A DNA stretch of 63,035 bases, counting the filler, from Stramenopiles sp. TOSAG23-3 (Eukaryota), in NCBI GenBank assembly GCA_900128585.1. It is 10 parts of 10 records of this genome, joined end to end, with 100 filler letters (N's around TTAATTAATTAA, not from the genome) between each part and the next. Parts side by side here need not be neighbours in the genome. Positions count along the whole stretch, not along the records: positions 22,736 to 30,211 come from LT643148.1; 9 more parts are not named here. One strand, given 5' to 3'. The notes under the pieces are model-generated. The model searched no databases and was not told the origin of the DNA. It saw nothing but the letters and a program-made list of their open reading frames with translations. Position 1 is the first letter of the stretch. The number at the start of each line of letters is the position of its first letter. Position numbers and translations under genes: made by a program. Positions 1 through 63,035 of the stretch are shown in pieces.

Positions 1-272
1 CGTTCGTTCAAGTTTCGGATTGCGTCCAACAAGCCTTTGCTTGCTTCAATTTGTCTTGCCTCTTGCTCTCTTGCTCTTGTATCTTGCTCTCTTGCTCTTG
101 CCTCTTGCTCTCTGGCTCTTGCCTCTTGCTCTGACATTCGTTCTGACAGCGATTTCAACACGCCCGCCATCATCGTCTTCCAATCTGCCCCGTCGTCATC
201 CTTACTTGATTCCGTTGCCTTCTTCCCGCCTTTTCTCTTCCGGCCATCACGGCGACCACCACTAGTGCTCAT
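1..272 (-). CDS. 5' part of a coiled-coil repeat protein, truncated by the window/contig edge
   Basis: Not in the ORF track. My translation from the ATG at 272: MSTSGGRRDGRKRKGGKKATESSKDDDGADWKTMMAGVLKSLSERMSEQEARAREQEARAREQDTRAREQEARQIEASKGLLDAIRNLNE..., open to the edge, with a 21-bp/7-aa repeat. AT-rich DNA lies upstream. Confidence 0.6.
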   Translation of the reverse strand, partial: MSTSGGRRDGRKRKGGKKATESSKDDDGADWKTMMAGVLKSLSERMSEQEARAREQEARAREQDTRAREQEARQIEASKGLLDAIRNLNE

Positions 273-916
273 GTTGTAATCGGATCAGCAATGAATAAAA
301 AATGTTTTGCTTTAACACAATGGACAAACTGCAGTCTGTTTACTTAAGTTAGACCTCTTCTCTCTCTCTCTATTTGTTTTACCACAATACTGACTAAAAA
401 GTAAATTGATTTTTTCCCGTACTACTTTTAGAGACATACTCTGGTGGTAATAATAATAATATAATAAATAATAGAAGAAAAAAAAGAAGAGACTTTTAGA
501 AGAAAAAATTCCTTCTTCTTAATTTTCAATTATTGATTCCCTAATATTTCTTCTGTAGTTATCATACTTGTTGTGATAATAATAACACAAAACAAAATGG
601 AATTCCTTCTTCTTAATAATTTTCAATTGAGATTCCAACATTAATAATAATAAAAAAAAATAATCCATCATCGATCTATTAACACGTAATAGTATCTAGG
701 TACCTGAGGTATAATAATAGTACTACCGACGGTAGAATAAATAGAGGTGGAAGAAGGGGAAAAGAGTGGGTTCAAATAAAACGCACGTACCGGTTCTATC
801 TATATGGTTGATACAAATACGAAAGTAAGGATGGGTTTGATTTGGGGTTGAAAACTGAGATGCTCCTATCGTGTTTGTGCATGTGAAAAGGTTTGCTACT
901 CCCGTTGCCGTCGAGA

Positions 917-2755
917 ATGGCTTTGCTTGCCCCTGAAAAAAAATCGATTAAAGGGTTGCTGAAGTGGGGGAAGCAGCTTAAGAAGCAGATTGCGGATATT
1001 ACTAGTGTGCCTGTCGATCGGCAAAGGGTGGTGTGCAAAGAGGCATGGAAAGGAACGTTGAAGAATGAGCATATTGTTTCCCCAACACTGAAGCTGAAAA
1101 GCAACAAAACGCACCTTGTCGTGACACTGATCGGCACAGCAGGTGGGCAGCTCAAATCGGACGACCCGCCCACCTTGGTCAAGTTCGAAGAAGATATAAC
1201 GCTGGCAGAGGCTGCTGCCATGCAGGCCGAAGAGGATGCAAAGGCCCTATCCACGGCAGAGGGGTACATTCCTGCACTGCAGTTTCGGCCGGGTGGAAAC
1301 GAGCGAGACGACGGGAAGGTCATGCGGTACCGGTACAACTACTTTGTAACGGGGCTGCCTCAGCGGCGAATTGAGTCGCTTCTGCGCGCCCGTCGTGAAA
1401 GGGACGGGGTGCTCGGTGGTGAGCTGGCAATGACTATGGGGGCTGAGCTTGGAAGCGCGTTTCTGACCACGGTTGGAGTGCTTTCGAATGGGACCCTTGT
1501 CAGCGGACGGGAAGACGGGAATTTTCAAATGTGGAGGAATGGGAAAAGATTTCGACAGGGATCCCATCGGCCTGCGCTGGCCATAGGCAAGCCGGGTCCC
1601 ATACGATGTTTGGCCACCCTGAAAGATGATAATATTGATAGTAGAGGCGTGGGTGGGTTTAATGAAGGTGGTCGCAGCGCTGCCTTTGCGACCGGTGGAA
1701 ACGGTTCAATAAAGCTGTGGACGAACGATGGGGAATGCATTCAAACGGTCCCTGGCCCCGCCCCAGGAACTGACCCTGACATGCTTGTGGCAGTGGACGC
1801 CACCTCCATTGCTGCGACTTTCAAGCAGGCCCGTGCGTTCGACCCTAATACGTTTAATCTGGTGCCTCAAAATGACGCACAGAGGCAGCGAAGGGACGCT
1901 GCCATTCAAGCACGAAGCTCGCAGCAACTGGTATTTGAAAGTATTGCTCGCACGGTGTATGTGTTTCAGTGGGCTGCTGACGGTATGTTTCTGGGGGCAT
2001 CGGAACTAGGGCCCTGGGAAACCACGGTGGGTGGGGGTGTTCCTCCTGCCACTGCACTCAAGGTTGTTCACGGCGATCTGTGGGTTGGGGACCAAGGAGG
2101 AGGCCTTCGCTGTTGGAAGGATCATGGGGCTTCTGGAAATACTCGTCGGAAGGAGTGGGCCGCCGGTGGATTTTTGCAGATTGTAGGGACCGACACATGT
2201 GGTTCAATAGTTCGGATTGAACCTTTGCGCCCCTCTTCTCGTTCCCATATTGTTGCGGTCTCGTTTTCCGTTTTCTCGCAAGTAGAATTCGCCCAGTCTG
2301 GCTTGGGACACCTTCCTCGCTTTCGGGACGATACGACCGTTGTGACCCTGCCGTTGTCTGCTGGATGCGTGGCCCTGCTGAACTTGAGGACAAGGGCCCC
2401 GGTTGCCATTATTTCAGGGCATACAGACACTGTGAGGGTACTGTGCTCGCTTCCAGATGGTTTGTTGACGTGTGGGGGAAAGAACGATGCAACTCTGCGG
2501 TTATGGGGCCACGATTGCTTGGGAGAAGAAGAGGTGGATGAGACGCTAGGCGGCATAGAGTCCCACGTGGACTCTATGCAAATATCGACCAGGGTCCACG
2601 AGCCGTCTGTGAAAGTGCTTTCTGCAGACAAATCCACCATTCTCAAAGAGCCTGGGTACATTTTCGATGCATGTGTGCTGCCAGATAGAAAGCCAGGCTC
2701 GACGTTGTATGGGTTAGCAAGTGCACGCTACAATGTGGTAAAAATATGCTTGTAA
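917..2755 (+). CDS. Ubiquitin-like (USP14/Ubp6-type UBL) domain + WD40-repeat protein
   Basis: N-terminal KWGK...LKKQIADITSVPVDRQRVV...LIGTA...VKFEEDIT resembles the USP14/Ubp6 UBL and linker. WD-like units: LVSGREDGNFQMWR, FATGGNGSIKLWT, LWVGDQGGGLRCWK, GHTDTVRVL...DATLRLWG. First in-frame ATG at 917 (track starts at TTG 893). Confidence 0.7.
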   Translation: MALLAPEKKSIKGLLKWGKQLKKQIADITSVPVDRQRVVCKEAWKGTLKNEHIVSPTLKLKSNKTHLVVTLIGTAGGQLKSDDPPTLVKFEEDITLAEAAAMQAEEDAKALSTAEGYIPALQFRPGGNERDDGKVMRYRYNYFVTGLPQRRIESLLRARRERDGVLGGELAMTMGAELGSAFLTTVGVLSNGTLVSGREDGNFQMWRNGKRFRQGSHRPALAIGKPGPIRCLATLKDDNIDSRGVGGFNEGGRSAAFATGGNGSIKLWTNDGECIQTVPGPAPGTDPDMLVAVDATSIAATFKQARAFDPNTFNLVPQNDAQRQRRDAAIQARSSQQLVFESIARTVYVFQWAADGMFLGASELGPWETTVGGGVPPATALKVVHGDLWVGDQGGGLRCWKDHGASGNTRRKEWAAGGFLQIVGTDTCGSIVRIEPLRPSSRSHIVAVSFSVFSQVEFAQSGLGHLPRFRDDTTVVTLPLSAGCVALLNLRTRAPVAIISGHTDTVRVLCSLPDGLLTCGGKNDATLRLWGHDCLGEEEVDETLGGIESHVDSMQISTRVHEPSVKVLSADKSTILKEPGYIFDACVLPDRKPGSTLYGLASARYNVVKICL

Positions 2756-2866
2756 AAAGAGAAAATTGAAAACACATATGATATATCATAAAACATAACT
2801 TTAGTTTGCAATTTTTGTTTTTTGTTACACTTACTTCTGTACAGTGTAAAAATATTTATTTCATCT

Positions 2867-4498
2867 TCACATCTTTGCCCACTGCCTGTGAACGGCAGTG
2901 GGCTGCTCCTTATTGGTTTCATCGTTTTGGCGGTTGTACATTTCATCGTAGTCCAAGAGTTTCTGAAGCCCGAGGGTCGAGGCTTTCGGGCGTTTCCACC
3001 TGGCAAAACTGTAGGCATTGACCTTTATTTTACTTCGTTTAAAGTTCCATACGTCTGAAAACGGGTGATTCAACTGGAAGAAAACCTCGGGGGACAGAAG
3101 GATGGCCTCTGATGCGCACTCCCTTTCTTCCATGCCTGGCAGCATTCGTGCCACCATTATCATGGGCTCTGAAAGAAGGGTCGCGCTTTTGTAACGAACT
3201 ATTAGCTCTGTTGTGTTGTGTGCGGGAAAGAACCCACGTTCTCGTACAACTAACGCCCCCATTGCATCATCGAAAGAGCTGGCAATCGCTCCACCGTGTG
3301 TTCGGCCTGGGGGACCTTGGGAGTAGCTGGAAAATATGTAGCACCCCGCCAGTATCCTGTGTTCTAGCGCAGGGGCGCGGTTGCCGCCGGCTCGAGTGCA
3401 CTGCCGCCAGTACGTTTGCCTCCTAATTTTGGGAGGGAAAGCCTTCAATTGCGGCAGCAAGCTTTGGTCGAGAAAGCTGATGTACGGGGTAGTCAGTGGG
3501 CTGAAGTCCCAAAACCGCTGGTTCGGCGGGTTGCCATACAGCGATTCCATTTTGGCAGAGGACGATTTCAGCCCGGGAAAGTCTGTGCCGATATCTACGA
3601 GATTCATCGGTGACGGGGCGATCTCTAGCAACTTTTTGCAAACTCTCTGGGCGGCCACCGGCCACCATCCCGAGAGAGAGTTGGGAACGTGCATTGTTCG
3701 ATGCTGCATGTCCCACCCCCGCCTCCATGCAGGTCTCTCCAAGTCCATCATTTGCTTCTGGTAATCCCCAAACCCGGTCAGCCCGGCGGCATGCACCATG
3801 TTCGCCACGCAGTCGACAAGCACCCTCTCCGCGTCGCTTGCGTCGACCAACTTTACACTGATGAATATGTCGCCCTCCTTGCTGCCTGGAAATTTGCCCG
3901 GGTTTGCAACGAACGAGCACTCAAATCTAACGACGGTCTCCAAGCGCACAAACCTGATAAACTTTGTCGCCAAGGTCCTGGTATAATACAGCTTCGTCCC
4001 GTAAGTGGACGATATTGCTAGGTCTCCTGCGAGAACGTCGGCGCACGTGCTCAACGCTCCCCCGTGAGCCAGCCCTGGCGCACCGAGACAGCTGGAGGAA
4101 AAATATACAAAGCCCGTCGTCCTGCGCAGGGATTTTTGCTTTTTCGGGCGAAACGCAACGACAAGATACTTTGGAAACACACGCGTGTAAGAACGGCCGT
4201 TTTCGACGGCAAGCATGGAGCCGTCCGAAAGCGTTGGCGCAAGCATCGGTGAAGAGTGACGCTCATGGGAATCCCCGTGCTCTTTTATGAACGTGTCCAC
4301 CAACGTGTCGTTTTCCGGCCAGTACAATGTCGGAATATTCTCCACCACCATCGTGGAGGCCATTTTGCTCTTCCACCAGTGGAATTGGAGATATTCTAAC
4401 CCAATCAAGGGAGAAACTTCGACGACAAGAGTGCCACCAGGATTCTGGAATGGGAAGGAACAGGGATCGCCAGAATTTTGAAATATAGGAAGGAACAT
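2867..4498 (-). CDS. Double hot-dog acyl-CoA thioesterase (THEM4/PaaI-like), probably peroxisomal
   Basis: Two hot-dog motifs, GAPGLAHGGALSTCAD and GPPGRTHGGAIASSFDD. C-terminal AKM is a PTS1-type tripeptide. Alternative start at 4363. Confidence 0.8.
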   Translation of the reverse strand: MFLPIFQNSGDPCSFPFQNPGGTLVVEVSPLIGLEYLQFHWWKSKMASTMVVENIPTLYWPENDTLVDTFIKEHGDSHERHSSPMLAPTLSDGSMLAVENGRSYTRVFPKYLVVAFRPKKQKSLRRTTGFVYFSSSCLGAPGLAHGGALSTCADVLAGDLAISSTYGTKLYYTRTLATKFIRFVRLETVVRFECSFVANPGKFPGSKEGDIFISVKLVDASDAERVLVDCVANMVHAAGLTGFGDYQKQMMDLERPAWRRGWDMQHRTMHVPNSLSGWWPVAAQRVCKKLLEIAPSPMNLVDIGTDFPGLKSSSAKMESLYGNPPNQRFWDFSPLTTPYISFLDQSLLPQLKAFPPKIRRQTYWRQCTRAGGNRAPALEHRILAGCYIFSSYSQGPPGRTHGGAIASSFDDAMGALVVRERGFFPAHNTTELIVRYKSATLLSEPMIMVARMLPGMEERECASEAILLSPEVFFQLNHPFSDVWNFKRSKIKVNAYSFARWKRPKASTLGLQKLLDYDEMYNRQNDETNKEQPTAVHRQWAKM

Positions 4499-4669
4499 AA
4501 TATTTCAGAGGAGGAGGGGGGTTAGACGCAAAATATAATTTATTAGTATACTAATAATATGTACTTATATTATTCCCTATATTTCCCCACCATTTGATGT
4601 ATACATTCTTAAACTTAGCTTTCTCTTCTTCATATTAGAACAGACTCTATCATCTCAACTTCTAAATAG

Positions 4670-5638
4670 TTACTCACCCTTCGTACTTTCTTCACCACCC
4701 TTTTCTTCTTCTTCTTCTTCGGGTTCAACAACTTCAGCATCGTTTTCTTCTCCGTTTTCTTCTCCGTTTTCATCGCCGTCTTCTTCCTCGCTTCCTTCTT
4801 TTCCGTCTTCATCGTCTTCCGCCACTTGCGAACCGTGGTGTTTTTTCAAGGCTTCTTGGAGCATGAATGAAATGTTTCTATGGGACTCTACATCGCACCG
4901 TTCCCAATATTCTGAATGGGGCGGTCTGGGTACCCAATAGACGGCACGTTTCTTCGACGAGTCCCATCGTTTCCCAATCTTCAGCAAAGAGAACCGGACA
5001 ACGACATCTGCCCCATGATCGTTCGTGACGACGTCGCCGACGTTGTATCTTTCGTTTTCGTCGAACTCGTGTTTGTCCGCCCCGGCGGTGAGAAGTGGCT
5101 CCCGCTCCATCAGTTTCTCCGTTACAATGGCGAAAGCGTCCAATCCCGATGAGTTGGTCGCGTCGATGCTCACCCGCTCGTCTTGGATCAACAGGTCCAC
5201 GACATCTTTGTGCCCTTGCTCGCTCGCGACGAAGAGGGGAGTCTGCTCTTTGTGGTCAGCCTGGTTGGCCCGAAAATCAAAACGACGCTCCTTCTGGTCT
5301 GCCAAAAGCAGTTTGACGACGTCGGCGTGACCCCCGAACGCGGCTGCGTACAAGGGGCTCAGGTTCTCCAAATCGGACCGGTTCGTGTCGGCCCGCCTGT
5401 TTATCTTTTCCGTCTTTTGCTCGTCTGTGTCCGTTTCAACGTCTGGGAGATAGTCCAACAGCAACTGCACCACCTTGGTGTGGCCTCGCATCGCCGCCAT
5501 AAAGAGAGCCGTCCGCTCATCTTCACCGCACGCATTTACGTCCATGCCCGGGTCTGCGAGCAAAGTCTGTACCGTCTTTGCGTCGCCTTCCCCGGCCTTC
5601 TCGATCAAGGCCAGCGAGGAGGAGGTTTGGTTTCCCAT
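4670..5638 (-). CDS. Ankyrin-repeat protein with N-myristoylation motif and acidic tail
   Basis: Ankyrin units TALFMAAMRGHTKVVQLLL, SPLYAAAFGGHADVVKLLL and TPLFVASEQGHKDVVDLLI; MGNQTS N-terminus; E/D-rich C-terminus. Confidence 0.85.
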   Translation of the reverse strand: MGNQTSSSLALIEKAGEGDAKTVQTLLADPGMDVNACGEDERTALFMAAMRGHTKVVQLLLDYLPDVETDTDEQKTEKINRRADTNRSDLENLSPLYAAAFGGHADVVKLLLADQKERRFDFRANQADHKEQTPLFVASEQGHKDVVDLLIQDERVSIDATNSSGLDAFAIVTEKLMEREPLLTAGADKHEFDENERYNVGDVVTNDHGADVVVRFSLLKIGKRWDSSKKRAVYWVPRPPHSEYWERCDVESHRNISFMLQEALKKHHGSQVAEDDEDGKEGSEEEDGDENGEENGEENDAEVVEPEEEEEEKGGEESTKGE

Positions 5639-6385
5639 TTTTTAGCAGCCAAGCGTTCGTTCTTCTGTCCGTTCGACTGTTGAAAGTTTCCGTTGCTGTT
5701 CTAAATTTCACCTTCCGCAGTTGAGCCTACACTGTATTCAAGTTTAGTAAACATCAGGTTCTGGATTGTTCGGGGGGACTCTGCACAATAAATATTCGTC
5801 CGGGGAAGAAGTTTGTTCTTGTTTGTTTTTGGATTAATTATTATTTATTATTATTATTCATCCATCGTGATGATGATGGTGGTGAATCTGATGTTATTTG
5901 CATGTTCGTAGTTTGTTGGTTTTTTTTGTGTATTGGATTTTTTATTTATTAGAAATAGAAATTTTAAAATAGAAAGAGTCTAGCAGGTATTAATATTATT
6001 AATAAATAAATAAAAGAAGAAGAGAAGCAGTTGAAGCAATATCTTCTTCTTCTCGGTTTTTTTCTCCCTTGTTGTGTAGTGTTAATATTAATATCTATCA
6101 AGGAGGATGTTTATTTTACTTCTTCCTTTTCTTCCTTTCTTTCTTTCTTTCTTTCTTTCTTCTTTCTTTCTTCTTCTCCTCCCTCCGTCCCCTCAAATTA
6201 TTATTCATTCTCAAATTGAAAAGGTTTGTATATGTAATTTAATTTAAATAGTCGTCTAGTATAATGACTTACGGATTGAATAATTTTTGGATTTTGTCTT
6301 CTATCGACTGAGAACAGGGACATCGCATTTAAACGTGTAAAGAAAGAACCCCTGTCTACTAGGTGGGAGCCGTTGCCGGCCAAAA

Positions 6386-7315
6386 ATGCGACGAGGGTGG
6401 GATTTTTTTGCTGCCGGTCTCTGTCTTGCTGTCTTCATTTTCGCGAGTCGCCGTGAGGTTCAACAGGGGGCGGGTGCTAGCGTGGACACGCCGAAACTGG
6501 CGACGCTCGAAACTGAACAGAACAACCTGGGCTCTTCGGACGATGTTACCGTAGTGTGCTTGGGCGACTCGCACTCCAAACATGCTGATTTCACAGTCCC
6601 TGCGGGTGAAGTGCTGCTCCACAGCGGAGATTTTTCTATGTGGGGACGAAAGAGTGACGTCGTCGCGTTCAACGAGTGGCTAGGGAAACTGCCACACCGG
6701 CACAAAATTGTAGTCGCGGGCAACCATGACTCCGGGAGGACCGGAAACAGGCTGATCTTTAAAGACTTGAAGCAATTGCTCTCGAACGCTGTGTACCTAG
6801 TGGACGAGACGGTCGAGCTGCCCGTGGGAAATGGCAAGGTACTGAGGGTCTTCGGCAGCCCGTGGCAGCCGCAGTACCGTGGATTTCATAGTTTCAAGAG
6901 CGAGAGCGAATTGGAATCCCTTTGGCTTTCTTTAGAAAGTGACCGGAGGCCCGACGTTGTGCTCACGCACACGCCTCCGTTCTCACTGTTGGACCAGGAC
7001 ACAGTTGCATCAAAAGGCATTGGTTCGACCGCACTGTTGAAGATGGTGGCCGATCGAAAGCCATTGCTCCATTGCTTTGGGCACATTCATACTCCGGGGG
7101 GGGGGACCTTGAGCGTGGAACACTCTGATTTGAACAGAGAAACTGGCGCTCAGAACGGAAAGGCGGGAAAACTGATGGTTGGAGAGGGGCGAACCCTTTT
7201 TGTAAACGACGCCCTTGCAACAAACAAAATGGACATCGAACGAGTTTACACCATGCGAAAGGGGGCGCACCCAATTTCAATTCAATTCCCGTCCAAGCTG
7301 CTCAAAGATAAGTAA
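6386..7315 (+). CDS. Calcineurin-like metallophosphoesterase (MPPED1/2-like) with N-terminal signal/anchor
   Basis: Motifs DSH, HSGD, AGNHD, LTHTPP and HCFGHIH, plus FNEWLGKLPHRHKIVVAGNHD typical of the MPPED group; hydrophobic N-terminus. Confidence 0.88.
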   Translation: MRRGWDFFAAGLCLAVFIFASRREVQQGAGASVDTPKLATLETEQNNLGSSDDVTVVCLGDSHSKHADFTVPAGEVLLHSGDFSMWGRKSDVVAFNEWLGKLPHRHKIVVAGNHDSGRTGNRLIFKDLKQLLSNAVYLVDETVELPVGNGKVLRVFGSPWQPQYRGFHSFKSESELESLWLSLESDRRPDVVLTHTPPFSLLDQDTVASKGIGSTALLKMVADRKPLLHCFGHIHTPGGGTLSVEHSDLNRETGAQNGKAGKLMVGEGRTLFVNDALATNKMDIERVYTMRKGAHPISIQFPSKLLKDK

Positions 7316-7481
7316 TGGCAAAAAGATCGTCGATTCCTTCTTGTCTTAATTTTTGCCTTGTCTTGTTCTTGTGTTTGTGTGGTATCTTCTTCTTTCTTTT
7401 TACCCAAATATAAATAATAACAATGCTGTGTTTATGTTATTATAGTTACGAGGTAGAGTTTCTTCTTCTTTTTTTTTTCTT

Positions 7482-7581
7482 NNNNNNNNNNNNNNNNNNN
7501 NNNNNNNNNNNNNNNNNNNNNNNNNTTAATTAATTAANNNNNNNNNNNNNNNNNNNNNNNNNNNNNNNNNNNNNNNNNNNN
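7482..7581. other. Artificial contig linker
   Basis: N44-TTAATTAATTAA-N44, giving stops in all six frames. Confidence 0.98.
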
Positions 7582-7958
7582 TCGCAACTCTTCTTTATTA
7601 TTAACAATGCCGCCATAAAAACTTTTCAATACCAACATCATGTTATATTATATTTACATAACCATAGCATAGCAGTTGTATGTAAACACATATAACAACA
7701 ACAACAACAAAATGCAACGAACGAAAAAAGTAATAACGATGCGAGCGACGGGTGAAAAAAACAGTCAACGCCAACAAAAAGCGGGACAGACGTAACATTA
7801 CACATTCTTACCGACTTGTCTTGACAGAAACGCGTGCGTGTAGTTTTTGAAAGTTAGAAAATATTTTGAAGTCAATAAAGCAGGCAAAGAAAACCATCGT
7901 AGCTGTCAAACAATTCGGCCACATTGATTTTGTGTTGGAGCCCACGGAGCAAGCAAAC

Positions 7959-9413
7959 ATGGAGAGACCCTCAAGCGCACCGGCGTCCGGGTCGTACTTT
8001 ACGGCTTTCATGGCTCTCGTGACTGCCGCATTCACGACCGTGCTTGTTACCCTTCGGCGTCCAAAACAACGAGATAATAAGGAAGGGTCTTCCGACTGCA
8101 AGAATTTAGGGTGCCGTAAAACCCTTCAATTCGAGGGCGAAGTCGACGCAGCGTGCTGCCTGGAAACGTCTTGGACGCAGTCGATGCCTGTGACTTGCGC
8201 CATGGTCTCGTCCCTGCCCGAGGAGGAGAAAACCAGCCTGAAAGATTTGCTGCTTGGCAACACCGAAAGAAACCGACCTTTGCCCCATGTTTCCGGCTCG
8301 CTAGGAACGTACTACTACACCCCTGAAAAATACCCAGTAAGCCCTGCGAAGGAATTCGTCGACGTGGAAGAGGGGACTGGCCATTCCCGTGAAGGCAGCG
8401 CCCCAACAGAGACACGTGAGGTGGTCCACCCCGTTTCGACGACACCAGCCAAGTATGCGTTGCCGGAAAAACTGAAAATATCGGTAAAAACTGTGGACCA
8501 AAAACTATTCAATCGCGTAAACCTGGGAAACAGCAAGCGTGGCACGGTCCCTATGCTGTTTGTTCGTGAACAGGCCGACGGGCCCTCCCCCGGAGGTTTC
8601 GACGTGCATTACAGTGGCGAAGATACCGACGCAAGCTCCTACTCCCCATTCAAAGACGAGCACCACTCGAACACCATTGCAAGCCACCAACCGAACCATA
8701 GCATAGGATTTAATTTACCCGCAAATGGAAATTATCAGCGGTTAAACGTTGAGCCTGATATATTTATGAAAATAGAAGATGTTTCCCCAAAATCGTGGTC
8801 AATGTCCATGACGCCTGCGAAGACCGCGGCGCGTCCTCTACCCAAGCATGCAGACGTTCGAAAGCTATCGTTCTCGCCAAATCCTAGCATTGGGAAAGAC
8901 CGTTCGAATTCCGAAGATGACCTGCACAGTGAGGCTAGCGATATTAGCGTGCTAGGCGAAACCAGTTTCGGTGCGACACCTTCGGTGACTACCCCACGGT
9001 CGGTTGTGCGCAGGAGCTTTCGTTTGAGAGAGAACAGTAGTAATTTGAACAACACTCCACGTAGCGGTTTGTCCCCTTCGGCGGTCAGGCCATCATCACG
9101 GTTTCAGCAATCGCCGTCTCTGTTCAGCCCTGCGAAGGCCACTGCATTGCCTTTCAAGTCTATGAATGGGAGAGAATATGGACCAACAGAATTTACTGCA
9201 AACGAAAAATGCCCAGCGACGAGCGGCGGCTTTGCGCCAGAACCGTTGAGGTCCCACACCACACCTCCCCGGCACGCTATCCTTTTTTCCCCCGCCAGCT
9301 CTGCCAAAGAGAGAACGGCTCGAGTCTCTCGCCTGCGAGCCAATCCGAGCATGCCGGGCATTTCGCTTCAGCGAGACTCGTTCGGACAACCCGTGGTGAA
9401 CCGACTGAGGTAA
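7959..9413 (+). CDS. Hypothetical single-pass membrane protein with a disordered S/P/T-rich tail
   Basis: Long GC-rich ORF; TM segment YFTAFMALVTAAFTTVLVTL; many SP/TP sites. First ATG at 7959. Confidence 0.65.
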   Translation: MERPSSAPASGSYFTAFMALVTAAFTTVLVTLRRPKQRDNKEGSSDCKNLGCRKTLQFEGEVDAACCLETSWTQSMPVTCAMVSSLPEEEKTSLKDLLLGNTERNRPLPHVSGSLGTYYYTPEKYPVSPAKEFVDVEEGTGHSREGSAPTETREVVHPVSTTPAKYALPEKLKISVKTVDQKLFNRVNLGNSKRGTVPMLFVREQADGPSPGGFDVHYSGEDTDASSYSPFKDEHHSNTIASHQPNHSIGFNLPANGNYQRLNVEPDIFMKIEDVSPKSWSMSMTPAKTAARPLPKHADVRKLSFSPNPSIGKDRSNSEDDLHSEASDISVLGETSFGATPSVTTPRSVVRRSFRLRENSSNLNNTPRSGLSPSAVRPSSRFQQSPSLFSPAKATALPFKSMNGREYGPTEFTANEKCPATSGGFAPEPLRSHTTPPRHAILFSPASSAKERTARVSRLRANPSMPGISLQRDSFGQPVVNRLR

Positions 9414-9816
9414 ATAATGCAACAGTCGGGAGATAAACGTGGGAGAATGGATCGACCACTTTTTGAAACCGACGAGCGAACTGTACACGTTATGGAAATG
9501 TGTACAATTTCGAACACGAGAACAGCGGAGACTTTAAAAATGCGCGCACGCAAAATACAAAAAGAGTACAGAGTTCGTACGAGTATTTAAAACTAAAATG
9601 AGCTCCGTTTGCTTGTTGTCGCATAACTATTTTACTACGAAGTCATAAATTGTAAACAAAAATAAAATACATAAAAAGGACATTTAAACGCGTACGCACA
9701 AAGTATTTTGTTTTTAGTTACCACAACGCCCAACGTACCCACCCCATCGACAGAACGTCCCGGCAGGGTGGAAAGCAAAACGACTTTCCGAGAGCGCGGG
9801 CCACACGACAAGGGTG

Positions 9817-10635
9817 TCACTTCACTTCGTAATCAGTACTTGGGGGACCATTTTCTTTGCTTTCTTCCGCTGCTCTGGACTCCACAAACTTGCTTATTTT
9901 TCCATTCACAACGGTGTTCGGGTGGGGCGCGACAGTCTCGACAAGCGAGGAAAATATGCTTGTCAGGGCAGAAACGTCATGGTTCCGTTCCCACTTTGCC
10001 TGCAATTCCGTGTCCAGCTTGTGCCTCAGGGCGCCTATTTGTGATTCCAGCTCGCTCTGTTTTTCAATTCGCCACTGCTCCAACTGAGCGGTCACAGACG
10101 CTAACTTTTCCCTAAGCACGCTCTCTCTCCTCTTCGACTCCCCCAATGCCCCTTCTAAATGTTGAATGTGCCCTTGCGGGTCGTTTAAAAAATCGACGGA
10201 CGGAGAGTCTGGCCGGGAACTACTATGACCGGCAACAATATGCGAACCGGCGCCGTCGGCGCTCGCAACGCTCCCGCGCCTTGGTGACACGTACGCTGAA
10301 TCGTCCGGGGTTTCCGGTGCGTGGCCTAAGGACGTCAACTGTTTGCGCAGCGCAGATATTTCACAGGACAGCTTTTCGTTGTCGTTTTCTAGTCGAGACC
10401 GGTCTTTCTGGACGGCCTCCACCAAGGCCTTCCAGTCGTCCCGTTCCTGCAGTCGCCAGTGCAGCGTGTTCTCCCTGCACAACTGCTTCAGGCGCGCCAC
10501 TTCCCCACACAATTCTTTGTTCTCTTCATTTACCTGTTTGACCTTCGTGCCCAGCGAATATATCTGCTCCGCCGCTTCTAATTTAACTTTTGCCAAGTGA
10601 TTGGCCAACAACCGAAGACCTTCTACGTCTGTCAT
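9817..10635 (-). CDS. Coiled-coil hypothetical protein
   Basis: Heptad-rich ORF (LRLLANHLAKVKLEAAEQ...ERDDWKALVEAVQKDRSRLE). First ATG at 10635. Confidence 0.7.
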   Translation of the reverse strand: MTDVEGLRLLANHLAKVKLEAAEQIYSLGTKVKQVNEENKELCGEVARLKQLCRENTLHWRLQERDDWKALVEAVQKDRSRLENDNEKLSCEISALRKQLTSLGHAPETPDDSAYVSPRRGSVASADGAGSHIVAGHSSSRPDSPSVDFLNDPQGHIQHLEGALGESKRRESVLREKLASVTAQLEQWRIEKQSELESQIGALRHKLDTELQAKWERNHDVSALTSIFSSLVETVAPHPNTVVNGKISKFVESRAAEESKENGPPSTDYEVK

Positions 10636-11938
10636 GCTAGAGGTGACCGGTAGCAGATTCCTACGTAACAAGGGGCGGGGAAACGTTTGTGCCCTGCAAC
10701 AACACACTTGACGTTTTGTTTACACTACTGGGCTAAAATCCTTTCTGTTTGTATAATCTGGTTAAATTGGGGGGGTTCGATTGATTTGATTATTTATCTA
10801 ATATTCCTTTTTTTATTCTGTAGACTACCTACATGACATTCATTTGGATTTAATTAAACACAAACATAATAAAAAAGTAATAATAAATAATAATAATAAA
10901 AAATAATTGACTCAATTAATTATTATTTTATATCTCAATAGCTATTATTAAAAACAACACAACAAGTTGAGGAGTGTTGTTAATATAAGTTGTTGTGTGA
11001 CATATTGTATTTATAATATATATTAGATTATATAACATATATAGGTAATTATATAATGTTGTGAGATGTTGGAGGTTGAAGGATTGATTGATTGAAGAAA
11101 AACCCTATAATAATGTATTAACAACTGCACATGGCATGGCATGCAGGTATTAAAATACAGTATGCAGGTATTACAGTAGTATGCAGGTTAAAGTGAAGTC
11201 AATTATTAATTATTATTTGAGATCTTTTTTTTTGGTTATTTTTTTATACGAGTCGGTTCTATTATTAAACTATTAGTTTCTCAAGAAAGGTGTACGTTGA
11301 TAAAATACAAGTCGTCTTCTTTATAGTTTTCATATACTTAACCCTTTCTCTGTGAGGTAATCTTCATGCAATATCAATACAATTATGTATGATTATATAG
11401 CATATACTTGAAATAAGAAGAACAACTACCGTATAACTTAAAAAACAAATTCCTAATCGTTACTTTCTTCTTTTCCCCTTTTGTGGCATTCAATCGTATT
11501 TGGTAGTCTGTAAAGCTATGGACTTGTAAATCGTTTCTTTGCTCTCCCCCCCCCCTTCCTTCCTGTTGTTTACTGTGTCCATGTTTCGGTTACTACTGTG
11601 GTACTACTCCAGCAGCCAAAACAGAGCTCAACAAACAATAACCGAAGAAGGAAAGAAGAAGAAGAAGAAGAGAGAGTGATCTATCGATGATTGATGCAAC
11701 CAACGCAACAACAACATTATTACTTTTTTATAGAACACAATTACTAGTGTACAAAAAGCACAACACGCAAAGCAGTCGTTTCTATCACTCTCCTACTTCG
11801 AAAGAGTATATAAGAAGAAAAGGCAAACGTATTTGTCCAGTTAAACCACAACAACATAACCACTTTTTGTAGAACTGTTGATTCTATATCAGTAAGTAAC
11901 ACGAAACGCAAAGTTAGAGCAGCACGTAACAATTCAAC

Positions 11939-12265
11939 ATGGCAGCGAACGCAGATATGAACGGTGCCGAGGCGGTAGGCGCAGTAAGAAATTTCCAGGC
12001 TGCAATCGAAAAGGAAAGGGACGCAGTCGGGCAATGGTGGCAGAACTGGGGGTTCCTTGCAAAAGACAAAGGGCCCAACCCCACACAGCTTCCAGAATAC
12101 ATAGCAGCATTGGAGAAGAAATACCAGGAGATGTCAGAGGGGCAGGCAGTGCCAGGCTTTAGTACTACGAACGACCTTCTTGGAGTTGGTGAACCGCTTG
12201 ACTTCGGCCCGGACAAAAAGGTCAAAAATTCCAAAGACTTGATGGCAACCAACCCTTACTATTGA
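11939..12265 (+). CDS. Ciliary microtubule inner protein, C20orf85/CIMIP1 (LLC1)-like
   Basis: NFQAAIEKERDAVGQWWQNWGFL matches the family motif W..R.K.E.EA.QNWPQNWGFL as I recall it. Confidence 0.6.
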   Translation: MAANADMNGAEAVGAVRNFQAAIEKERDAVGQWWQNWGFLAKDKGPNPTQLPEYIAALEKKYQEMSEGQAVPGFSTTNDLLGVGEPLDFGPDKKVKNSKDLMATNPYY

Positions 12266-12574
12266 GCAAAGACTAGACAATTGTCCTTCGCAGGTCTTGC
12301 GCAGGGAGCGAGCGCTGCCCTTGCACGCAAAACTGTACCGAACAGTGAGTGTGTTTGGAGCCCGCACGCCCGAGGGCGAAAGTGTGACCCCGCCGAGATG
12401 CGTGTGATGAAGTGTATATAATTTAGGGAAACTAACAGATCGAAGTGCCAAGGGCCGAGAAGAGTGAACCAGAGCGACGAATAAAATTTTATCAATATTT
12501 GCTATCTTTTTAAATATTTTGGTGCCGTATATTTTTACAAAGGATGTGATTATTTTTACTGAAATTCCCTGTCA

Positions 12575-14251
12575 CTAGAGTCCAAAGAAATCTTGCAATT
12601 CCTCCCTAATTTCTTGCGTGCTGCTGCTCCGCCTGGCAGTGCGCCGTGCGCTGCTTATCGATTGGCCTCGCAGGGCCCTTCTTCCGCCTGAGTCGTCGGT
12701 GCCCCCGGTAAGAGGTGAGCAGAGCCGCGCTTCACGGTATGGGACGCTCGCGGAACGACTTTCATTTTTTCTGGGGGACGAATGCAAGTAGGCGCCGCCT
12801 GGACTGTTTGGCGAGGCGTGGTAGGACGCGACGCTGGCGTCCACCGTCGCCTCTGCAGAGGACGCGGGCTTCAACGCCCGGTTCAGCGCGGCGCAGATCT
12901 CCTGGCGTCGATGGCTTTCAAAGTAGTCCACTTTTTGGTTGTAATATTTTATGTGAAATGTGATGTCTGTCGTGCCGTTTCCAAGGGACGAGGCGCGGCC
13001 AGCGCCTCGGGCCTCCGACGACACGGGCGCCTTCCCGCCAAAGTACGCCCCTTTGACGGAGGTCGCGGGGTGAATGCGCGTTACCCCCGCCCGCTCCACC
13101 AAAATCGTGATCTGGCCGGTGGTCAAGTTCTTCTTTATGGTTATTTTGGACGGGCGCTTTGGGAAAAAATCGCGAAGTTTGAATACATTGAAATCACGAA
13201 CTAGCGCGTCATAGCCTATAAAGGAGTCTTCGCTCTCTGCGTTTGCTTGCCAATCCTCCAACGACATCGACGGTGCTGGGCGGCCGGGCCCATCGCCCCC
13301 TTTCCCCGGGGAGGCGTCCCCGCCGTCGTCCCCCTGGCTCTCCTCGCCGTCGCCCCCCTGGCTCTCTTCGCCGTCGCCCCCCTCCTCGTCTGCCCCCGGC
13401 GCGCCGTCTTCTGATCCCTCGGCCGCGACCGTGTCCCCGGCCTGCTCGCGCGATTCCTTGACTTTCTCAATGAGAGCCTGGTGCTTTTCGCCTAATCTTT
13501 TCAGCTGCAGGGACACCTCGTAGCCCCGCCGACGCTCCCGGTTTGCCGCGGCGAACGCTTCCTCGCGTTGGCTCACAAGCTCGGCTCGTTCCTTTTCCAA
13601 CGCGGATTTTCCCCTTTTCAACGCCCCGACCTCCCCCTTTAAGTTTTCGTACTGTACTTTGCACTGCGCAGTAACATTTTCTTTCTCCTTCAAATTCGTC
13701 TCTAGCGTCTCAATTCGACCTCTGGCGTTTTCTACATTTCTCAAATTTTGCGTCTGCAGCTTGCTCAGCGCGGTCTCCAGCTCCTCGATCCTGGCGGCGG
13801 CGCTCTCCCTCAGCCGCTTCAACGCTATTATCTCCTTCTTCAACAGCTTATTTTCGCCTTCCACCGATTTCTTCGAACCGAAACTGCTGAATATCTTCTC
13901 TAGCTTTTGCTCGTTGCTCCGCATTTCTTGCTGCTCCTTTATCTGGGTGGACAGCTCTTCGCACTTCTTGAACAGGTCGACTTCCCGCTGCTCCTTCTCA
14001 CGCAGCCGGGACACGCAGTCCAGCAGCTGCTCGTTCAACTCGGCAACTTTTGTTTCGCTATCTATTCGAAGCCCGCGCTCCCTCACCAACCCTTTGCGAA
14101 ATACGGCAAGCTTCCGGACCAGCAGTGGCAACGGGTTGTTCTGCTCCGATGGCGTCAAAAATCCTGGAGAGTTTGGAACGGACATGGGACGGGCAGGGGG
14201 GCCCTCTCCCTCACTGCCGCTATCATCGCTGTCAAACCGAAACTGGTCCAT
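12575..14251 (-). CDS. Coiled-coil protein with a possible C-terminal PH-like domain
   Basis: Long coiled coil; acidic linker with a GGDGEESQ duplication; beta-rich segment (FNVFKL...KITIKK...FHIKYY...YFESHRRQEICAAL). First ATG at 14251. Confidence 0.7.
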   Translation of the reverse strand: MDQFRFDSDDSGSEGEGPPARPMSVPNSPGFLTPSEQNNPLPLLVRKLAVFRKGLVRERGLRIDSETKVAELNEQLLDCVSRLREKEQREVDLFKKCEELSTQIKEQQEMRSNEQKLEKIFSSFGSKKSVEGENKLLKKEIIALKRLRESAAARIEELETALSKLQTQNLRNVENARGRIETLETNLKEKENVTAQCKVQYENLKGEVGALKRGKSALEKERAELVSQREEAFAAANRERRRGYEVSLQLKRLGEKHQALIEKVKESREQAGDTVAAEGSEDGAPGADEEGGDGEESQGGDGEESQGDDGGDASPGKGGDGPGRPAPSMSLEDWQANAESEDSFIGYDALVRDFNVFKLRDFFPKRPSKITIKKNLTTGQITILVERAGVTRIHPATSVKGAYFGGKAPVSSEARGAGRASSLGNGTTDITFHIKYYNQKVDYFESHRRQEICAALNRALKPASSAEATVDASVASYHASPNSPGGAYLHSSPRKNESRSASVPYREARLCSPLTGGTDDSGGRRALRGQSISSARRTARRSSSTQEIREELQDFFGL

Positions 14252-14934
14252 GCAGAAATCACGCCTAGAGGGTACCAAGAGCTTTCCTTTAGGTGCGGCG
14301 TTTGGAGCGTCGTGGCGTTTCAAAGCGATTCTTTATGTTTCCTAGGGTGGAGGTTGCATTTAAATGCGTAGAGGGGATGATTCAATGGTTGATTTTTGCA
14401 TAGTATAATAGTAGTAGAAATATAGTTAACATCAACTTCAAGCTTTTATTTATCTTCTCCTCGGCGGAGGATGGAGGATGGAGGAAGAGAAGAGAAGAAG
14501 GGAGAGAAGAAGGAAAAAAAAAAGAAGAAAGAAGAAGAAAAATTATTATTATCAATAATAATGCTGTGATGGTGTAATTTTCGATATTATTTTTTTTTGT
14601 TGCGCACTTTTTTTTATTAAATCCTGATGATGATAAATAAATTAGATAGGCAATTATGAATGTATTAGACTATTTATAAATATATACAAGTATAAAAAGA
14701 GTGTTTTATTTTTTTAAACTGTAATAATTTTTTTGTGTAGTTAGTAAAAAAAAAAAAATAAATATGTTGTTGTTTGTTGTTGTGTTTGGATTTTTATATT
14801 ATTTCTTCCTTCTTCTTCTTCGAATTATTATTCGTGTTGTATTATTATTAATTATAAAAAAAAATAATATAATTTGCAACAAATTCAATACAATTCAATT
14901 CAAAATAATAAGGAAATTATTTATGGTTTTATAA

Positions 14935-15058
14935 TTAATTTTCTTTCTTCTTTTTTGCCTCTTTTCGCTTTTTCCGTCGATCCCGGCGTTCCTGGTGTTC
15001 TCGGTCAATGTCATCGAGTTGCTGGATCATTGCCCCCTTCATAATCAAAAACATAAGC
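14935..15058 (-). CDS. 3' end of a gene cut by the contig edge (basic tail)
   Basis: My translation: ...LMFLIMKGAMIQQLDDIDREHQERRDRRKKRKEAKKKKEN*, followed by AT-rich DNA. Confidence 0.5.
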
Positions 15059-15158
15059 NNNNNNNNNNNNNNNNNNNNNNNNNNNNNNNNNNNNNNNNNN
15101 NNTTAATTAATTAANNNNNNNNNNNNNNNNNNNNNNNNNNNNNNNNNNNNNNNNNNNN
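15059..15158. other. Artificial contig linker
   Basis: N44-TTAATTAATTAA-N44. Confidence 0.98.
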
Positions 15159-16186
15159 CACAAGCTAGGCATCGCGGAAGCGGAGGCGGCGATAGCACTG
15201 AAGGCGGTGGAGGGGAAGGTGGGACGCTGGAAGACGGGGTAGATTTGAACGGTGGGGGCGCAGGTCGGGCTAGCGACGGAATTGATGATGATGAGCGGGA
15301 AGAATTGTTGGCTCGGTGGGCCCACCGACGCAGCACTGACGTCAGCCGTTTTGTTGCAAACAATAATGCGTATGATTTGATTGATAAATTTCGCCCTTTG
15401 TTCAACGTCAACACCGCGGACGTCATTCGAAAACTTCTTTACTCCATCGTCCCTGACGTTCACAGTTCCCGCCGCCTAAACAGCGAGGACACTGGAGCCA
15501 ACAGAGCGGAACAGCCTCGGTATGCATTGACCCCTGATCTTTACGGACCGTTCGTACTGACACTCACCCTAGCGGCGATTCTGACCATGAGCGTGGAGGG
15601 CATCAAATTAGACGAAAACAACGTCGGGCAAAGCGGCAAATACTTTGAACAAACCATCTTGGGGACTGCCTTGTTTCTGTCCTTTCTTTGCTGGATTGGT
15701 TTCACGTGCGTTTTGAAAATCGGGTTCCTCGTGTCCATAAAGGAGAGGTCTCAGCGCGCAGCATCTTCTTGGGCCATGTGCGCATTTGTCTCCGGGTATG
15801 GGTTATTTAGCCACTGCCTTGCAATGGGAGCCAACTTGTTGATGGGGTTCCTTTTTTACCCAGTCTGGATCCTTTGCGTCGGGGCCAGCAGCATTTCTAT
15901 GGCGCAGCAGCTGTCGCATCGAATCACTGCACTTACGAATAGAAGTAACGGACGACAAAATGAGCCAAAAGACTGGTTTATCGCATCAGCCGCGTTGCTG
16001 CACTTCTTTATGTGTTTGTACGTAAGAAACAAAGTGCTTGGGTTTAGTGCCGCCGTGCTGAACGTCGTCAACAAAATTGATGGTAGCAAGGGGGGATCTC
16101 ATGGATCTCGGTTCGGCAATCTAGACATTGCGACGGATGACCATGGCAATGTTGAAATTCGGCCGCATGGGAGTCCGATGAGATAA
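15159..16186 (+). CDS. Yip1-domain Golgi membrane protein (YIPF3-like), 5'-partial
   Basis: FRPLFNVNTADV, PDLYGPFVLTLTLAAIL and EQTILGTALFLSFLCWIG; five TM segments; frame open from the contig start. Confidence 0.8.
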
Positions 16187-16385
16187 CAATCTGTGTCACA
16201 ATTGCCAATGGTGTATTACAGACCTGAGATGGAACGGATTGAATGGCATTTAAATTATAAAAAGCTAAAAGCAAGGGGGATATCATATAAACTTAAATAG
16301 AGAGTTATAATAGTTTGTTCTGTGTTTTGGGATTTTACTACTTTCGTTGCTGTTGATTAATGAGATGCATTCTTTTTACTTTTTT

Positions 16386-18482
16386 TTAATTTATTACTTT
16401 ATACCGTCGCAAAATTAAGAAAGCGACAGCAACAAGACCCGATCGAAACAGATTGACAAGCGCCCAGCCTGCTGGAATGTAAAACATTCGAATTGGCTGT
16501 CTCTCCCAATTCAACCGGAGCTGGTTGGCCCCTGCTTCTATGGACGTAGTCGCACTTTCGACAATAGAATGATGTTTCATGTTGGTACCTTTAGCCAACT
16601 GTTCCGTCAGCATCATTCGTTGCCTGTGCAACGATTGGACCACGCGGCCCGACTGGTAGTTTGCCAAATACCCTTGGTGAATCATCTCCGATATTCCCAG
16701 CCCAGTTCCGACAAAGAGAACCACGGCGGCGGCTATGATAGCTTCGTCCTGTTCTTTGGCCTTGCGCTCTTCGGAGACATCGGCAACCATCAGCGCTATA
16801 ATTACAACAAATGCCATACCCAACATGCCGGTAAATAATTGTGCACGATAATGAACCTCCAGCCCGATCTTCTTAATTATTTTCCGCCCATTAACAAAAC
16901 TGTAAACGTTGATAGGGGAATCAAGCAGTAGCACGGGGGCAGTCTGCTTCGCACGAATGCCCTGCTTAGTGCCCTGCCCGTCCCCACCCCTTCTGGTTTC
17001 CGGCACGTAGGTGTACCGGGGTTTAAGGAGGGCGTCGAACGCTTTCAACGACTTTGCTCGCCGCCGGTAGTCCATCACGGCCCCGACCAGCCAGAAATAC
17101 AATAGTTGGGCATAGAAGTAAATAAGAATAGTCGCAATGATCGTACAGAACATGGTCATCCCCTGCCAGGTGGGATCCTGGCCCGAACTGTACATGATCT
17201 GATTGTAGATGGGCTGATTTTGAAAATTTCCGTCGATGTAATCGCGGCAGGTCCATTGGAACCCTATCGACGAGTTGGCAGCATTGGCAAAAGCAGCCTT
17301 TGCAAGTTGAATGGCTTTCTCTTGCGAGAAACCTAATTTGCTGTTGAGGAGGACGACTATCCAGGGCACAGAAGCCTGAAGAAGCCCCATCACAATCGTT
17401 CCAGCAACGTACCAGGCAGTTTTCACTTTAATGTCCCTTCCGATGGCTTGAAGAACTACTTCGCGCCCTTCTATGCAGAGTTCGCACTGTAACGTTCCCT
17501 TCTGCATATAGCCTGATTGAGCTATCGTCACCACAGTAAAATGGGCTTTAAAGTCGCGGAAATCGGAAAACGAACGATCGGTACGTCTCCGCAACGCATC
17601 GTACAAATCATCCATCTTCGCACGGATCTTCGGCGGGAGGGCGCTGATGGAAATGTCACGCAACGGGTACCGTGCGCGATTTTTCCCGCGCTCCGTGTCT
17701 TTTTCAAACGTGGGAAATGTGGACAAAAACTTCTCCGTTGATTCTGAGACACTCAGCCAGAAGTTAAACCCATCGTACTTAGATCCCACCGCGACATTCT
17801 GGTTGGGTGCGTCGATCCCCTCGCGTAAGAGTGCGATTTGCAGCTCCTTCCGCAAATCGTTCGGGCTTTTGGGAAATGCCCACCACAGCAGATGCCACGT
17901 CACCCACATCTGCCCCACTTCTGAAAATGGCCGGGTCTTCAGCATCGCGTACTCATGGTCGGGCGCAAGCCCATACTTTATACTGATCACGACAAGGCGA
18001 ACGAAATGGTAGGTGACTGCCACCATGATGTTAGCTTTAACTATCGCGGCGCACGGAAGCTCTCCCATATTTATATAGAGGGCAATGACAAGCACGGTGA
18101 GAACGAGGCTGAGGGGCTGAAGAATCAATTGCCACAGCATTACGTTGAAACCAACCCCTTTGAATTTCTTCAGGCATTTCCCGTTAGGGTCGAAGCAGAG
18201 CAGAAATCGCATGGCATATGCAATGGACCACCCTTCCACGAATACAACAGCTGGAATTGAGAAGGGATAGAAAAAGTGGTACGTAAACATTTTCGTGCAC
18301 CGCGAGCAGTTCCACGAGACTTGCAGGGACTCTTTCACGTCGTCCGAAATTTCCAATTCGTGATCGTGCCTACCATTCGCCGGGGAAGAGCGCTTCTGGT
18401 TCACCACCTTACTAAAGATAGCGTCTTCGTGGTCTACATCGTGTTCGTGTGCGTCGCGTACGGAGGGTACCCTTTCGACCAT
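16386..18482 (-). CDS. Multi-pass membrane protein, PHTF/7-transmembrane ion channel (7TMIC)-like
   Basis: About 7-8 hydrophobic segments with a large loop after TM2. DYRRR...PVLLLDSPINVYSFVNGRKIIKKIG and C-terminal PIRMFYIPAGWALVNLFRSGLVAV resemble PHTF motifs as recalled. Confidence 0.55.
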   Translation of the reverse strand: MVERVPSVRDAHEHDVDHEDAIFSKVVNQKRSSPANGRHDHELEISDDVKESLQVSWNCSRCTKMFTYHFFYPFSIPAVVFVEGWSIAYAMRFLLCFDPNGKCLKKFKGVGFNVMLWQLILQPLSLVLTVLVIALYINMGELPCAAIVKANIMVAVTYHFVRLVVISIKYGLAPDHEYAMLKTRPFSEVGQMWVTWHLLWWAFPKSPNDLRKELQIALLREGIDAPNQNVAVGSKYDGFNFWLSVSESTEKFLSTFPTFEKDTERGKNRARYPLRDISISALPPKIRAKMDDLYDALRRRTDRSFSDFRDFKAHFTVVTIAQSGYMQKGTLQCELCIEGREVVLQAIGRDIKVKTAWYVAGTIVMGLLQASVPWIVVLLNSKLGFSQEKAIQLAKAAFANAANSSIGFQWTCRDYIDGNFQNQPIYNQIMYSSGQDPTWQGMTMFCTIIATILIYFYAQLLYFWLVGAVMDYRRRAKSLKAFDALLKPRYTYVPETRRGGDGQGTKQGIRAKQTAPVLLLDSPINVYSFVNGRKIIKKIGLEVHYRAQLFTGMLGMAFVVIIALMVADVSEERKAKEQDEAIIAAAVVLFVGTGLGISEMIHQGYLANYQSGRVVQSLHRQRMMLTEQLAKGTNMKHHSIVESATTSIEAGANQLRLNWERQPIRMFYIPAGWALVNLFRSGLVAVAFLILRRYKVIN

Positions 18483-19004
18483 TGCGCGCCAGTCCCTCGA
18501 GTCGTGCCGCCGACGAAGTGTGCGCTATATATTCTACAACGAGCAAGTCTCCTAGAAAGAGAAAGAGACGCCAGACAAGGAAGAGGTAAACAAATAAATC
18601 TAACGTCAGTACCGATAGAAAATCCTTCCGCTCATATTCGTTCAACAACTTCTTCCTTCCTTCTTTTGATTTCGTTACTTTCTCATTTTTTCTTTTCGAA
18701 CCAAGAACCAAGAAGAACCAAAAAAAAATAAAAAAATAATAATAAAAAATAGAATGAAGAAGAATAAAAGAAGCAAGATAAGGAACTACTACAAAGAGGT
18801 ACTAATAATAAAAAGAAGTGATAATGTAATAAAATATACCACCTCTTTCTATATATATACACAGCATAGAATATATAATCATATAGCCACATTCATATAT
18901 TTTCGTTCCTGATGAAGAAGATAGAAGAAGAATGAGAAGAAGAATATGAAGAAGATGAAGAAGAATTAATCATCATATTATTTTTTTTTCGGTGGTGGCG
19001 TTCT

Positions 19005-19190
19005 TGCGTTCTTCTTCTGGCCTTCTGCCTTCTCTGCTTCTTCTCTTCTGCCTTCTTCTCTTCTGGCTTCTCTCTTCTTTTTTGCTTCTTCTTTTTTGCT
19101 TCTTCTTTTTGCTTCTTTTTTGCTTCTTTTTGTATTTTGTATTTTGGATATCTTCTTCTCTTCTTTTTTCTTCTTCTCTTCTTCTTCATT
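19005..19190. repeat. Pyrimidine-rich (CTT/TTC) low-complexity tract
   Basis: Directly visible. Confidence 0.8.
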
Positions 19191-19409
19191 TTTATATTAT
19201 AACTAAATAGGTAATAATATAATACATACTAATAATATGGTCTCTTATAGAGATACTTGAAAATAGCGTTTACAGTGGATTCATTATGATATAATAGTAG
19301 TGTAGAGTATTTACAAGTATAGTTAATAGTGTAGATTAGATAGGGTAAAATAGTCATACATTAAGAAAACATTATACAACAGGGGACAGTGGGGAGGGAA
19401 GAATATTAG

Positions 19410-19560
19410 TAAAGAAAAAAAAGAAGAATTCAAAAAAAAAAAAGAAAGAAAGAAAGAAAGAAAGAAGAAAAAAAAAAAAGAAAAAGAAGAAAGAAGAAGA
19501 AGACGAAGAAAGAAGAAGAAAGAAGACGAAGATAGAAGAAGAAGAGAAGAAGAAAAAAAA
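19410..19560. repeat. Purine-rich (GAA/GAAA) microsatellite tract
   Basis: Directly visible. Confidence 0.85.
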
Positions 19561-19723
19561 ATAATAATTTATCTAATATACGTTTTATAAGAATCATCGA
19601 TATAATTCGTTGCAAAACCAATATTTAGATATAAATATGAACGTAACATTTACAAAAAATAGATACGACACTTATAGCCGTTCATCAGTTTGTCCTGTCT
19701 CTCTCTGCCTTCACTCTTCGGCC

Positions 19724-21439
19724 ATGTTTTTCGGCGGCTTGCAGTTGAAAAGGCCGACTGGCAAGCGGGGTGGGGCGGGGGCGTCCCCGAAGAGGAAGCA
19801 ATCGAAAGAGAAGAAACGGAAGCACAAGGTTAAGGGTAAGGGTAAGGTTACGGCCATCGCCAATGAAGAGGGAAAGGGGGCGGGGGATTTTTGGTCGGCA
19901 CTAGAGTCGAAAGGCGGGGTCATGTCCCCGTACTCGATGCTCAAACAGCAAGGGCGTTTGAAGAAACAGGAAACGGTCCTTCGGCCCGTTCACTCACAAC
20001 ACCGGCAGGCCGCCCCACCGTCCAAACCGACGACGGCAGTGGCCGACACGCAAGGGGAAAACTTTTTTGATAGCCTGCGGCGACGCTTATCGCCTCGCGC
20101 GGGGAAGAAACACGGTGGCGCGGCCGAGGAAGAGCCCGCCCGACCAACCACACCCCCCGGTGCAACCCAACTTTCGCCGTACTCGATGTTAAAACGGTCG
20201 GGGCAAGTTCGCGACGCCGGCATGCCAGCCGAAGCGTTGGCCCATGGGTTCCGGTTGGGAAAACTAAGCCCAGAGATGGAAAAAAAGCTGAAGCCGTCGT
20301 TGGTGGAGACGACCGACTCCGCCATGTCGCCGAAAATGGATCCGGGGGAGATAATGGACGCCATTAACAGCGAACTAGAGCAGCGCCTGGGCAAGGGCGA
20401 AGAAAGCAAGCCTCGGACGGACCTACCAAAGGCCACCGGCGCCGCGGCCGAGGCGCAGGCGAAAGCACCATCGGCCGCCGCGGTGCTGCGCTCCAACCCG
20501 CCCCCCAAAATCATCTTGGCGAAGGACCCCTACGCCAACATCAAATCGCTAAGGGCCGAGCAAACGGTTGTTGAGCCTGTACATATAAAACCAAAAAGCA
20601 TGGAAGAAATAGAAGCAGAATGCAAGGCCTTGATAGATTTTGAAAACATGGACGATGAGACGTTGGAAGAAAAGCTGATACGGGCGACGGCAATAGTTAA
20701 TAGGATCACGCAGCAACGCGAAAAGTCGATCGAAAAGTTCAAACAAATTCAGAAGGAACGGAAGAAAATGGAAGCTGACTTTGCCGAACAGGTCGGGAGT
20801 GACCAGGCAATGGTGGCGGAGGCGAAGCAGATGACATTTCGGGTTCAGCGAGCCGCGTTTAAAGTCCAGGAACTGATTAAACAGCAGAAGGAGATAAAAG
20901 CCAAAATGGACGCTTTGCGGGCGGAAAACGCCAAGCTTCGCAAAAGAGCGAAGGATGCGGGGGCAAGAAGGGACGAAGAAAAAAACCAACAGAAAGAAAT
21001 GGAGTTGCAAAAGACTCAGCGCGTCGCTATGCAAACCGAACAAATGATGAAGAGTATGGATATTGATTTCCAGGACTCTAGCCGGGACGAGCTCATAGGG
21101 TACATTAAGCATATCCACGGGGTGTACAAGCAGGCCAAGGAGGACGCCGCAAGGACGAACGGGGCCCTGCGGCGCGCTCGTGAATCGTGCGAACGGTTTA
21201 TGGACACGAAAATAACTGAACTCCTTTCAAACCCGGAGACTACCCAGGACGCGGGGCAGAAGATTCTACTGGCGGTCCGGCAGAGACTGAAGGACGTAGA
21301 GGACGATTCGCGAGAACTCGGCAAAGTGCTAAAAGAACGTTTGCGTCGCTCCGAAGCCGAGGCATGCGAGCACTACGTTAGTTTCCGAGCCATGGTAAGG
21401 AAAGTCCACGAGTTCAAAGCGCGCACAGCTCGTAAATAA
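19724..21439 (+). CDS. Coiled-coil hypothetical protein
   Basis: Basic NLS-like N-terminus (PKRKQSKEKKRKHK), duplicated SPYSMLK motif, long C-terminal coiled coil. Likely ATG at 19724. Confidence 0.7.
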   Translation: MFFGGLQLKRPTGKRGGAGASPKRKQSKEKKRKHKVKGKGKVTAIANEEGKGAGDFWSALESKGGVMSPYSMLKQQGRLKKQETVLRPVHSQHRQAAPPSKPTTAVADTQGENFFDSLRRRLSPRAGKKHGGAAEEEPARPTTPPGATQLSPYSMLKRSGQVRDAGMPAEALAHGFRLGKLSPEMEKKLKPSLVETTDSAMSPKMDPGEIMDAINSELEQRLGKGEESKPRTDLPKATGAAAEAQAKAPSAAAVLRSNPPPKIILAKDPYANIKSLRAEQTVVEPVHIKPKSMEEIEAECKALIDFENMDDETLEEKLIRATAIVNRITQQREKSIEKFKQIQKERKKMEADFAEQVGSDQAMVAEAKQMTFRVQRAAFKVQELIKQQKEIKAKMDALRAENAKLRKRAKDAGARRDEEKNQQKEMELQKTQRVAMQTEQMMKSMDIDFQDSSRDELIGYIKHIHGVYKQAKEDAARTNGALRRARESCERFMDTKITELLSNPETTQDAGQKILLAVRQRLKDVEDDSRELGKVLKERLRRSEAEACEHYVSFRAMVRKVHEFKARTARK

Positions 21440-21732
21440 AGTTTGAGACTTGAGAGTGGCACAAAATTTAAGAGCAAACTTAGATGCTGCTGATTAGTAT
21501 TCATGAGTGTGCATTCATGAATTAAGCCAGTGATTAAAATAAAGAAACTATCATACCTCTCTTGATAATTTGTTTTTTCATACCTCTTGAGTAATACTGC
21601 TTTAAGACTCTCACTTTATGTCAGTCATTGATTCATATGATATCTCTCAGTTTCTCTTCTTGTGCGATTTAAGCAATGGCACGAGTAAAGTGAGTGGGTC
21701 TTACGATGCTTACCCCTCTTGCGTAGCTTTTA

Positions 21733-22635
21733 TCACTGGTGCCAGCTCCCGTGCGACGAGTAATGCTGGGGACGACGCACAGCGCCGTTGCTTAACCCAT
21801 GCGACGACCGGCTCATACCTCCGTTGCTGACCACGGAGTCTTCGCTAATTGAACGGCGAAAGAGGGAGTAGCTACTACTGTTCTGGGACAGACGCATGCG
21901 TTTTACCACGTGGTGGTTCTTTTGGCTACCTTGGGCGAAATAGTCCATTGCTGTGCACTGCAGTCTCCTGCGTAATTCAGGGTCTGGAACCTCGGAGAAA
22001 TCGATCGCTGGCGGTTTTTTTCCGCCGTGTGGCTGTTCGACGCGGGGAGCGATTGCTCTGCTTGCATGCCTATAATAGTCCGTGGCCGCCGAAGTGCTGC
22101 CAACGTTGCCCGGCATGTTGCGGTGCACGTTCCGTTCCCTTTTGACGATATGGTATGGGGCGCTCGAGATAGCATGCGTCGGTGGGGCCCGGCTGCGGGC
22201 GGCATTGCTGCTGTAGGATTGCTGGAAGTGCCTTTGCTTAGAATTGAACGGTGCACTTCCTCGTATGTTGCTCGGCGGAATGTTGCTCGGCGGCAACCGG
22301 GGCACCTGGCCGAGCGGTGTCCTTCCAATGCAGCGTTGGACAGTGGGGTGAGCACGTGCACGAGGCTGCGATATTCGCGCAGAGAAGGACTGCGGGGTAT
22401 GCTCTACCCGGTGGAATCGATGGCCACCGAGCCCTCCGCTGGACGACAACGAGGTGAGGGATACGGAACTAATGGATCTTTGCATGGACTGGTGGCGGCG
22501 ACACGGTTCAACCCTAGCTACGCTGTTGGCTCTCTGCATGGGGTAGGAGGCTTGGTTGGACACGTTCAACACGTTCGGGCTGTGGCCCGCTGTGCCGCTT
22601 CTCGGGCTGTGGCCCGCTGTGCCGCTTCTCGGGCT
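21733..22635 (-). CDS. Low-complexity S/R/P-rich protein, 5'-partial
   Basis: Frame is open to the contig edge through an in-frame 27-bp repeat encoding SPRSGTAGH. Confidence 0.55.
   Translation of the reverse strand, partial: SPRSGTAGHSPRSGTAGHSPNVLNVSNQASYPMQRANSVARVEPCRRHQSMQRSISSVSLTSLSSSGGLGGHRFHRVEHTPQSFSARISQPRARAHPTVQRCIGRTPLGQVPRLPPSNIPPSNIRGSAPFNSKQRHFQQSYSSNAARSRAPPTHAISSAPYHIVKRERNVHRNMPGNVGSTSAATDYYRHASRAIAPRVEQPHGGKKPPAIDFSEVPDPELRRRLQCTAMDYFAQGSQKNHHVVKRMRLSQNSSSYSLFRRSISEDSVVSNGGMSRSSHGLSNGAVRRPQHYSSHGSWHQ
22576..22635. repeat. 27-bp coding tandem repeat at a contig break
   Basis: CGGGCTGTGGCCCGCTGTGCCGCTTCT, 2+ copies; the contig ends inside the repeat. Confidence 0.9.
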
Positions 22636-22735
22636 NNNNNNNNNNNNNNNNNNNNNNNNNNNNNNNNNNNNNNNNNNNNTTAATTAATTAANNNNNNNNN
22701 NNNNNNNNNNNNNNNNNNNNNNNNNNNNNNNNNNN
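22636..22735. other. Artificial contig linker
   Basis: N44-TTAATTAATTAA-N44. Confidence 0.98.
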
Positions 22736-22736
22736 A

Positions 22737-24038
22737 TTTATAGCACAGGCCGGTCAAGACAAGTATGTTGATTCCAAGTTTTCAGACAAAAAAGTAAACA
22801 CGGGAACATTCGTAGAATTTGGCGGGCTAAAGGGAGACGAATATAGCAACACTTTTTACTTTGAAAAAGCTTACAATTGGCGTGGAATAATGATAGAAGC
22901 CGAGAAAAAATATATCCCCCACTTAAAACAAGTTCGTGACGCGACCATTTACAACAATGCTGTTTGCCCATCGGGCATGAAAGAGGTTAAATTTGCATCG
23001 TCTAAGATTATGGGATGGAGTGGTATTGCCGACCATGTGGACGATCCAAGATGGACCAATAAAATCGATAAAATTGTAACCGTTCAGTGTGTCGATTTAA
23101 ACAATGTTTTGAAAGAGCAAAACATGTTTCATGTAGATTATATGACCGTAGACACAGAAGGTTCGGAGCTCGCCATCTTAAAAACTTTCGATTTTGATAC
23201 CTTTGATGTGACATTTGTACAGGTAGAACGTAATGTAAAGACAAAAGCACAACGTGATGAAAAAGACAGGCTTATACGGTTTATGAAAAGTAAAGGATAT
23301 GGACTAGAAAAGGTATTTAACATTGGAAACCAAGCAGTCGATGTTTTGTTTCGAAAAATTCCGAAATGGGTAGAGTTGTGGGGAAAGAAAGACAAGAACA
23401 AGTACGATACGGTTGCGAACATCATGAGAGAGTTGAACAGTGTTAACATTGACAGCTTTTTAATGGCTGGTTCAGCTTTAGGAGCGTACCGTAACCATGG
23501 TTGGTACCATTGGGACAAAGACGCGGATATCCTGCTCATGAGCATCGACTTGAAAAAAATTGAAGCAGCACTGAAGCGTCTAAAATTGAAACATAGCTAT
23601 ACTTCGTTTGGGTACCATGTCCACATCCCCGGAGTTACCACAGCAAAGCCGTACATTGATCTGTGGTTGTTTCAAGAGAAGAATAACAAAGTCAAATGTG
23701 TCGGGGCAGTGGGAACGAAGGAAAACTGCAACGACTTTTGCAGGGTAGTAGACAGAAGAGTTTGCAGTCCAATGCCAAAAAAATGGCTATACCCACCGCA
23801 ATGGGTGCCCTATGGACCATATCTTCTTCCGACGATACGCCAAGAATACGTGGATTGGAAGTATGGATCCAAGTGGATGACCCATTGTGGTAAAAAACCA
23901 TGCACCGCTTACTTTAAGACACAACAGTTCGTCTTCTTTGATGGTAATAAGGAAACTGTGAAGAAAAACAGCAAGGTTTTGCATACCTGTACAAAAATGA
24001 ATGGGAAGTACACGTGTATAAATAAAAGAGATAAATAA
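22737..24038 (+). CDS. FkbM-family methyltransferase fused to a LicD-family phosphotransferase, 5'-partial
   Basis: Frame open from the contig edge: AQAGQDKYV...GTFVEFGGLKGDEYSNTFYFEKAYNWRGIMIEAE and VDYMTVDTEGSELAIL (FkbM). Then AGSALGAYRNHGWYHWDKDADI, YIDLW and YVDWKYGSKW (LicD). Confidence 0.85.
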   Translation, partial: FIAQAGQDKYVDSKFSDKKVNTGTFVEFGGLKGDEYSNTFYFEKAYNWRGIMIEAEKKYIPHLKQVRDATIYNNAVCPSGMKEVKFASSKIMGWSGIADHVDDPRWTNKIDKIVTVQCVDLNNVLKEQNMFHVDYMTVDTEGSELAILKTFDFDTFDVTFVQVERNVKTKAQRDEKDRLIRFMKSKGYGLEKVFNIGNQAVDVLFRKIPKWVELWGKKDKNKYDTVANIMRELNSVNIDSFLMAGSALGAYRNHGWYHWDKDADILLMSIDLKKIEAALKRLKLKHSYTSFGYHVHIPGVTTAKPYIDLWLFQEKNNKVKCVGAVGTKENCNDFCRVVDRRVCSPMPKKWLYPPQWVPYGPYLLPTIRQEYVDWKYGSKWMTHCGKKPCTAYFKTQQFVFFDGNKETVKKNSKVLHTCTKMNGKYTCINKRDK

Positions 24039-24042
24039 TAAA

Positions 24043-24525
24043 ATGTATACCATTACCAGAACTATTATCCTCTTGTTTTCAGTATCAGTATGGCACGATT
24101 GTCGTCTCTACCATTGGTCTTTCTTTCTTGTAACCTTTTTACACTTTTTAGTCACTTTGGGACTGTTCTTTTATTATGAGAGGGTCCTATCCTATGTGTA
24201 TCCTCTGGTAACAACAGTGTTTGGGGCATTCATAATAATGTCTATCAAACCGTCCGAATGGCTATTTTCGTTCAAATGGACCGACTGTAGCGAAATGTAT
24301 GACAATAGCAATGTTATTGGACGAATATCAATGTTTAGTTATGCATTGTTGATGGCAAGTGCGTTGGAAATATTGGAACTGTCAACGGAAGAAAAACTTC
24401 TAGCATTTCCACCAAGAAGAAAATTGACGTTTAGTTGGAAACTATTTTGGATGCTAGTTGGGTTGGCTGTAATCATGTTCGCGATATGTGCCATTATGGT
24501 GGCTATTGCGGGGGGGTTTACTTGA
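24043..24525 (+). CDS. Small multi-pass membrane protein of unknown function (putative viral)
   Basis: 160 aa with about 5 hydrophobic segments; TATAAATA 18 nt upstream of the ATG. Confidence 0.65.
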   Translation: MYTITRTIILLFSVSVWHDCRLYHWSFFLVTFLHFLVTLGLFFYYERVLSYVYPLVTTVFGAFIIMSIKPSEWLFSFKWTDCSEMYDNSNVIGRISMFSYALLMASALEILELSTEEKLLAFPPRRKLTFSWKLFWMLVGLAVIMFAICAIMVAIAGGFT

Positions 24526-24946
24526 TTTTATTGATCGTAAATGTGTACCCATCGAACGACTTTTTCCACAGACATTTTAACGGCGGTATGTCTATAGGCA
24601 GACCATTTGGTACAGTTGTATGCACGTAGGTTAAGACGAGAATATCGCCAGATTTCCATAGTTGCGAACACAGTTGACTACCACCAATTATCCACGCATA
24701 TTTGTAATCTTTTATTTTATTAATATTAACTATGGTTTCTACACCCGGTACCTTTCTTCTTGATACAACTATATTTCTTCTGTTTGGAAGTGGTTTCTTT
24801 AAGGTATCCCAAGTTTTACGTCCCATTATGATTGTTTCGCCAAATGTATTCATTTTAAACCATTGGAAATCGTGCGATATCCTCCATGGTAATTTATTAC
24901 CTAAAGCGATTTTGTTATCGTCCGATACAGCTAGAATAAAACGCAT
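24518..24946 (-). CDS. dhfr: Dihydrofolate reductase (compact, stand-alone)
   Basis: IALGNKLPWRISHDFQWFK, IIMGRKTWDTL, PLPNRRNIVVSR, WIIGG and LTYVH. Confidence 0.92.
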   Translation of the reverse strand: MRFILAVSDDNKIALGNKLPWRISHDFQWFKMNTFGETIIMGRKTWDTLKKPLPNRRNIVVSRRKVPGVETIVNINKIKDYKYAWIIGGSQLCSQLWKSGDILVLTYVHTTVPNGLPIDIPPLKCLWKKSFDGYTFTINKIK

Positions 24947-24965
24947 TTAATAACTTCTTTTGCAG

Positions 24966-24973
24966 TATAAATA
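24966..24973. promoter_or_regulatory. TATA-like box between divergent DHFR and SNF2 genes
   Basis: TATAAATA, 19 nt from the DHFR ATG and 28 nt from the SNF2 ATG. Related boxes at 24017, 29040 and 30067. Confidence 0.55.
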
Positions 24974-25001
24974 GTCACAGATGGATAATTAATAATAATT
25001 A

Positions 25002-27929
25002 ATGCCAAGAAAGCCATTATTTAATACAAAATTTAAAGTGGGAACCCAAGTTATTTGGAATTCGACAGAATATTTCGTATCGGACATTAACCCAAATCAA
25101 CGGTTTGGACTCAAACTAAAACGTAGATTTCAACCATATCGTCACGCCACAACAGGTGTGCGTCCATGTAACGTTGAGAGAAACACAGAAGGCTTTCGGA
25201 GGAATTTACAGGTGGGAACGTGGCTGCTGTATGATGCGGACACCTTCAGTATACCAGCGATTGTAGTGAAACGTGAGATGGACACAATTGACCTACAACC
25301 ATTGCATGTACGCCACATTATTACCATATCTATATTTTCAAATCGAATAACAAAAACAGACCAAACCTTTCCAAATTATCAATTGCGCTGTTGCTGTTTG
25401 TCTAACAAATACATTCAAGCTCTGGCAAGCTACAGAGGGAGTTCGGGATATGTATTTGATTACGAGGGTATTGCCGAGAGGTACATGTTTATTCGACGTA
25501 ACGACATGACCTGTTTTTGGGTGAAAGAAAATGAACTGACGATACAGGCATTGAACCCAGATCCGTTCTGTGACAATTGGGCTACAGTTGGAGTAATGGA
25601 GATACCATTTCAAGACCTCTTTGTGGAATTAAAATCATCGTACTCAGCAAAATGTTTACCAGATCCGAATTCATTAAGACTCGATCTATGGTTCTTTTTG
25701 CACCAGTCCAACACGAGATGTCTTCGATCCAGTAACAAGGACATAGATGTTCTGGTGGACTTACTATGGCTTGAATTCCATTGGGCGTACTGGAAGAGAG
25801 AATTTAAGCCATGGTTCCTCGAATACGATTATGAATTGTACCAACATCAATCCGACACAAAATTGTTGAATTCCATCTCGGACGACTGCCTACCTTACAT
25901 AGCCGATAGATTGAATCGATCAATTCACGAAAGAAGAAGAGCCTTACGAGTAGAGAATTACATTACGGGCAAAAAGCTATTTAAAACATCCCTGTCTTAC
26001 CACGACAACAATCTCCGGGTGGTTATTCGTATTCCAGAGCATCCAACCCATCGCACTGTCAATCATTCTGGTTCATTCATATACGACTATGTGTGTAGAA
26101 TAATGACCCATTTGTCGGACATCCCCACAATTCTCAAGTCTCCAACTGGGACAATAGAAGTTCCCATGAAACTACCATTGAAAGACTTTCAAAAAGAAAT
26201 TGTTTTTGATATGTTTCAAAGAGAGAAGAACCCACGATATGTATTCGATATAAAAACAAAGATGGGTATGTCCTTCAACATTATAAGTGGCTTTGAGCAA
26301 CAAAAAAAATTCTACGGTGGTATTTTAGCCATCCGAACCGGCTATGGAAAAACCATTTGTACACTGGCGTTAATAGTAGGAAAACGCGTTCAACGCACTT
26401 TAGTTGTCGTACCATTGTCGCTCATGGACCAATGGATATCGGAAATAAAGAAGTTTACCTCCCTGACCGTCTCGGAGCTTTACAACTCAAAACGATATGT
26501 AACAGATAGCGACATTACCGTCACTACTTATGGAACATTGGCATCCATATACAGGGAGTCAGAGTACCATGATGTATTTATTCAATTTGACCGCGTTATT
26601 TTTGATGAGTCGCATACCATCAAAACATTTCATTGTAGTATTGCTAACGCATGCAAAGCTGTTGATGCCAAATACAAATGGTGTCTTACCGCAACTCCAT
26701 ATCGTAGGGGGATGGTCAAAAACCTAGCGACACAAATTAAAATGCTCGGAATAAAACCATTTCATACGAAGAGGTCACCATTTCATTTTGTGAACACGAA
26801 CTACACGGATCTTCCACGAACACGATATGTATTGGATGCTCTGAAAGACCTCGTTTTACAACCAACATTAGAAGTAGAGATACCACAACCGAAAGAGGTG
26901 CATAAGACGTTTGAATTGGATCAACACGAAAGAAAATTGTATGATGTACTCTACCAGAAAATAAAAGAAAAAATTGAAGAACTTTACCAATCCGAAACTC
27001 AAAACTACATGGTAATAAAGTCATTGATTAACAAGCTTTGTATATGCGCGAACGACCCATATCTATTGCCCTTATGGGAATATGGCGATCCATGTGACTC
27101 CGGAACTGTTGCGGTTGATGAATTGCAAAGCAGATTAAATACCACAACGTATCAAAAAGAAGTAAAGGAATCACTGAACAAGTTATCCGAAACTTCTTGT
27201 ACATTGTGTTTTGAAACAATAGAAAGACCTACTATTACACCGTGTCTCCATATGTTTTGCCGCGGTTGTATACATCGAGCATTGGAATACAGTTCAAAAT
27301 GCCCCGTATGTAGATCGACCATCGCGACAGACACCTTGGAAGAAATTACACCGAAATCGGAAGAGACGCTTGAAGATGGCAACATAATAGTATACGACTC
27401 GGTAGGAGGGAAACGAAAAGTGTCGGGAGACATTGCATCGGTGTACGACAGGAAGGGAGAGAGCAAACGTGTTCAATACTTGAAACAACTTCTTGAAAAG
27501 CGTAACAAAGTTGTTGTTTTCTCTCAATTTAATACGGTATTGAAATTCTATTCTTCCCTTTTCTCTTCATGTATAATCACAGGGAGAAGTACAAGAGCAC
27601 AAAGGAAAAAAAATTTGGAACGATTCAAAAGTGGGGAGTGTAAACTGTTCTTTTTGTCTACAAATGTTGCTAATGTGGGCTTAAATTTGGAAGAAGGAGA
27701 TACTTTAGTGTTTATTGACCCCGGGTTAGATGAAGCGAGAGAAGAACAGGCCATTGGACGATTGCTTAGGATAAACCAACGTAACAATATAGAGATACAT
27801 CGACTGGTTACATCGGATACAATTGCAGACAATGTAAAGAAGTGGAGAAGTCGGTACAACTTTCAGCAAGGAACACATACTGAAAAGAAAACAAGCTTTT
27901 TAACTTATGCATATAGATTAGTACATTAA
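25002..27929 (+). CDS. SNF2-family helicase with inserted C3HC4 RING finger (RAD5/HLTF-like architecture)
   Basis: GGILAIRTGYGKT, TLVVVPLSLMDQW, DESH, KWCLTATP; RING CTLC...PCLHMFCRGC...CPVCR; VVVFSQF, GLNL and QAIGRLLRINQ. Confidence 0.92.
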   Translation: MPRKPLFNTKFKVGTQVIWNSTEYFVSDINPNQRFGLKLKRRFQPYRHATTGVRPCNVERNTEGFRRNLQVGTWLLYDADTFSIPAIVVKREMDTIDLQPLHVRHIITISIFSNRITKTDQTFPNYQLRCCCLSNKYIQALASYRGSSGYVFDYEGIAERYMFIRRNDMTCFWVKENELTIQALNPDPFCDNWATVGVMEIPFQDLFVELKSSYSAKCLPDPNSLRLDLWFFLHQSNTRCLRSSNKDIDVLVDLLWLEFHWAYWKREFKPWFLEYDYELYQHQSDTKLLNSISDDCLPYIADRLNRSIHERRRALRVENYITGKKLFKTSLSYHDNNLRVVIRIPEHPTHRTVNHSGSFIYDYVCRIMTHLSDIPTILKSPTGTIEVPMKLPLKDFQKEIVFDMFQREKNPRYVFDIKTKMGMSFNIISGFEQQKKFYGGILAIRTGYGKTICTLALIVGKRVQRTLVVVPLSLMDQWISEIKKFTSLTVSELYNSKRYVTDSDITVTTYGTLASIYRESEYHDVFIQFDRVIFDESHTIKTFHCSIANACKAVDAKYKWCLTATPYRRGMVKNLATQIKMLGIKPFHTKRSPFHFVNTNYTDLPRTRYVLDALKDLVLQPTLEVEIPQPKEVHKTFELDQHERKLYDVLYQKIKEKIEELYQSETQNYMVIKSLINKLCICANDPYLLPLWEYGDPCDSGTVAVDELQSRLNTTTYQKEVKESLNKLSETSCTLCFETIERPTITPCLHMFCRGCIHRALEYSSKCPVCRSTIATDTLEEITPKSEETLEDGNIIVYDSVGGKRKVSGDIASVYDRKGESKRVQYLKQLLEKRNKVVVFSQFNTVLKFYSSLFSSCIITGRSTRAQRKKNLERFKSGECKLFFLSTNVANVGLNLEEGDTLVFIDPGLDEAREEQAIGRLLRINQRNNIEIHRLVTSDTIADNVKKWRSRYNFQQGTHTEKKTSFLTYAYRLVH

Positions 27930-29020
27930 TGAAATATTTTTCGTTTCTTTATCGCTCTTATTCCATTGAGCTTTAAATATTCCTCAAAACTTCCGTCAAA
28001 TTTTTCCCATTCAGATGTCTTTAGTTTTAAACGTAACACATCATTCACGAACCTTGCAATTATCTTTAACGGTAGCTTCCTCGTATTTAAGACATACTTC
28101 AGCATTTTCGATGGTCGCGTTTTAAACAACATACATGATATGGCCATAGCACTGTACATATTTTCCATTGTACATACTGTTTGGTCGAACAACATCAGCC
28201 CATGTGATAAACAACGGTGCTCTTCAGGAAATCTACTGTAAAATTCCATGAAAAACCCCTGTCGTTGATCTGTGAATGGTACGTCTGTTTTTATCTCTGA
28301 CGGTGTAATCTTATAGTTGCATTTTGTCTTTAACTCTTGTAGTGCACGCGTGGTATCCCATCTTTCCGTTGAATTTTCTTTTAACAGACCTTTGATAAGC
28401 TTGTCTAATGTGGTATCCTCTGGCAAGTGTGCAACACATTTGCGAATTTCTGGTAATGTTTTGCCCGGTACGTCACCATACAACATTTGGTGTAAGATAC
28501 ATCCAACCGACCACATGTCTACTTTCTCCGTATACCGCTGTTTCATCCAAATCTCCGGGGCACGGTACCACCTTGTCACCATGTAGCCAGTAGCTTCACC
28601 GTAATCGTTTGCATACTGGCGGGAAAGACCAAAGTCACAGAGCAAGATCTTTCCATTTTTAATCAGCACGTTGTCTGGCTTTAGATCCCTATGCATGACA
28701 TTGTTCTTGTGCATTGCAGACAGACCCAGTAGCATTTGTTTACCATACATCATTATTTTTTTGTACGACAACCCTTTCATTTGTTTTCGCAAGGTAGACT
28801 CTGCCAAAGTCAACTCTACATGCATACAGTTCCATTTGTAGTAAAAACTATGAATAGGAACACAGTAGGGAAGACGCATCTGCAAAACATGATATTCCCG
28901 AACCACAGATATTAAGTCTTGTTGACCTTTTATTTCGGTAATCTTCAACGCATTATTATTGTGGCGGTATACTTTTGCATACACGCCCTCTCCCAGCAAT
29001 TTGGACTGTGTAGAACTCAT
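27926..29020 (-). CDS. CMGC (MAPK/CDK-like) Ser/Thr kinase with a putative cyclin-like C-terminal domain
   Basis: LGEGVYAKVY, ALK, HRDLKPDN, DFGLSR, TGYMVTRWYRAPE and DMWSVGC; KKRK at the C-terminus. Confidence 0.9.
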   Translation of the reverse strand: MSSTQSKLLGEGVYAKVYRHNNNALKITEIKGQQDLISVVREYHVLQMRLPYCVPIHSFYYKWNCMHVELTLAESTLRKQMKGLSYKKIMMYGKQMLLGLSAMHKNNVMHRDLKPDNVLIKNGKILLCDFGLSRQYANDYGEATGYMVTRWYRAPEIWMKQRYTEKVDMWSVGCILHQMLYGDVPGKTLPEIRKCVAHLPEDTTLDKLIKGLLKENSTERWDTTRALQELKTKCNYKITPSEIKTDVPFTDQRQGFFMEFYSRFPEEHRCLSHGLMLFDQTVCTMENMYSAMAISCMLFKTRPSKMLKYVLNTRKLPLKIIARFVNDVLRLKLKTSEWEKFDGSFEEYLKLNGIRAIKKRKIFH

Positions 29021-29568
29021 TTTGAGGTACTTTCATTTATATATATACTCATAATCTTCGGCCATTCCACTTCATTTAAAGTAGCAGCTATTTCTTCTTC
29101 GTATATGGTCGGTGTAGTCACTATGTAGGTAGACATTTTACGCAAATCACTAGCAGTGGTACTTGCAAGTATGTTTAACTGTCTAGGAACACTTTTGTGA
29201 AGTTCTATTAAAGTTAAGGCCTTTTCGTGCGTGATATTAAAAAATTCAATTATTTTTGTAGTATCAATAACCATCGCTTCGGTAACATTCATATGCTGCT
29301 TGTTCCATTTAAAAAATACCGTAATGGTATTACATGTACCCGTACCAAGCACAATCTCAGCGTATCGAATAAGATCGAAATGCATCCCACCTTGACCCTT
29401 CTTCAATTCTATGTAGCTGGTACCGTCGAACGCATCGTAATATCGATTATCGATTGCTTTCCAGTCCAGTACACTACAAAAATGTTTCTCGTAAGCATTT
29501 TTAGGAATAACAAATTCTCCATACAACTTACTAAAGTTATTTTGTATTTTATCTTTTATTTGCAACAT
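29017..29568 (-). CDS. Putative PD-(D/E)XK nuclease-like protein
   Basis: YEKHFC...RYYDAFDGTSYIELKKG gives an E...D...ExK pattern. Likely start at 29568; the track's 29637 start overlaps the neighbouring gene. Confidence 0.45.
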   Translation of the reverse strand: MLQIKDKIQNNFSKLYGEFVIPKNAYEKHFCSVLDWKAIDNRYYDAFDGTSYIELKKGQGGMHFDLIRYAEIVLGTGTCNTITVFFKWNKQHMNVTEAMVIDTTKIIEFFNITHEKALTLIELHKSVPRQLNILASTTASDLRKMSTYIVTTPTIYEEEIAATLNEVEWPKIMSIYINESTSK

Positions 29569-29585
29569 TTTACCTAAAATCACTG

Positions 29586-29906
29586 ATGTCGAAAGAATAC
29601 TTTCCCCTTGGGGGCCACATGCACGATTTTCTTCCATGGAATATGGACGAATTGGAAAACTGGAAAGACAACGCTCTTCTTAAAATCTGGTGGAACATGA
29701 AAATTCAGGATCAAGGAGCAAGCGCTCTATTCATCAAAGGACCTACTTCGTATTCGGCATACCACAGAGATGCGGATCTTCTTCATCGACTGTGTGATGT
29801 AGATTACACTGGTGGATACGTAGCACACTGCGAATTCCCAATAGATAGACTCGAGGAATTTTCGGGACAAATCAAGGCGGCTGGCTACTCAGTACGGACT
29901 CTTTAG
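29586..29906 (+). CDS. Stand-alone MutS domain I (MSH6-type mismatch-recognition domain), degenerate
   Basis: WWNMK...ALFIKGPTSYSAYHRDADLL...YTGGYVAHCEFP...FSGQIKAAGYSV aligns by eye with MSH6 WWQIK...YKVGKFYELYHMDA.IG...FMKG..AHSGFP...YSDSLVQKGYKV. Confidence 0.7.
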   Translation: MSKEYFPLGGHMHDFLPWNMDELENWKDNALLKIWWNMKIQDQGASALFIKGPTSYSAYHRDADLLHRLCDVDYTGGYVAHCEFPIDRLEEFSGQIKAAGYSVRTL

Positions 29907-30048
29907 GCTTTTCCCATGTCTCGCCAGACGCCAATTGATCTTGCCACCAAGTTTCTTTCTCTTCTGCTTCGGCATGCTCATGCGGCAACACATTTTTTCG
30001 TTTTGTCCAAATCTTAGGGTTTTTAATAGAAAAGAATCTACGCAACAT
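29872..30048 (-). CDS. 58-aa micro-protein with a WW-like motif and presequence-like N-terminus
   Basis: Below the track cut-off. My translation: MLRRFFSIKNPKIWTKRKNVLPHEHAEAEEKETWWQDQLASGETWEKPKESVLSSQPP*. TATAAATA lies 18 nt upstream on the same strand. Confidence 0.55.
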   Translation of the reverse strand: MLRRFFSIKNPKIWTKRKNVLPHEHAEAEEKETWWQDQLASGETWEKPKESVLSSQPP

Positions 30049-30211
30049 TTACTAAATCCATATGTATATTTATATTAGAGATTCATTAATTAAAACCCTA
30101 TCAAATGGAAAATCCCTACTTAATAAAAAAATCGAATACAAACGTAGTAGATGCTCTGTATATGAGGACTACATGGTACAGTGGGAACTACCCATACCCC
30201 CCTCTTCCATT

Positions 30212-30311
30212 NNNNNNNNNNNNNNNNNNNNNNNNNNNNNNNNNNNNNNNNNNNNTTAATTAATTAANNNNNNNNNNNNNNNNNNNNNNNNNNNNNNNNN
30301 NNNNNNNNNNN
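30212..30311. other. Artificial contig linker
   Basis: N44-TTAATTAATTAA-N44; the next contig starts with a poly-A run. Confidence 0.98.
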
Positions 30312-30354
<43 letters not shown>

Positions 30355-31326
30355 ATTCATCTGCTCGTAAACAACTGTTTCTACTGTATTTAAATTTAAT
30401 TTTTTAATTTAATTATTTTAATCATCTAATGAACGTTGAAGTCAACATTCCCATAATTAAAAAGTAATAAAAATAGTATTCTAATAATAATTTAATATTC
30501 TAATTCACCGCCGTTATATCATATCTGGCTGGTATTAGCTTATAAAAAGCTGTATTGTATTCCTCTTCTTCTCTCGCTCTGTTAATATACTTACTAACTA
30601 CAGTACAGTCCTCGTAGTATTTAATTATATTGCTATTCTTAATTCTTATAATAAGTGCATCATTTATTTAAATTGTATAACTAAAAACGTAGTCGTTCTA
30701 CTACAGTATGTAGTCTAATACGAGTAGCAAATACATAAAATTAAGTAATATTGCCTTATTATAATGGCGTAGTAGTAATTTAATACGAATACTACTACAA
30801 TTTAAACTGTAATATAATGTCATATAGATTGCAATAAAAATGATGGACGAAATTCAAAATATAAATGTAGTCTCTAATAAAAAATATAGAAGAAGAATTC
30901 TTCTATTTCTTCCCTATAATCTATGTATTATTATTAATTAATTATTTTCTTCTATTAAAATTTTAAAACAACAAACAACAACATCAACGAAGAACTAAAA
31001 AAAAAAAAACTAGAACGACAATAATAACATCAGAGAATAATAAGAGAGAATAAGAGAGATAGAAGAAGAACAACAAAAAAAAAAGAAAGAGGAGGATGTT
31101 TAGGCAGGGGTGTTAGGAAACAGAGAAACTTTAGTCGATTAGCTCACGAATATAATATGTATGTTTTTTGTCACACTTTAAAGAAAAAGAAAATGAAGAT
31201 GAGAGAGAACAATTAACACTCTCTTTTAAAAAAACCCTAGCGTCTCTTTTATTCATTCTTTCTTTCTTTTCTTCGGAGAGTTAGTTTGCCGGGGATACGC
31301 ATAGTTGTCAAGTTAGTTATTTCCGA

Positions 31327-33177
31327 ATGATGCGGCGCACGTCTTCCAACAACAACCGTCGGATGACCCTCGGTCCAGTTTCGGATACACGGGTGAATAG
31401 CAAGAAAAAGACAACCCGAAACTCTGCCGGCCCTGGCGGCGGCCACAGGCGGCGGAAGTCCCTCATTCCCTCCGACTTGACGTCGCGAAAGTCTACTTCC
31501 CGGTCGTCGCACCAATCCAGATCCTCTCGCGGTCGCAGACAGTCCAGTATTTATGGCGGTTCCGTAGGCACAGTCGACCCTAGGCCAATAAACGACCCGG
31601 GATACATGAACACAGAGCAACGTGTTCTGATAGGCTACTTGGTGGAGAAGAACTACGACCACCAGATATCCCCACGTACGTTAACAAACCCAACGGGGAA
31701 GGATTTCGAAAACATTGCAAACTTTCTTTTCCGTCAAATCGACCCAACCTTCAAGTTTCACAAGTCCATGGTGAACGAGGTACCCTTAATGTTCAAAGGG
31801 CTGCACTACCCTTTCAACATCAGCAAGACCGCCCTTTCGGCCGTCGGAAGTCCACACACGTGGCCGTACCTGCTGGCTTGCTTGACCTGGCTGATCGAGC
31901 TTCTTGGGTACGATGAAGACGCGGAAAAGGCCAAGGTCGAAAACCGCCAGAGCGAGGCTGCCGGGACCGGGGAAGGCGGCAAGGACGGGGACCTGGTCTT
32001 CTTCGAGTATTTGCACGAAGCCTACGGGTCGTTCCTTGCTGGGGACGACGAGCACTACCAGAACCTGGAGTCTGACCTGGAGGGCCGCGTAACGGAACAG
32101 AACGAAGTCTTTTCCGAAGAGATAGAAAAGCTGAAAGACGCCAACGCCCTCCTGAAGAAAGAGTTGAACGTACTCCAGAGCTCGGGAAGCACCCTGCCAA
32201 AATTGAAATCGAAGCGGGCGGACCTGCAGGGGGAGCTGCAGAACGTCAAGGACGCTCTGTCTCAGCAGGAGGACGCGCGCAAAGACCAGAAAGAGACGCT
32301 GAGGCATCGCCGGATGGACTTGGACATGCAGGAGAAAGAGCTCGCAAATGCCGAAGCAGAGGCACAGAAATTGAAGGAAAAAATAAGCTCGCAGTCGATC
32401 AGTGCGGCCGACGTCGAGGAAATGACGAAGCGCCGCTTGAAGCTGAAAGATCAGATGACGCAGCAGGAGGAGCAGCTCGAGGAGAAGAGAAGCGCGATAT
32501 TGAACGTCGAAGACCACATTGCCGACGGCCTTAAAGCGCTCAATGAGTTTGTAGACAAGTACAACGAAAAGGCAGCAGAGCTCAAAATGATCCCGTCTAC
32601 CGCAAAAAACGCGGACGGCGAGGACCTGAAGCTTGTCGTCAACGGGCGTACATCGGACGTTGTGAACGTTAACCCGAAGCGGGTGATTAAGCCCGCCGTG
32701 CGACGCATGGAAGACAACTACAACATCAAAACGACGGAGGAGAAGACGAGGACAATGAGTTTAGAGAGCTCGATCAAGAGCGTTGAAAGTTTGAAACGGG
32801 AACGGGAGGAGCAGTTAATAATTTTAAAGAACGAGTGTATCAAGACCGAGGAGCAGTTGAAGCGGGAGAAAGCTGCAATGGAGCTGTGCGTTCAGAAAGG
32901 TGCAGAAGAGACCGAGGAGTACGAGCTTCGCATTCACAAGCTCCGGCACGAGCCAAATGCCCACACGGAAAGGCTGCAAATCGATTTGCAGGAAGCCAAG
33001 AGCAACTTTGAGCAGACGAAAGCCTCCATTGAACAACAGAGGGGCAGGTTGGCATCGCAGTTTGAGAAATCGCTGAACAGCATTACCAACCATAAGTTTC
33101 ACTTTGAAAGCAAACTTAATGAAGCCTTGAAAGAAATTAAAGGTAAGAGGCGAGCCCTTCAATCCTCTGGAATGTAA
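31327..33177 (+). CDS. NDC80: Kinetochore protein NDC80/HEC1
   Basis: Basic N-terminal tail, DPRP, PTGKDFENIANFLFRQID, LHYPFNISKTALSAVGSPHTWPYLLACLTWL, then a long coiled coil. Confidence 0.95.
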   Translation: MMRRTSSNNNRRMTLGPVSDTRVNSKKKTTRNSAGPGGGHRRRKSLIPSDLTSRKSTSRSSHQSRSSRGRRQSSIYGGSVGTVDPRPINDPGYMNTEQRVLIGYLVEKNYDHQISPRTLTNPTGKDFENIANFLFRQIDPTFKFHKSMVNEVPLMFKGLHYPFNISKTALSAVGSPHTWPYLLACLTWLIELLGYDEDAEKAKVENRQSEAAGTGEGGKDGDLVFFEYLHEAYGSFLAGDDEHYQNLESDLEGRVTEQNEVFSEEIEKLKDANALLKKELNVLQSSGSTLPKLKSKRADLQGELQNVKDALSQQEDARKDQKETLRHRRMDLDMQEKELANAEAEAQKLKEKISSQSISAADVEEMTKRRLKLKDQMTQQEEQLEEKRSAILNVEDHIADGLKALNEFVDKYNEKAAELKMIPSTAKNADGEDLKLVVNGRTSDVVNVNPKRVIKPAVRRMEDNYNIKTTEEKTRTMSLESSIKSVESLKREREEQLIILKNECIKTEEQLKREKAAMELCVQKGAEETEEYELRIHKLRHEPNAHTERLQIDLQEAKSNFEQTKASIEQQRGRLASQFEKSLNSITNHKFHFESKLNEALKEIKGKRRALQSSGM

Positions 33178-33784
33178 GAAGTTCTATTGCGGGTAATGCG
33201 CAGTGTCGGTCGGTGCATCGCCGGGTTCTACCCAGAAACAAGGCATTGAAAAAACATTCCCTGAAACATATGCTGCTTGAAAGATCAAGATTGTCCCGGA
33301 CACCAGGAGAACACGGCCGGTATTATTCTATCATATTTTCTTAAACTTATTAAAAAACATATAATTATTTTTCAATTATATTCACAAAATTTACGCGCCG
33401 TAACTTCAACGACGTAAATACTCTTCTATTTTCTAAAAACTGTATTTACTTTTAGTGACCTACTAAATAATTACCGAGTGGATGACAGTGACAGGAACAT
33501 TGAATTTAATAAAATTAGATAATTGAACTAAGGTTTTAAAAAAATTTAACTGCTTAAGAACTTCTTCTCTGCTTTTCTTTTGGAGTGTCTTAAAACATAC
33601 TATACATCTCTTTTTAATTAGTATTTTTACTTCTCGCATGAATTCTTACGAAGTATTATTTTACGCCGCCAAAACAACCAATCAACAAAATGCGTTTCAA
33701 ATAAACTTCTAACCAACTCCTGGAAGTAAGTTACATTTTGTTGGCACTTCATTTATATTTTGAACAGCACAAACTCGGATAAAA

Positions 33785-34147
33785 TTACTCGCTACTTTTA
33801 TACAACACGTTATAGACGGCGTGCAGCAAGGCCGCCCCGGGCAAGCCCTTTTGCATCTCTGGATCGACACCATTGGGGTGTTTCGAATGCGCGACGCCCC
33901 AGTTGTTGCGGCGACCGTATTCTTCTAATAGTCTAAGTTTTTTCAAATATATGTTCCTCTCGTGCATTAAAGCAAGTTTTGTGCATCGCAAGAAATGGTC
34001 CCTTTGATAGACCTTTTGGGAGATAGTCAAACAATTTTCCAAGTCACTAACGGACCGTTCTAATTTCGCAGGAAGTGACTTTACGGGCCGGTACATCTTT
34101 GCAAGCAGGTTGGCCTCGTGCTCTAGCTCTTCCAGTTCGGTTGGCAT
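33785..34147 (-). CDS. Small protein with an EB1 C-terminal (EBH)-like domain and no CH domain
   Basis: LMHERNIYLKKLRLLEEY...LLHAVYNVLYKSSE resembles EB1 LEKERDFYFGKLRNIE...I.DILYATDE. An upstream ATG at 34243 is also possible. Confidence 0.6.
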   Translation of the reverse strand: MPTELEELEHEANLLAKMYRPVKSLPAKLERSVSDLENCLTISQKVYQRDHFLRCTKLALMHERNIYLKKLRLLEEYGRRNNWGVAHSKHPNGVDPEMQKGLPGAALLHAVYNVLYKSSE

Positions 34148-34769
34148 GGTAGGTTTATGGGCCGAAACGGCGAACCTTAGGACAGGCACACAAAAAACGA
34201 TAAACGCAGCCGGTGAACACACAGAAAAAGCTGGGAAATACATAAATTTCTAATTCATCATCAGATAATTTCTTTTTATTCAAATGTTTATAATTTCAAA
34301 ATGGTATTTATATTGTATACTTCGTACTTCAGTTTCAATTTTTATTAATAATTATTAATAATTTTAATAATAATAATAAAATAATTTTGAGAAGAAGAAG
34401 ATGATATTAATAATAATAATAATATTATAGAAGAAGATGGTGATGTGATTATATTTAGGTTCCGTACAGGTGGTACCTGGTATTAATACGGTAGTTGGGT
34501 GTACCCGTAGTAATAATATTTAATTAAATACCAGTACCTGGTACCACAGTAACCAGTGTACGTATGGCGGTATAAATAATACGAGGTACCCGTAGTAGTA
34601 GTATAAAATATTGGACCATCACTTCTTCTTCCTCTCCTCTCTCCTCCTTCCTCCTTCTTCCTCATAATAAAATAATACCAAAACCACCAAGGAAACTAAC
34701 AAACAACAAAAATAAAAAACAGACATCCATCAGTTTGTGTATTAATAGTATGAACTTACAAGAATAAAC

Positions 34770-34828
34770 ATAATTACACATTTGAATCCAATCAAATGTG
34801 TAATTATCCATTTGAATCCAATCAAATG
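34770..34828. promoter_or_regulatory. Perfect 16-bp inverted repeat plus duplicated CCAAT-containing 20-mer in a divergent promoter region
   Basis: ATAATTACACATTTGA-atccaa-TCAAATGTGTAATTAT, followed by a second CATTTGAATCCAATCAAATG. Confidence 0.5.
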
Positions 34829-34950
34829 AATGCTGAGCACTCTTTCAAAAGCCATAAGTTCCCCAACTTTTGTTTTTTCATTCGTGTGTTCGTGTGAGAG
34901 GACTGCATCGAACCGATACCCCCCCGTCCCACTTACGAACTGACGAGAGA

Positions 34951-36033
34951 ATGCTGTCTGCAGAGCACTATGCTCTTGAAAATGAAGTTGTGCGCAACGT
35001 GTTGCAGATTAAACAACATGAAATACAGTTCTATTTGGACCGATTCAACTCTATTGCGTCGTTAGACACTGCAAAGTTTCACCAGAACGACACCTTGAAG
35101 TGGCTAGAGTTGCCTTTTCTGTATGCAGGCTCTCTGGCGATTGTATTTGCTCTGAACTCTATTCTGTGCTGCACGTTTGCAGGAATATGGGGCCCCTCTC
35201 TTGCCCTTAGGGGACCCAATGGCAGCGTTACCAAAGCTTACCATGGCTTACGTAAGGAATCGAGGGTTGTCATGGCTTCGTTTGGCCTCACAATTTTTTT
35301 CTTTACAGTTCATATCTGCGCGGCACTCTTTGCTGTTGACTATCAGAACAAAGATGATAAGGGGTTCCACCCGTTGTTCTGCGCCATTATAGTAGCACTT
35401 GGTATGGGACTTTCTGTAATGCACTTGCTCAAACTGCGGGTAGGCTTCAAGTTCAATCGGGGGACATACGATGAATTCAACCCCGAGAATGCGATTATCA
35501 GCGATGGAGAAATGGAAAATATTACCGAATCCTCATCCGCGAAAAAGGGGTTGTTACAGAATGAACTTGCAAGCTCCGCACACGTGCGCAGGGACGACGC
35601 GATGACTACGAGGACCCGCGAACGCTTGTCCGGCATATTCCAGTGCGAAGGCTTTCTAGAAAAACGAGGGCGCAGGAGTAGTTCTATATTTCGCGGTTTA
35701 GTGAATAACTGGGCAGAAAGATATTTCCTTTTGCAAGGCACCAAGATGTACGGCTTCAGAGACAGCAGCGCGTGCGAAACGTTCCTGGAATCAAGGGACA
35801 GGTCTTGTTTCAAGGACGTCAAAACGATCAGCCTTATTGGTTACGAAGTCATGGTCGATTCTCGCCAGTTTTCCCAAACCCCTACCTCCAATGGTACTGG
35901 GTACAGCAACCATTTTAGTTTCTCATTGCGAAGGATGGCCCCTGGTAGAAATTCAAAACATGATGTGGGTGAAAGCATTAGTTATGGCAAGTCTGAACGC
36001 CGAGGAATGATAGTTAAGTTCGCAGTTCAGTGA
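34951..36033 (+). CDS. Membrane protein (GPSLALRGP motif, 3 visible TMs) with a C-terminal PH domain
   Basis: Hydrophobic segments around WGPSLALRGPNGS; PH motifs CEGFLEKRG, NWAERYFLLQG and TISLIGYEV. The PH C-terminal helix is not evident. Confidence 0.7.
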   Translation: MLSAEHYALENEVVRNVLQIKQHEIQFYLDRFNSIASLDTAKFHQNDTLKWLELPFLYAGSLAIVFALNSILCCTFAGIWGPSLALRGPNGSVTKAYHGLRKESRVVMASFGLTIFFFTVHICAALFAVDYQNKDDKGFHPLFCAIIVALGMGLSVMHLLKLRVGFKFNRGTYDEFNPENAIISDGEMENITESSSAKKGLLQNELASSAHVRRDDAMTTRTRERLSGIFQCEGFLEKRGRRSSSIFRGLVNNWAERYFLLQGTKMYGFRDSSACETFLESRDRSCFKDVKTISLIGYEVMVDSRQFSQTPTSNGTGYSNHFSFSLRRMAPGRNSKHDVGESISYGKSERRGMIVKFAVQ

Positions 36034-36151
36034 AGGAATGCAAACCTAGAATGTCTAAAGCAAATCTAGATTTCAGTTCGCAGTACATTAATTTTAATTA
36101 CTTAAATAACAGCCAATTTTCTTGATTATAATAATAACTGCCGGTACGGTC

Positions 36152-37402
36152 TCATTCGCAGCCCCTCAATAGGTACTTGTGCTCATAAACCCAACATGCG
36201 AATACCACCAGTATATCCCTGAATTCGTAAATTCCTGCAAAAATATTCGCAAAGACACATACCCAATACGTTCTGTACACGAAAGTTGGGCTACGTGCAG
36301 GGCGACTAAAAGCAACACTGATTGCATTCACACCAAGAAGCGCGACGCAAGCAAAGCCGGAACGCAAAAACCCAAAGATAACATTGACGTGCACTATCAG
36401 GGATGCAGCTAAAAACGACAGTCGTCTGTAGTGGAAGCCAACACCAGAGTTGTGCCTTATAGTCGCTGCGTAATCTTTACACAAGACTACAGAAAGGAGC
36501 GTAGAAACAAAAAATATTCTGGGGAAGGGTGACATTCGTAAATAAAAGACGTGCACTGGTCTATACTCAGAAACAATACATTGTCCAATCTCAGCTTTAA
36601 CAAAATTTTCTGGGTGAGCGGGGTAATACGCAACAGTGCTACCGTATGCCCGTTTTTGAATGGGGAATATGTCCTGCTTTCTGACGATATTGTCGTAACC
36701 ATACATGTGCCAGTCGTTCGTTTGAAAATAATGGATGTCTCGTTCAAAATCTATCGCTGGATTCAAACAACTTTTCACGGGCCCTGCTAAGTGTGGACCC
36801 CGATAAGCGTCGTTGTTCGTGTTATTTTGACGAACAAATTTAAAAAAGTCCAAAGATAGTCCAACACTGTCTTTCACATGCCCACAGATTGCACAATTAG
36901 CATGGTAACTCAAGCTCATTTTAGCGCCTGTACGCCTTATTTCTTCTATCATCTTCGAAAATTTGAATTTTCCAGCTTTCAAAATCTCTTCCTGGAGAAT
37001 CGCAAGATCACCATCGTTATCGTATATGATCGGGGCATTGGATCTAATTGCCCCCAGGAGGCTTCCGCTCATTAAAATGGGATGAATTCCATACTTTTCC
37101 ATAATAACAGTCGTAGTGCTCAGTAGCCGTAGCAAACGCTCTTTTCGGCTGCAACAAGTTGCTTCCTCGCTGTAGACGTCCGATCCGTGAGTCCACTGCA
37201 GTGCTTGGGGGTGAGAAATTTTCGCATTGCATACTTCGTCTTCTGAAAATAACCCTCCAATGGTAACTTCATCATGCGTGTATCGGACGGATAGGAAAAC
37301 AAAAGAAACGAAAACGAAGCAAAATGAGAGTTCACAATTGTTTTTCAAGTTGTTGACCGGAGTGAGCTTTGGACTGGCGGAAGTGTCTCTTCGCCTGCTC
37401 AT
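36152..37402 (-). CDS. LicD/fukutin-family phosphotransferase with N-terminal anchor and C-terminal TMs
   Basis: LMSGSLLGAIRSNAPIIYDNDGDLAI, SLDFF and DIFPIQKRAYG...PAHPENFV; three hydrophobic segments at the C-terminus. Confidence 0.8.
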   Translation of the reverse strand: MSRRRDTSASPKLTPVNNLKNNCELSFCFVFVSFVFLSVRYTHDEVTIGGLFSEDEVCNAKISHPQALQWTHGSDVYSEEATCCSRKERLLRLLSTTTVIMEKYGIHPILMSGSLLGAIRSNAPIIYDNDGDLAILQEEILKAGKFKFSKMIEEIRRTGAKMSLSYHANCAICGHVKDSVGLSLDFFKFVRQNNTNNDAYRGPHLAGPVKSCLNPAIDFERDIHYFQTNDWHMYGYDNIVRKQDIFPIQKRAYGSTVAYYPAHPENFVKAEIGQCIVSEYRPVHVFYLRMSPFPRIFFVSTLLSVVLCKDYAATIRHNSGVGFHYRRLSFLAASLIVHVNVIFGFLRSGFACVALLGVNAISVAFSRPARSPTFVYRTYWVCVFANIFAGIYEFRDILVVFACWVYEHKYLLRGCE

Positions 37403-37785
37403 ATGCACAGCCGAAAAATGGCTTCTATTGAAATGTAAAACCTAAATGCTCAACTGTTGGTTTGCATCTTAGTGCCAAAACGAAAATCATCTCTTTTTGA
37501 CATACGCTTAATATTCTTTGCCTTTTCACTCCCTGGCATTTGTTTCAACTGACCTCACCTCGCATTTCGTTAGAGAAAATCCTTTATTCGATCGACGAAT
37601 AATAAAAACTGTTGTTTTATTACCTGGTACCAAGGTATTAATACTACCTGATGAAAATGAGTGTTGTCGTTGTCACCAGTAGTAGTTGTTGGTTTTTACT
37701 CCCACACCAACAAATTCACAACAGGTTTATTTTTAAGGATTAATAATCGCATTGCTAGACAAGGGGAAACAATGATGAAGATCAT

Positions 37786-37885
37786 NNNNNNNNNNNNNNN
37801 NNNNNNNNNNNNNNNNNNNNNNNNNNNNNTTAATTAATTAANNNNNNNNNNNNNNNNNNNNNNNNNNNNNNNNNNNNNNNNNNNN
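37786..37885. other. Artificial contig linker
   Basis: N44-TTAATTAATTAA-N44. Confidence 0.98.
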
Positions 37886-38138
37886 GTGGTGGTGGATATT
37901 TTTGTTGTTTCTTTTCTTTCTTGGAGAGATAGAAATACATTCTTCGATTACTTCATTACCAGTACCTAACCTCTAACGTTTCGAAGGGAGAAAAGAAAAT
38001 TTGAACGGTTTGAAATCGTCCAATATTTATACCCATCTGACTCAATTACAATTACCGTGCGACTTGTTTTTTCTAGTTGTTCCGTTTTCAACCTTAATTT
38101 AATTGTTACCCCCTCACTACCCACCCCTCACCACCAGC

Positions 38139-39104
38139 ATGTCTCTGAACGGTTCGAACGCTGGCCGCATGTCGCGGCTGTACTCTTTGAAGGGTAAGAC
38201 TGCGATTATCACGGGTGCCTCTCGTGGGATTGGGCGAGAGTGCGCCTTGGTCCTTGGACGCCTTGGGTGCAATATTGTTATTGCGGCCAAGTCTGACACC
38301 CCCCACCCGACCTTGCCAGGCACCATTTTTAGCGTAGCAGAAGAGGTCCGGGCACTGAATAGTGGCGCCCAAGCCCTGGCCTGTAAGGTGGACGTGCGGG
38401 ACGAGGCGAGCTGCCGGGCGTGCGCCAAAGCAGCGAAAGAAACGTTCGGCTCGGTTGACATTCTGATCAACAACGCCTCGGCATTGTGGTGGCAAGACAT
38501 CAAGGACACCCCGATGCGCAAGTACGACTTGATAACCGGGGTCAACGCCCGTGGCACGTTCTGCATGACGTCTGCCTGCCTCCCGTATATGGCCGAGAAA
38601 GGCTGGGGGCGCGTGGTGTGTATGTCCCCTGCGATCGACCCGGACTTCCGGCGTTACGGGGGGGCGACGGCGTACAACATTTCAAAGATGGGGATGAGCA
38701 TGGTTGCGATGGGTGTAGCGGCGGAGTACAAAGGGAAGGGGATCATTGCGAACACGATGTGGCCGGCCACGGTCATCGAGAGTTTGGCAGCGACCAACTT
38801 TCAATTAGGCGATAGAAAGAACTGGAGGCGCGCAACGATCATTGCCGATGCGACCGCGGGGCTCTGCTGCGAAAGCAACGATTTCACGGGGAACATGCTG
38901 ATCGACGACACGTACCTCCGTGAGCGCCACGGGTTTACGAGCGAAGACCTGGTGAGCTACCGGTGCGACCCAGACCACGAGCCGCCCCGTATCTTGGCCG
39001 GGGAAGGCATGAGCACCGTCGGGCACGTCAAGCGTGGGGAAGTCACCCGCCTCGATCGAGACATTCAGAATTCAAACATTTTGAAGCCCAGCGCAAAGTT
39101 GTAA
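38139..39104 (+). CDS. Short-chain dehydrogenase, HSDL2-like (no SCP2 domain), peroxisomal
   Basis: TGASRGIG, AAKSDTPHPTLPGTI, NNASA, YNISK and FTGNMLID; C-terminal AKL (PTS1). Confidence 0.9.
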   Translation: MSLNGSNAGRMSRLYSLKGKTAIITGASRGIGRECALVLGRLGCNIVIAAKSDTPHPTLPGTIFSVAEEVRALNSGAQALACKVDVRDEASCRACAKAAKETFGSVDILINNASALWWQDIKDTPMRKYDLITGVNARGTFCMTSACLPYMAEKGWGRVVCMSPAIDPDFRRYGGATAYNISKMGMSMVAMGVAAEYKGKGIIANTMWPATVIESLAATNFQLGDRKNWRRATIIADATAGLCCESNDFTGNMLIDDTYLRERHGFTSEDLVSYRCDPDHEPPRILAGEGMSTVGHVKRGEVTRLDRDIQNSNILKPSAKL

Positions 39105-39653
39105 ATGTACCGTGGATGCCGTATTTTGCGACGGGTGGGTGAGTGGCTGGTTCGAGTGTTGGAGTGTCGGGCAGATAGGGGGCGAACGTTTTCGTGCTTC
39201 AGACAGAAAGGAAGCGGGATTACGAAAGTTTGGTCGGACACTTCACGCATACTTTTTCAACACCCTACGGAGATACAAGACTGTAAAATGTACCGCCGCT
39301 CCTCCCCTCCTCCTCGCGGAATAACAACAAATTTTGTGTGCAGTAAACAACTGGAAAAACTAAAGAATTAAAAACAAATAAACTGGCGGGTATTTAAAGT
39401 AATTAAAGTTTATCTTCCTCGTGTTCGACGAAAATGAATCTGCTCCCCTTTTGCCAATTAAAAGTTTACGGTTCTTTCACGTACGACGAACGTAATATAA
39501 GTTATCTCTATACTCTTGTGGATTTACTATCAATATACCGTTAGAATTAAAAGCTTTATAATCAACAAAAAATGTTCGCGTTAGACGCAGTACGCGATAT
39601 CGTGTTTCGTATGTTCATGCGCAACAGGCGGGTACTAAAACCCCACCCACCGC

Positions 39654-40112
39654 CTAGACATTGGTGTCGTCCCCCTTGTCGCCCTTCTTCTTTCTGTCCT
39701 TTTTATGCTTCTTTCGTTTCTTCTTCCTACCGTTACGCCTGGAGCTGCTGTAGGTGTCCACGTCCCCGTACCCGAACATAAGCCCTTTCTGGTTGTACGT
39801 CTCCCGTTGGACTTGCAACCGGTTGCTGATGTAGCGAAACGCGCCCCCAACGAGCAACCCGCCGACGAGACTAATTGCACAGATGCCCCAAAACCCTCCC
39901 TGGAGTAAGGTGTGTAGTATCCCCGACGTCAAGTCCGCGCAGGAGGCCCCCGTGTGCTGCCCGTCGCACAAGCAGGCCCCAGCCTGACAAATCCCACTTG
40001 GGAACGAGCATTCTAAATTTGTTGTGCACTGTGCCATGACGAGCGCTGGTACGCTGAGAAGCAGCGTCATACCGACGACAATGGAGCGCGCCCACCGTTT
40101 CCCCGACATCAT
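39654..40112 (-). CDS. Small type I membrane protein with one EGF-like domain
   Basis: Signal peptide; CTTNLECSFPSGICQAGACLCDGQHTGASC; TM segment; basic tail. Confidence 0.8.
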   Translation of the reverse strand: MMSGKRWARSIVVGMTLLLSVPALVMAQCTTNLECSFPSGICQAGACLCDGQHTGASCADLTSGILHTLLQGGFWGICAISLVGGLLVGGAFRYISNRLQVQRETYNQKGLMFGYGDVDTYSSSRRNGRKKKRKKHKKDRKKKGDKGDDTNV

Positions 40113-40796
40113 TCTGGCTGCGAGCGTTCCCTATATGTGTATATTGCCTCTACTATATATAAGCCTAGCTGTCCAGGCCGCAAGCTCCGTCGTTGATTAT
40201 CTTAATGGAGGGATAACCCTATACCCGTTGTAACAATCGCACAAAAATTAAACCAAGAGAACAGACGCAGTCTCGTTCAGTGCAATTCAACCGTGCAACG
40301 CTTGAGCCATACCAACGACAAACAGACAAGGCAAAGAAAGGCAAAGGTACTGAAAAACGAAACAAAACGAAAACAAACCTGTCCAAGAAAAAGTAGCTTC
40401 GAATAATCGACGAGAAGAAGAAGTAAAGAAGAATGAAACGAATCACAACGTATATTACATTACTAGTCTACCGCTATAACACCATATAACGCTTTCCTTT
40501 ATACGCCGAAAGAACCATCTTAACATTATATCGATTCCACTTTCGTTGAACCCTAACGATAACCCTTCCCCTCTTTTTCGTTGTTTTCCAGAGGCGCATA
40601 TTTAAACCTTGTTCTTTGTATTCTCGTTGAACCATTTACCTATATACATAGAAGAACCAAGCGATGCCTTTATGCTATTCGATGTATGAAAACATTAAGA
40701 ACCAGGTAATATTTGCTTATATAGATAGAAGAAGGAGAAGATGCCTTTGCTATTCAATGTACTTTATTCAGAATGCTTCTTCGTAGCTTTAGAATG

Positions 40797-40816
40797 CTTC
40801 TTTCTTTGTTTCTTTG

Positions 40817-40848
<32 letters not shown>

Positions 40849-40889
40849 TTTGTTTCTTTGTTTCTTTGTTTCTTTGTTTCTTTGTTTCT

Positions 40890-40935
<46 letters not shown>

Positions 40936-40956
40936 TTCTTTCTTTCTCTGGCGACC

Positions 40957-41017
<61 letters not shown>

Positions 41018-41047
41018 TCTTTCTTCTCTTTCTTTTCTTTCTTTCTT
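40797..41047. repeat. (CTTT/GTTT)n microsatellite
   Basis: Directly visible. Confidence 0.92.
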
Positions 41048-41309
41048 AGATTTCAGATTTCAGCAACGCCACTCAATCACTCAATTGGTTTCTTTTCTTT
41101 CGTTCTTCTTGAAAGAAAGAGAAGTCTTAAGTCTTAAGGATAAGATTCTATAAAGATAATGATATAAGACCATTTGTTATGTTAAGATTATGTATGTGGA
41201 GAGATATATACTTTCCTATTATTAATATAGAAATAGAATTAAAAATTGTTAACATATATATACATAGCACAGGTAATAAATATATAAATATATCCTTAAT
41301 TGATCAATA

Positions 41310-41343
41310 GAAGAAACGGAAGAATGAAGAAAAGAAACAAGAA

Positions 41344-41376
<33 letters not shown>

Positions 41377-41432
41377 AGAAGAAAGAAGAAGAAAGAAAGA
41401 AAGAAAGAGAAAGAAGAAGAAAGAAGAAGAAG
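41310..41432. repeat. (GAAA/GAA)n microsatellite
   Basis: Directly visible. Confidence 0.9.
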
Positions 41433-41611
41433 ATTCCCTTTTTTTTTCTGCTCTACTCTCATGGTTCTCCATAATTATTCGATTATGCAAATGGAAGGAA
41501 CTGAGGGCGGATCGTGAGTTGTCTTTTTTTTTTCTTCTCGTTTGTGTGGGTATTTTTTTTTCTTGATTGCTCTTGCGATTTTTTTACATATCTCCAACGA
41601 CGACAGTAATA

Positions 41612-42689
41612 ATGTTGAAGACGGTGTTGAGTTATTTCATTGGTCCGAGCACGGCGGGGTCGCCGGTGGAGTGTGCGGGGGCGGACGGAGGAGCCGGAGG
41701 AGCAGCAGGGGGAGCGGGTATCGGCGGCGGTGCGTTCCCTGCACCAATGTTGCCAGGAGTGCGGATGACGCCTCCGGGGCAAAGCGATGGTGCGGCTAAG
41801 AAACCTCGGCGGTACCCGGGGGGGGGTGAACGACGTGGGGGGGCCGATTCGGGCGCTTTTGAACCTGGACGTCTTCGACGGCTTCCGAGTGGAGGCCGCG
41901 AGCCCTATTTTGCCCGCCTCGGAGATGATGAACCAGAGCGTCGCCCCGGCGATGGTCGTGACCCACAGTGTCATGCTAGGATCGTCGATGGTGCCACGAA
42001 CGTACTCGATTGGGGCCAACTACATGCCCACTCAGAAGGAGTTGATGATGGGGAAATGGGACCCGAGCTCCAAGAACCTTATGATCCAGGCGGTGCGGTA
42101 CCCGTACGAAAAGGTAAAGTTTAGCTTCGGGGGGCGCCTGGCCAAAGAGGGCGGGGACGAGCCGTCCGTAATCAACAGCGGTCTAACGTACATGGGAGAC
42201 GACTACGCCCTCACGAGCACCCTGTCCCACTCCGGCCAGAACACGGGGACCCTCGCCTTGGGGTTCATGCAGAGCGTTACCCCGAACTTGGCCCTGGGGG
42301 CTGGGATCAACTATGCGTTCGCGAAGGCCGAGGCGAACCTCCAGTTCGGGGGGCAGTACACGGTCGGCACGGACACCATGATGGCGTTGAAAATAGATTC
42401 CCCCCAAAGCGAGCCTGGAAAGGCCACCCTGTCCTTTCTTCGCCAGGTTGACCAGAAGACAAAGCTGGCGTGCGAGATGGAAGTGAACAAAGGGGAGGCC
42501 GTCGTCCGCGCAGGCTGGGAGTTCAACCTGTCCATGACGAAGATCAACGGCACCCTCGATAGCAATTTGGTAATGATGTGCACGGTGGAGGAGCGCTTCG
42601 CCCCCGGCATGTCGCTCCTCTTTTCTGGGATCATGCAGCAGGGCCGAGGCCAGTACAAGTTTGGGTTTGGCCTTCAAATGGGGAACTGA
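41612..42689 (+). CDS. TOM40: Mitochondrial import channel TOM40, with an apparent frameshift in a G9 run
   Basis: Frame from ATG 41612 reaches RYPG; the next frame carries GVNDV...DVFDGFRVE, MQSVTPNLALG and YKFGFGLQMG. Removing one G at 41818-41826 joins the two. Confidence 0.88.
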
Positions 42690-42944
42690 GTATGAAGCGG
42701 GAGGGGGGAGACGCAATGCGTCGTGTAGCATGTTCAGTATGATGATAAACGTATGACAGCTTTTTATACTTTTGGTTGAACATTGTTTTGATGGTCATAA
42801 ACCGTTTTAGACGCACTAGATATATTAAATTTTATTGTTGTTGTTTCACGTAAACAGACATAATTTTACCGATTCATCCTCTCCCAACCGTCCCCGATGA
42901 AAGTTGCAAAGAGGCCGTTGGCCTCGTCCTGACCATCATTCGTT

Positions 42945-44828
42945 TCACCCCTCTTCCTCCGTGATCGGGGCGTACTGTTGAAACTTTGGCGCCCGTTTCT
43001 GGTGCAAGAGGCCCGCGCTGGCAGCGATCATGTTGAAGGTGGAGCGCCGCGATTTCCCCCTCAGGCTGGGCGGTGGGGGCGGCGGCTTTGGCTTCACCTG
43101 TGCTTCGGCCTTCAAGACCCGTATGTTCAAATCTTCCACGGCAATTCGCCCCTGCAAAATATCCTCTATTTCCTCCTTCACGCTACTTCGTTTCTTTTCG
43201 AACTGTTCTACCTTATTCAGTTGGTCCTTTAAGTCCGCGACTTCCCGCACCATTGAACTCTTTCTGCGAAGGCGGCGGAGCTCGGGCGAGATAGTTGGCC
43301 CTGCTGGTTTCGGTGGCCCGGGAACGTGGTCGCTCTCCCTTGCAGAATCTACCGCCGCGCCGCCGTCACGGTCCACTGCGGGGGGCGCAGGGGGTGGGGA
43401 CGGGGGCAACGGCTGATTGCGGGCCCGCTCGACAAAATCGTCCGTCAGAGCCGCCGTGCTCTCCCCTGCGACTCGGGCTGGCTGCTGTGGCGCCGTGGCC
43501 TCGCCGCCTTTCACGAGGGCGCACTGCTTCCGCAAGGACCGGAGCCGCTCCACGTGCGACTCCATCCCGTACATGGCGGGGCGCTTCGTTAAAAAGTTGT
43601 TCATTCTTCCAGCGCTCAGAATGTTTTGAACTTGTTTTATGTCGGCCAAAAGCTTGTCGCGATGGTGCGACGCCGGCGGTGGGGGTGGCGGGGGAGCCGG
43701 CACGCCCCCACCCACCTTTGCCGTGCTAGTACGACTGTTGCTACTATTGCCAGCGGTGCTGCCCGTTTGGGTGCCCGGCGCGTCCATGGGGCGCGCACTT
43801 TGATCCCGCGGTCCAACCCGTTCGACCATTCGAAGGATGTTGTGTGGAACAAAGGACGCTTTCAGTTTGTACTGGAGCTGTTTGACTTCCTCCCTCAGTT
43901 CGGACTCCGCCACTTGGCTCGTTGCGAGCATCTTAATCAAGCTGTTGTTTTTTTCCTCCATCGCGGCCAGCCGGGCCTTCATCTCGTTCTCGTTCGCCAC
44001 GACCGCGCTGTGGCGGACCCGAAGCTTCGTGTCTTCATCGATCAGCGCATCCTCTTCCTTTTGTAGCTTGGCGTACTTTGCCTTCAAATCGTGCGTCTTG
44101 TACTTCAACGCATTGTACATCTTCGTATCTTCCACCTGCAGCTTTTCAAACAGCTCGGCGTCGTGCTTCCGCAGCTGCTCCATCTTCTTCCGGTCCGTCT
44201 CGCTCAATACTTTGTACATTTTCTGAAGTTTCACGTACGCCTTCTTCACCTTTTCATAGTCCCGTTCCATTTTGTCCAACAGGTCGTAATTGTCCGCGAA
44301 CCCGCCAGGACTGTTCCCCCCCAGGTTTTTCGCCGTCAAAAGAAGATCGTCCAAACTCGGGGCGTCCATCCCTTTGAACTCCGGCAGCTCGTCCACATCC
44401 TCGTCCTGCACAGTGGTGGTGTCTGGGGCCGGGGCGGCCTCGGGCGTAGCGTCCGTCACGGCCGGTTCGTCCAGTACTGGCGTACACGCAACACGGCTGC
44501 CAGGTGCCGATGAACCGATGGGTGACGGTGGCTTGGTGTGCGCCGGTTCCTTCCTGTGCCGCTTCCCCTGTTTCTCTACCGCACTGTCTATGCTGGAAAA
44601 TATGTTTTCCATGTTCAACGGGAGGCCCGACTCTGACATCTTCAACGACTCGTACGCTGGGCGCTTCTCCAGTGACGAATGGGCAAGCAACGACTCTACT
44701 TTTTTTTTTGCAACTAGCTGTTGAAACGGCGACGACATCTGCGATCTTTCCTTCCCAAGCCGTCCATTCGGTATGGCGTACGATGGCGGTGGGCTCGTTG
44801 AAACGCCTCCAACTGCTGCGTCCGCCAT
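42945..44828 (-). CDS. Coiled-coil, polyproline-rich protein with a WH2-like helix
   Basis: Coiled coil; three polyproline tracts; HRDKLLADIKQ after PPPPPPP. First ATG at 44828. Confidence 0.65.
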   Translation of the reverse strand: MADAAVGGVSTSPPPSYAIPNGRLGKERSQMSSPFQQLVAKKKVESLLAHSSLEKRPAYESLKMSESGLPLNMENIFSSIDSAVEKQGKRHRKEPAHTKPPSPIGSSAPGSRVACTPVLDEPAVTDATPEAAPAPDTTTVQDEDVDELPEFKGMDAPSLDDLLLTAKNLGGNSPGGFADNYDLLDKMERDYEKVKKAYVKLQKMYKVLSETDRKKMEQLRKHDAELFEKLQVEDTKMYNALKYKTHDLKAKYAKLQKEEDALIDEDTKLRVRHSAVVANENEMKARLAAMEEKNNSLIKMLATSQVAESELREEVKQLQYKLKASFVPHNILRMVERVGPRDQSARPMDAPGTQTGSTAGNSSNSRTSTAKVGGGVPAPPPPPPPASHHRDKLLADIKQVQNILSAGRMNNFLTKRPAMYGMESHVERLRSLRKQCALVKGGEATAPQQPARVAGESTAALTDDFVERARNQPLPPSPPPAPPAVDRDGGAAVDSARESDHVPGPPKPAGPTISPELRRLRRKSSMVREVADLKDQLNKVEQFEKKRSSVKEEIEDILQGRIAVEDLNIRVLKAEAQVKPKPPPPPPSLRGKSRRSTFNMIAASAGLLHQKRAPKFQQYAPITEEEG

Positions 44829-45358
44829 AGGTCTCGAGGCGTATGGGTCAACGGCCACAGCGTAAACGAACGAACGGAAGAAGGTGCGAAAGGGGCGGCG
44901 ACTAAAGGAACAAACAGACTGTGTCACCAAATCGATAGATAAATCTACAAACACAATTTCGTTCTATCATCCCCTTGTTCATTCCATTGGTATTCGTTCA
45001 TATATTTATTTCATCTATAACAACATCTATACTCCAGAATTCTAAGATCGAGGATCCGATCTAATAAAAAAGAAGAAGAAGAAACAAAAAAACAACAAAA
45101 AAACAATCTCCAAACTCCAACACCATTTTTATATTAAACAAATTAACATTCGTTTTCTTTATATTCCTTAATTCTTAATTCCTTAACAATAAACAATATT
45201 TTTTACCTGACATAAAACATCCTATCCAATTGACCTTTTATAAGTACGATCGATAGTATTCTTAAACGAGGAAGGTTTTTTTCCAAAAACGAGAAAAAAG
45301 AGGGAACGTGTTACACATTAGGGTTTTAAAGTATTTGTTTTTATTTATGATTAATTAA

Positions 45359-45458
45359 NNNNNNNNNNNNNNNNNNNNNNNNNNNNNNNNNNNNNNNNNN
45401 NNTTAATTAATTAANNNNNNNNNNNNNNNNNNNNNNNNNNNNNNNNNNNNNNNNNNNN
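45359..45458. other. Artificial contig linker
   Basis: N44-TTAATTAATTAA-N44. Confidence 0.98.
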
Positions 45459-46080
45459 ATAATAATAATAATAATAAAAAATAATAATTAATTATTATTA
45501 TTAGAAGAAGATAGAAGAAGATGTACCGTACGAGGACGTTGGTACTTCTTTATTAGTCCTCGTACTTTGGAATACTAGACGACTACGTATCTATTTTTTA
45601 TTATTAATAATAAGCTACGTACTGTACCACCCAATGCTGTATTAATATTTATCTTTTTTTTTTGTGGTCATCAGAGGAGGTGGTGCACAGAGAGCAGAGA
45701 GCAGAGAGAGTGGAGAGGAGATTTTTCGTAACGGAGAACCGTGGGTCGTCGTAGGACAATGCAATAATTTAAAATACTTACTTGAATACAGTAAGTAATA
45801 ATAGTAGGTAATTTTAGAAAATAATTATTAGCTATATTAAAAAGAGAAAAGTCCTTGTTGTTGGTTGGTCGGTTGAAGAAAAAAGATGAAGAAGAAGAAG
45901 AATTTTTTTGTCAATATAATTAATAGCAAAAAACTATAATACATCGAATCAAGAAGAGATGACTGAGTAGATTTTATGAAAGGATTGTACACGAGGTCAG
46001 CTGAAAATGTTTAAAATGTCACTCCTTGTCTATTGGTTAGTTTTTATATACCCATTTTTGTTCGATAAAGTTTAAAAAGG

Positions 46081-47715
46081 ATGTCGTCTACTCAACTACT
46101 GCTTCGTGCTGGCGACGAGAATGATGAAGGGGTGGTAGATTACAGTGGGGACGTTTTTGTTGCTAAATCAGTGGATGAAGTTTTGTCGGTGATTAACGGG
46201 TTCGGCTTGTACCAGTTCTACTTTGCGCTATACTGGACGATTTTGATCGGTGCTGGGGGGATGGTAAGCATGAGCTTCATCATGATGGGTCGGAAGGAAC
46301 AGCCAGTTTGTAACAAACATTACTATGGGAATTGTAGCACGGTCGCAGGCTCCACGCGTGACGTTTGCAAAACGAAAGGCTATACCTTTCCGCAGGGAGG
46401 AACGTTCTCGTACTCTTCCACGTTCGACCTGGCGTGTGATAGAAGGGACCTATTGCCTGTGCCTACAATGTCGTACTTTGCTGGCTTTGCAGTGGGGGCG
46501 TGGGCGTTCGGCTGGGTGACTGACAAATTCGGAAGAAAACCTGTTTTCATGCTGACGTCGACGGCTGCGCTGATTTCGCACGTAGCCATGTGCCTGTCCC
46601 GCGATTTCATTTTCTTTTGCATTTGTAAGCTTTTGATCGGTGTATTTTTTGGTGGGCAGATGAGCGCGGCATGGAATTTGCTAATGGAAATTCTCAGCCC
46701 CAAGTACCGCGCCTTCGTCGGTGGCTGCTGTTGGTGTGTGTGGTCGCTGATGGTGAGTGTGAACCCACTCATCAGCTATGCTGTCGACTCATGGTATAAA
46801 GAGAACAGGCATGGAGGGGAAATGCAGCACTTACACTCGTGGCAGTTGTCTGGGCTGATCATGGGCGTCCCGATGCTCGTCATCCTTCTGTTCAGCAATT
46901 GCTGCCTGAGAGAATCCCCTAGGTACCTGCTTTCAAAAGGTAAGGTCGATGATGCGATGGAGGCATTGGAAGAAATTGCCGCTTACAATAAAAAACTAAT
47001 GCCGATTTGCGACTTTCAAACCCGTGGAGGTCCGCCTGAAGCGTCCGCCGAAGGGAAAGCCAATGAAAGGCTTTCGACGATTGATCTGTTCCGGGACTGG
47101 AATGTAGCATTAATTACTGTCACAGTAACATACTTGTGGTTCAGCACGAACGTTGCTTACTACGGAATGAGCATTGAGTTGAGCAGGATAGGAAGCAACG
47201 TCTACGATAGCGTTGTCTACTCGTCGGCGCTGGAAGCGCCAGCATACCTCTCCACGGGTTTCGTGCTCAAGTACTTTGGGAGAAAGTCCGTAATGACTGT
47301 GTGCTTGCTGCAAGGAGGAATCTGCTGCTTGATCTCAGCGTTTCTTGCAGACTGGAAAGGTGCCCACACTCTTGTGCAAATTCTCGCGTTTGCATCAAAG
47401 TTTGGTATCACACTTTCATTCAGTGTCGTCTACGTGTACACTTCGGAATTGTTCCCTACCAGCCTTAGAGGAGTGGCATATGGCGTTGCCAATGTTGGCG
47501 CAAGGTTGGGAGGTGTCCTTGCGCCTGTTTTGCTCCTAGCAAAGACCCCATCCATTATTTTCGGAGCTATTGCGATTTTGGGAGCCATTGCCTCCGCCGC
47601 TTTTCTGCCAGAAACAAAAGATGCTGGCACGCTAGAGACCCTTGCGGATATGAAAGACCTAGGGGGAAAGAGATCGAAAGCAATCCCCCGTAATCAGGCA
47701 CAGACAATCTCGTAA
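46081..47715 (+). CDS. SLC22/OCT-type organic cation transporter (MFS)
   Basis: GFGLYQ, FDLACD, DKFGRKP, ESPRYL, SELFPTSLRG and LPETK; about 12 TMs. Confidence 0.93.
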   Translation: MSSTQLLLRAGDENDEGVVDYSGDVFVAKSVDEVLSVINGFGLYQFYFALYWTILIGAGGMVSMSFIMMGRKEQPVCNKHYYGNCSTVAGSTRDVCKTKGYTFPQGGTFSYSSTFDLACDRRDLLPVPTMSYFAGFAVGAWAFGWVTDKFGRKPVFMLTSTAALISHVAMCLSRDFIFFCICKLLIGVFFGGQMSAAWNLLMEILSPKYRAFVGGCCWCVWSLMVSVNPLISYAVDSWYKENRHGGEMQHLHSWQLSGLIMGVPMLVILLFSNCCLRESPRYLLSKGKVDDAMEALEEIAAYNKKLMPICDFQTRGGPPEASAEGKANERLSTIDLFRDWNVALITVTVTYLWFSTNVAYYGMSIELSRIGSNVYDSVVYSSALEAPAYLSTGFVLKYFGRKSVMTVCLLQGGICCLISAFLADWKGAHTLVQILAFASKFGITLSFSVVYVYTSELFPTSLRGVAYGVANVGARLGGVLAPVLLLAKTPSIIFGAIAILGAIASAAFLPETKDAGTLETLADMKDLGGKRSKAIPRNQAQTIS

Positions 47716-48421
47716 GAAGATTTTTAATAGTCGTCTAACTTTTGAATACAAAAGAAAAGAGAAGAAGCCTGCTGAAATAATTATTATACTGTACCGGTTT
47801 GTGCTATTACCGGTACGGGTATTCATATTTTATTACCCGGTACTACAGGTATTAATAATATGAAACCAATACCGGACATCAAATAATAGACAAAAGAACC
47901 TTTTCTTTATACTTTTGTATAAAATTTTATTACAGTGTAGACGACTGTATCTCCTATTATTTTTTTGTTGTTGAATTTTGATGAAAAAATTGTTGATGAT
48001 GGTGTATCGTATTTTATTAGAAAGAAAAAATAACTTTTACCGGTACTTGGTACGTACCTGGTAAGGTACGGTACCAGGCACCGAACCAGGTTCACGGGTT
48101 CCTGGAACGGTACGGTGGTACGGTATATTATTAATAGGTAGGTAAAGCAGGTATTACAGGTACCAGGTGGTATTATACCATTTTTAGTAGAACGACTAAT
48201 TAAATATAATAATAATACAAAAAATAATAACTAAAATCCCCTCACTCAGTTCAACAAATTCAATTATTATTTAATAACAAAACCGGCGCGACAAATAAAT
48301 ATCTTTGAGTTGAAAATTTCACTGATTGCAATTGGAACAAAGTTAATCATAATACGTTTCAAGCTTCTCCCCGAAGTGATGGGTTTCGTCTGAGCGAGAA
48401 TATCTGCAATAAATTGAAAAA

Positions 48422-49321
48422 ATGTCTGACTCTATTATAGACGCTTTGCTCTTTGGGCAAAAGCGCGCTGTCGCGAAGGCAGCTGGCAGCGTGTCCAGCG
48501 AAAGATTGTATGGTGAAGCAACTGGCATTAATTGGTGTGAAAAAGATTACCAAGTAACGCCTTATATTTGTGAATTTTGGAACACGTGTACTAATATTGT
48601 TTACGTCTACTTTGGCCTATATTGTTTAAGGGAGACTTGGCGTCTGAAACTTCCCAGGCGGTTTGCTTGGTTTTCTGTGTTCATCTTACTGACGGGGGCA
48701 TTCAGCGCTTTGTTTCATGCAACCCTCTGGATGCTAGGACAAAAGCTCGACGAAATTTTTGAAAATGCGACGCTGATATCAATGTACCATGCTATAGCAA
48801 CAGGAAACACGGATACATCTGATACATTTGTCGCCGCTCATATCTTTTGTTGCGTTTTGGGCATTCTATTTGTCGCAGGTTTTTTGTTTTGTGAAGTTCA
48901 TCTCATTTGCATGGCCATTTTCTCCGGTCGAGCGTTGTGCTCTCAGGCCCACCTCGAGGACCAGAACATAGAACCTAAGAATCTAATGTACAGCCTGTCG
49001 CTTCGGGCGAAAAGGGCAGTAAGTGTCACTGCAATTGGGGGGGTCTGCTGGCTGCTGGATCGTGTTGCGTGCACATATTTGCAAAGAATCAAAATACCAA
49101 TCTTCGGAATGCCGCAGCTGCACGCGTGGTGGCATGTTTTTACTGGCGTTGCGTTGTACGAATGTTTTGTGCTCACGGCTGCACTGCACTTGGTTCGCCA
49201 GAGAAAATCGATACAAAGTGGCCGACAGGGTAAGGCAACGTTGCCACTTGCCCCATTGCGCAGCATGTGGTTCTCTCTCAGTCAACTCGAAACGGGTCGG
49301 GTCGGCGTGAAAACATCTTGA
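48422..49321 (+). CDS. Alkaline ceramidase (ACER3-like, CREST superfamily)
   Basis: INWCEKDY...EFWNTCTN, SALFHATL, QKLDE and QLHAWWHVFTG. Confidence 0.9.
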   Translation: MSDSIIDALLFGQKRAVAKAAGSVSSERLYGEATGINWCEKDYQVTPYICEFWNTCTNIVYVYFGLYCLRETWRLKLPRRFAWFSVFILLTGAFSALFHATLWMLGQKLDEIFENATLISMYHAIATGNTDTSDTFVAAHIFCCVLGILFVAGFLFCEVHLICMAIFSGRALCSQAHLEDQNIEPKNLMYSLSLRAKRAVSVTAIGGVCWLLDRVACTYLQRIKIPIFGMPQLHAWWHVFTGVALYECFVLTAALHLVRQRKSIQSGRQGKATLPLAPLRSMWFSLSQLETGRVGVKTS

Positions 49322-49686
49322 TTTGACATTCCCCACAAAAGGCCACAAAGTTCTTCCCCGATTACATTTTTCTTTAAAAACAAAAAATTGGCTGTTATTT
49401 AAGGTTTTTCTTTTTAATTCATTTGATGTTAAACCATTATTCAGGTTAATTTCTCTCTTTCGAAGATCATACGTTCTTGTGTTTGCACTAGGACGTAGTT
49501 TTTTGTTTGTTTTTTGTTTTGCTCTTATCATAAAAAAAAGCCTAATTCAGTTTATCTAAATTAAACGAGTAAGTAAATGTTTCAGTTTGATGTTAAACCA
49601 CTAAATTAAAAAACAAAATGCGCATAGTACGTACGAAATATTTATCATAGTACTATATTTCCGTAAAACAAACTTTTGTTTCAACT

Positions 49687-52600
49687 CTACGGACTCATAA
49701 AATTCAGCAATTTTCTCTCCTTCAAATACTTGGCGGTCAACTGGTCTATCGGAAGATCGTCTTCCTCGTCGTCGCTGCTGCTCTCATCAACAAAGTCATG
49801 TTTTTTTCTGTCTTTCTTTAAGACCCTTGGGCTGGGCTTCAGAAATGCAGAACTGGGCGGTTCCGTCCTGGGTTTCTTTTTCCTGGGCCGGCTCTCTGTC
49901 GCAGGTGTTGCTGCAACATGCGAGTCCTCCCCAGAAGGGGTCAGAAAGGTTCTAATATCAAATGTGCCCTTTGCCGACTCTGCTAAACGTTTTCTTGCCA
50001 ACCTCTGGTTTAAGCTGGACGTTTCTTTCTTGTGGCAAGGGGTGCAAAGCGTCCTGAAATTTGTCAGGTCGCACTCTCCACCGCCTTCAGCAACTGGAAC
50101 GATGTGATCAGCCTGCCAAAAGTGTCCTTCTACCGGACTATGAATAATCTGTGCAGAATTCATATCAATCCCCTTGGTGCTGAATTTTAGCCTGAGAAGC
50201 TCTTGAAACCGATCGGGCGGGGACATACTTCGATACCTTAAAAAAATTTCATGCATATCTCTGTTGCATAGCTGACAAACGCCTGCTTCCAGGTCAAACA
50301 CGGTCCGTCTTATGTGCGATCCACTTGTCCGTACCTTCCACTGCTGGAAACATTTGTACGAGCAGAACGTTGATTGCCACTGAGCGGCACCTTGCTTCCC
50401 TGCTGAAACGTTTGCTTCAAAAGCTGTTTTGCAAATTCTGCATGCTGCGCTCAACGCGGGATGTCCATCTTTTTTCAACTGGCCGCCAGGGCCGGGCTTT
50501 GAGTATCTTGTGAAGGATAAAATGGACCCGGAAGATGGAGAATAAATTCCTCGGTGTTTTGTTGCCAGGCGCCGTCGGCTGATTAAAGCCATTAAGGGCG
50601 GTCGAAAAATGTAGCCCCCGCATAATTGCTGCTGGTCGATCGCCCGAAGGCCGTTCCATTTCTTCAAGAAGCTGCGAATTTCTGTGTAACAGTCCGCCGG
50701 CTTTAGTTCTCCCAGAGAATATTTTTTAGAAAACTCAAGCCAGTCCTCCTTGCTCTTTATGTCTTCTGGCATAAAGGCAGCGTTGAAATATACTTTTTCG
50801 GTGGAATACAAGAAAATTCTTCCAGTATATGACGACGCAGAAAACCAAAAGTTGCTCACTTTCTTTTCGACAAGTTTCTCACACTCTGGCAACTTTGTAG
50901 AGATATCAGCGGAGGGAACGGCGTTCAATGTGTGAGGAGGGGAGTCGGTGGCAGGCGCTGCTTGGCTTTTGCGCTTTGCTGTCCCGCATGCTTCACAGCA
51001 AATCTTTTTTGCCTGGTTAATCAAAGTGCACATATCACAGGACCAAGTCTGCATTTCCTTTTGGGTGGAAGAATTCTGAGAATTTTGTCCAAACATAAAA
51101 GTCCGTACATCACCGCGGGCAAATTTCATCTTTTCTTTTGACAAAACGTCTGGCAGAGCTTCGCTCTCGTCCTCGTCACTATCGATGGTCACAGGACTGG
51201 AATGATCTCCCCCCCCCCCCTCTTCTTCTTAAGCACGTCCACCTTTAGCTTCTGCTTCGTTCCCTCCAAAGCACAGCTGACGACGTTGACCTTGCTGCAA
51301 ACAATGGACCACATAATATCGTCAAGAGAGCCCTTTGCGACCATATAATTTATGTGCACGTTCTTCGCCGTCTGTCCTATGCGATGGGCCCGGTCTTCTG
51401 CTTGCTGCAATATGCCAGGTGTCCAGTGGAGCTCAGCGAAAAATACGTGCGATGCGGCCGTCAAAGTAATGCCTACCCCTCCTGCAAGAATGCCAAGAAT
51501 GCCCACCCTGCAATTGGGGTCGCTTTGAAACTTTCTGACGTTATCGGCACGCTCTCGATGGGGCGTTGAACCATCTATTCTTATGTAGGCAATTCGTTTC
51601 TTCTTCCCCTTCTTGTTCACATGACGGTAGGTCGATACGTTCGATTCGATACCGTCCAATACATCCCGGTGGTGGCCAAAAATAAGACACTTGTTGTCCG
51701 GAGAACTGTCTAGAAAGTTGTTTATGTAGCCCTTGACCCCTGGAAGCTTCGCAACGCCAGTATCGTGGAACGCCCGCATCAACAGCCGCCGCTGTTCTTT
51801 GTGCGCGTTGAATGCGTCGCTTTTGGCTTTGGCGCTGCCCCGTTGCTCCGCTTCCAGGGTAGCCTTCATAATGGACTTTACATCTTTGAGCTGCCCCATG
51901 ATTTTGGCCATCGACTTTTTTGATTTGGCGTCTAAGTCTATCAATACCCTGCTCTTCAACTTCTTCGGGAGCTGCGTCAGCACATTGTCCTTCTTCCGGC
52001 GAATCATGACATGCTTCAACAACCCGTGCAGCTCGGCCAAATTTGCTGCCCCGGAGACATCCCAACCAAACCGTCCCCTCCGGGCGTTGCAGAACTTGCG
52101 CGTGTACTCACTGTACGTTCCAAAGTACGACTTGCTCAACGAAGATACCTGGGGGTAAAGCTCTACGGGTCGAGCAAGGGCGGGTGTCCCACTCAACAAA
52201 ATGGCGTGGGTTGCCTTCTCAATTATGGGCACGATTGCCCGCGTTCGAACAGCTTTATCGTTCTTCAAGGAGTGGGACTCGTCGACGATGACAGTTTCAA
52301 AACCGTGACTCTCAATGTGTTCCACTACAGGCGCGTCCCTTGTAAACAAACCGTAAGTGCAAATGACAAACTTCGCGTCCTTCCAGCCGTCAACGTCTTG
52401 TCGCCCCTCGATGACCTTGATTACGCTTGGTTCGCAACCTGTCCACTTCTCCAACTCGTCCACCCAGTTTAGCTTCACGACGGCTGGGGCAATTACCAGA
52501 CAAGGCCAATTCCGGAACGCGCAGGCCACACTGATAGCCTGGATCGTCTTTCCTAAGCCCATTTCGTCTCCAATCAGTATCCTACCCTTTAGCTTCAACG

Positions 52601-52703
52601 CATATAAAACCCCCTCCTTCTGAAATTTGTACAATGCCTTCCGAAGGCGCACGGGTATCTGATTCACGTAATCCTGCGTGGTAAGACTGGACCCGCTGCT
52701 CAT
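49687..52703 (-). CDS. ZRANB3: ZRANB3-like SNF2 annealing helicase + NZF zinc finger + HNH endonuclease, split by a frameshift in a G12 run
   Basis: ORF 51189-52703: GDEMGLGKT, DESH, LLSGTPALARP, QAEDRAHRIGQ. ORF 49687-51192: WSCDMCTLIN...CEACG and WQADHIVPVAEGGGECDLTNFRTLCTPCH. One extra G at 51209-51220 would fuse them. A 5' exon may be missing. Confidence 0.88.
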
Positions 52704-52926
52704 ATTGCCACCGCTACCTGTATTCTGAGCTGTGTCCCCCGGGCTTCTACAGTGCCTATGACGAATACCCTAAACGATCAATTGTAAACTTTATTGTGTC
52801 AATCGGTTGTATTTTTTCATTCCCCCGTCTTCTTTGTCAATTACTTCTTACGAATGGTAAAAGGACATTGATGATGCCTCCCTTCTCGTAAGTATAAAAG
52901 TAATAATCCTCGTCGTAAGAAAAAGT

Positions 52927-53026
52927 NNNNNNNNNNNNNNNNNNNNNNNNNNNNNNNNNNNNNNNNNNNNTTAATTAATTAANNNNNNNNNNNNNNNNNN
53001 NNNNNNNNNNNNNNNNNNNNNNNNNN
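52927..53026. other. Artificial contig linker
   Basis: N44-TTAATTAATTAA-N44. Confidence 0.98.
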
Positions 53027-53105
53027 ACAACAGCAGCAGCAGGTAATAATATTTTCAATCATCCAATCGATCGGATCATCGACCCACCACCGCATCACAT
53101 CATCA
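53027..53105 (+). repeat. Left arm of a 79-bp inverted repeat bounding contig 8
   Basis: Exact reverse complement of 60414-60492; extends to 85 bp with one mismatch. Confidence 0.95.
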
Positions 53106-53130
53106 TCCTCCATATTTTAATATCTCCTCC

Positions 53131-53161
<31 letters not shown>

Positions 53162-53553
53162 TTTCTTTTAATTATTCATTATTTATATAGACTATTATTT
53201 AATATTATGGCCTTATTATTATTATGAGTCAGGGAGTCAGGAAGTCGGTTAAATATCACAAGTGGATACGAATATATAAAATCAATACAAAATTACCACC
53301 AGCAGTATAACAGCAAATGTAAAAATAATAAAAAACAACTAACTGTTATTTGATTAACAGAGATGATGATGATAGAAAAAAAAGGAAGTTGTTTTAATTA
53401 ATAACTATATGTTTTATAATTGATTACGAGTATAAATGTGTAAGTTGAATGGGATAGTTTGTTGTATATTGATAGGAACTTTTGATACGTTCAAGATTTT
53501 CCCGAGTAAAAGAATTGTTGTACAGACGCCTGCCTGCTCGAATCGAAGCAATC

Positions 53554-54813
53554 ATGTTTTCCGCCGTGATGCAAGTTTATTGTGTTGTGGCCTTTGTGAG
53601 TTTTGTAGGATTTGGGGCCGTCAGGGCGGACGCGTCAAACCGGTATGCGCCAGTAAGGCAGGCCTCGACATCATGCCAATCACCCACCTCGTTGAGCGCA
53701 GGGGAGCCGTTGAGAGCCCTCGCGCTCCCAACAGAAAGCCAAGTACATTACTATTCTTACGATGCAGGTGCCACTGCAAAAGCCCTCGTGTTCAAAGTCG
53801 AACCAGGGATCCCAGGGGACTATTTTGAACTTTTAATGATTCACGAGTCCAAACTCGATTGTGCCAATTTTTCTTCTGTAGCATCATTCGGTTCGTACAT
53901 ATGCGATGGAAACACCGAGTGTCCTGAAAACGTGCAAGAACGCGAAAAACAATACATGGTAGCAGGGTTGAAATCTGACATTGTGTACACAGAAGAAATC
54001 TCCGTGGGGGTTCATGCCCCATCGTTGGTACAGAATGGAAAATGGCGATTAATGGTTCGTGGGAAAACGAACCAAGGGACATTGGCGGATTCGGGAATAG
54101 TATCAAATGACAAAAATAGCTACAAAGTAACGGTCAGATCTGGAATAGATGCATGTGTCGTTCCCAAAGCAGAGGATATGAATGTGAACATGTGCAGGCA
54201 GTATGTCGATTACCATGTTTTAGACGTAAAGCTGCTACAGCGTGACTCCCGGGCAGAACGGGTCGGCTTGTCTGTCAACGACCCGCGCCCCTGGATGGCG
54301 CACTGTCGTGTCAATGTAGATGCCCTCTTTTGCTACCAAACCTTCATGCAGTGCATGGAAGATACTGGTATTGCCCAGAAACTTTGTCCTGATAGCTGCA
54401 AGCCGATGGAGGGAGCGTGCGAGCCGTCCCCAAACCATACAGTGGCAAACTTGCAAGATTTAAATGGCGCAGTATGTTTGCTTCCTGGCAAAACGATGGC
54501 TCCGTTTACCTCCCGGTTCAGCACTTCTAATTCGGATTGTTTCGCCGTGAAAGGTGTAGATCAATACATATCCCCGATTGATGAGACGGATACTTCTGAA
54601 ACGATCGTGATGCTATTAGACTTAGTATGGGCTATGCTTGTCGTTACTATAGCCGTCACGATTTCCTACTTTGCATACCAAAAATACCACACTGGATCCT
54701 ACATGTCCAGTAGCACAGGAGGAGAAGGAATGGGGGGGGGGGATAATGCCAAACACAAGCAGTTGCCCACATACCTAGAAGAAGCGGACGGGTTTGAAAT
54801 TGCCGAAATTTAA
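53554..54813 (+). CDS. Type I membrane protein with a Frizzled-type cysteine-rich domain
   Basis: Signal peptide; beta-rich ectodomain; CRQYVDY...CRVNVDALFCYQTFMQC...KLCPDSCKPMEGAC...C...C; one TM segment. Confidence 0.65.
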   Translation: MFSAVMQVYCVVAFVSFVGFGAVRADASNRYAPVRQASTSCQSPTSLSAGEPLRALALPTESQVHYYSYDAGATAKALVFKVEPGIPGDYFELLMIHESKLDCANFSSVASFGSYICDGNTECPENVQEREKQYMVAGLKSDIVYTEEISVGVHAPSLVQNGKWRLMVRGKTNQGTLADSGIVSNDKNSYKVTVRSGIDACVVPKAEDMNVNMCRQYVDYHVLDVKLLQRDSRAERVGLSVNDPRPWMAHCRVNVDALFCYQTFMQCMEDTGIAQKLCPDSCKPMEGACEPSPNHTVANLQDLNGAVCLLPGKTMAPFTSRFSTSNSDCFAVKGVDQYISPIDETDTSETIVMLLDLVWAMLVVTIAVTISYFAYQKYHTGSYMSSSTGGEGMGGGDNAKHKQLPTYLEEADGFEIAEI

Positions 54814-55483
54814 AAAGGCTCTCCCGTGGCACTTTATGTAGTATCGAAATTGTTTGCCATTGAACGTTGTTCCTAAGAGTTTATGGGTATTTAATTTTAT
54901 CTGAGAAGAAAGTATGCCTATAAAAGATATTATTATTATTATAAAAAATGTTGTTGTTGTGTATAATAATAATTTTTTTAAAAAAATTTAAACAACAACA
55001 CCACTGCTGTGTAGGCATTAAAAATAATAGTACACTATCTACCCACCACACTTCTTCTTCTTTATTTTTTATATCAACTATACTTATTATTATTATATTT
55101 TTTTTAATATTACAGTCGTCGTCTTCTAGTCGTCTATAATAATAATAATAATTATTTTTTTTTATATTTTTTTATTAAAATATTATTATTATTCACGACG
55201 ATGATGATGATTATTATTATATCCCCTGCTGATACTAGTCCAGGGACCAAAAATTAACGAAATTATTATTATATTTTTTTAGTGCTCCTCATCAATAATA
55301 ATAATCACGGCGGCGGCGCGTCGCGTCGTTGGTGTGCTTCAAAAAAGCGTTTCATTTCGTTGACGTAAAAAGAAAGTGAAAGAACAAATAAAACGCAGTT
55401 CATCAAAACGTTTCTTTTTAGCCGAATTAAAACTGCCGCTAGCGTGCCCACTTAAATACCCAGGCCTGCCTGCAAGGAAAATC

Positions 55484-57253
55484 ATGAGGCGCAAGCCATT
55501 TGTACAAGCATGCACGTTTATACTTTTGACAGCTACCGTATTCAACTCTGCTCACGGTGCCGGCCACTTCAACAATGGCAAACTGTCAAGAGACGAACGG
55601 CTTCTACCTCGTCCTTACCAGGTCTCTTTTGGTAACAATGCTGATATTTACACATTAGGTGCGGTTGGTTTGACTATTTCCCCGGATAGTTTTGGTAAAA
55701 CGCAGGATTCAAAGTTGCAAAATAATTTTGTAGTGGCGACGGTTGAGCGTTTCAAACGAAGCTTGCACCTGCTCAACTCCACCGCTCAATACAGAAGAAC
55801 AAAATATTCGCCTTTGCGAAAAGAAAACGAAGAAGGCTTTTCCCGCGCAAAATTGCATGGCCCTGTGCATGTGTCCATCGAGGTGTTTGTGAAACTGAGT
55901 TTGAACGAGGCTACTTTCAAAAAAGACCTCCAGCATGGTGTGGATGAGTCGTATAGTTTGCAAATTTTAACTGACGGCACGAGAGCTGTGAAGGTCCAGA
56001 TCGAAAGTAACACCGTGTTTGGTACAAACCATGCGTTTGCAACCTTGGAGCAGATTGTAGGGCGCAGGGATGGGTATGGATTAGTGTTTGAAAACTTGCC
56101 GGTTGTTGTACGCGACAAGCCTCAGTTTGAGCACAGGGGGCTGTTGATGGACACAGCGCGGCATTATTTTCCGGTGCAACAATTAATGCGGATCATCGAT
56201 GGGATGGCCTTGTTGAAATTGAACGTATTTCATTGGCATATTGCTGACAGTCAAAGTTTTCCATTTCAAAGTGAAAATGCCCCATTGTTGGGGCTAGGGG
56301 CATTTTCACCCCATGCCGTATACACTCGTCAGGATATCCGAAATATTGTAAGTTATGCTTTCTCAAGAGGGATAGAAATAATTCCCGAGATCGATGTGCC
56401 CGGGCATGCGGCATCGTGGGGGGTTGGGTACCCAAACATTACCGTCAACTGCGATGCCAGAGTGGCTGAAGATGATCGACTGCTGGAACATGGCGTCGAT
56501 AAAGTTCCGTTAAACCCGCTTCTTGAAGAAACATATGATGTAGTGCTATCTTTGTTGGATGAAATTTTTGAATTGTTTCCGAGTAAGTTTGTCCATTTGG
56601 GGGGAGATGAAGTTGACGATGAGTGTTGGTTAAGTGATCCAAAGATACGGGATTGGAAAGAGCATGGCCCTGGCAGTAAATTCAACCGTCGCTGGAAAAC
56701 GGAGCTCCACAGTATTTTCTTTCGGCGTATTGCAGAGCACACTTTGGAAGCTGGCAAAACCCCAATTTTGTGGGACGAAGCGCTAGACCTGCGCGATCTG
56801 CCCAAAAATACTGTGATACAGCTCTGGCGCTGGTGGTTGCCTGGGCAGGCGTCAAGAGCCCAACGGAATGGGAAATTCAGAACGATTTCATCAATTGGAT
56901 ATTATTTGGACTATGCGTCAAACACTTGGGAAAAAATATACGACACGATAGTTCCATATGCACAATCCCCCCTTACTGTGGGAGGGGAAGCCTGCGCGTG
57001 GAATGAACATGCAGATTCAGATACAATTGAAAATAGAATCTTTGGCCGACTATCAGCATTTGCTGAACGGTTTTGGAGTAGTCCAAAGTTGAAACGGGAC
57101 CAGAGGTTGCTTCCCCGATTATCGCATACGATTTGCCGTCTGAAAAAGACACGGGGTCTTCGTATTGCAAGTCTATTCCCCGACTATTGTCCTACTGAAA
57201 AATTGCAACTAGCTGAGAGTGTACAAAATGACCGACAGTCTGAGGAGTTATGA
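55484..57253 (+). CDS. Beta-N-acetylhexosaminidase (GH20)
   Basis: DESYSL, RGLLMDTARHY, NVFHWHIADSQSFP, PEIDVPGH, catalytic HLGGDE and GGEACAWNE; signal peptide from ATG 55484. Confidence 0.96.
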   Translation: MRRKPFVQACTFILLTATVFNSAHGAGHFNNGKLSRDERLLPRPYQVSFGNNADIYTLGAVGLTISPDSFGKTQDSKLQNNFVVATVERFKRSLHLLNSTAQYRRTKYSPLRKENEEGFSRAKLHGPVHVSIEVFVKLSLNEATFKKDLQHGVDESYSLQILTDGTRAVKVQIESNTVFGTNHAFATLEQIVGRRDGYGLVFENLPVVVRDKPQFEHRGLLMDTARHYFPVQQLMRIIDGMALLKLNVFHWHIADSQSFPFQSENAPLLGLGAFSPHAVYTRQDIRNIVSYAFSRGIEIIPEIDVPGHAASWGVGYPNITVNCDARVAEDDRLLEHGVDKVPLNPLLEETYDVVLSLLDEIFELFPSKFVHLGGDEVDDECWLSDPKIRDWKEHGPGSKFNRRWKTELHSIFFRRIAEHTLEAGKTPILWDEALDLRDLPKNTVIQLWRWWLPGQASRAQRNGKFRTISSIGYYLDYASNTWEKIYDTIVPYAQSPLTVGGEACAWNEHADSDTIENRIFGRLSAFAERFWSSPKLKRDQRLLPRLSHTICRLKKTRGLRIASLFPDYCPTEKLQLAESVQNDRQSEEL

Positions 57254-57565
57254 GAATGTTAAATTTGTAAATGTTGACTTCTCGCGTTCGTTTTTTACAC
57301 CAATTTGCTAATTTGAAGTAAGATTACTTAAATAACAGCCAATTTTCTTGTTTTAGATTAAATTTTAACTACTTCGTATTTTCATGTAAGTTTTACGTAA
57401 ATTACTCTTATAAAGTTAATGTCAATTAAAAAACAAATTATATAGTGTATGTTTTAAGACTCTCATTTCAATTATATTAAAAGTTATCATTTATTCCTTT
57501 TCAAAAACCTTTTTTCTGTTTTTTTCACTTAATTTTCTGCTTTTGTTAACATTTCCTCGCACCCG

Positions 57566-59305
57566 TCACATATTTTCAGTGGAACAATGCTTGCCGGGGC
57601 GACCGGGGGGGGCCGTGGGAAGAACAGTGTGGCCTCCTGACTTTTTTCCTTCCCTTACAAAAATTTCCTCAAACCCAGTGTTTAAAGCCCCCGGCGGAAT
57701 AACAATATTTTCCTTTATCATGTCGCCAATTGCAAAACGTGGGGAACTATTGTATACGTTGGCGAGAGAATCAGAGCTTTTCCTCGAATCAGATTGGAGC
57801 AAAGTGTCGTCATCATTTTCAACTCCCTCACCAACTCCATTCATCGGATTTGGGTGACTATTGGTACTGACCTTTTCCCCGTGAGTCCCTTTTCTTTGTG
57901 GGTCCCGCCCACTAAGCAGTGCTATCCCGAACAAGGCAATCGAACAACCAAAAATGAAAAAAAACAAAGACGTGCTATCCAGCTCTTTGTACTCCTTAAA
58001 ATACACCAGACCGCTGGCGGTCCCAAAAATTATCCAGTACGTCTGGTAGATTGGTATCATTTGGAGCGATCCGTAGTGACTCAGGCCTCCGTTCATAAAA
58101 CGGATGTTGGAGACGAGAAAAAGAGGCACGCAAATCAATATGATGTACGTTGGGAAATGCGACCAAATGGCTTCGCCCGCTCCCCAACTTTTCAAAAGCT
58201 CCATAAACTGTTTTGCAAACAGGATCGCCTGCCCCCCAAGGGTTCCAGCGCAGCCACCGTAGCATAAACACTCCAGGCGCATCCAATTCAACGAATTCGG
58301 CGTATTCGGGCTGTACAGGGCGTGCTTCTGGATGTAATGGATACCGTACATGTGAATGGACACGATAATGCAAGAAAAGAAAATGTACCCTACCATAGTG
58401 GGTTCACCCCAGAGAGTTACAATGTCATTGTACGAGTATGATGGGCTGTAATGGTCCGCAAAGATGACCGCAATCACCGTGCCAAACACGATCACAACCG
58501 TGGACATGATTTCTCTGCGCCCGGGCTTCTCCCCAAAGTGCGCCGCAACAAGGATATTCCACACCAATACCATGGCCGCCAACGGCGTCAACAAACTTTG
58601 GGGCGCTAGACCGTACGCAACAAAATCGACGATCGACCCGGAGATTAGAAATACCATCCCGAGCATCCACTTCCACTGCTTCGTGACTGGAAGGGGCGGT
58701 TTCCCCGTTTTTTTAGCAATGTCTTCCTGCTCCATCATTGAATATTTCTGCAAGTTGAATGAGTAGCTGGACAACGCAGAAAACACGCAGCATAGCGTAA
58801 AGCCAATTACCCAACTCCCGTAGTTCGGGCCAGTGTAGTCTAAGTCCATGCAACTGCTTTCTGTAGTTTGGTGCGTTCTTTTGCAAAGCTGCGTTAGGGT
58901 CGAATCATTGAAGAAACGGCTGCATTTCTTCTTCACTTCGTCGCACGCCGATAAGCAAACTTGCATCGAGTGCCTTCCAGCCTCACAGGTAGGCAAGTTG
59001 CCGAAGCAATAATACGTCTTGAAAGTGTCAAGACAATCCGTGGACAAGTCTGCAGCCGTCTTATTCTTCAGTCGTTTGTACAAGTTTTCAACATACTCCA
59101 CTTCGCCCCTGGCAACTTCTTCGCCTTCGATTTCCCCGTTGTTATCAAGGGGGCACGTGCTCCATGTTTCCGCCATGCTACAGTATTTTAGCCCCCCCGA
59201 CGGAGGCTTCACGCACTGCTTCGAGCAGGTAAAGGCCGCCATGGTATATGGTATCACAGAGAGCATGATAGCACATCGGAATAAGGCTTTGCCTCGCATA
59301 CTCAT
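57566..59305 (-). CDS. NIPA-family Mg2+ transporter with N-terminal signal peptide and Frizzled-type cysteine-rich domain
   Basis: NIPA motifs FNLQKYS, WMLGM, DFVAYGLAPQSLLTPLAA, FMNGGL, IPIYQ and GLVYFKEY. N-terminal CLDTFKTYYCFGNLPTC...VCLSACDEVKKKC. Confidence 0.85.
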   Translation of the reverse strand: MSMRGKALFRCAIMLSVIPYTMAAFTCSKQCVKPPSGGLKYCSMAETWSTCPLDNNGEIEGEEVARGEVEYVENLYKRLKNKTAADLSTDCLDTFKTYYCFGNLPTCEAGRHSMQVCLSACDEVKKKCSRFFNDSTLTQLCKRTHQTTESSCMDLDYTGPNYGSWVIGFTLCCVFSALSSYSFNLQKYSMMEQEDIAKKTGKPPLPVTKQWKWMLGMVFLISGSIVDFVAYGLAPQSLLTPLAAMVLVWNILVAAHFGEKPGRREIMSTVVIVFGTVIAVIFADHYSPSYSYNDIVTLWGEPTMVGYIFFSCIIVSIHMYGIHYIQKHALYSPNTPNSLNWMRLECLCYGGCAGTLGGQAILFAKQFMELLKSWGAGEAIWSHFPTYIILICVPLFLVSNIRFMNGGLSHYGSLQMIPIYQTYWIIFGTASGLVYFKEYKELDSTSLFFFIFGCSIALFGIALLSGRDPQRKGTHGEKVSTNSHPNPMNGVGEGVENDDDTLLQSDSRKSSDSLANVYNSSPRFAIGDMIKENIVIPPGALNTGFEEIFVREGKKSGGHTVLPTAPPGRPGKHCSTENM

Positions 59306-60413
59306 AATGAAAAGGGTCTTAAATTGCGCCAGCACGACTCTTTCCTCGAATTTAATGCAGAGAGCGACACTGGTAGTACCCTCTTTAAAAACTATAACTT
59401 TTGCAAATATCGATTTCAATGCTTGGCTTTATTCCTTTCTTTCCTTTGCGATTTCTTTTTTAAATTGTTTTCTGTTTTTTATTAATTAATAATAATTAAT
59501 AGAGTGAGGAGTGGTGGAGTGGAGATGTAGAGTAAGTACGGGTATAATACATTAATATATATTAATGGCACAGCAGGGGAGTACAAAATAGGAAGAGAAG
59601 AAAGAGTGGAGAGTGGCACAGTCCGTCAGAACGTCAGAACGCATGATGAGATATAATAATATTTATATTAAATATGAGGCAGGTGTGGTGTGTGCTATAT
59701 CCCTTCTGGACCACAATTAAGATTTGTAAATGTATACGAGTAACTATTATAAATAGAATAGGTAATAAAATATGAAATAAATAATACATTATATTTTCAA
59801 ACAAATAAAAAAAGACCTATTATTAGCTATTTATACGTATAATGTACTACACCGCCGCCGGTCTACAATCACATCAACAATAAAAAAATATTAAAAAAAT
59901 AATAAAAAAGTATTTCTTTTTTTTTGTTTTGTTTTTTTGAATGAATTCAAAGAAGAAGAAGATGGATTTTGATGAGAAGAAGAGAAGAAGAAGAATGAAT
60001 AAATTATTATATATTAATTCCTTGTAGTACATTAATAGTATTAATAATAATACCGCCGTAGCAGAGCGAGAAGAAGAAGAAGAATGCAGGAAGAAAAGAA
60101 AAAAATTATTATATTATTAACGACAACAACATCACTATAAAAAAAATGCATCAATAATCTACGTACTACTATATCTCCTCATGGATTATTATTAATAATT
60201 AGTAAAGGTTAGTAAGAAAGAAGAACTGACTTCTTCAGATATAGTTATGTTATACTCTAAAAAAGTAGGAAGATTGAAGAGCAGCAAGTGCATTTTGTAA
60301 ATTTTAGTCGTTTGCTATATTTGCTTTAAGGCGCCCGTAGTTAGGTTGAATCGGTACGGTGCGACGTTTGGCGTTGATAGTTATGACGGGTGTTAGTGCA
60401 AATCTACGGAGGG

Positions 60414-60492
60414 TGATGATGTGATGCGGTGGTGGGTCGATGATCCGATCGATTGGATGATTGAAAATATTATTACCTGCTGCTGCTGTTGT
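60414..60492 (-). repeat. Right arm of the 79-bp inverted repeat bounding contig 8
   Basis: Reverse complement of 53027-53105. Confidence 0.95.
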
Positions 60493-60592
60493 NNNNNNNN
60501 NNNNNNNNNNNNNNNNNNNNNNNNNNNNNNNNNNNNTTAATTAATTAANNNNNNNNNNNNNNNNNNNNNNNNNNNNNNNNNNNNNNNNNNNN
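60493..60592. other. Artificial contig linker
   Basis: N44-TTAATTAATTAA-N44. Confidence 0.98.
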
Positions 60593-60809
60593 GTGCCTGT
60601 TCAGACACCGTGGTTGGCTTTGGTGCCGCGGCACAACTTGTCATCTTAGCCGTAGTACCTGATCCACGACTGGTAACAGGTGTTGCACTGCTGATACCGG
60701 CGGCAGCAACAGCCGCCCATGATAACTTTACTGTCGGACTGGCACTGGCACTGACATTATTGTCGGCGTTGAATGCAAATGCGGACTTTGACGGCGGTAT
60801 GCGTGGCAT
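60593..60809 (-). CDS. 5' fragment of an A/S/T-rich protein (SWAAVAA motif), truncated by the contig edge
   Basis: ATG at 60809 with the frame open to the edge. Confidence 0.45.
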
Positions 60810-61133
60810 TATGTTTGTTTTGTTTGGTCACGTGTAATTTTAAAAAATAATAATTGGTTGTAATTTGGAAAATGTCTATGTCCATTTCATATTATAATCA
60901 TGTGTCTTTAATTGTTTTATTTCAAACGTGCCAGTTTGCTCACACTGAAGAACACACTTGTGGTATACAACACGAGGACGGGAAAAAAATGATGGATGGT
61001 GTGTAAACCAAACACAGCATAACAATGAGTGGTATGGAACCGGAACCCGAGTCTCGGACACTAAAAGTGAAGTGTATGTACGTACATCACACAGCAAAGG
61101 TTTATCTCTGAGAAATTGCAGCACTTTTTTAGC

Positions 61134-61391
61134 ACAATGTAAATAGCATTGAATACCGAACTTAAAATGCTGACAGTTTTGGCAAAATACAAATAGCACT
61201 GGATACCGCACATCTCTGAATTCGTACAATTGGCAGTGCCATTCACGCTATGTAAGACAATGTAAATAGCATTGGATACCGAACTAAAAATGCCTGACAG
61301 ATTTTTGGCAAAATGCAAATAGCATTGGATACCGAACTTAAATAGTCTAGAATCTCTGAATTCGCAGAATTGGCAGTGCCATTTACGCTAT
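61134..61391. repeat. Higher-order degenerate tandem repeat
   Basis: Four copies of AAATAGCATTGGATACCGAAC (61141, 61191, 61264, 61317) within two larger units. Each unit ends in ATCTCTGAATTCG.A.AATTGGCAGTGCCATT.ACGCTAT (61212, 61352). Confidence 0.9.
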
Positions 61392-61764
61392 TGGCAATAA
61401 CGAGATACAGTAGGAATTGCCAAAGCCTAAGTAGCCGATGACCGATGAGCCGATGAGCCATCGATGTTCTTTTAGAGCTCCTAGCTTTTCAAGTTCAGTT
61501 GGTTGGAAAAAAGGACGAAGCAAAATAACATATTCCTCTTTAATTTGTATTTAGTCTATTTTAATAAAAAATACTACAGTATTAGTGTTATTATTACAAT
61601 AATATTATTATAACACGAGGTTATCATTTTAGTTTATTTTTATTATTTTTTTTCAGCAGAGTTTTTTAGCAGAGATGTTCCTCCATTTTCTAAATTTTCT
61701 TTATCGGAGTTTCTTTTTTTTTTTTTTGCAGTTTTTTTTATCTTTTCTTCAATGTTATTTATAA

Positions 61765-61864
61765 NNNNNNNNNNNNNNNNNNNNNNNNNNNNNNNNNNNN
61801 NNNNNNNNTTAATTAATTAANNNNNNNNNNNNNNNNNNNNNNNNNNNNNNNNNNNNNNNNNNNN
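61765..61864. other. Artificial contig linker
   Basis: N44-TTAATTAATTAA-N44. Confidence 0.98.
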
Positions 61865-63035
61865 GAATCTGTGGCCCTCGTGCCAGGGCGGAAGTGCCCA
61901 GTCACCTATGTTGGAGGCCAAAGGCTCCCCAACCTCCTCGCCGCCTTCCTCGTTTCCCGCCGCACTGGCACCCTCCTTTGCACTGGCTGCCTCCATCGGG
62001 GGGGGGCGCTGCTTTGCGACGCCGCCGGGTTGAAAAATGTCAAAATACACGACCGCCAGCCCCCGCCCTATCGCCAAGCTGCTGCTCGTAACGCTGCCAC
62101 CGTTGGCCAAAAATGCATTATTTGCCACGGTCTTTTCCCCGACCATTGCGTTAAAAATATCACCCCCACGTTGGTTTTCTCGTCGCTTTGACACTTCCAG
62201 GGGGACCAGCAAACGCCTGGCGTTGTGAGAAAATATTTTGGAAAACCGCTCTGCATTCTTTAAATGCGTCGGCAAACGGATGTCGAAGTGTTGCACTGGC
62301 GGTTGGCCGGGGGGCTGGATGATGTCAAAGTCGGCATCCGACAACGAGCGCGGATTGTTCCGAAGGAGAATACTCAGGGCAACACTTTGAAGTTTGTTGC
62401 GGATGAGCTCAACAAGTTCGTGGGTGATTTCCTTGCCCGGTTCTGTGATGCCGTAAACCTCCATCTTCAAGGCTTTTACGCGGACGGCTGCGACCGGGGT
62501 GCTGCTCGGGCTGTCAAGCGTCGCGGCCTCGCCTTTGCCGGGCGGTGCCACACTTGACGAACCGGGAACAGCCGTTTCGGCACCCTTCGTCTCTTGAGTA
62601 TGCTTTGTAATTCTAGCGTAATGGCTTTTCGAAAGCACGTAGCTGTGGGGGCGGTTTCCGATGGAAAAGGGGTGCAACACTGGAATAGCCGCCAAAGCCC
62701 TGAGGGCAACGTTAATTTGAACCCGCTCGTGCAGGGGCAGCAACACTTCGAACATTGCGTTGCACGCCAGGGGCCCGGGGTCACCGTTCGCGGCGAGCAA
62801 CTGAAAGTTGCTGCACATACGATTATCGAACAATTCTGCCAACGCCATTGCTTGCTCTGCGCGTTTCGACGCAGCATCGACGTCCTCAATGATGGATTCT
62901 ATCACTTTTTTCCTCTCCTTTTCGGGGCAACCGTACACCCTGATCGTACAGTGGTCATCGTCAACGATCGACAGCATGGCCCAATAATCGACATGGTTTC
63001 GCTTGTACGTATGCGGCTCGACCATGGACCATTCG
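61865..63035 (-). CDS. SZT2: Internal fragment of SZT2 (KICSTOR complex)-like protein
   Basis: VLHPFSIGNRPHSYV and VYGITEPGKEITHELVELIRNKL...LSDADFDIIQPPG resemble SZT2 VLNAFSVVNRKNMFV and VHGVGQAGPEITDELVRVL...LTPADVEFIQPPG as recalled. Partial at both ends. Confidence 0.7.

Follow-up and report, generated by a model that had tools for sequence, protein, structure and literature searches.

A probable marine mirusvirus genome fragment in a stramenopile assembly, and its candidate host

Marine mirusviruses are abundant and active, and their host range is termed uncertain (PMC12768974 and the available text of PMC12911909). According to the part of PMC10132985 drawn on here, TBP, histone, trypsin and M16 peptidase genes are enriched in mirusviruses compared with nucleocytoviruses. 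For one stramenopile, Aurantiochytrium limacinum, the available text of PMC12606086 describes a mirusvirus, AurliV-1, as an episome at ~9x chromosomal coverage.

Here we consider a window (the whole stretch of DNA analysed, 63,035 nucleotides) in which contigs are strung together with N44-TTAATTAATTAA-N44 linkers; positions 22736-30211 are the entire contig C2426 (7,476 bp) of a stramenopile assembly (G000). Comparisons are principally with G001, i.e. IMG/VR record IMGVR_UViG_3300020185_000009 (179 kb). We think it probable that C2426 comes from a marine mirusvirus that has a complete set of replication and transcription genes; its genome was likely free and in multiple copies, and the virus was likely infecting the stramenopile with which it was sequenced.

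Composition and genes of the contig

The preliminary description regarded C2426 as virus-like and unlike the host contigs, and this is borne out; the contig is gene-dense, has a low GC content (0.389 overall) and has its own tetranucleotide profile, its correlation with the seven other full-length contigs in the window being 0.17-0.36, versus 0.47-0.75 among those seven. ORFs of at least 100 aa occupy 93% of C2426 versus 57-76% of the seven, and, as had been reported, microsatellite spacers are absent (0 bp versus 20-168 bp). The term AT-rich is apt for the coding DNA, with a GC content of 0.35-0.40 in five viral ORFs versus 0.44-0.59 in 13 host ORFs, but less so for the contig as a whole, which is just modestly below two host contigs (0.414 and 0.416). 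The contrast with the host resides in coding GC and gene density. The four gene overlaps named previously (24518/24525, 27926/27929, 29017/29020 and 29872/29906) are exact, at 8, 4, 4 and 35 nt; elsewhere, one pair of genes overlaps by 52 nt, and intervals of 4 and 55 nt separate others. The features are as follows.

22736..30211, no strand: whole contig, almost certainly a mirusvirus genome fragment (joins, composition, synteny)
22736..22814, + strand: 79 bp shared exactly with the terminus of viral contig C6017 (47,019 bp), which carries the candidate triplex genes
22737..24038, + strand: 3' part of a glycan-modifying gene (FkbM methyltransferase plus LicD; Pfam)
24017..24022, + strand: TATA box, 26 nt upstream of the next ATG
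24043..24525, + strand: 160-aa hydrophobic protein with no Pfam match
24518..24946, - strand: stand-alone dihydrofolate reductase (DHFR), 65% identical to its G001 ortholog (Pfam)
25002..27929, + strand: SNF2 helicase whose two ATPase lobes are separated by a RING finger, 40% identical to its G001 ortholog (Pfam)
27926..29020, - strand: Ser/Thr kinase of the CMGC group, its activation loop bearing a TGY motif; 51% identity with its G001 ortholog (Pfam)
29017..29637, - strand: 206-aa protein without assigned function, 52% identical to its G001 ortholog
29586..29906, + strand: 106-aa stand-alone MutS domain I-like protein (Pfam)
29872..30048, - strand: 58-aa ORF with a TATA box 26 nt upstream
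30096..30211, no strand: ~115-bp repeat common to the ends of viral contigs C3196, C3602, C6200, C732 and C806 (82-97% identity)

The earlier calls of DHFR, SNF2-RING helicase, kinase and FkbM/LicD genes are all upheld by Pfam, with matches to FkbM (E 2e-14), LicD (1e-6), DHFR (4e-30), kinase (1e-40) and SNF2 with RING and Helicase_C, while the 106-aa ORF has a MutS domain I-like match (3e-5). The placement of the RING between the helicase lobes is a layout that we take to be Rad5/HLTF-like. The FkbM-LicD frame starts on C6017 with a hydrophobic N terminus and a first FkbM domain, giving by arithmetic a total of ~796 aa. At the TATA-box site (24017..24022), the source-run contigs also branch. 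In all four runs compared, the 160-aa ORF is longer by 42 nt, inserted in frame at 24095/24096; the insert was rejected as an intron because GT-AG ends are absent. Exact copies were found in public collections for five of the seven complete proteins looked up, and an IMG/VR scan with the SNF2 protein as lone query gave no match. We agree that C2426 itself has no capsid or polymerase gene.

Sister contigs, capsid proteins and lineage

The first 79 bases of C2426 are the last 79 of C6017, and an ORF continues in frame across the join. The search of sister contigs for PolB, RNA polymerase and TBP proposed at the outset found all three, with PolB and RPB2 on C6476, RPB1 on C6566 (tied to the viral set by markers and a shared gene family, without overlap) and TFIIS on C732. 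PCNA, histone H3, thymidine kinase, Erv1, TBP, a resolvase, Topo II, a trypsin and Ras are also encoded by sister contigs, as is an M16 peptidase with 53-75% identity to the G001 protein. Thus the informational module (PolB, RNA polymerase A and B, TFIIS) is present, as are all the mirusvirus-enriched genes (TBP, histone H3, trypsin-like, M16 peptidase). A single viral PolB, RPB2 and RPB1 were each found in the assembly, and the sequence recovered from one virus totals at least 162 kb. The C176 ORF (C176:3-632), cut by the contig start, is probably part of a terminase; it aligns at 75% identity with the C-terminal third of a protein in G001, and the matches behind the terminase call for that protein are weak (Pfam E 7e-4, below cut-off; PDB E 0.016). 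A portal protein is faintly suggested in G001 (PF04860, E 0.03), which also encodes a heliorhodopsin that has no counterpart among the scanned G000 proteins.

A TATA box lies 24-29 nt upstream of 78 of the 144 viral start codons. The viral RPB1 carries a Pol II-type tail and, in its catalytic motif, an intron-like insert, the one such insert noticed. It is extremely improbable that the contig represents a compact cellular genome (bacterium, symbiont or small eukaryote), the case raised earlier as a potential refutation; cellular homologs exist for most of the annotated genes, but the joined contig C6017 carries a capsid triplex candidate, ribosomal and translation genes number zero among the 139 viral-contig proteins scanned, and in the RPB2 tree the viral sequence lies at a great distance from every one of the 41 cellular rows.

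The triplex candidate is a 304-aa protein (C6017:36748-37659), the structure model of which (pLDDT 79) has as every listed PDB match at E<=0.001 a herpesvirus capsid chain (best 2.9e-5). Herpes triplex 2 is among its top BFVD matches. TM-scores for these structural matches are just 0.3-0.44, and an ESM Atlas search gave leads alone, at 0.79-0.80. The adjacent 282-aa ORF, without a Pfam match but kept in both syntenic relatives, is a candidate for triplex protein 1. In G001, a 615-aa protein (model pLDDT 60, all Z-scores <8) best matches three herpesvirus capsid entries (Z 7.8, 7.3 and 6.0), then phage HK97 capsids; the herpesvirus alignments have rmsd values of 6.2-8.7 over 297-356 residues, with 6.2 over 297 for the top Z. 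For this protein, Foldseek against the PDB gave no capsid match and a PDB profile search nothing significant.

The assembly yielded no capsid gene belonging to this virus itself; all four scored candidates were fragments, and the two long ones fall outside the G001 clade in a tree of unnamed environmental sequences. C1065 was rejected as this gene; its 5' end consists of a dispersed repeat of the host, its identity to G001 is 66%, versus 72-78% for PolB, RPB2 and terminase, and it lies outside the G001 clade. Among 15 capsid-bearing records, all fragments, two had a full-length match to the SNF2-RING protein, four had the triplex and five had PolB.

Genes for PolB, RNA polymerase, TFIIS, Erv1, resolvase, DHFR, SNF2 and FkbM occur in nucleocytoviruses too, and to that extent are compatible with a double jelly-roll giant virus. 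Such an origin is, however, largely refuted already, and we consider it very improbable, given the herpes-type triplex fold on the adjoining contig, the HK97 capsid protein in colinear G001 and the presence of TBP with histone H3; PF04451 (double jelly-roll capsid) and PF02499 gave no candidates in the assembly, a result without positive control, the controls being silent too. Because of the triplex fold, the sister-contig genes and the colinearity with G001, we assign C2426, with little doubt, to a mirusvirus. The earlier proposal of Nucleocytoviricota or mirusvirus is therefore sustained as to a large eukaryotic DNA virus, within Mirusviricota, and not as to Nucleocytoviricota. Judged by its sequences, the virus carries the gene set of 'Demutovirales', a provisional order (Gaia et al. 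2023, PMC10132985; Medvedeva et al. 2025, PMC12768974) to which this gene set would assign it; the traits present are DHFR, thymidine kinase, PCNA, Topo II and resolvase, with PolB, RNA polymerase and TFIIS kept. The virus itself is not a new kind, but a member of a known marine group.

Depth, physical state and host

In two possible source runs, viral depth was ~6-16x that of one host contig (25-55 versus mostly 2-6 in X1; 107-231 versus 14.5-19 in X2), these being contig-level values with a single host contig as comparator, not a copy number, and of a size that amplification bias can yield. In an independent metagenome (X3), one 11.6-kb contig spans 22736-30138 with five differences, at a depth of 9.4 versus 6-7 for the host (~1.4x); such near-equal depths also fit a persistent low-copy state or chance. 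At least 15 runs contain half or more of the sampled viral words, and the host genome was found in both of the two independent metagenomes having 97% of them. RNA run X17 covers 17 of 30 bins, which is not counted as expression because DNA carry-over is uncontrolled.

No host flank is present at the ends of C2426, the left joining viral C6017 and the right being a viral repeat, and the viral genes are intact, with no decay seen. These observations, with near-identical seawater DNA and the ~6-16x depth, make a free, multi-copy genome likely; the virus is very probably not integrated. A persistent episome or chromosomal integrant in most host cells, as in Aurantiochytrium, would accord with the X3 depth ratio, with the AurliV-1 precedent and with the RPB1 insert and Pol II-type tail, which point to nuclear contact. 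It is nevertheless improbable in view of the viral sequence at both contig ends, the intact genes, the single organism-labelled sample that contains the stretch among the matches listed, and a survey of 7,103 eukaryotic assemblies, the available text of which gives no high-confidence Demutovirales regions (10.1101/2025.04.19.649669).

The host RPB2 groups with stramenopiles (SH-aLRT 99); because no 18S rRNA was found in the assembly, the host is placed no more finely than as a deep stramenopile, from one gene and a quick tree. By this placement its lineage is probably a grazer, and grazers can contain virions or infected prey, so the same mirusvirus may have been eaten, attached or co-sorted without replicating in this protist. 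Its frequency across runs and the possible over-representation of a small viral genome by amplification are in keeping with such carriage. By contrast, recovery of at least 162 kb of one virus at several-fold host depth, the co-occurrence in both metagenomes and the related viruses' capsid pieces inside host contigs argue against it, and we regard it as rather unlikely. Thus, of the three states first suggested (infecting, ingested or endogenised), the last is the least likely, and infection and ingestion or attachment both stand.

The mirusvirus capsid-gene pieces lie in host contigs C685 and C681/C6043 and derive from lineages other than that of C2426. Over 100 residues, the C685 piece matches an environmental capsid protein without a single difference, which would also fit chimeric assembly; the host-borne junctions are putative. 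C681 and C6043 were rejected as two copies; since exactly 79 bp are common to both, one locus with two continuations seems more likely. Absence of the exact C685 ORF from the protein collection is uninformative because seven of ten host proteins are missing likewise; a representative search gave no short twin. No other viral gene pieces lie beside the host repeat in ten repeat-bearing contigs (second halves of C77 and C13 excluded).

As the virus was sequenced together with the stramenopile, and related capsid scraps occur in host contigs, this uncultured flagellate is a likely natural host of this group of marine viruses; that it is the true host of this one is, on balance, favored. More tentatively, and at less than even odds, an abundant stramenopile flagellate, caught mid-infection, may be a natural host of Demutovirales, the order that dominates among marine mirusviruses. 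On repeated and recent occasions its genome would have taken up parts of capsid genes from several such viruses, sometimes next to a dispersed host repeat and possibly as a defence sequence memory. If so, Demutovirales would gain its first direct link to a host and its first footprints in a genome.

In the proposed infection, viral TBP and the Pol II-like polymerase would produce nearly leaderless mRNAs, with the insert in the RPB1 catalytic motif demanding a first round of splicing in the host nucleus. DHFR and thymidine kinase would supply dTTP, and the SNF2-RING protein may cooperate with the PCNA of the virus, either on chromatin or where forks have stalled. The viral kinase may rewire host signalling, the FkbM-LicD enzyme may decorate surface glycans, and DNA would be packaged into an HK97 capsid bearing triplexes.

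The suggestion that C2426 links an uncharacterised virus to this host holds in that a candidate pair is named, but near-identical proteins are already present in Tara and other assemblies, so the virus may be in published catalogues. What is new is that parts of capsid genes from other marine mirusviruses lie within host DNA or adjoin it. With specific sequences for both partners, the host question becomes testable by FISH, single-cell sequencing and co-abundance.

Comparison with known systems

The C2426 virus resembles Mirusviricota/Demutovirales (PMC12768974 and the available text of PMC10132985) in being marine, in its herpes-type triplex, in apparently having few introns and in encoding PolB, RNA polymerase A/B, TFIIS, TBP, histone H3, trypsin, M16, Ras, PCNA, Topo II, resolvase, thymidine kinase and DHFR. 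It differs from published members in coming from a protist assembly, not a metagenome bin, and in that its own capsid and portal genes were not recovered. The triplex 2 fold, and the HK97 floor of the capsid protein in G001, are shared with the herpesvirus capsid module; by contrast with herpesviruses, to which sequence identity is <15%, the C2426 virus encodes its own RNA polymerase and TBP.

Gene order is kept with G001 across C6476, C2426 and C6017, running in G001 from PolB through four C2426 orthologs and the glycan-enzyme slot to the C6017 block; identities are 78% for RPB2, 72-77% for PolB and 75% for terminase, and TATA spacing is equal (99 of 160 G001 ORFs). The FkbM-LicD slot, however, is filled in G001 by a GT64 plus methyltransferases enzyme, the first 83 residues alone being common, and none of the 160-aa, MutS-like and 58-aa ORFs showed an ortholog there.

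AurliV-1 and AurliV-2 of A. limacinum (available text of PMC12606086) provide a parallel, as mirusviruses in a heterotrophic stramenopile with an episome at several-fold host coverage. They are, however, persistent elements of a cultured host and belong to the provisional order Soporavirales (PMC12768974), whereas the C2426 virus resembles the abundant marine order and is itself widespread in seawater.

A viral contig and its sister contigs

Separate contigs follow one another in the window, and positions 22736-30211 are one of these in its entirety (C2426 of the genome, G000). The preliminary description of this contig as viral is upheld. Compared with the seven other full-length contigs of the window, it has an ORF cover of 93% (57-76% in the others), 0 bp of microsatellites (20-168 bp) and an unlike tetranucleotide signature. 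The overlaps described between its genes are exact in their coordinates, and the FkbM, LicD, DHFR, SNF2-RING and kinase assignments are all borne out by Pfam, which additionally matches a small MutS domain I-like ORF. The genes are apparently intact; exact copies of five of the seven complete proteins looked up are present in public collections.

The first 79 bases of C2426 are the last 79 of C6017 (47,019 bp), with an ORF crossing the join in frame. Its final 115 bases belong to a repeat that recurs at ends of C3196, C3602, C6200, C732 and C806. Marker searches of G000 brought in C6476 (PolB, RPB2), C6566 (RPB1) and C176; the ten viral contigs total 162,135 bp. PolB, RNA polymerase and TBP, which the preliminary description proposed seeking on sister contigs, are all there. 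One of five PolB matches, one of five RPB2 matches and one of three RPB1 genes in G000 are virus-like, which points to one large virus. Pfam matches among 66 plus 65 viral-contig proteins include TBP, TFIIS, a poxvirus A22-type resolvase, Topo II, PCNA, histone H3, thymidine kinase, Erv1, trypsin-like proteases, Ras GTPases and many RING fingers.

Other features of these contigs are as follows. An extra in-frame 42 nt at window 24095-24096 is present in all four runs compared and absent from the window, probably through an assembly or amplification deletion. In each of the two possible source runs, window 22736-24046 stands apart as a unitig half as deep as the remainder, branching at 22736 and at a TATA box at 24017; the matching glycan-enzyme slot in G001, a 179-kb colinear viral relative (IMGVR_UViG_3300020185_000009), is filled by a different glycan enzyme. 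This region may be a cassette that varies between two forms, or else an artefact of amplification. The viral kinase (window 27926-29020), to which CDK, PRP4 and MAPK structures are nearest, carries in its activation loop a MAPK-like TGY motif that is conserved in G001 and in six cluster members. A host gene at window 36152-37402 likewise has a LicD domain (E 1e-4). On viral contig C732, TBP and TFIIS are accompanied by a SWEET/PQ-loop transporter, asparagine synthase, patatin and an Rtt106-like histone chaperone domain. Conserved in G001 are viral ORFs of 5,578 aa with EGF-like repeats (C6017:17025-33758) and of 1,728 aa without a Pfam match (C6017:4998-10181). Around ten related ORFs of 180-250 aa with a Cys-rich start (C6476:4044-4712, and copies on C732, C806, C3602, C6566 and C6476) have no Pfam match; they end C-terminally in what we take to be an HNH-like motif, and are probably mobile endonucleases.

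Virion genes and transcription signals

The capsid-part candidates are two neighbouring C6017 genes, both without a Pfam match. The protein of one of them (304 aa) has 289 environmental homologs, and its model (pLDDT 79) matches herpesvirus capsid chains of PDB (27 at E ≤ 0.001, best 2.9e-5) and, in BFVD, herpes triplex 2. G001 was found via alignment of these homologs; its gene order runs from PolB, through orthologs of four of the eight C2426 ORFs and a glycan-enzyme gene, to the C6017 block, and this independent genome thereby supports the contig joins. Foldseek gave no match for the model (pLDDT 60) of a G001 protein of 615 aa; VIA-align placed three herpesvirus capsids at the top (Z 7.8, 7.3, 6.0) and phage HK97 capsids after them, so the HK97-type capsid proposed as a marker is found in the relative. 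G001 further encodes a heliorhodopsin and an M16 peptidase, and gives weak matches to terminase and portal. Its PolB (G001:58908-63083; 1,392 aa) holds ~360 extra residues inserted in frame, which may be an intein.

The start of a TATA box lies 24-29 nt upstream of the ATG in 78 of 144 viral ORFs (against a mean of 4 and a maximum of 13 after shuffling), 99 of 160 G001 ORFs and 0 of 73 host ORFs, and AA immediately precedes the ATG in 59 of those 78. Four of seven C2426 starts keep this spacing; the SNF2 box is at 36. Together with the viral TBP, the spacing suggests that viral mRNAs would be nearly leaderless; the literature search found no paper on mirusvirus TATA promoters. Viral RPB1 (C6566) has a Pol II-like tail of 10 YSP-type repeats, and its catalytic motif is split by a 58-nt insert bounded by GT and AG (C6566:2559-2616), features that make an initial nuclear step likely.

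Host, occurrence and capsid-gene pieces

The C2426 stretch occurs, whole or in part, in at least 20 runs from at least 13 studies (half or more of it in at least 15), two of which may be the source. In X3, an independent metagenome, a single 11,590-bp contig covers window 22736-30138 with 5 differences. In the possible source runs C2426 has depths of 25-55 and 107-231, and a neighbouring host contig mostly 2-6 and 14.5-19, a virus/host ratio of ~6-16 that reflects contig-level depth against one host contig rather than copy number. The viral genome is likely free and multi-copy. The host contig was also found in both independent runs compared, X3 (depth 6-7, virus 9.4) and X4 (26 of 30 bins). 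From the organism-labelled small runs and the fragmentation, we infer a single-cell type assembly.

An 18S gene search in G000 found none. Host RPB2 was placed in a quick tree of 43 rows, whose taxon labels derive from names that are in part truncated. It falls with the stramenopiles (SH-aLRT 99); its own clade there is environmental and is sister to the oomycetes, the ochrophytes and another clade. A link of the virus to this stramenopile is plausible. Older single-cell surveys reportedly saw viruses in stramenopile cells, and such surveys or supplements may list this pair already; among titles and abstract starts, with subscription literature thinly covered, no paper stating a mirusvirus-MAST or Demutovirales-host link was found.

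The G001 capsid protein, used as a query against G000, has four matches there, all fragments. The 100 residues encoded by C685:2172-2471 are the same as in P0270, an environmental capsid protein; this piece is flanked by genes for a polycystin-type channel and a WD40-like protein, on a 12.7-kb contig of host composition, and an acceptor-like CTGAC...CAG precedes it. A 24-residue piece with several changes (borderline, at E about 4e-4) is common to C681 (1118-1189) and C6043 (end); in C681 a host repeat comes after it. C1065 (550 bp) encodes 153 residues 84% identical to another such protein (P0217); the repeat that forms the 5' end of this contig recurs in ten further contigs, most of which have host composition. 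A dispersed modular host repeat of 200-360 bp, with copies 73-100% identical (C1385, C4429, C77, C5775, C1928, C771, C695, C814, C6078), is a possible non-autonomous transposon. The two long pieces (C685, C1065) belong to separate subclades, neither of them within the G001 clade (FastTree, short rows); the pieces in or against host DNA thus stem from at least two mirusvirus lineages and reflect encounters with further marine mirusviruses. They could be either insertions or chimeras with co-sampled DNA. For Demutovirales, a provisional mirusvirus order, the accessible part of a survey of 7,103 assemblies lists no region of high confidence, at a threshold of three or more viral hits, which single fragments would escape (10.1101/2025.04.19.649669); another source, likewise in part, places capsid genes borne by eukaryotes only outside marine clades (PMC10827195).

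Proposed gene roles and relation to mirusviruses

Judging from family knowledge, DHFR would supply dTTP, the SNF2-RING protein would remodel forks or chromatin with ubiquitination, the kinase would act in signalling, and FkbM-LicD in glycan modification. By contrast with many protists, in which DHFR is fused to thymidylate synthase, the C2426 DHFR is stand-alone.

The preliminary assignment was to Nucleocytoviricota or mirusvirus, and its mirusvirus part stands: the virus has in common with mirusviruses, as the accessible part of PMC10132985 portrays them, a herpes-like virion module and a giant-virus-like informational module. It is a new member of a known virus group. By gene pattern, rather than by comparison with named references, it is a Demutovirales-like mirusvirus, in that it likewise keeps nucleotide, replication and transcription genes and has few introns, the pattern that PMC12768974, in its accessible part, gives for that order.

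What the first reader, a model, noticed from the sequence alone, without database searches (positions are those of the whole stretch)
29586..29906. Stand-alone MSH6-type mismatch-recognition domain with the Phe-X-Glu sensor erased
Seen: a complete 106-aa ORF that aligns by eye with domain I of eukaryotic MSH6 (WW..K, YHxDA, AHCxFP, GYxV) and stops right after it, with no ATPase. Known: the GKFYE Phe and Glu contact the mismatched base, and giant-virus MutS7/8 are full-length ATPases. Here that motif reads GPTSYS. Inference: a captured mini-MutS domain repurposed as a DNA-binding adaptor or as a decoy of host MutS-alpha.
Basis: partly seen in the sequence, partly recalled or inferred. Interest (0 to 1): 0.72.

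Follow-up and report, generated by a model that had tools for sequence, protein, structure and literature searches.

The report
Giant-virus stand-alone MSH6 mismatch-domain protein
An uncultured marine giant virus carries a small, well-conserved gene that encodes only the mismatch-reading domain of the cell's MSH6 repair protein, with the two mismatch-sensing residues replaced, so it probably serves viral DNA replication or repair in some way other than reading mismatches.

Summary
ORF 29586-29906 (+, 106 aa) is intact, passes Pfam MutS_I above its curated cut-off, is closest to human MSH6 by profile, and its model overlays MSH6 domain I at 1.4-1.5 A. It is not a broken MutS. It is intact in 7 of 7 DNA versions, dN/dS is about 0.1-0.2, and no other MutS piece lies nearby.

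New findings:
- It lies on a 7.5-kb viral contig (family-B polymerase and Erv1 follow in a longer relative) joined to eukaryote-like contigs.
- It belongs to an undescribed family of 98-179-aa proteins on large marine virus contigs. All stop at the same point inside domain I (Pfam position about 81 of 113).
- 26 of 31 members keep Phe-X-Glu. Only this clade reads Ser-Tyr/Cys-Ser. The loss is derived and followed fast change: 28% identity to the counterpart in a virus whose polymerase is 71% identical.
- In two distant lineages the gene sits between the viral polymerase gene and the same 183-248-aa neighbour, which has a nuclease-like E...D...ExK pattern (a lead only).

Best reading: a captured MSH6 domain that works without an ATPase as an adaptor in a polymerase-linked DNA module and no longer reads mismatches. 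A decoy of host MutS-alpha remains a live rival. Function is untested.

The parts
29586..29906 (+). Complete 106-aa ORF (stop codon included): stand-alone, C-terminally shortened MSH6-type mismatch-binding domain
   Evidence: ORF list; Pfam MutS_I E=3e-05, above cut-off; profile against PDB is best to MSH6; Foldseek; intact in 7 of 7 DNA versions; dN/dS 0.09-0.48
29610..29624 (+). Codons of G9-G-H11-M-H13: the Gly-x-His-x-His motif that precedes the domain
   Evidence: G9, H11 and H13 are invariant in all 29 rows of alignment A2, including four MSH6-like eukaryote-type rows. The motif is absent from the L012 member. Model confidence here is low, pLDDT 57-65. Role unknown.
29676..29897 (+). Residues 31-104: the stretch matched by Pfam MutS_I (profile positions 3-81 of 113)
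   Evidence: Model elements H30-41, E46-51, E55-59, H60-70, E81-85, H86-98, E102-105.
29748..29756 (+). Codons of S55-Y56-S57, in the columns of the MSH6 Phe-Tyr-Glu mismatch sensor
   Evidence: Alignments; motif table (5 of 31 members read S-Y/C-S, 26 of 31 read F-[YFH]-E)
29790..29882 (+). Residues 69-99, which align with the human MSH6 positions reported to touch the MSH2 mismatch domain (446-448, 468-476)
   Evidence: My own mapping. It uses the alignment (chain index 94 = F432) and the residue list in PMC9943660. No contact was tested here.
29017..29568 (-). Divergent neighbour gene, 183 aa from Met24 of the listed 206-aa ORF; conserved partner candidate with an E...D...ExK pattern
   Evidence: ORF. 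The N-terminal 23 residues are poorly conserved while the rest is 91-93% identical across clades. A 42%-identical homologue lies directly after the mini gene in L012. ESM Atlas: 5 of 30 look-alike clusters carry the ThaI restriction-endonuclease family, a lead only. No Pfam, PDB, PHROG or convincing PADLOC match.

Best explanation
This is a real gene of an uncultured marine large DNA virus (Nucleocytoviricota-like). It encodes only the core of an MSH6-type mismatch-binding domain plus the short Gly-x-His-x-His segment that precedes that domain in some eukaryotic MSH6 proteins. It has no connector, clamp or ATPase. It belongs to a family of about 100-180-aa viral proteins that were most likely captured once from a eukaryotic MSH6 and that all end at the same point inside domain I. 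The ancestral state kept the Phe-X-Glu mismatch wedge. The window's clade replaced both residues with serine during a burst of change and has been under purifying selection since. It therefore cannot read mismatches in the canonical way but still does something useful. The mechanism I commit to is inferred, not shown. The protein is a non-enzymatic recognition or docking subunit of a small viral DNA replication/repair module. That module is made of the family-B DNA polymerase gene and a conserved 183-248-aa neighbour that may be a PD-(D/E)xK-type nuclease. In relatives the mini-domain would bring mismatched or distorted DNA to that module. In this clade it has been retuned to another DNA feature or to the protein partner alone.
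For: SHOWN.
- Intact ORF and MutS_I membership. It is MSH6-type by profile and by fold.
- 7 of 7 DNA versions are intact at 106-109 aa. dN/dS for the window against L003-L006 is 0.13, 0.19, 0.10 and 0.12 at dS 0.15-0.42.
- The stretch or part of it is held by 20 of 24 listed public runs from 12 studies; 2 of those rows may be the source sample.
- Family size: 8 short relatives among the 14 hits of an exhaustive search of 1.84 billion representatives, and 22 short proteins by profile search. All end at the same column.
- 26 of 31 members keep F-[YFH]-E; 5 of 31 read S-Y/C-S. The S-x-S clade is monophyletic (support 100/99) on a stem of 1.76 changes per column and is nested among F-x-E members.
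- Relative rate: the polymerase of the window's virus (as L002) is 71% identical to that of the L009 virus, but the mini-proteins are only 28% identical. The L009-type and L012-type mini-proteins are 45% identical, close to the 46% polymerase identity measured between the L002 and L012 viruses; the L009-L012 polymerase pair itself was not compared.
- Viral context: PolB, Erv1/ALR, GIY-YIG, SNF2+RING and a Ser/Thr kinase.
- Gene neighbourhood. In the window's virus the order is neighbour(-), 17 nt, mini(+), 1101 nt, PolB(+). In L012 it is PolB(+), about 20 nt, mini(+), 27 nt, neighbour homologue(+), which is 42% identical at E=8e-42.

INFERRED.
- Capture from a eukaryotic MSH6.
- The nuclease nature of the neighbour, from a by-eye E27...D45...E54-x-K56 pattern conserved in 4 of 4 aligned homologues and from 5 of 30 ESM Atlas look-alike clusters with the ThaI family.
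- Any physical contact.
Against: - No binding or activity was tested.
- The polymerase and neighbour adjacency holds in only 2 of 4 lineages with context. In the L009/L021 type the mini gene is about 39 kb from PolB, and the neighbour family is absent from both 84-kb contig fragments. In L010/L011 the gene lies in a terminal inverted repeat.
- The two adjacent lineages are related (PolB 46% identical), so inherited synteny explains part of the adjacency.
- The neighbour has no Pfam, PDB, PHROG or convincing PADLOC match, and its structure model failed at pLDDT 40.6.
- The protein is acidic (pI 5.4, net charge -5) and the family is neutral to mildly acidic, which is not what a generic DNA binder looks like.
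- In full MutS proteins, tight DNA binding needs the clamp domains (established knowledge, recalled), so an isolated domain I may bind DNA weakly.
Confidence: 0.45

Rival explanations
1. Decoy or dominant-negative of host MutS-alpha. The viral copy of the MSH6 mismatch-binding domain competes with the host's own. In Phe-X-Glu relatives it would sit on mismatches or heteroduplex DNA without being able to signal repair. In this Ser-x-Ser clade it would instead occupy a protein surface, for example the MSH2 mismatch-domain face that locks onto the MSH6 domain. Either way, mismatch repair or anti-recombination on viral DNA is blunted.
For: - Origin from eukaryotic MSH6 and lack of every signalling domain.
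- Residues 69-71 and 91-99 align with the human MSH6 positions (446-448, 468, 469, 471, 472, 475, 476) that form the MSH2-MSH6 mismatch-domain 'safety lock' interface. They lie in the confident part of the model (alignment, model, passages of PMC9943660).
- Precedent by analogy: small stand-alone MutS_I proteins (Msl) accompany some diversity-generating retroelements (PMC5758913, passages). Knocking out host mutS raised that mutagenesis 5-10-fold in Bacteroides (bioRxiv 10.1101/2024.11.15.621889, passages).
Against: - No binding evidence.
[quoted passage not shown] A competitor acting in trans against a contact inside one complex would be weak.
- MutL homologues are recruited through the Msh2 connector and the Msh6 ATPase/core domains, not domain I (PMC9639671, abstract read), so that route is closed.
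- Loss of Phe and Glu removes the DNA-level decoy route in this clade.
- The rival does not explain the link to the polymerase and neighbour genes.
Confidence: 0.25
2. Split MutS. The mini-protein supplies domain I in trans to a viral or host MutS-type ATPase that lacks its own mismatch domain.
For: All members lack the last strand pair of domain I and so leave an open sheet edge that another chain could complete (inference). Giant viruses encode other MutS types, MutS7 and MutS8 (PMC3749498 and PMC3166940, passages).
Against: No MutS_V match on 0 of 3 giant-virus contigs that carry a family member, although these are fragments estimated 8-36% complete. No other MutS piece in 17 kb around the gene. 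The mini-domain is MSH6-type, not MutS7-type: 16% identity to Tetraselmis virus MutS7 in BFVD against 27-29% to human MSH6. MutS7 already has its own domain I.
Confidence: 0.05
3. Decaying remnant of a once full-length MutS gene, or an assembly artefact.
For: The ORF is short, ends inside the Pfam domain, and its C-terminal residues differ between strains (...VRTL...RIMI...RTYVKK).
Against: It is intact in 7 of 7 DNA versions, with dN/dS well below 1. Distant family members at 27-46% identity share the same start and end. No MutS remnants lie downstream. The stretch is found in runs of 12 studies.
Confidence: 0.02

Closest known systems
Mismatch-binding domain (domain I, MBD6) of eukaryotic MSH6, e.g. 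human MSH6 in PDB 2o8b and 8ag6
   Same: Best profile match (E=4.7e-14) and best fold match (rmsd 1.4-1.5 A over 74 columns, 27-29% identity). It shares the W..K helix, the H-x-D-A helix start and the A-H-x-x-F-P loop. It also shares the upstream G-x-H-x-H segment with some eukaryote-type MSH6 proteins.
   Different: It stands alone at 106 aa. It lacks the last about 30 residues of the domain and all of domains II-V. The Phe and Glu of the sensor are both Ser, and the Gly of the G-F-P loop is Glu.
Msl (MutS-like) accessory proteins of diversity-generating retroelements (PMC5758913; Pfam PF01624 per PMC10053308)
   Same: Small (112-283 aa), roughly neutral, stand-alone MutS_I-type proteins encoded next to a polymerase gene in mobile or viral elements, with unknown function (passages).
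   Different: Msl proteins are bacterial or phage proteins found with a reverse transcriptase, template repeat and avd. Here the domain is MSH6-type, in a virus of eukaryotes, next to a family-B DNA polymerase. No reverse transcriptase was seen among the neighbours scanned. The Msl sequences are in supplements I could not open, so no direct comparison was made.
Stand-alone 'MutS domain I' ORFs of phages and a few giant viruses in UniProt/BFVD and the ESM Atlas (e.g. A0A8S5PL02, 74 aa, Myoviridae sp.; A0A1V0SJ64, 135 aa, Klosneuvirus KNV1)
   Same: Same fold as a free-standing small protein (TM-score normalised to the target up to 0.86). 29 of 30 ESM Atlas look-alike clusters are 84-94-aa MutS_I proteins, mostly from tailed phages. 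A phage example in hand, L017 (86 aa), ends at nearly the same profile position, 85 of 113.
   Different: Only 14-19% identical. The phage examples I could read, L015 and L017, are of the bacterial MutS type and keep Phe-X-Glu. The window's family is a separate, MSH6-derived lineage.
MutS7 of Mimiviridae-like viruses and octocoral mitochondria (domains I, III, V plus HNH nuclease)
   Same: A viral mismatch-recognition domain coupled to a nuclease. Here the possible coupling is to a separate neighbour gene.
   Different: MutS7 is one long ATPase chain with the sensor Phe conserved (PMC3166940, passages). This protein has no ATPase, is not MutS7-like in sequence, and the nuclease nature of its neighbour is unproven.

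Membership tests
Pfam MutS_I (PF01624) homologous domain | Profile score above the curated gathering cut-off | tested here: met
   24.7 bits against a cut-off of 20.6, E=3e-05. Relatives score 30-45 bits.
Pfam MutS_I (PF01624) homologous domain | Domain I fold | tested here: met
   The model (pLDDT 82.7) matches MSH6, MutS and MSH3 domain I, with probability 1.00 for all listed hits and rmsd 1.4-1.5 A to MSH6.
Pfam MutS_I (PF01624) homologous domain | Whole domain present (113 profile positions, including the last strand pair) | tested here: not met
   The match ends at profile position 81 of 113 at the protein's C-terminus. The same holds in relatives (78-83 of 113).
Functional mismatch sensor of MutS/MSH6 type | Phe-X-Glu motif (human MSH6 F432 stacks on the mismatch; the Glu numbering is recalled) | tested here: not met
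   S55-Y56-S57 in those columns. F432 is from PMC9943660. The role of the Glu is recalled; the titles of the E. coli E38 mutant structures listed point the same way.
MutS family protein proper (MutS1, MSH2-6, MutS7/8) | Domain V ABC ATPase and core/clamp domains in the same chain | tested here: not met
   The protein is 106 aa. tblastn with a full-length relative finds nothing beyond domain I in the window or in L001-L006.
DGR Msl accessory proteins | Encoded in a cassette with a DGR reverse transcriptase, template repeat and usually avd | tested here: not met
   Pfam scans of the neighbouring ORFs show SNF2/RING, kinase, PolB, Erv1 and GIY-YIG, and no reverse transcriptase or avd. Template and variable repeats were not searched for.
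New viral mini-MSH6-domain family (defined here) | 98-179 aa; MSH6-type domain I core ending at the 'GY..x.I' strand; on large eukaryotic-virus contigs | tested here: met
   Alignments A1 and A2; tree; contexts L002, L009, L010, L012.
PD-(D/E)xK nucleases (for the 183-aa neighbour) | Profile or fold match plus an E...D...(D/E)xK catalytic pattern | tested here: inconclusive
   The pattern E27, D45, E54-L-K56 is conserved in 4 of 4 homologues (read by eye). 5 of 30 ESM Atlas look-alike clusters are ThaI-family. There is no Pfam, PDB or PHROG match and the model is unusable at pLDDT 40.6.

The most novel reading that the evidence does not exclude
Giant viruses of this group carry a minimal, ATPase-free DNA-surveillance module split over adjacent genes. 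An MSH6-derived recognition domain works with a PD-(D/E)xK-type nuclease next to the viral DNA polymerase gene. This would be a stripped-down, two-protein counterpart of the self-contained MutS7-HNH and MSH1-GIY-YIG enzymes. In the window's clade the recognition domain has been retargeted by swapping the Phe and Glu wedge for serines.
Probability: 0.15. Interest if true: 0.8.

Novelty: new variant of a known kind. Interest (0 to 1): 0.6.

Why it matters
Mismatch recognition by MutS proteins is thought to need the whole ATP-driven clamp. Here, viruses of eukaryotes have kept only the first 75-80 residues of the MSH6 recognition domain as a free protein. Tailed phages did the same independently with the bacterial domain. 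This recurrence suggests that the domain core has a useful activity of its own that nobody has measured. The family offers a natural experiment: close relatives with and without Phe-X-Glu, under purifying selection. It also gives a concrete hypothesis to test, a polymerase-linked module with a candidate nuclease or, alternatively, interference with host mismatch repair. I found no paper describing the family. The searches were over the held open-access and bioRxiv library only.

Tried and rejected
- Homodimer prediction for the mini-protein: no verdict. I draw nothing from it.
- AlphaFold model of the 206-aa neighbour from a 4-row alignment: mean pLDDT 40.6, unusable. I did not run a fold search on it.
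- RNA libraries (contigs only). One 151-nt contig of an oligo-dT run covers 29568-29718 with 7 differences, and others cover the neighbour and the kinase. This shows presence in RNA libraries, not transcription. Parts without cover mean nothing.
- Mimivirus-type early promoter word AAAATTGA (recalled from memory) in L002: 6 matches against 2.96 expected, and 16 of 200 shuffles reach 6. All matches lie inside genes, so it is not informative.
- Search for the NCLDV capsid family on two IMG/VR contigs: no match, but the control rang nowhere, so it is uninformative.
- L007 and L008 are bacterial succinate-dehydrogenase loci hit by a chance peptide pattern. P0023 and P0027 are repetitive proteins hit by chance. 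L016 is an ordinary bacterial MutS N-terminus. All were dropped.
- Scans that found nothing: viral contigs with the window protein, with P0022 and with neighbour alignment A6. Neighbour alignment A7 found only the L012 contig again. Prokaryote genomes with A7 gave nothing.
- Longer-protein word search: 0 of 60 candidates.
- I read two ORFs as HNH endonucleases by eye (L002 14943-15614 and L010 5385-5912). Pfam does not support this, so I make no claim.
- PADLOC AbiEi at E=0.01 for the neighbour: too weak to use.
- Earlier findings of this scan: nothing on this genome or protein.

Full report
1. WHAT THE WINDOW IS

The 63,035-base window is not one stretch of genome. It holds ten pieces joined by spacers of 44 N, TTAATTAATTAA and 44 N. 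The piece lengths are 7481, 7477, 7477, 7476, 7474, 7473, 7468, 7466, 1172 and 1171 bases, so these look like separate contigs sorted by size. The finding lies in the piece 22736-30211. Other pieces carry eukaryote-type genes: Ndc80/HEC, WD40, MFS sugar transporter, GH20 hexosaminidase and NIPA.

The finding's piece is tightly packed with genes:
- an FkbM/LicD fragment;
- an SNF2-plus-RING helicase of 975 aa;
- a Ser/Thr kinase of 364 aa;
- a 206-aa ORF of unknown family;
- the 106-aa ORF in question.

This piece is 99.4-100% identical to two marine metagenome contigs, L001 and L002, and about 84% identical to two others, L005 and L006. L002 runs on for 7 kb beyond the window's contig end. It shows a 1013-aa family-B DNA polymerase, an Erv1/ALR thiol oxidase and a GIY-YIG protein downstream, and a Ras-like GTPase, a SET-like protein and DHFR upstream. 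The last three are read by eye from the translations. This is the gene content of a large DNA virus of eukaryotes. I could not name the lineage, because no taxon names came back and the capsid search was uninformative. Whether the virus was infecting, eaten by, or merely co-assembled with the eukaryote cannot be told from a contig that is viral from end to end.

2. THE OBSERVATION

The ORF 29586-29906 (+) is as described.
- Pfam MutS_I matches at E=3e-05, 24.7 bits against a cut-off of 20.6, with residues 31-104 on profile positions 3-81 of 113.
- Single-sequence phmmer against PDB sequences found nothing.
- A profile of 11 family members hits human MSH6 first (E=4.7e-14, 55.8 bits), then E. 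coli MutS (29.9 bits at best), then MSH3 (20.8 bits).
- The AlphaFold model has mean pLDDT 82.7 and pTM 0.73. Residues 1-30 are weak at 57-65, and the rest is above 83.
- In Foldseek against PDB every listed hit is a MutS-family domain I. The best are human MSH6 chains at rmsd 1.4-1.5 A over 74 columns and 27-29% identity.
- In the alignments the MSH6 Phe-Tyr-Glu columns read Ser55-Tyr56-Ser57. That F432 of human MSH6 stacks on the mismatch is stated in PMC9943660 (passage). The Glu role is recalled; the E. coli E38 mutant structures listed point the same way.

3. NOT A BROKEN MutS

- The ORF is intact in 7 of 7 DNA versions (window, L001-L006), at 106, 108 or 109 aa.
- Nei-Gojobori dN/dS for the window against L003, L004, L005 and L006 is 0.13, 0.19, 0.10 and 0.12, at dS 0.15-0.42. 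Over the 18 of 21 pairs with dS of at least 0.15 it ranges from 0.09 to 0.48.
- tblastn with a full-length MSH6-like protein (P0033, which has Pfam domains I, III, IV and V) and three MSH6-like fragments finds only the domain I stretch in the window and in L001-L006. That includes the 7 kb downstream in L002.
- The stretch or part of it is held by 20 of 24 listed public runs from 12 studies; 2 of those rows may be the source sample.

4. A FAMILY

An exhaustive phmmer search of 1.84 billion representatives gave 14 hits at E<=0.001:
- 8 short proteins of 98-171 aa, the closest being P0022 (104 aa, 46% identical);
- 4 MSH6-like proteins or fragments;
- 2 repetitive proteins that I take as chance hits.

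A profile search among proteins of 53-300 aa gave 22 short proteins. 20 of them already carry PF01624, and the two without it are the window's own clusters. Only one row has a source name, 'DNA mismatch repair ATPase MutS'. A word search among longer proteins found none of 60 candidates.

All short members end at the same alignment column. G9, H11, H13, W35, K39, H60, D62, D64 and P85 are invariant in all 29 aligned rows, including the MSH6-like rows. The member on L012 lacks the G-x-H-x-H segment.

Family members lie on IMG/VR contigs of large viruses:
- L009 and L021 (84-kb contigs, with a histone-fold gene nearby);
- L010/L011 (both ends of a 122.6-kb contig, inside a terminal inverted repeat that is identical for at least 3139 nt);
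- L012 (35.5-kb contig).

No MutS ATPase domain was found on 0 of 3 such giant-virus contigs, but these are fragments estimated 8-36% complete.

5. THE ERASED SENSOR IS A DERIVED, LINEAGE-SPECIFIC STATE

Of 31 short members tabulated, 26 keep F-[YFH]-E. The other 5 read S-Y/C-S: the window, P0002, P0021, P0007 and P0022.

In a maximum-likelihood tree the five form one clade (support 100/99) on a stem of 1.76 changes per column. This clade is sister (93/92) to the L009-type clade. The MSH6-like rows form their own clade elsewhere. The tree is short (118 columns), has several long branches and is rooted only at the midpoint.

Relative rates make the same point:
- The polymerases of the window's virus (as L002) and of the L009 virus are 71% identical, yet their mini-proteins are 28% identical.
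- The L009-type and L012-type mini-proteins are 45% identical. The polymerases of the L002 and L012 viruses are 46% identical; the L009-L012 polymerase pair itself was not compared.

So the mini-protein changed unusually fast on the branch leading to the window's clade. It lost Phe, Glu and the Gly of the G-F-P loop, and then settled under purifying selection. The clade is also the most acidic, with pI 5.2-6.2 against 6.0-9.3 for the rest.

6. GENE NEIGHBOURHOOD

In the window's virus the gene lies 17 nt from a divergent neighbour. I count the neighbour from its Met24 at 29568. The first 23 codons of the listed 206-aa ORF overlap the mini gene and are poorly conserved, while the rest is 91-93% identical between clades. 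The gene also lies 1101 nt upstream of the polymerase gene on the same strand.

In L012 the order is polymerase, about 20 nt, mini gene, 27 nt, then a 248-aa ORF whose last 145 residues are 42% identical to the window's neighbour at E=8e-42. Two lineages that differ as much as 46% in polymerase therefore keep the mini gene between the polymerase gene and the same neighbour family, although order and strand have changed.

In the other two lineages this does not hold. In the L009 type the polymerase gene is about 39 kb away, and the neighbour family is absent from both 84-kb fragments. In L010 the gene sits in the terminal repeat.

The neighbour has no Pfam, PDB-sequence, PHROG or convincing PADLOC match, and its model failed. 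Two leads point to a PD-(D/E)xK nuclease:
- the pattern E27...D45...E54-L-K56 is conserved in 4 of 4 homologues (read by eye);
- 5 of 30 ESM Atlas look-alike clusters carry the ThaI restriction-endonuclease family.

7. WHAT IS KNOWN

Viral MutS proteins described so far (MutS7, MutS8, MSH1-like) are long ATPases (passages of PMC3749498, PMC3166940 and PMC12292046). Ogata et al. 2011 I did not see; it is cited through those papers.

Free-standing MutS_I proteins do exist but are unstudied:
- The Msl accessory proteins of diversity-generating retroelements occur in 16 of 372 elements. They are 112-283 aa, with pI about 7.2 (PMC5758913, passages). They are assigned to PF01624 in PMC10053308 (one passage).
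- BFVD holds phage ORFs of 74-153 aa named 'MutS domain I' or 'DNA mismatch repair protein', a 135-aa Klosneuvirus protein and a 254-aa Hyperionvirus RING protein. All are 14-19% identical to the query.
- 29 of 30 ESM Atlas look-alike clusters are 84-94-aa MutS_I proteins, mostly from tailed phages.
- Two phage examples turned up in my own scans: an 86-aa free domain (L017) and a 655-aa ParB-MutS_I fusion (L015). They end at profile positions 85 and 90 of 113.

So viruses of bacteria and of eukaryotes have independently kept about the same core of domain I as a free module. I found no paper on the MSH6-derived viral family. The searches were made, and the library holds open-access papers and bioRxiv only.

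8. HOW IT MOST LIKELY WORKS

Shown: identity, family, conservation, loss of the sensor and the neighbourhood. Everything about mechanism is inferred.

My preferred reading (0.45) is an ATPase-free recognition or docking subunit of a polymerase-linked viral DNA module that includes the neighbour protein. In this clade it has been retuned away from mismatch reading.

The main rival (0.25) is interference with host MutS-alpha. The literature offers one route that needs no Phe-X-Glu. PMC9943660 describes a 'safety lock' contact between the MSH2 and MSH6 mismatch domains, using MSH6 residues 446-448, 468, 469, 471, 472, 475 and 476 (passages). By the alignment these map to residues 69-71 and 91-99 of the viral protein, in its confidently modelled part. 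The same paper reports that losing the lock only lowers affinity. MutL homologues are recruited through other domains (PMC9639671, abstract), so such a decoy would be weak.

A split-MutS role (0.05) and a relic (0.02) are unlikely for the reasons given in sections 3 and 4.

9. VERDICT

The case is a new, MSH6-derived, eukaryotic-virus variant of the little-known class of stand-alone MutS domain I proteins, and the window's clade is a sensor-less offshoot of it. Interest 0.6.

Noticed in passing
window 7482-7581, 15059-15158, 22636-22735, 30212-30311, 37786-37885, 45359-45458, 52927-53026, 60493-60592, 61765-61864: The window is ten separate pieces joined by spacers of 44 N, TTAATTAATTAA and 44 N. 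Piece lengths fall from 7481 to 7466 and then to 1172 and 1171, as for contigs sorted by size. One piece is viral and the others look eukaryotic (Ndc80, WD40, MFS, GH20, NIPA).
   Followed up: partly
window 30097-30185 (= L002 10512-10600), with its partner at L002 10785-10873: An 89-nt inverted repeat (84% complementary) flanks a poly-T/poly-A stretch just after the gene. The window's contig and the contigs of L001, L005 and L006 all end 180-305 nt after the ORF stop, so this structure seems to break assemblies. Only L002 reads through, to the polymerase gene.
   Followed up: partly
L010 and L011 (both ends of one 122.6-kb IMG/VR contig), gene at 5974-6303 of each locus: A family member that keeps Phe-X-Glu lies about 600-900 nt from each contig end, inside a terminal inverted repeat identical for at least 3139 nt. 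That virus therefore carries two copies.
   Followed up: partly
L015 1683-3650: A phage contig encodes a 655-aa fusion of ParB N-terminal and HTH domains with a C-terminal bacterial-type MutS domain I (Pfam E=1.2e-28, profile positions 3-90 of 113). L017 6013-6273 is an 86-aa free-standing bacterial-type MutS domain I.
   Followed up: partly
L009 2200-2511: The virus with the L009-type mini-protein encodes a 103-aa histone-fold protein (Pfam Histone E=2.5e-24). An IscA/HesB-like ORF (read by eye) and a 2OG-oxygenase-like ORF (read by eye) lie beside the mini gene.
   Followed up: no
window 29610-29624 and the same columns in P0029, P0032, P0033, P0034: A Gly-x-His-x-His-[Asn/Asp] segment is invariant in the viral mini-proteins aligned and also sits just upstream of domain I in some eukaryote-type MSH6 proteins. 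In those proteins about 30-40 residues lie between the motif and the domain, and the viral proteins lack them. I know of no function for this motif.
   Followed up: partly
window 25002-27929: A 975-aa protein joins an SNF2-family helicase to a C3HC4 RING finger inserted between the helicase lobes, a Rad5/Rad16-like layout (recalled). Its stop overlaps the stop of the convergent kinase gene (27926-29020).
   Followed up: no
window 29586-29637: The first 52 nt of the mini gene overlap the listed start of the 206-aa ORF on the other strand. Conservation suggests that the neighbour really starts at Met24 (29568), which leaves a 17-nt divergent spacer that must hold both promoters or lie within them.
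   Followed up: partly
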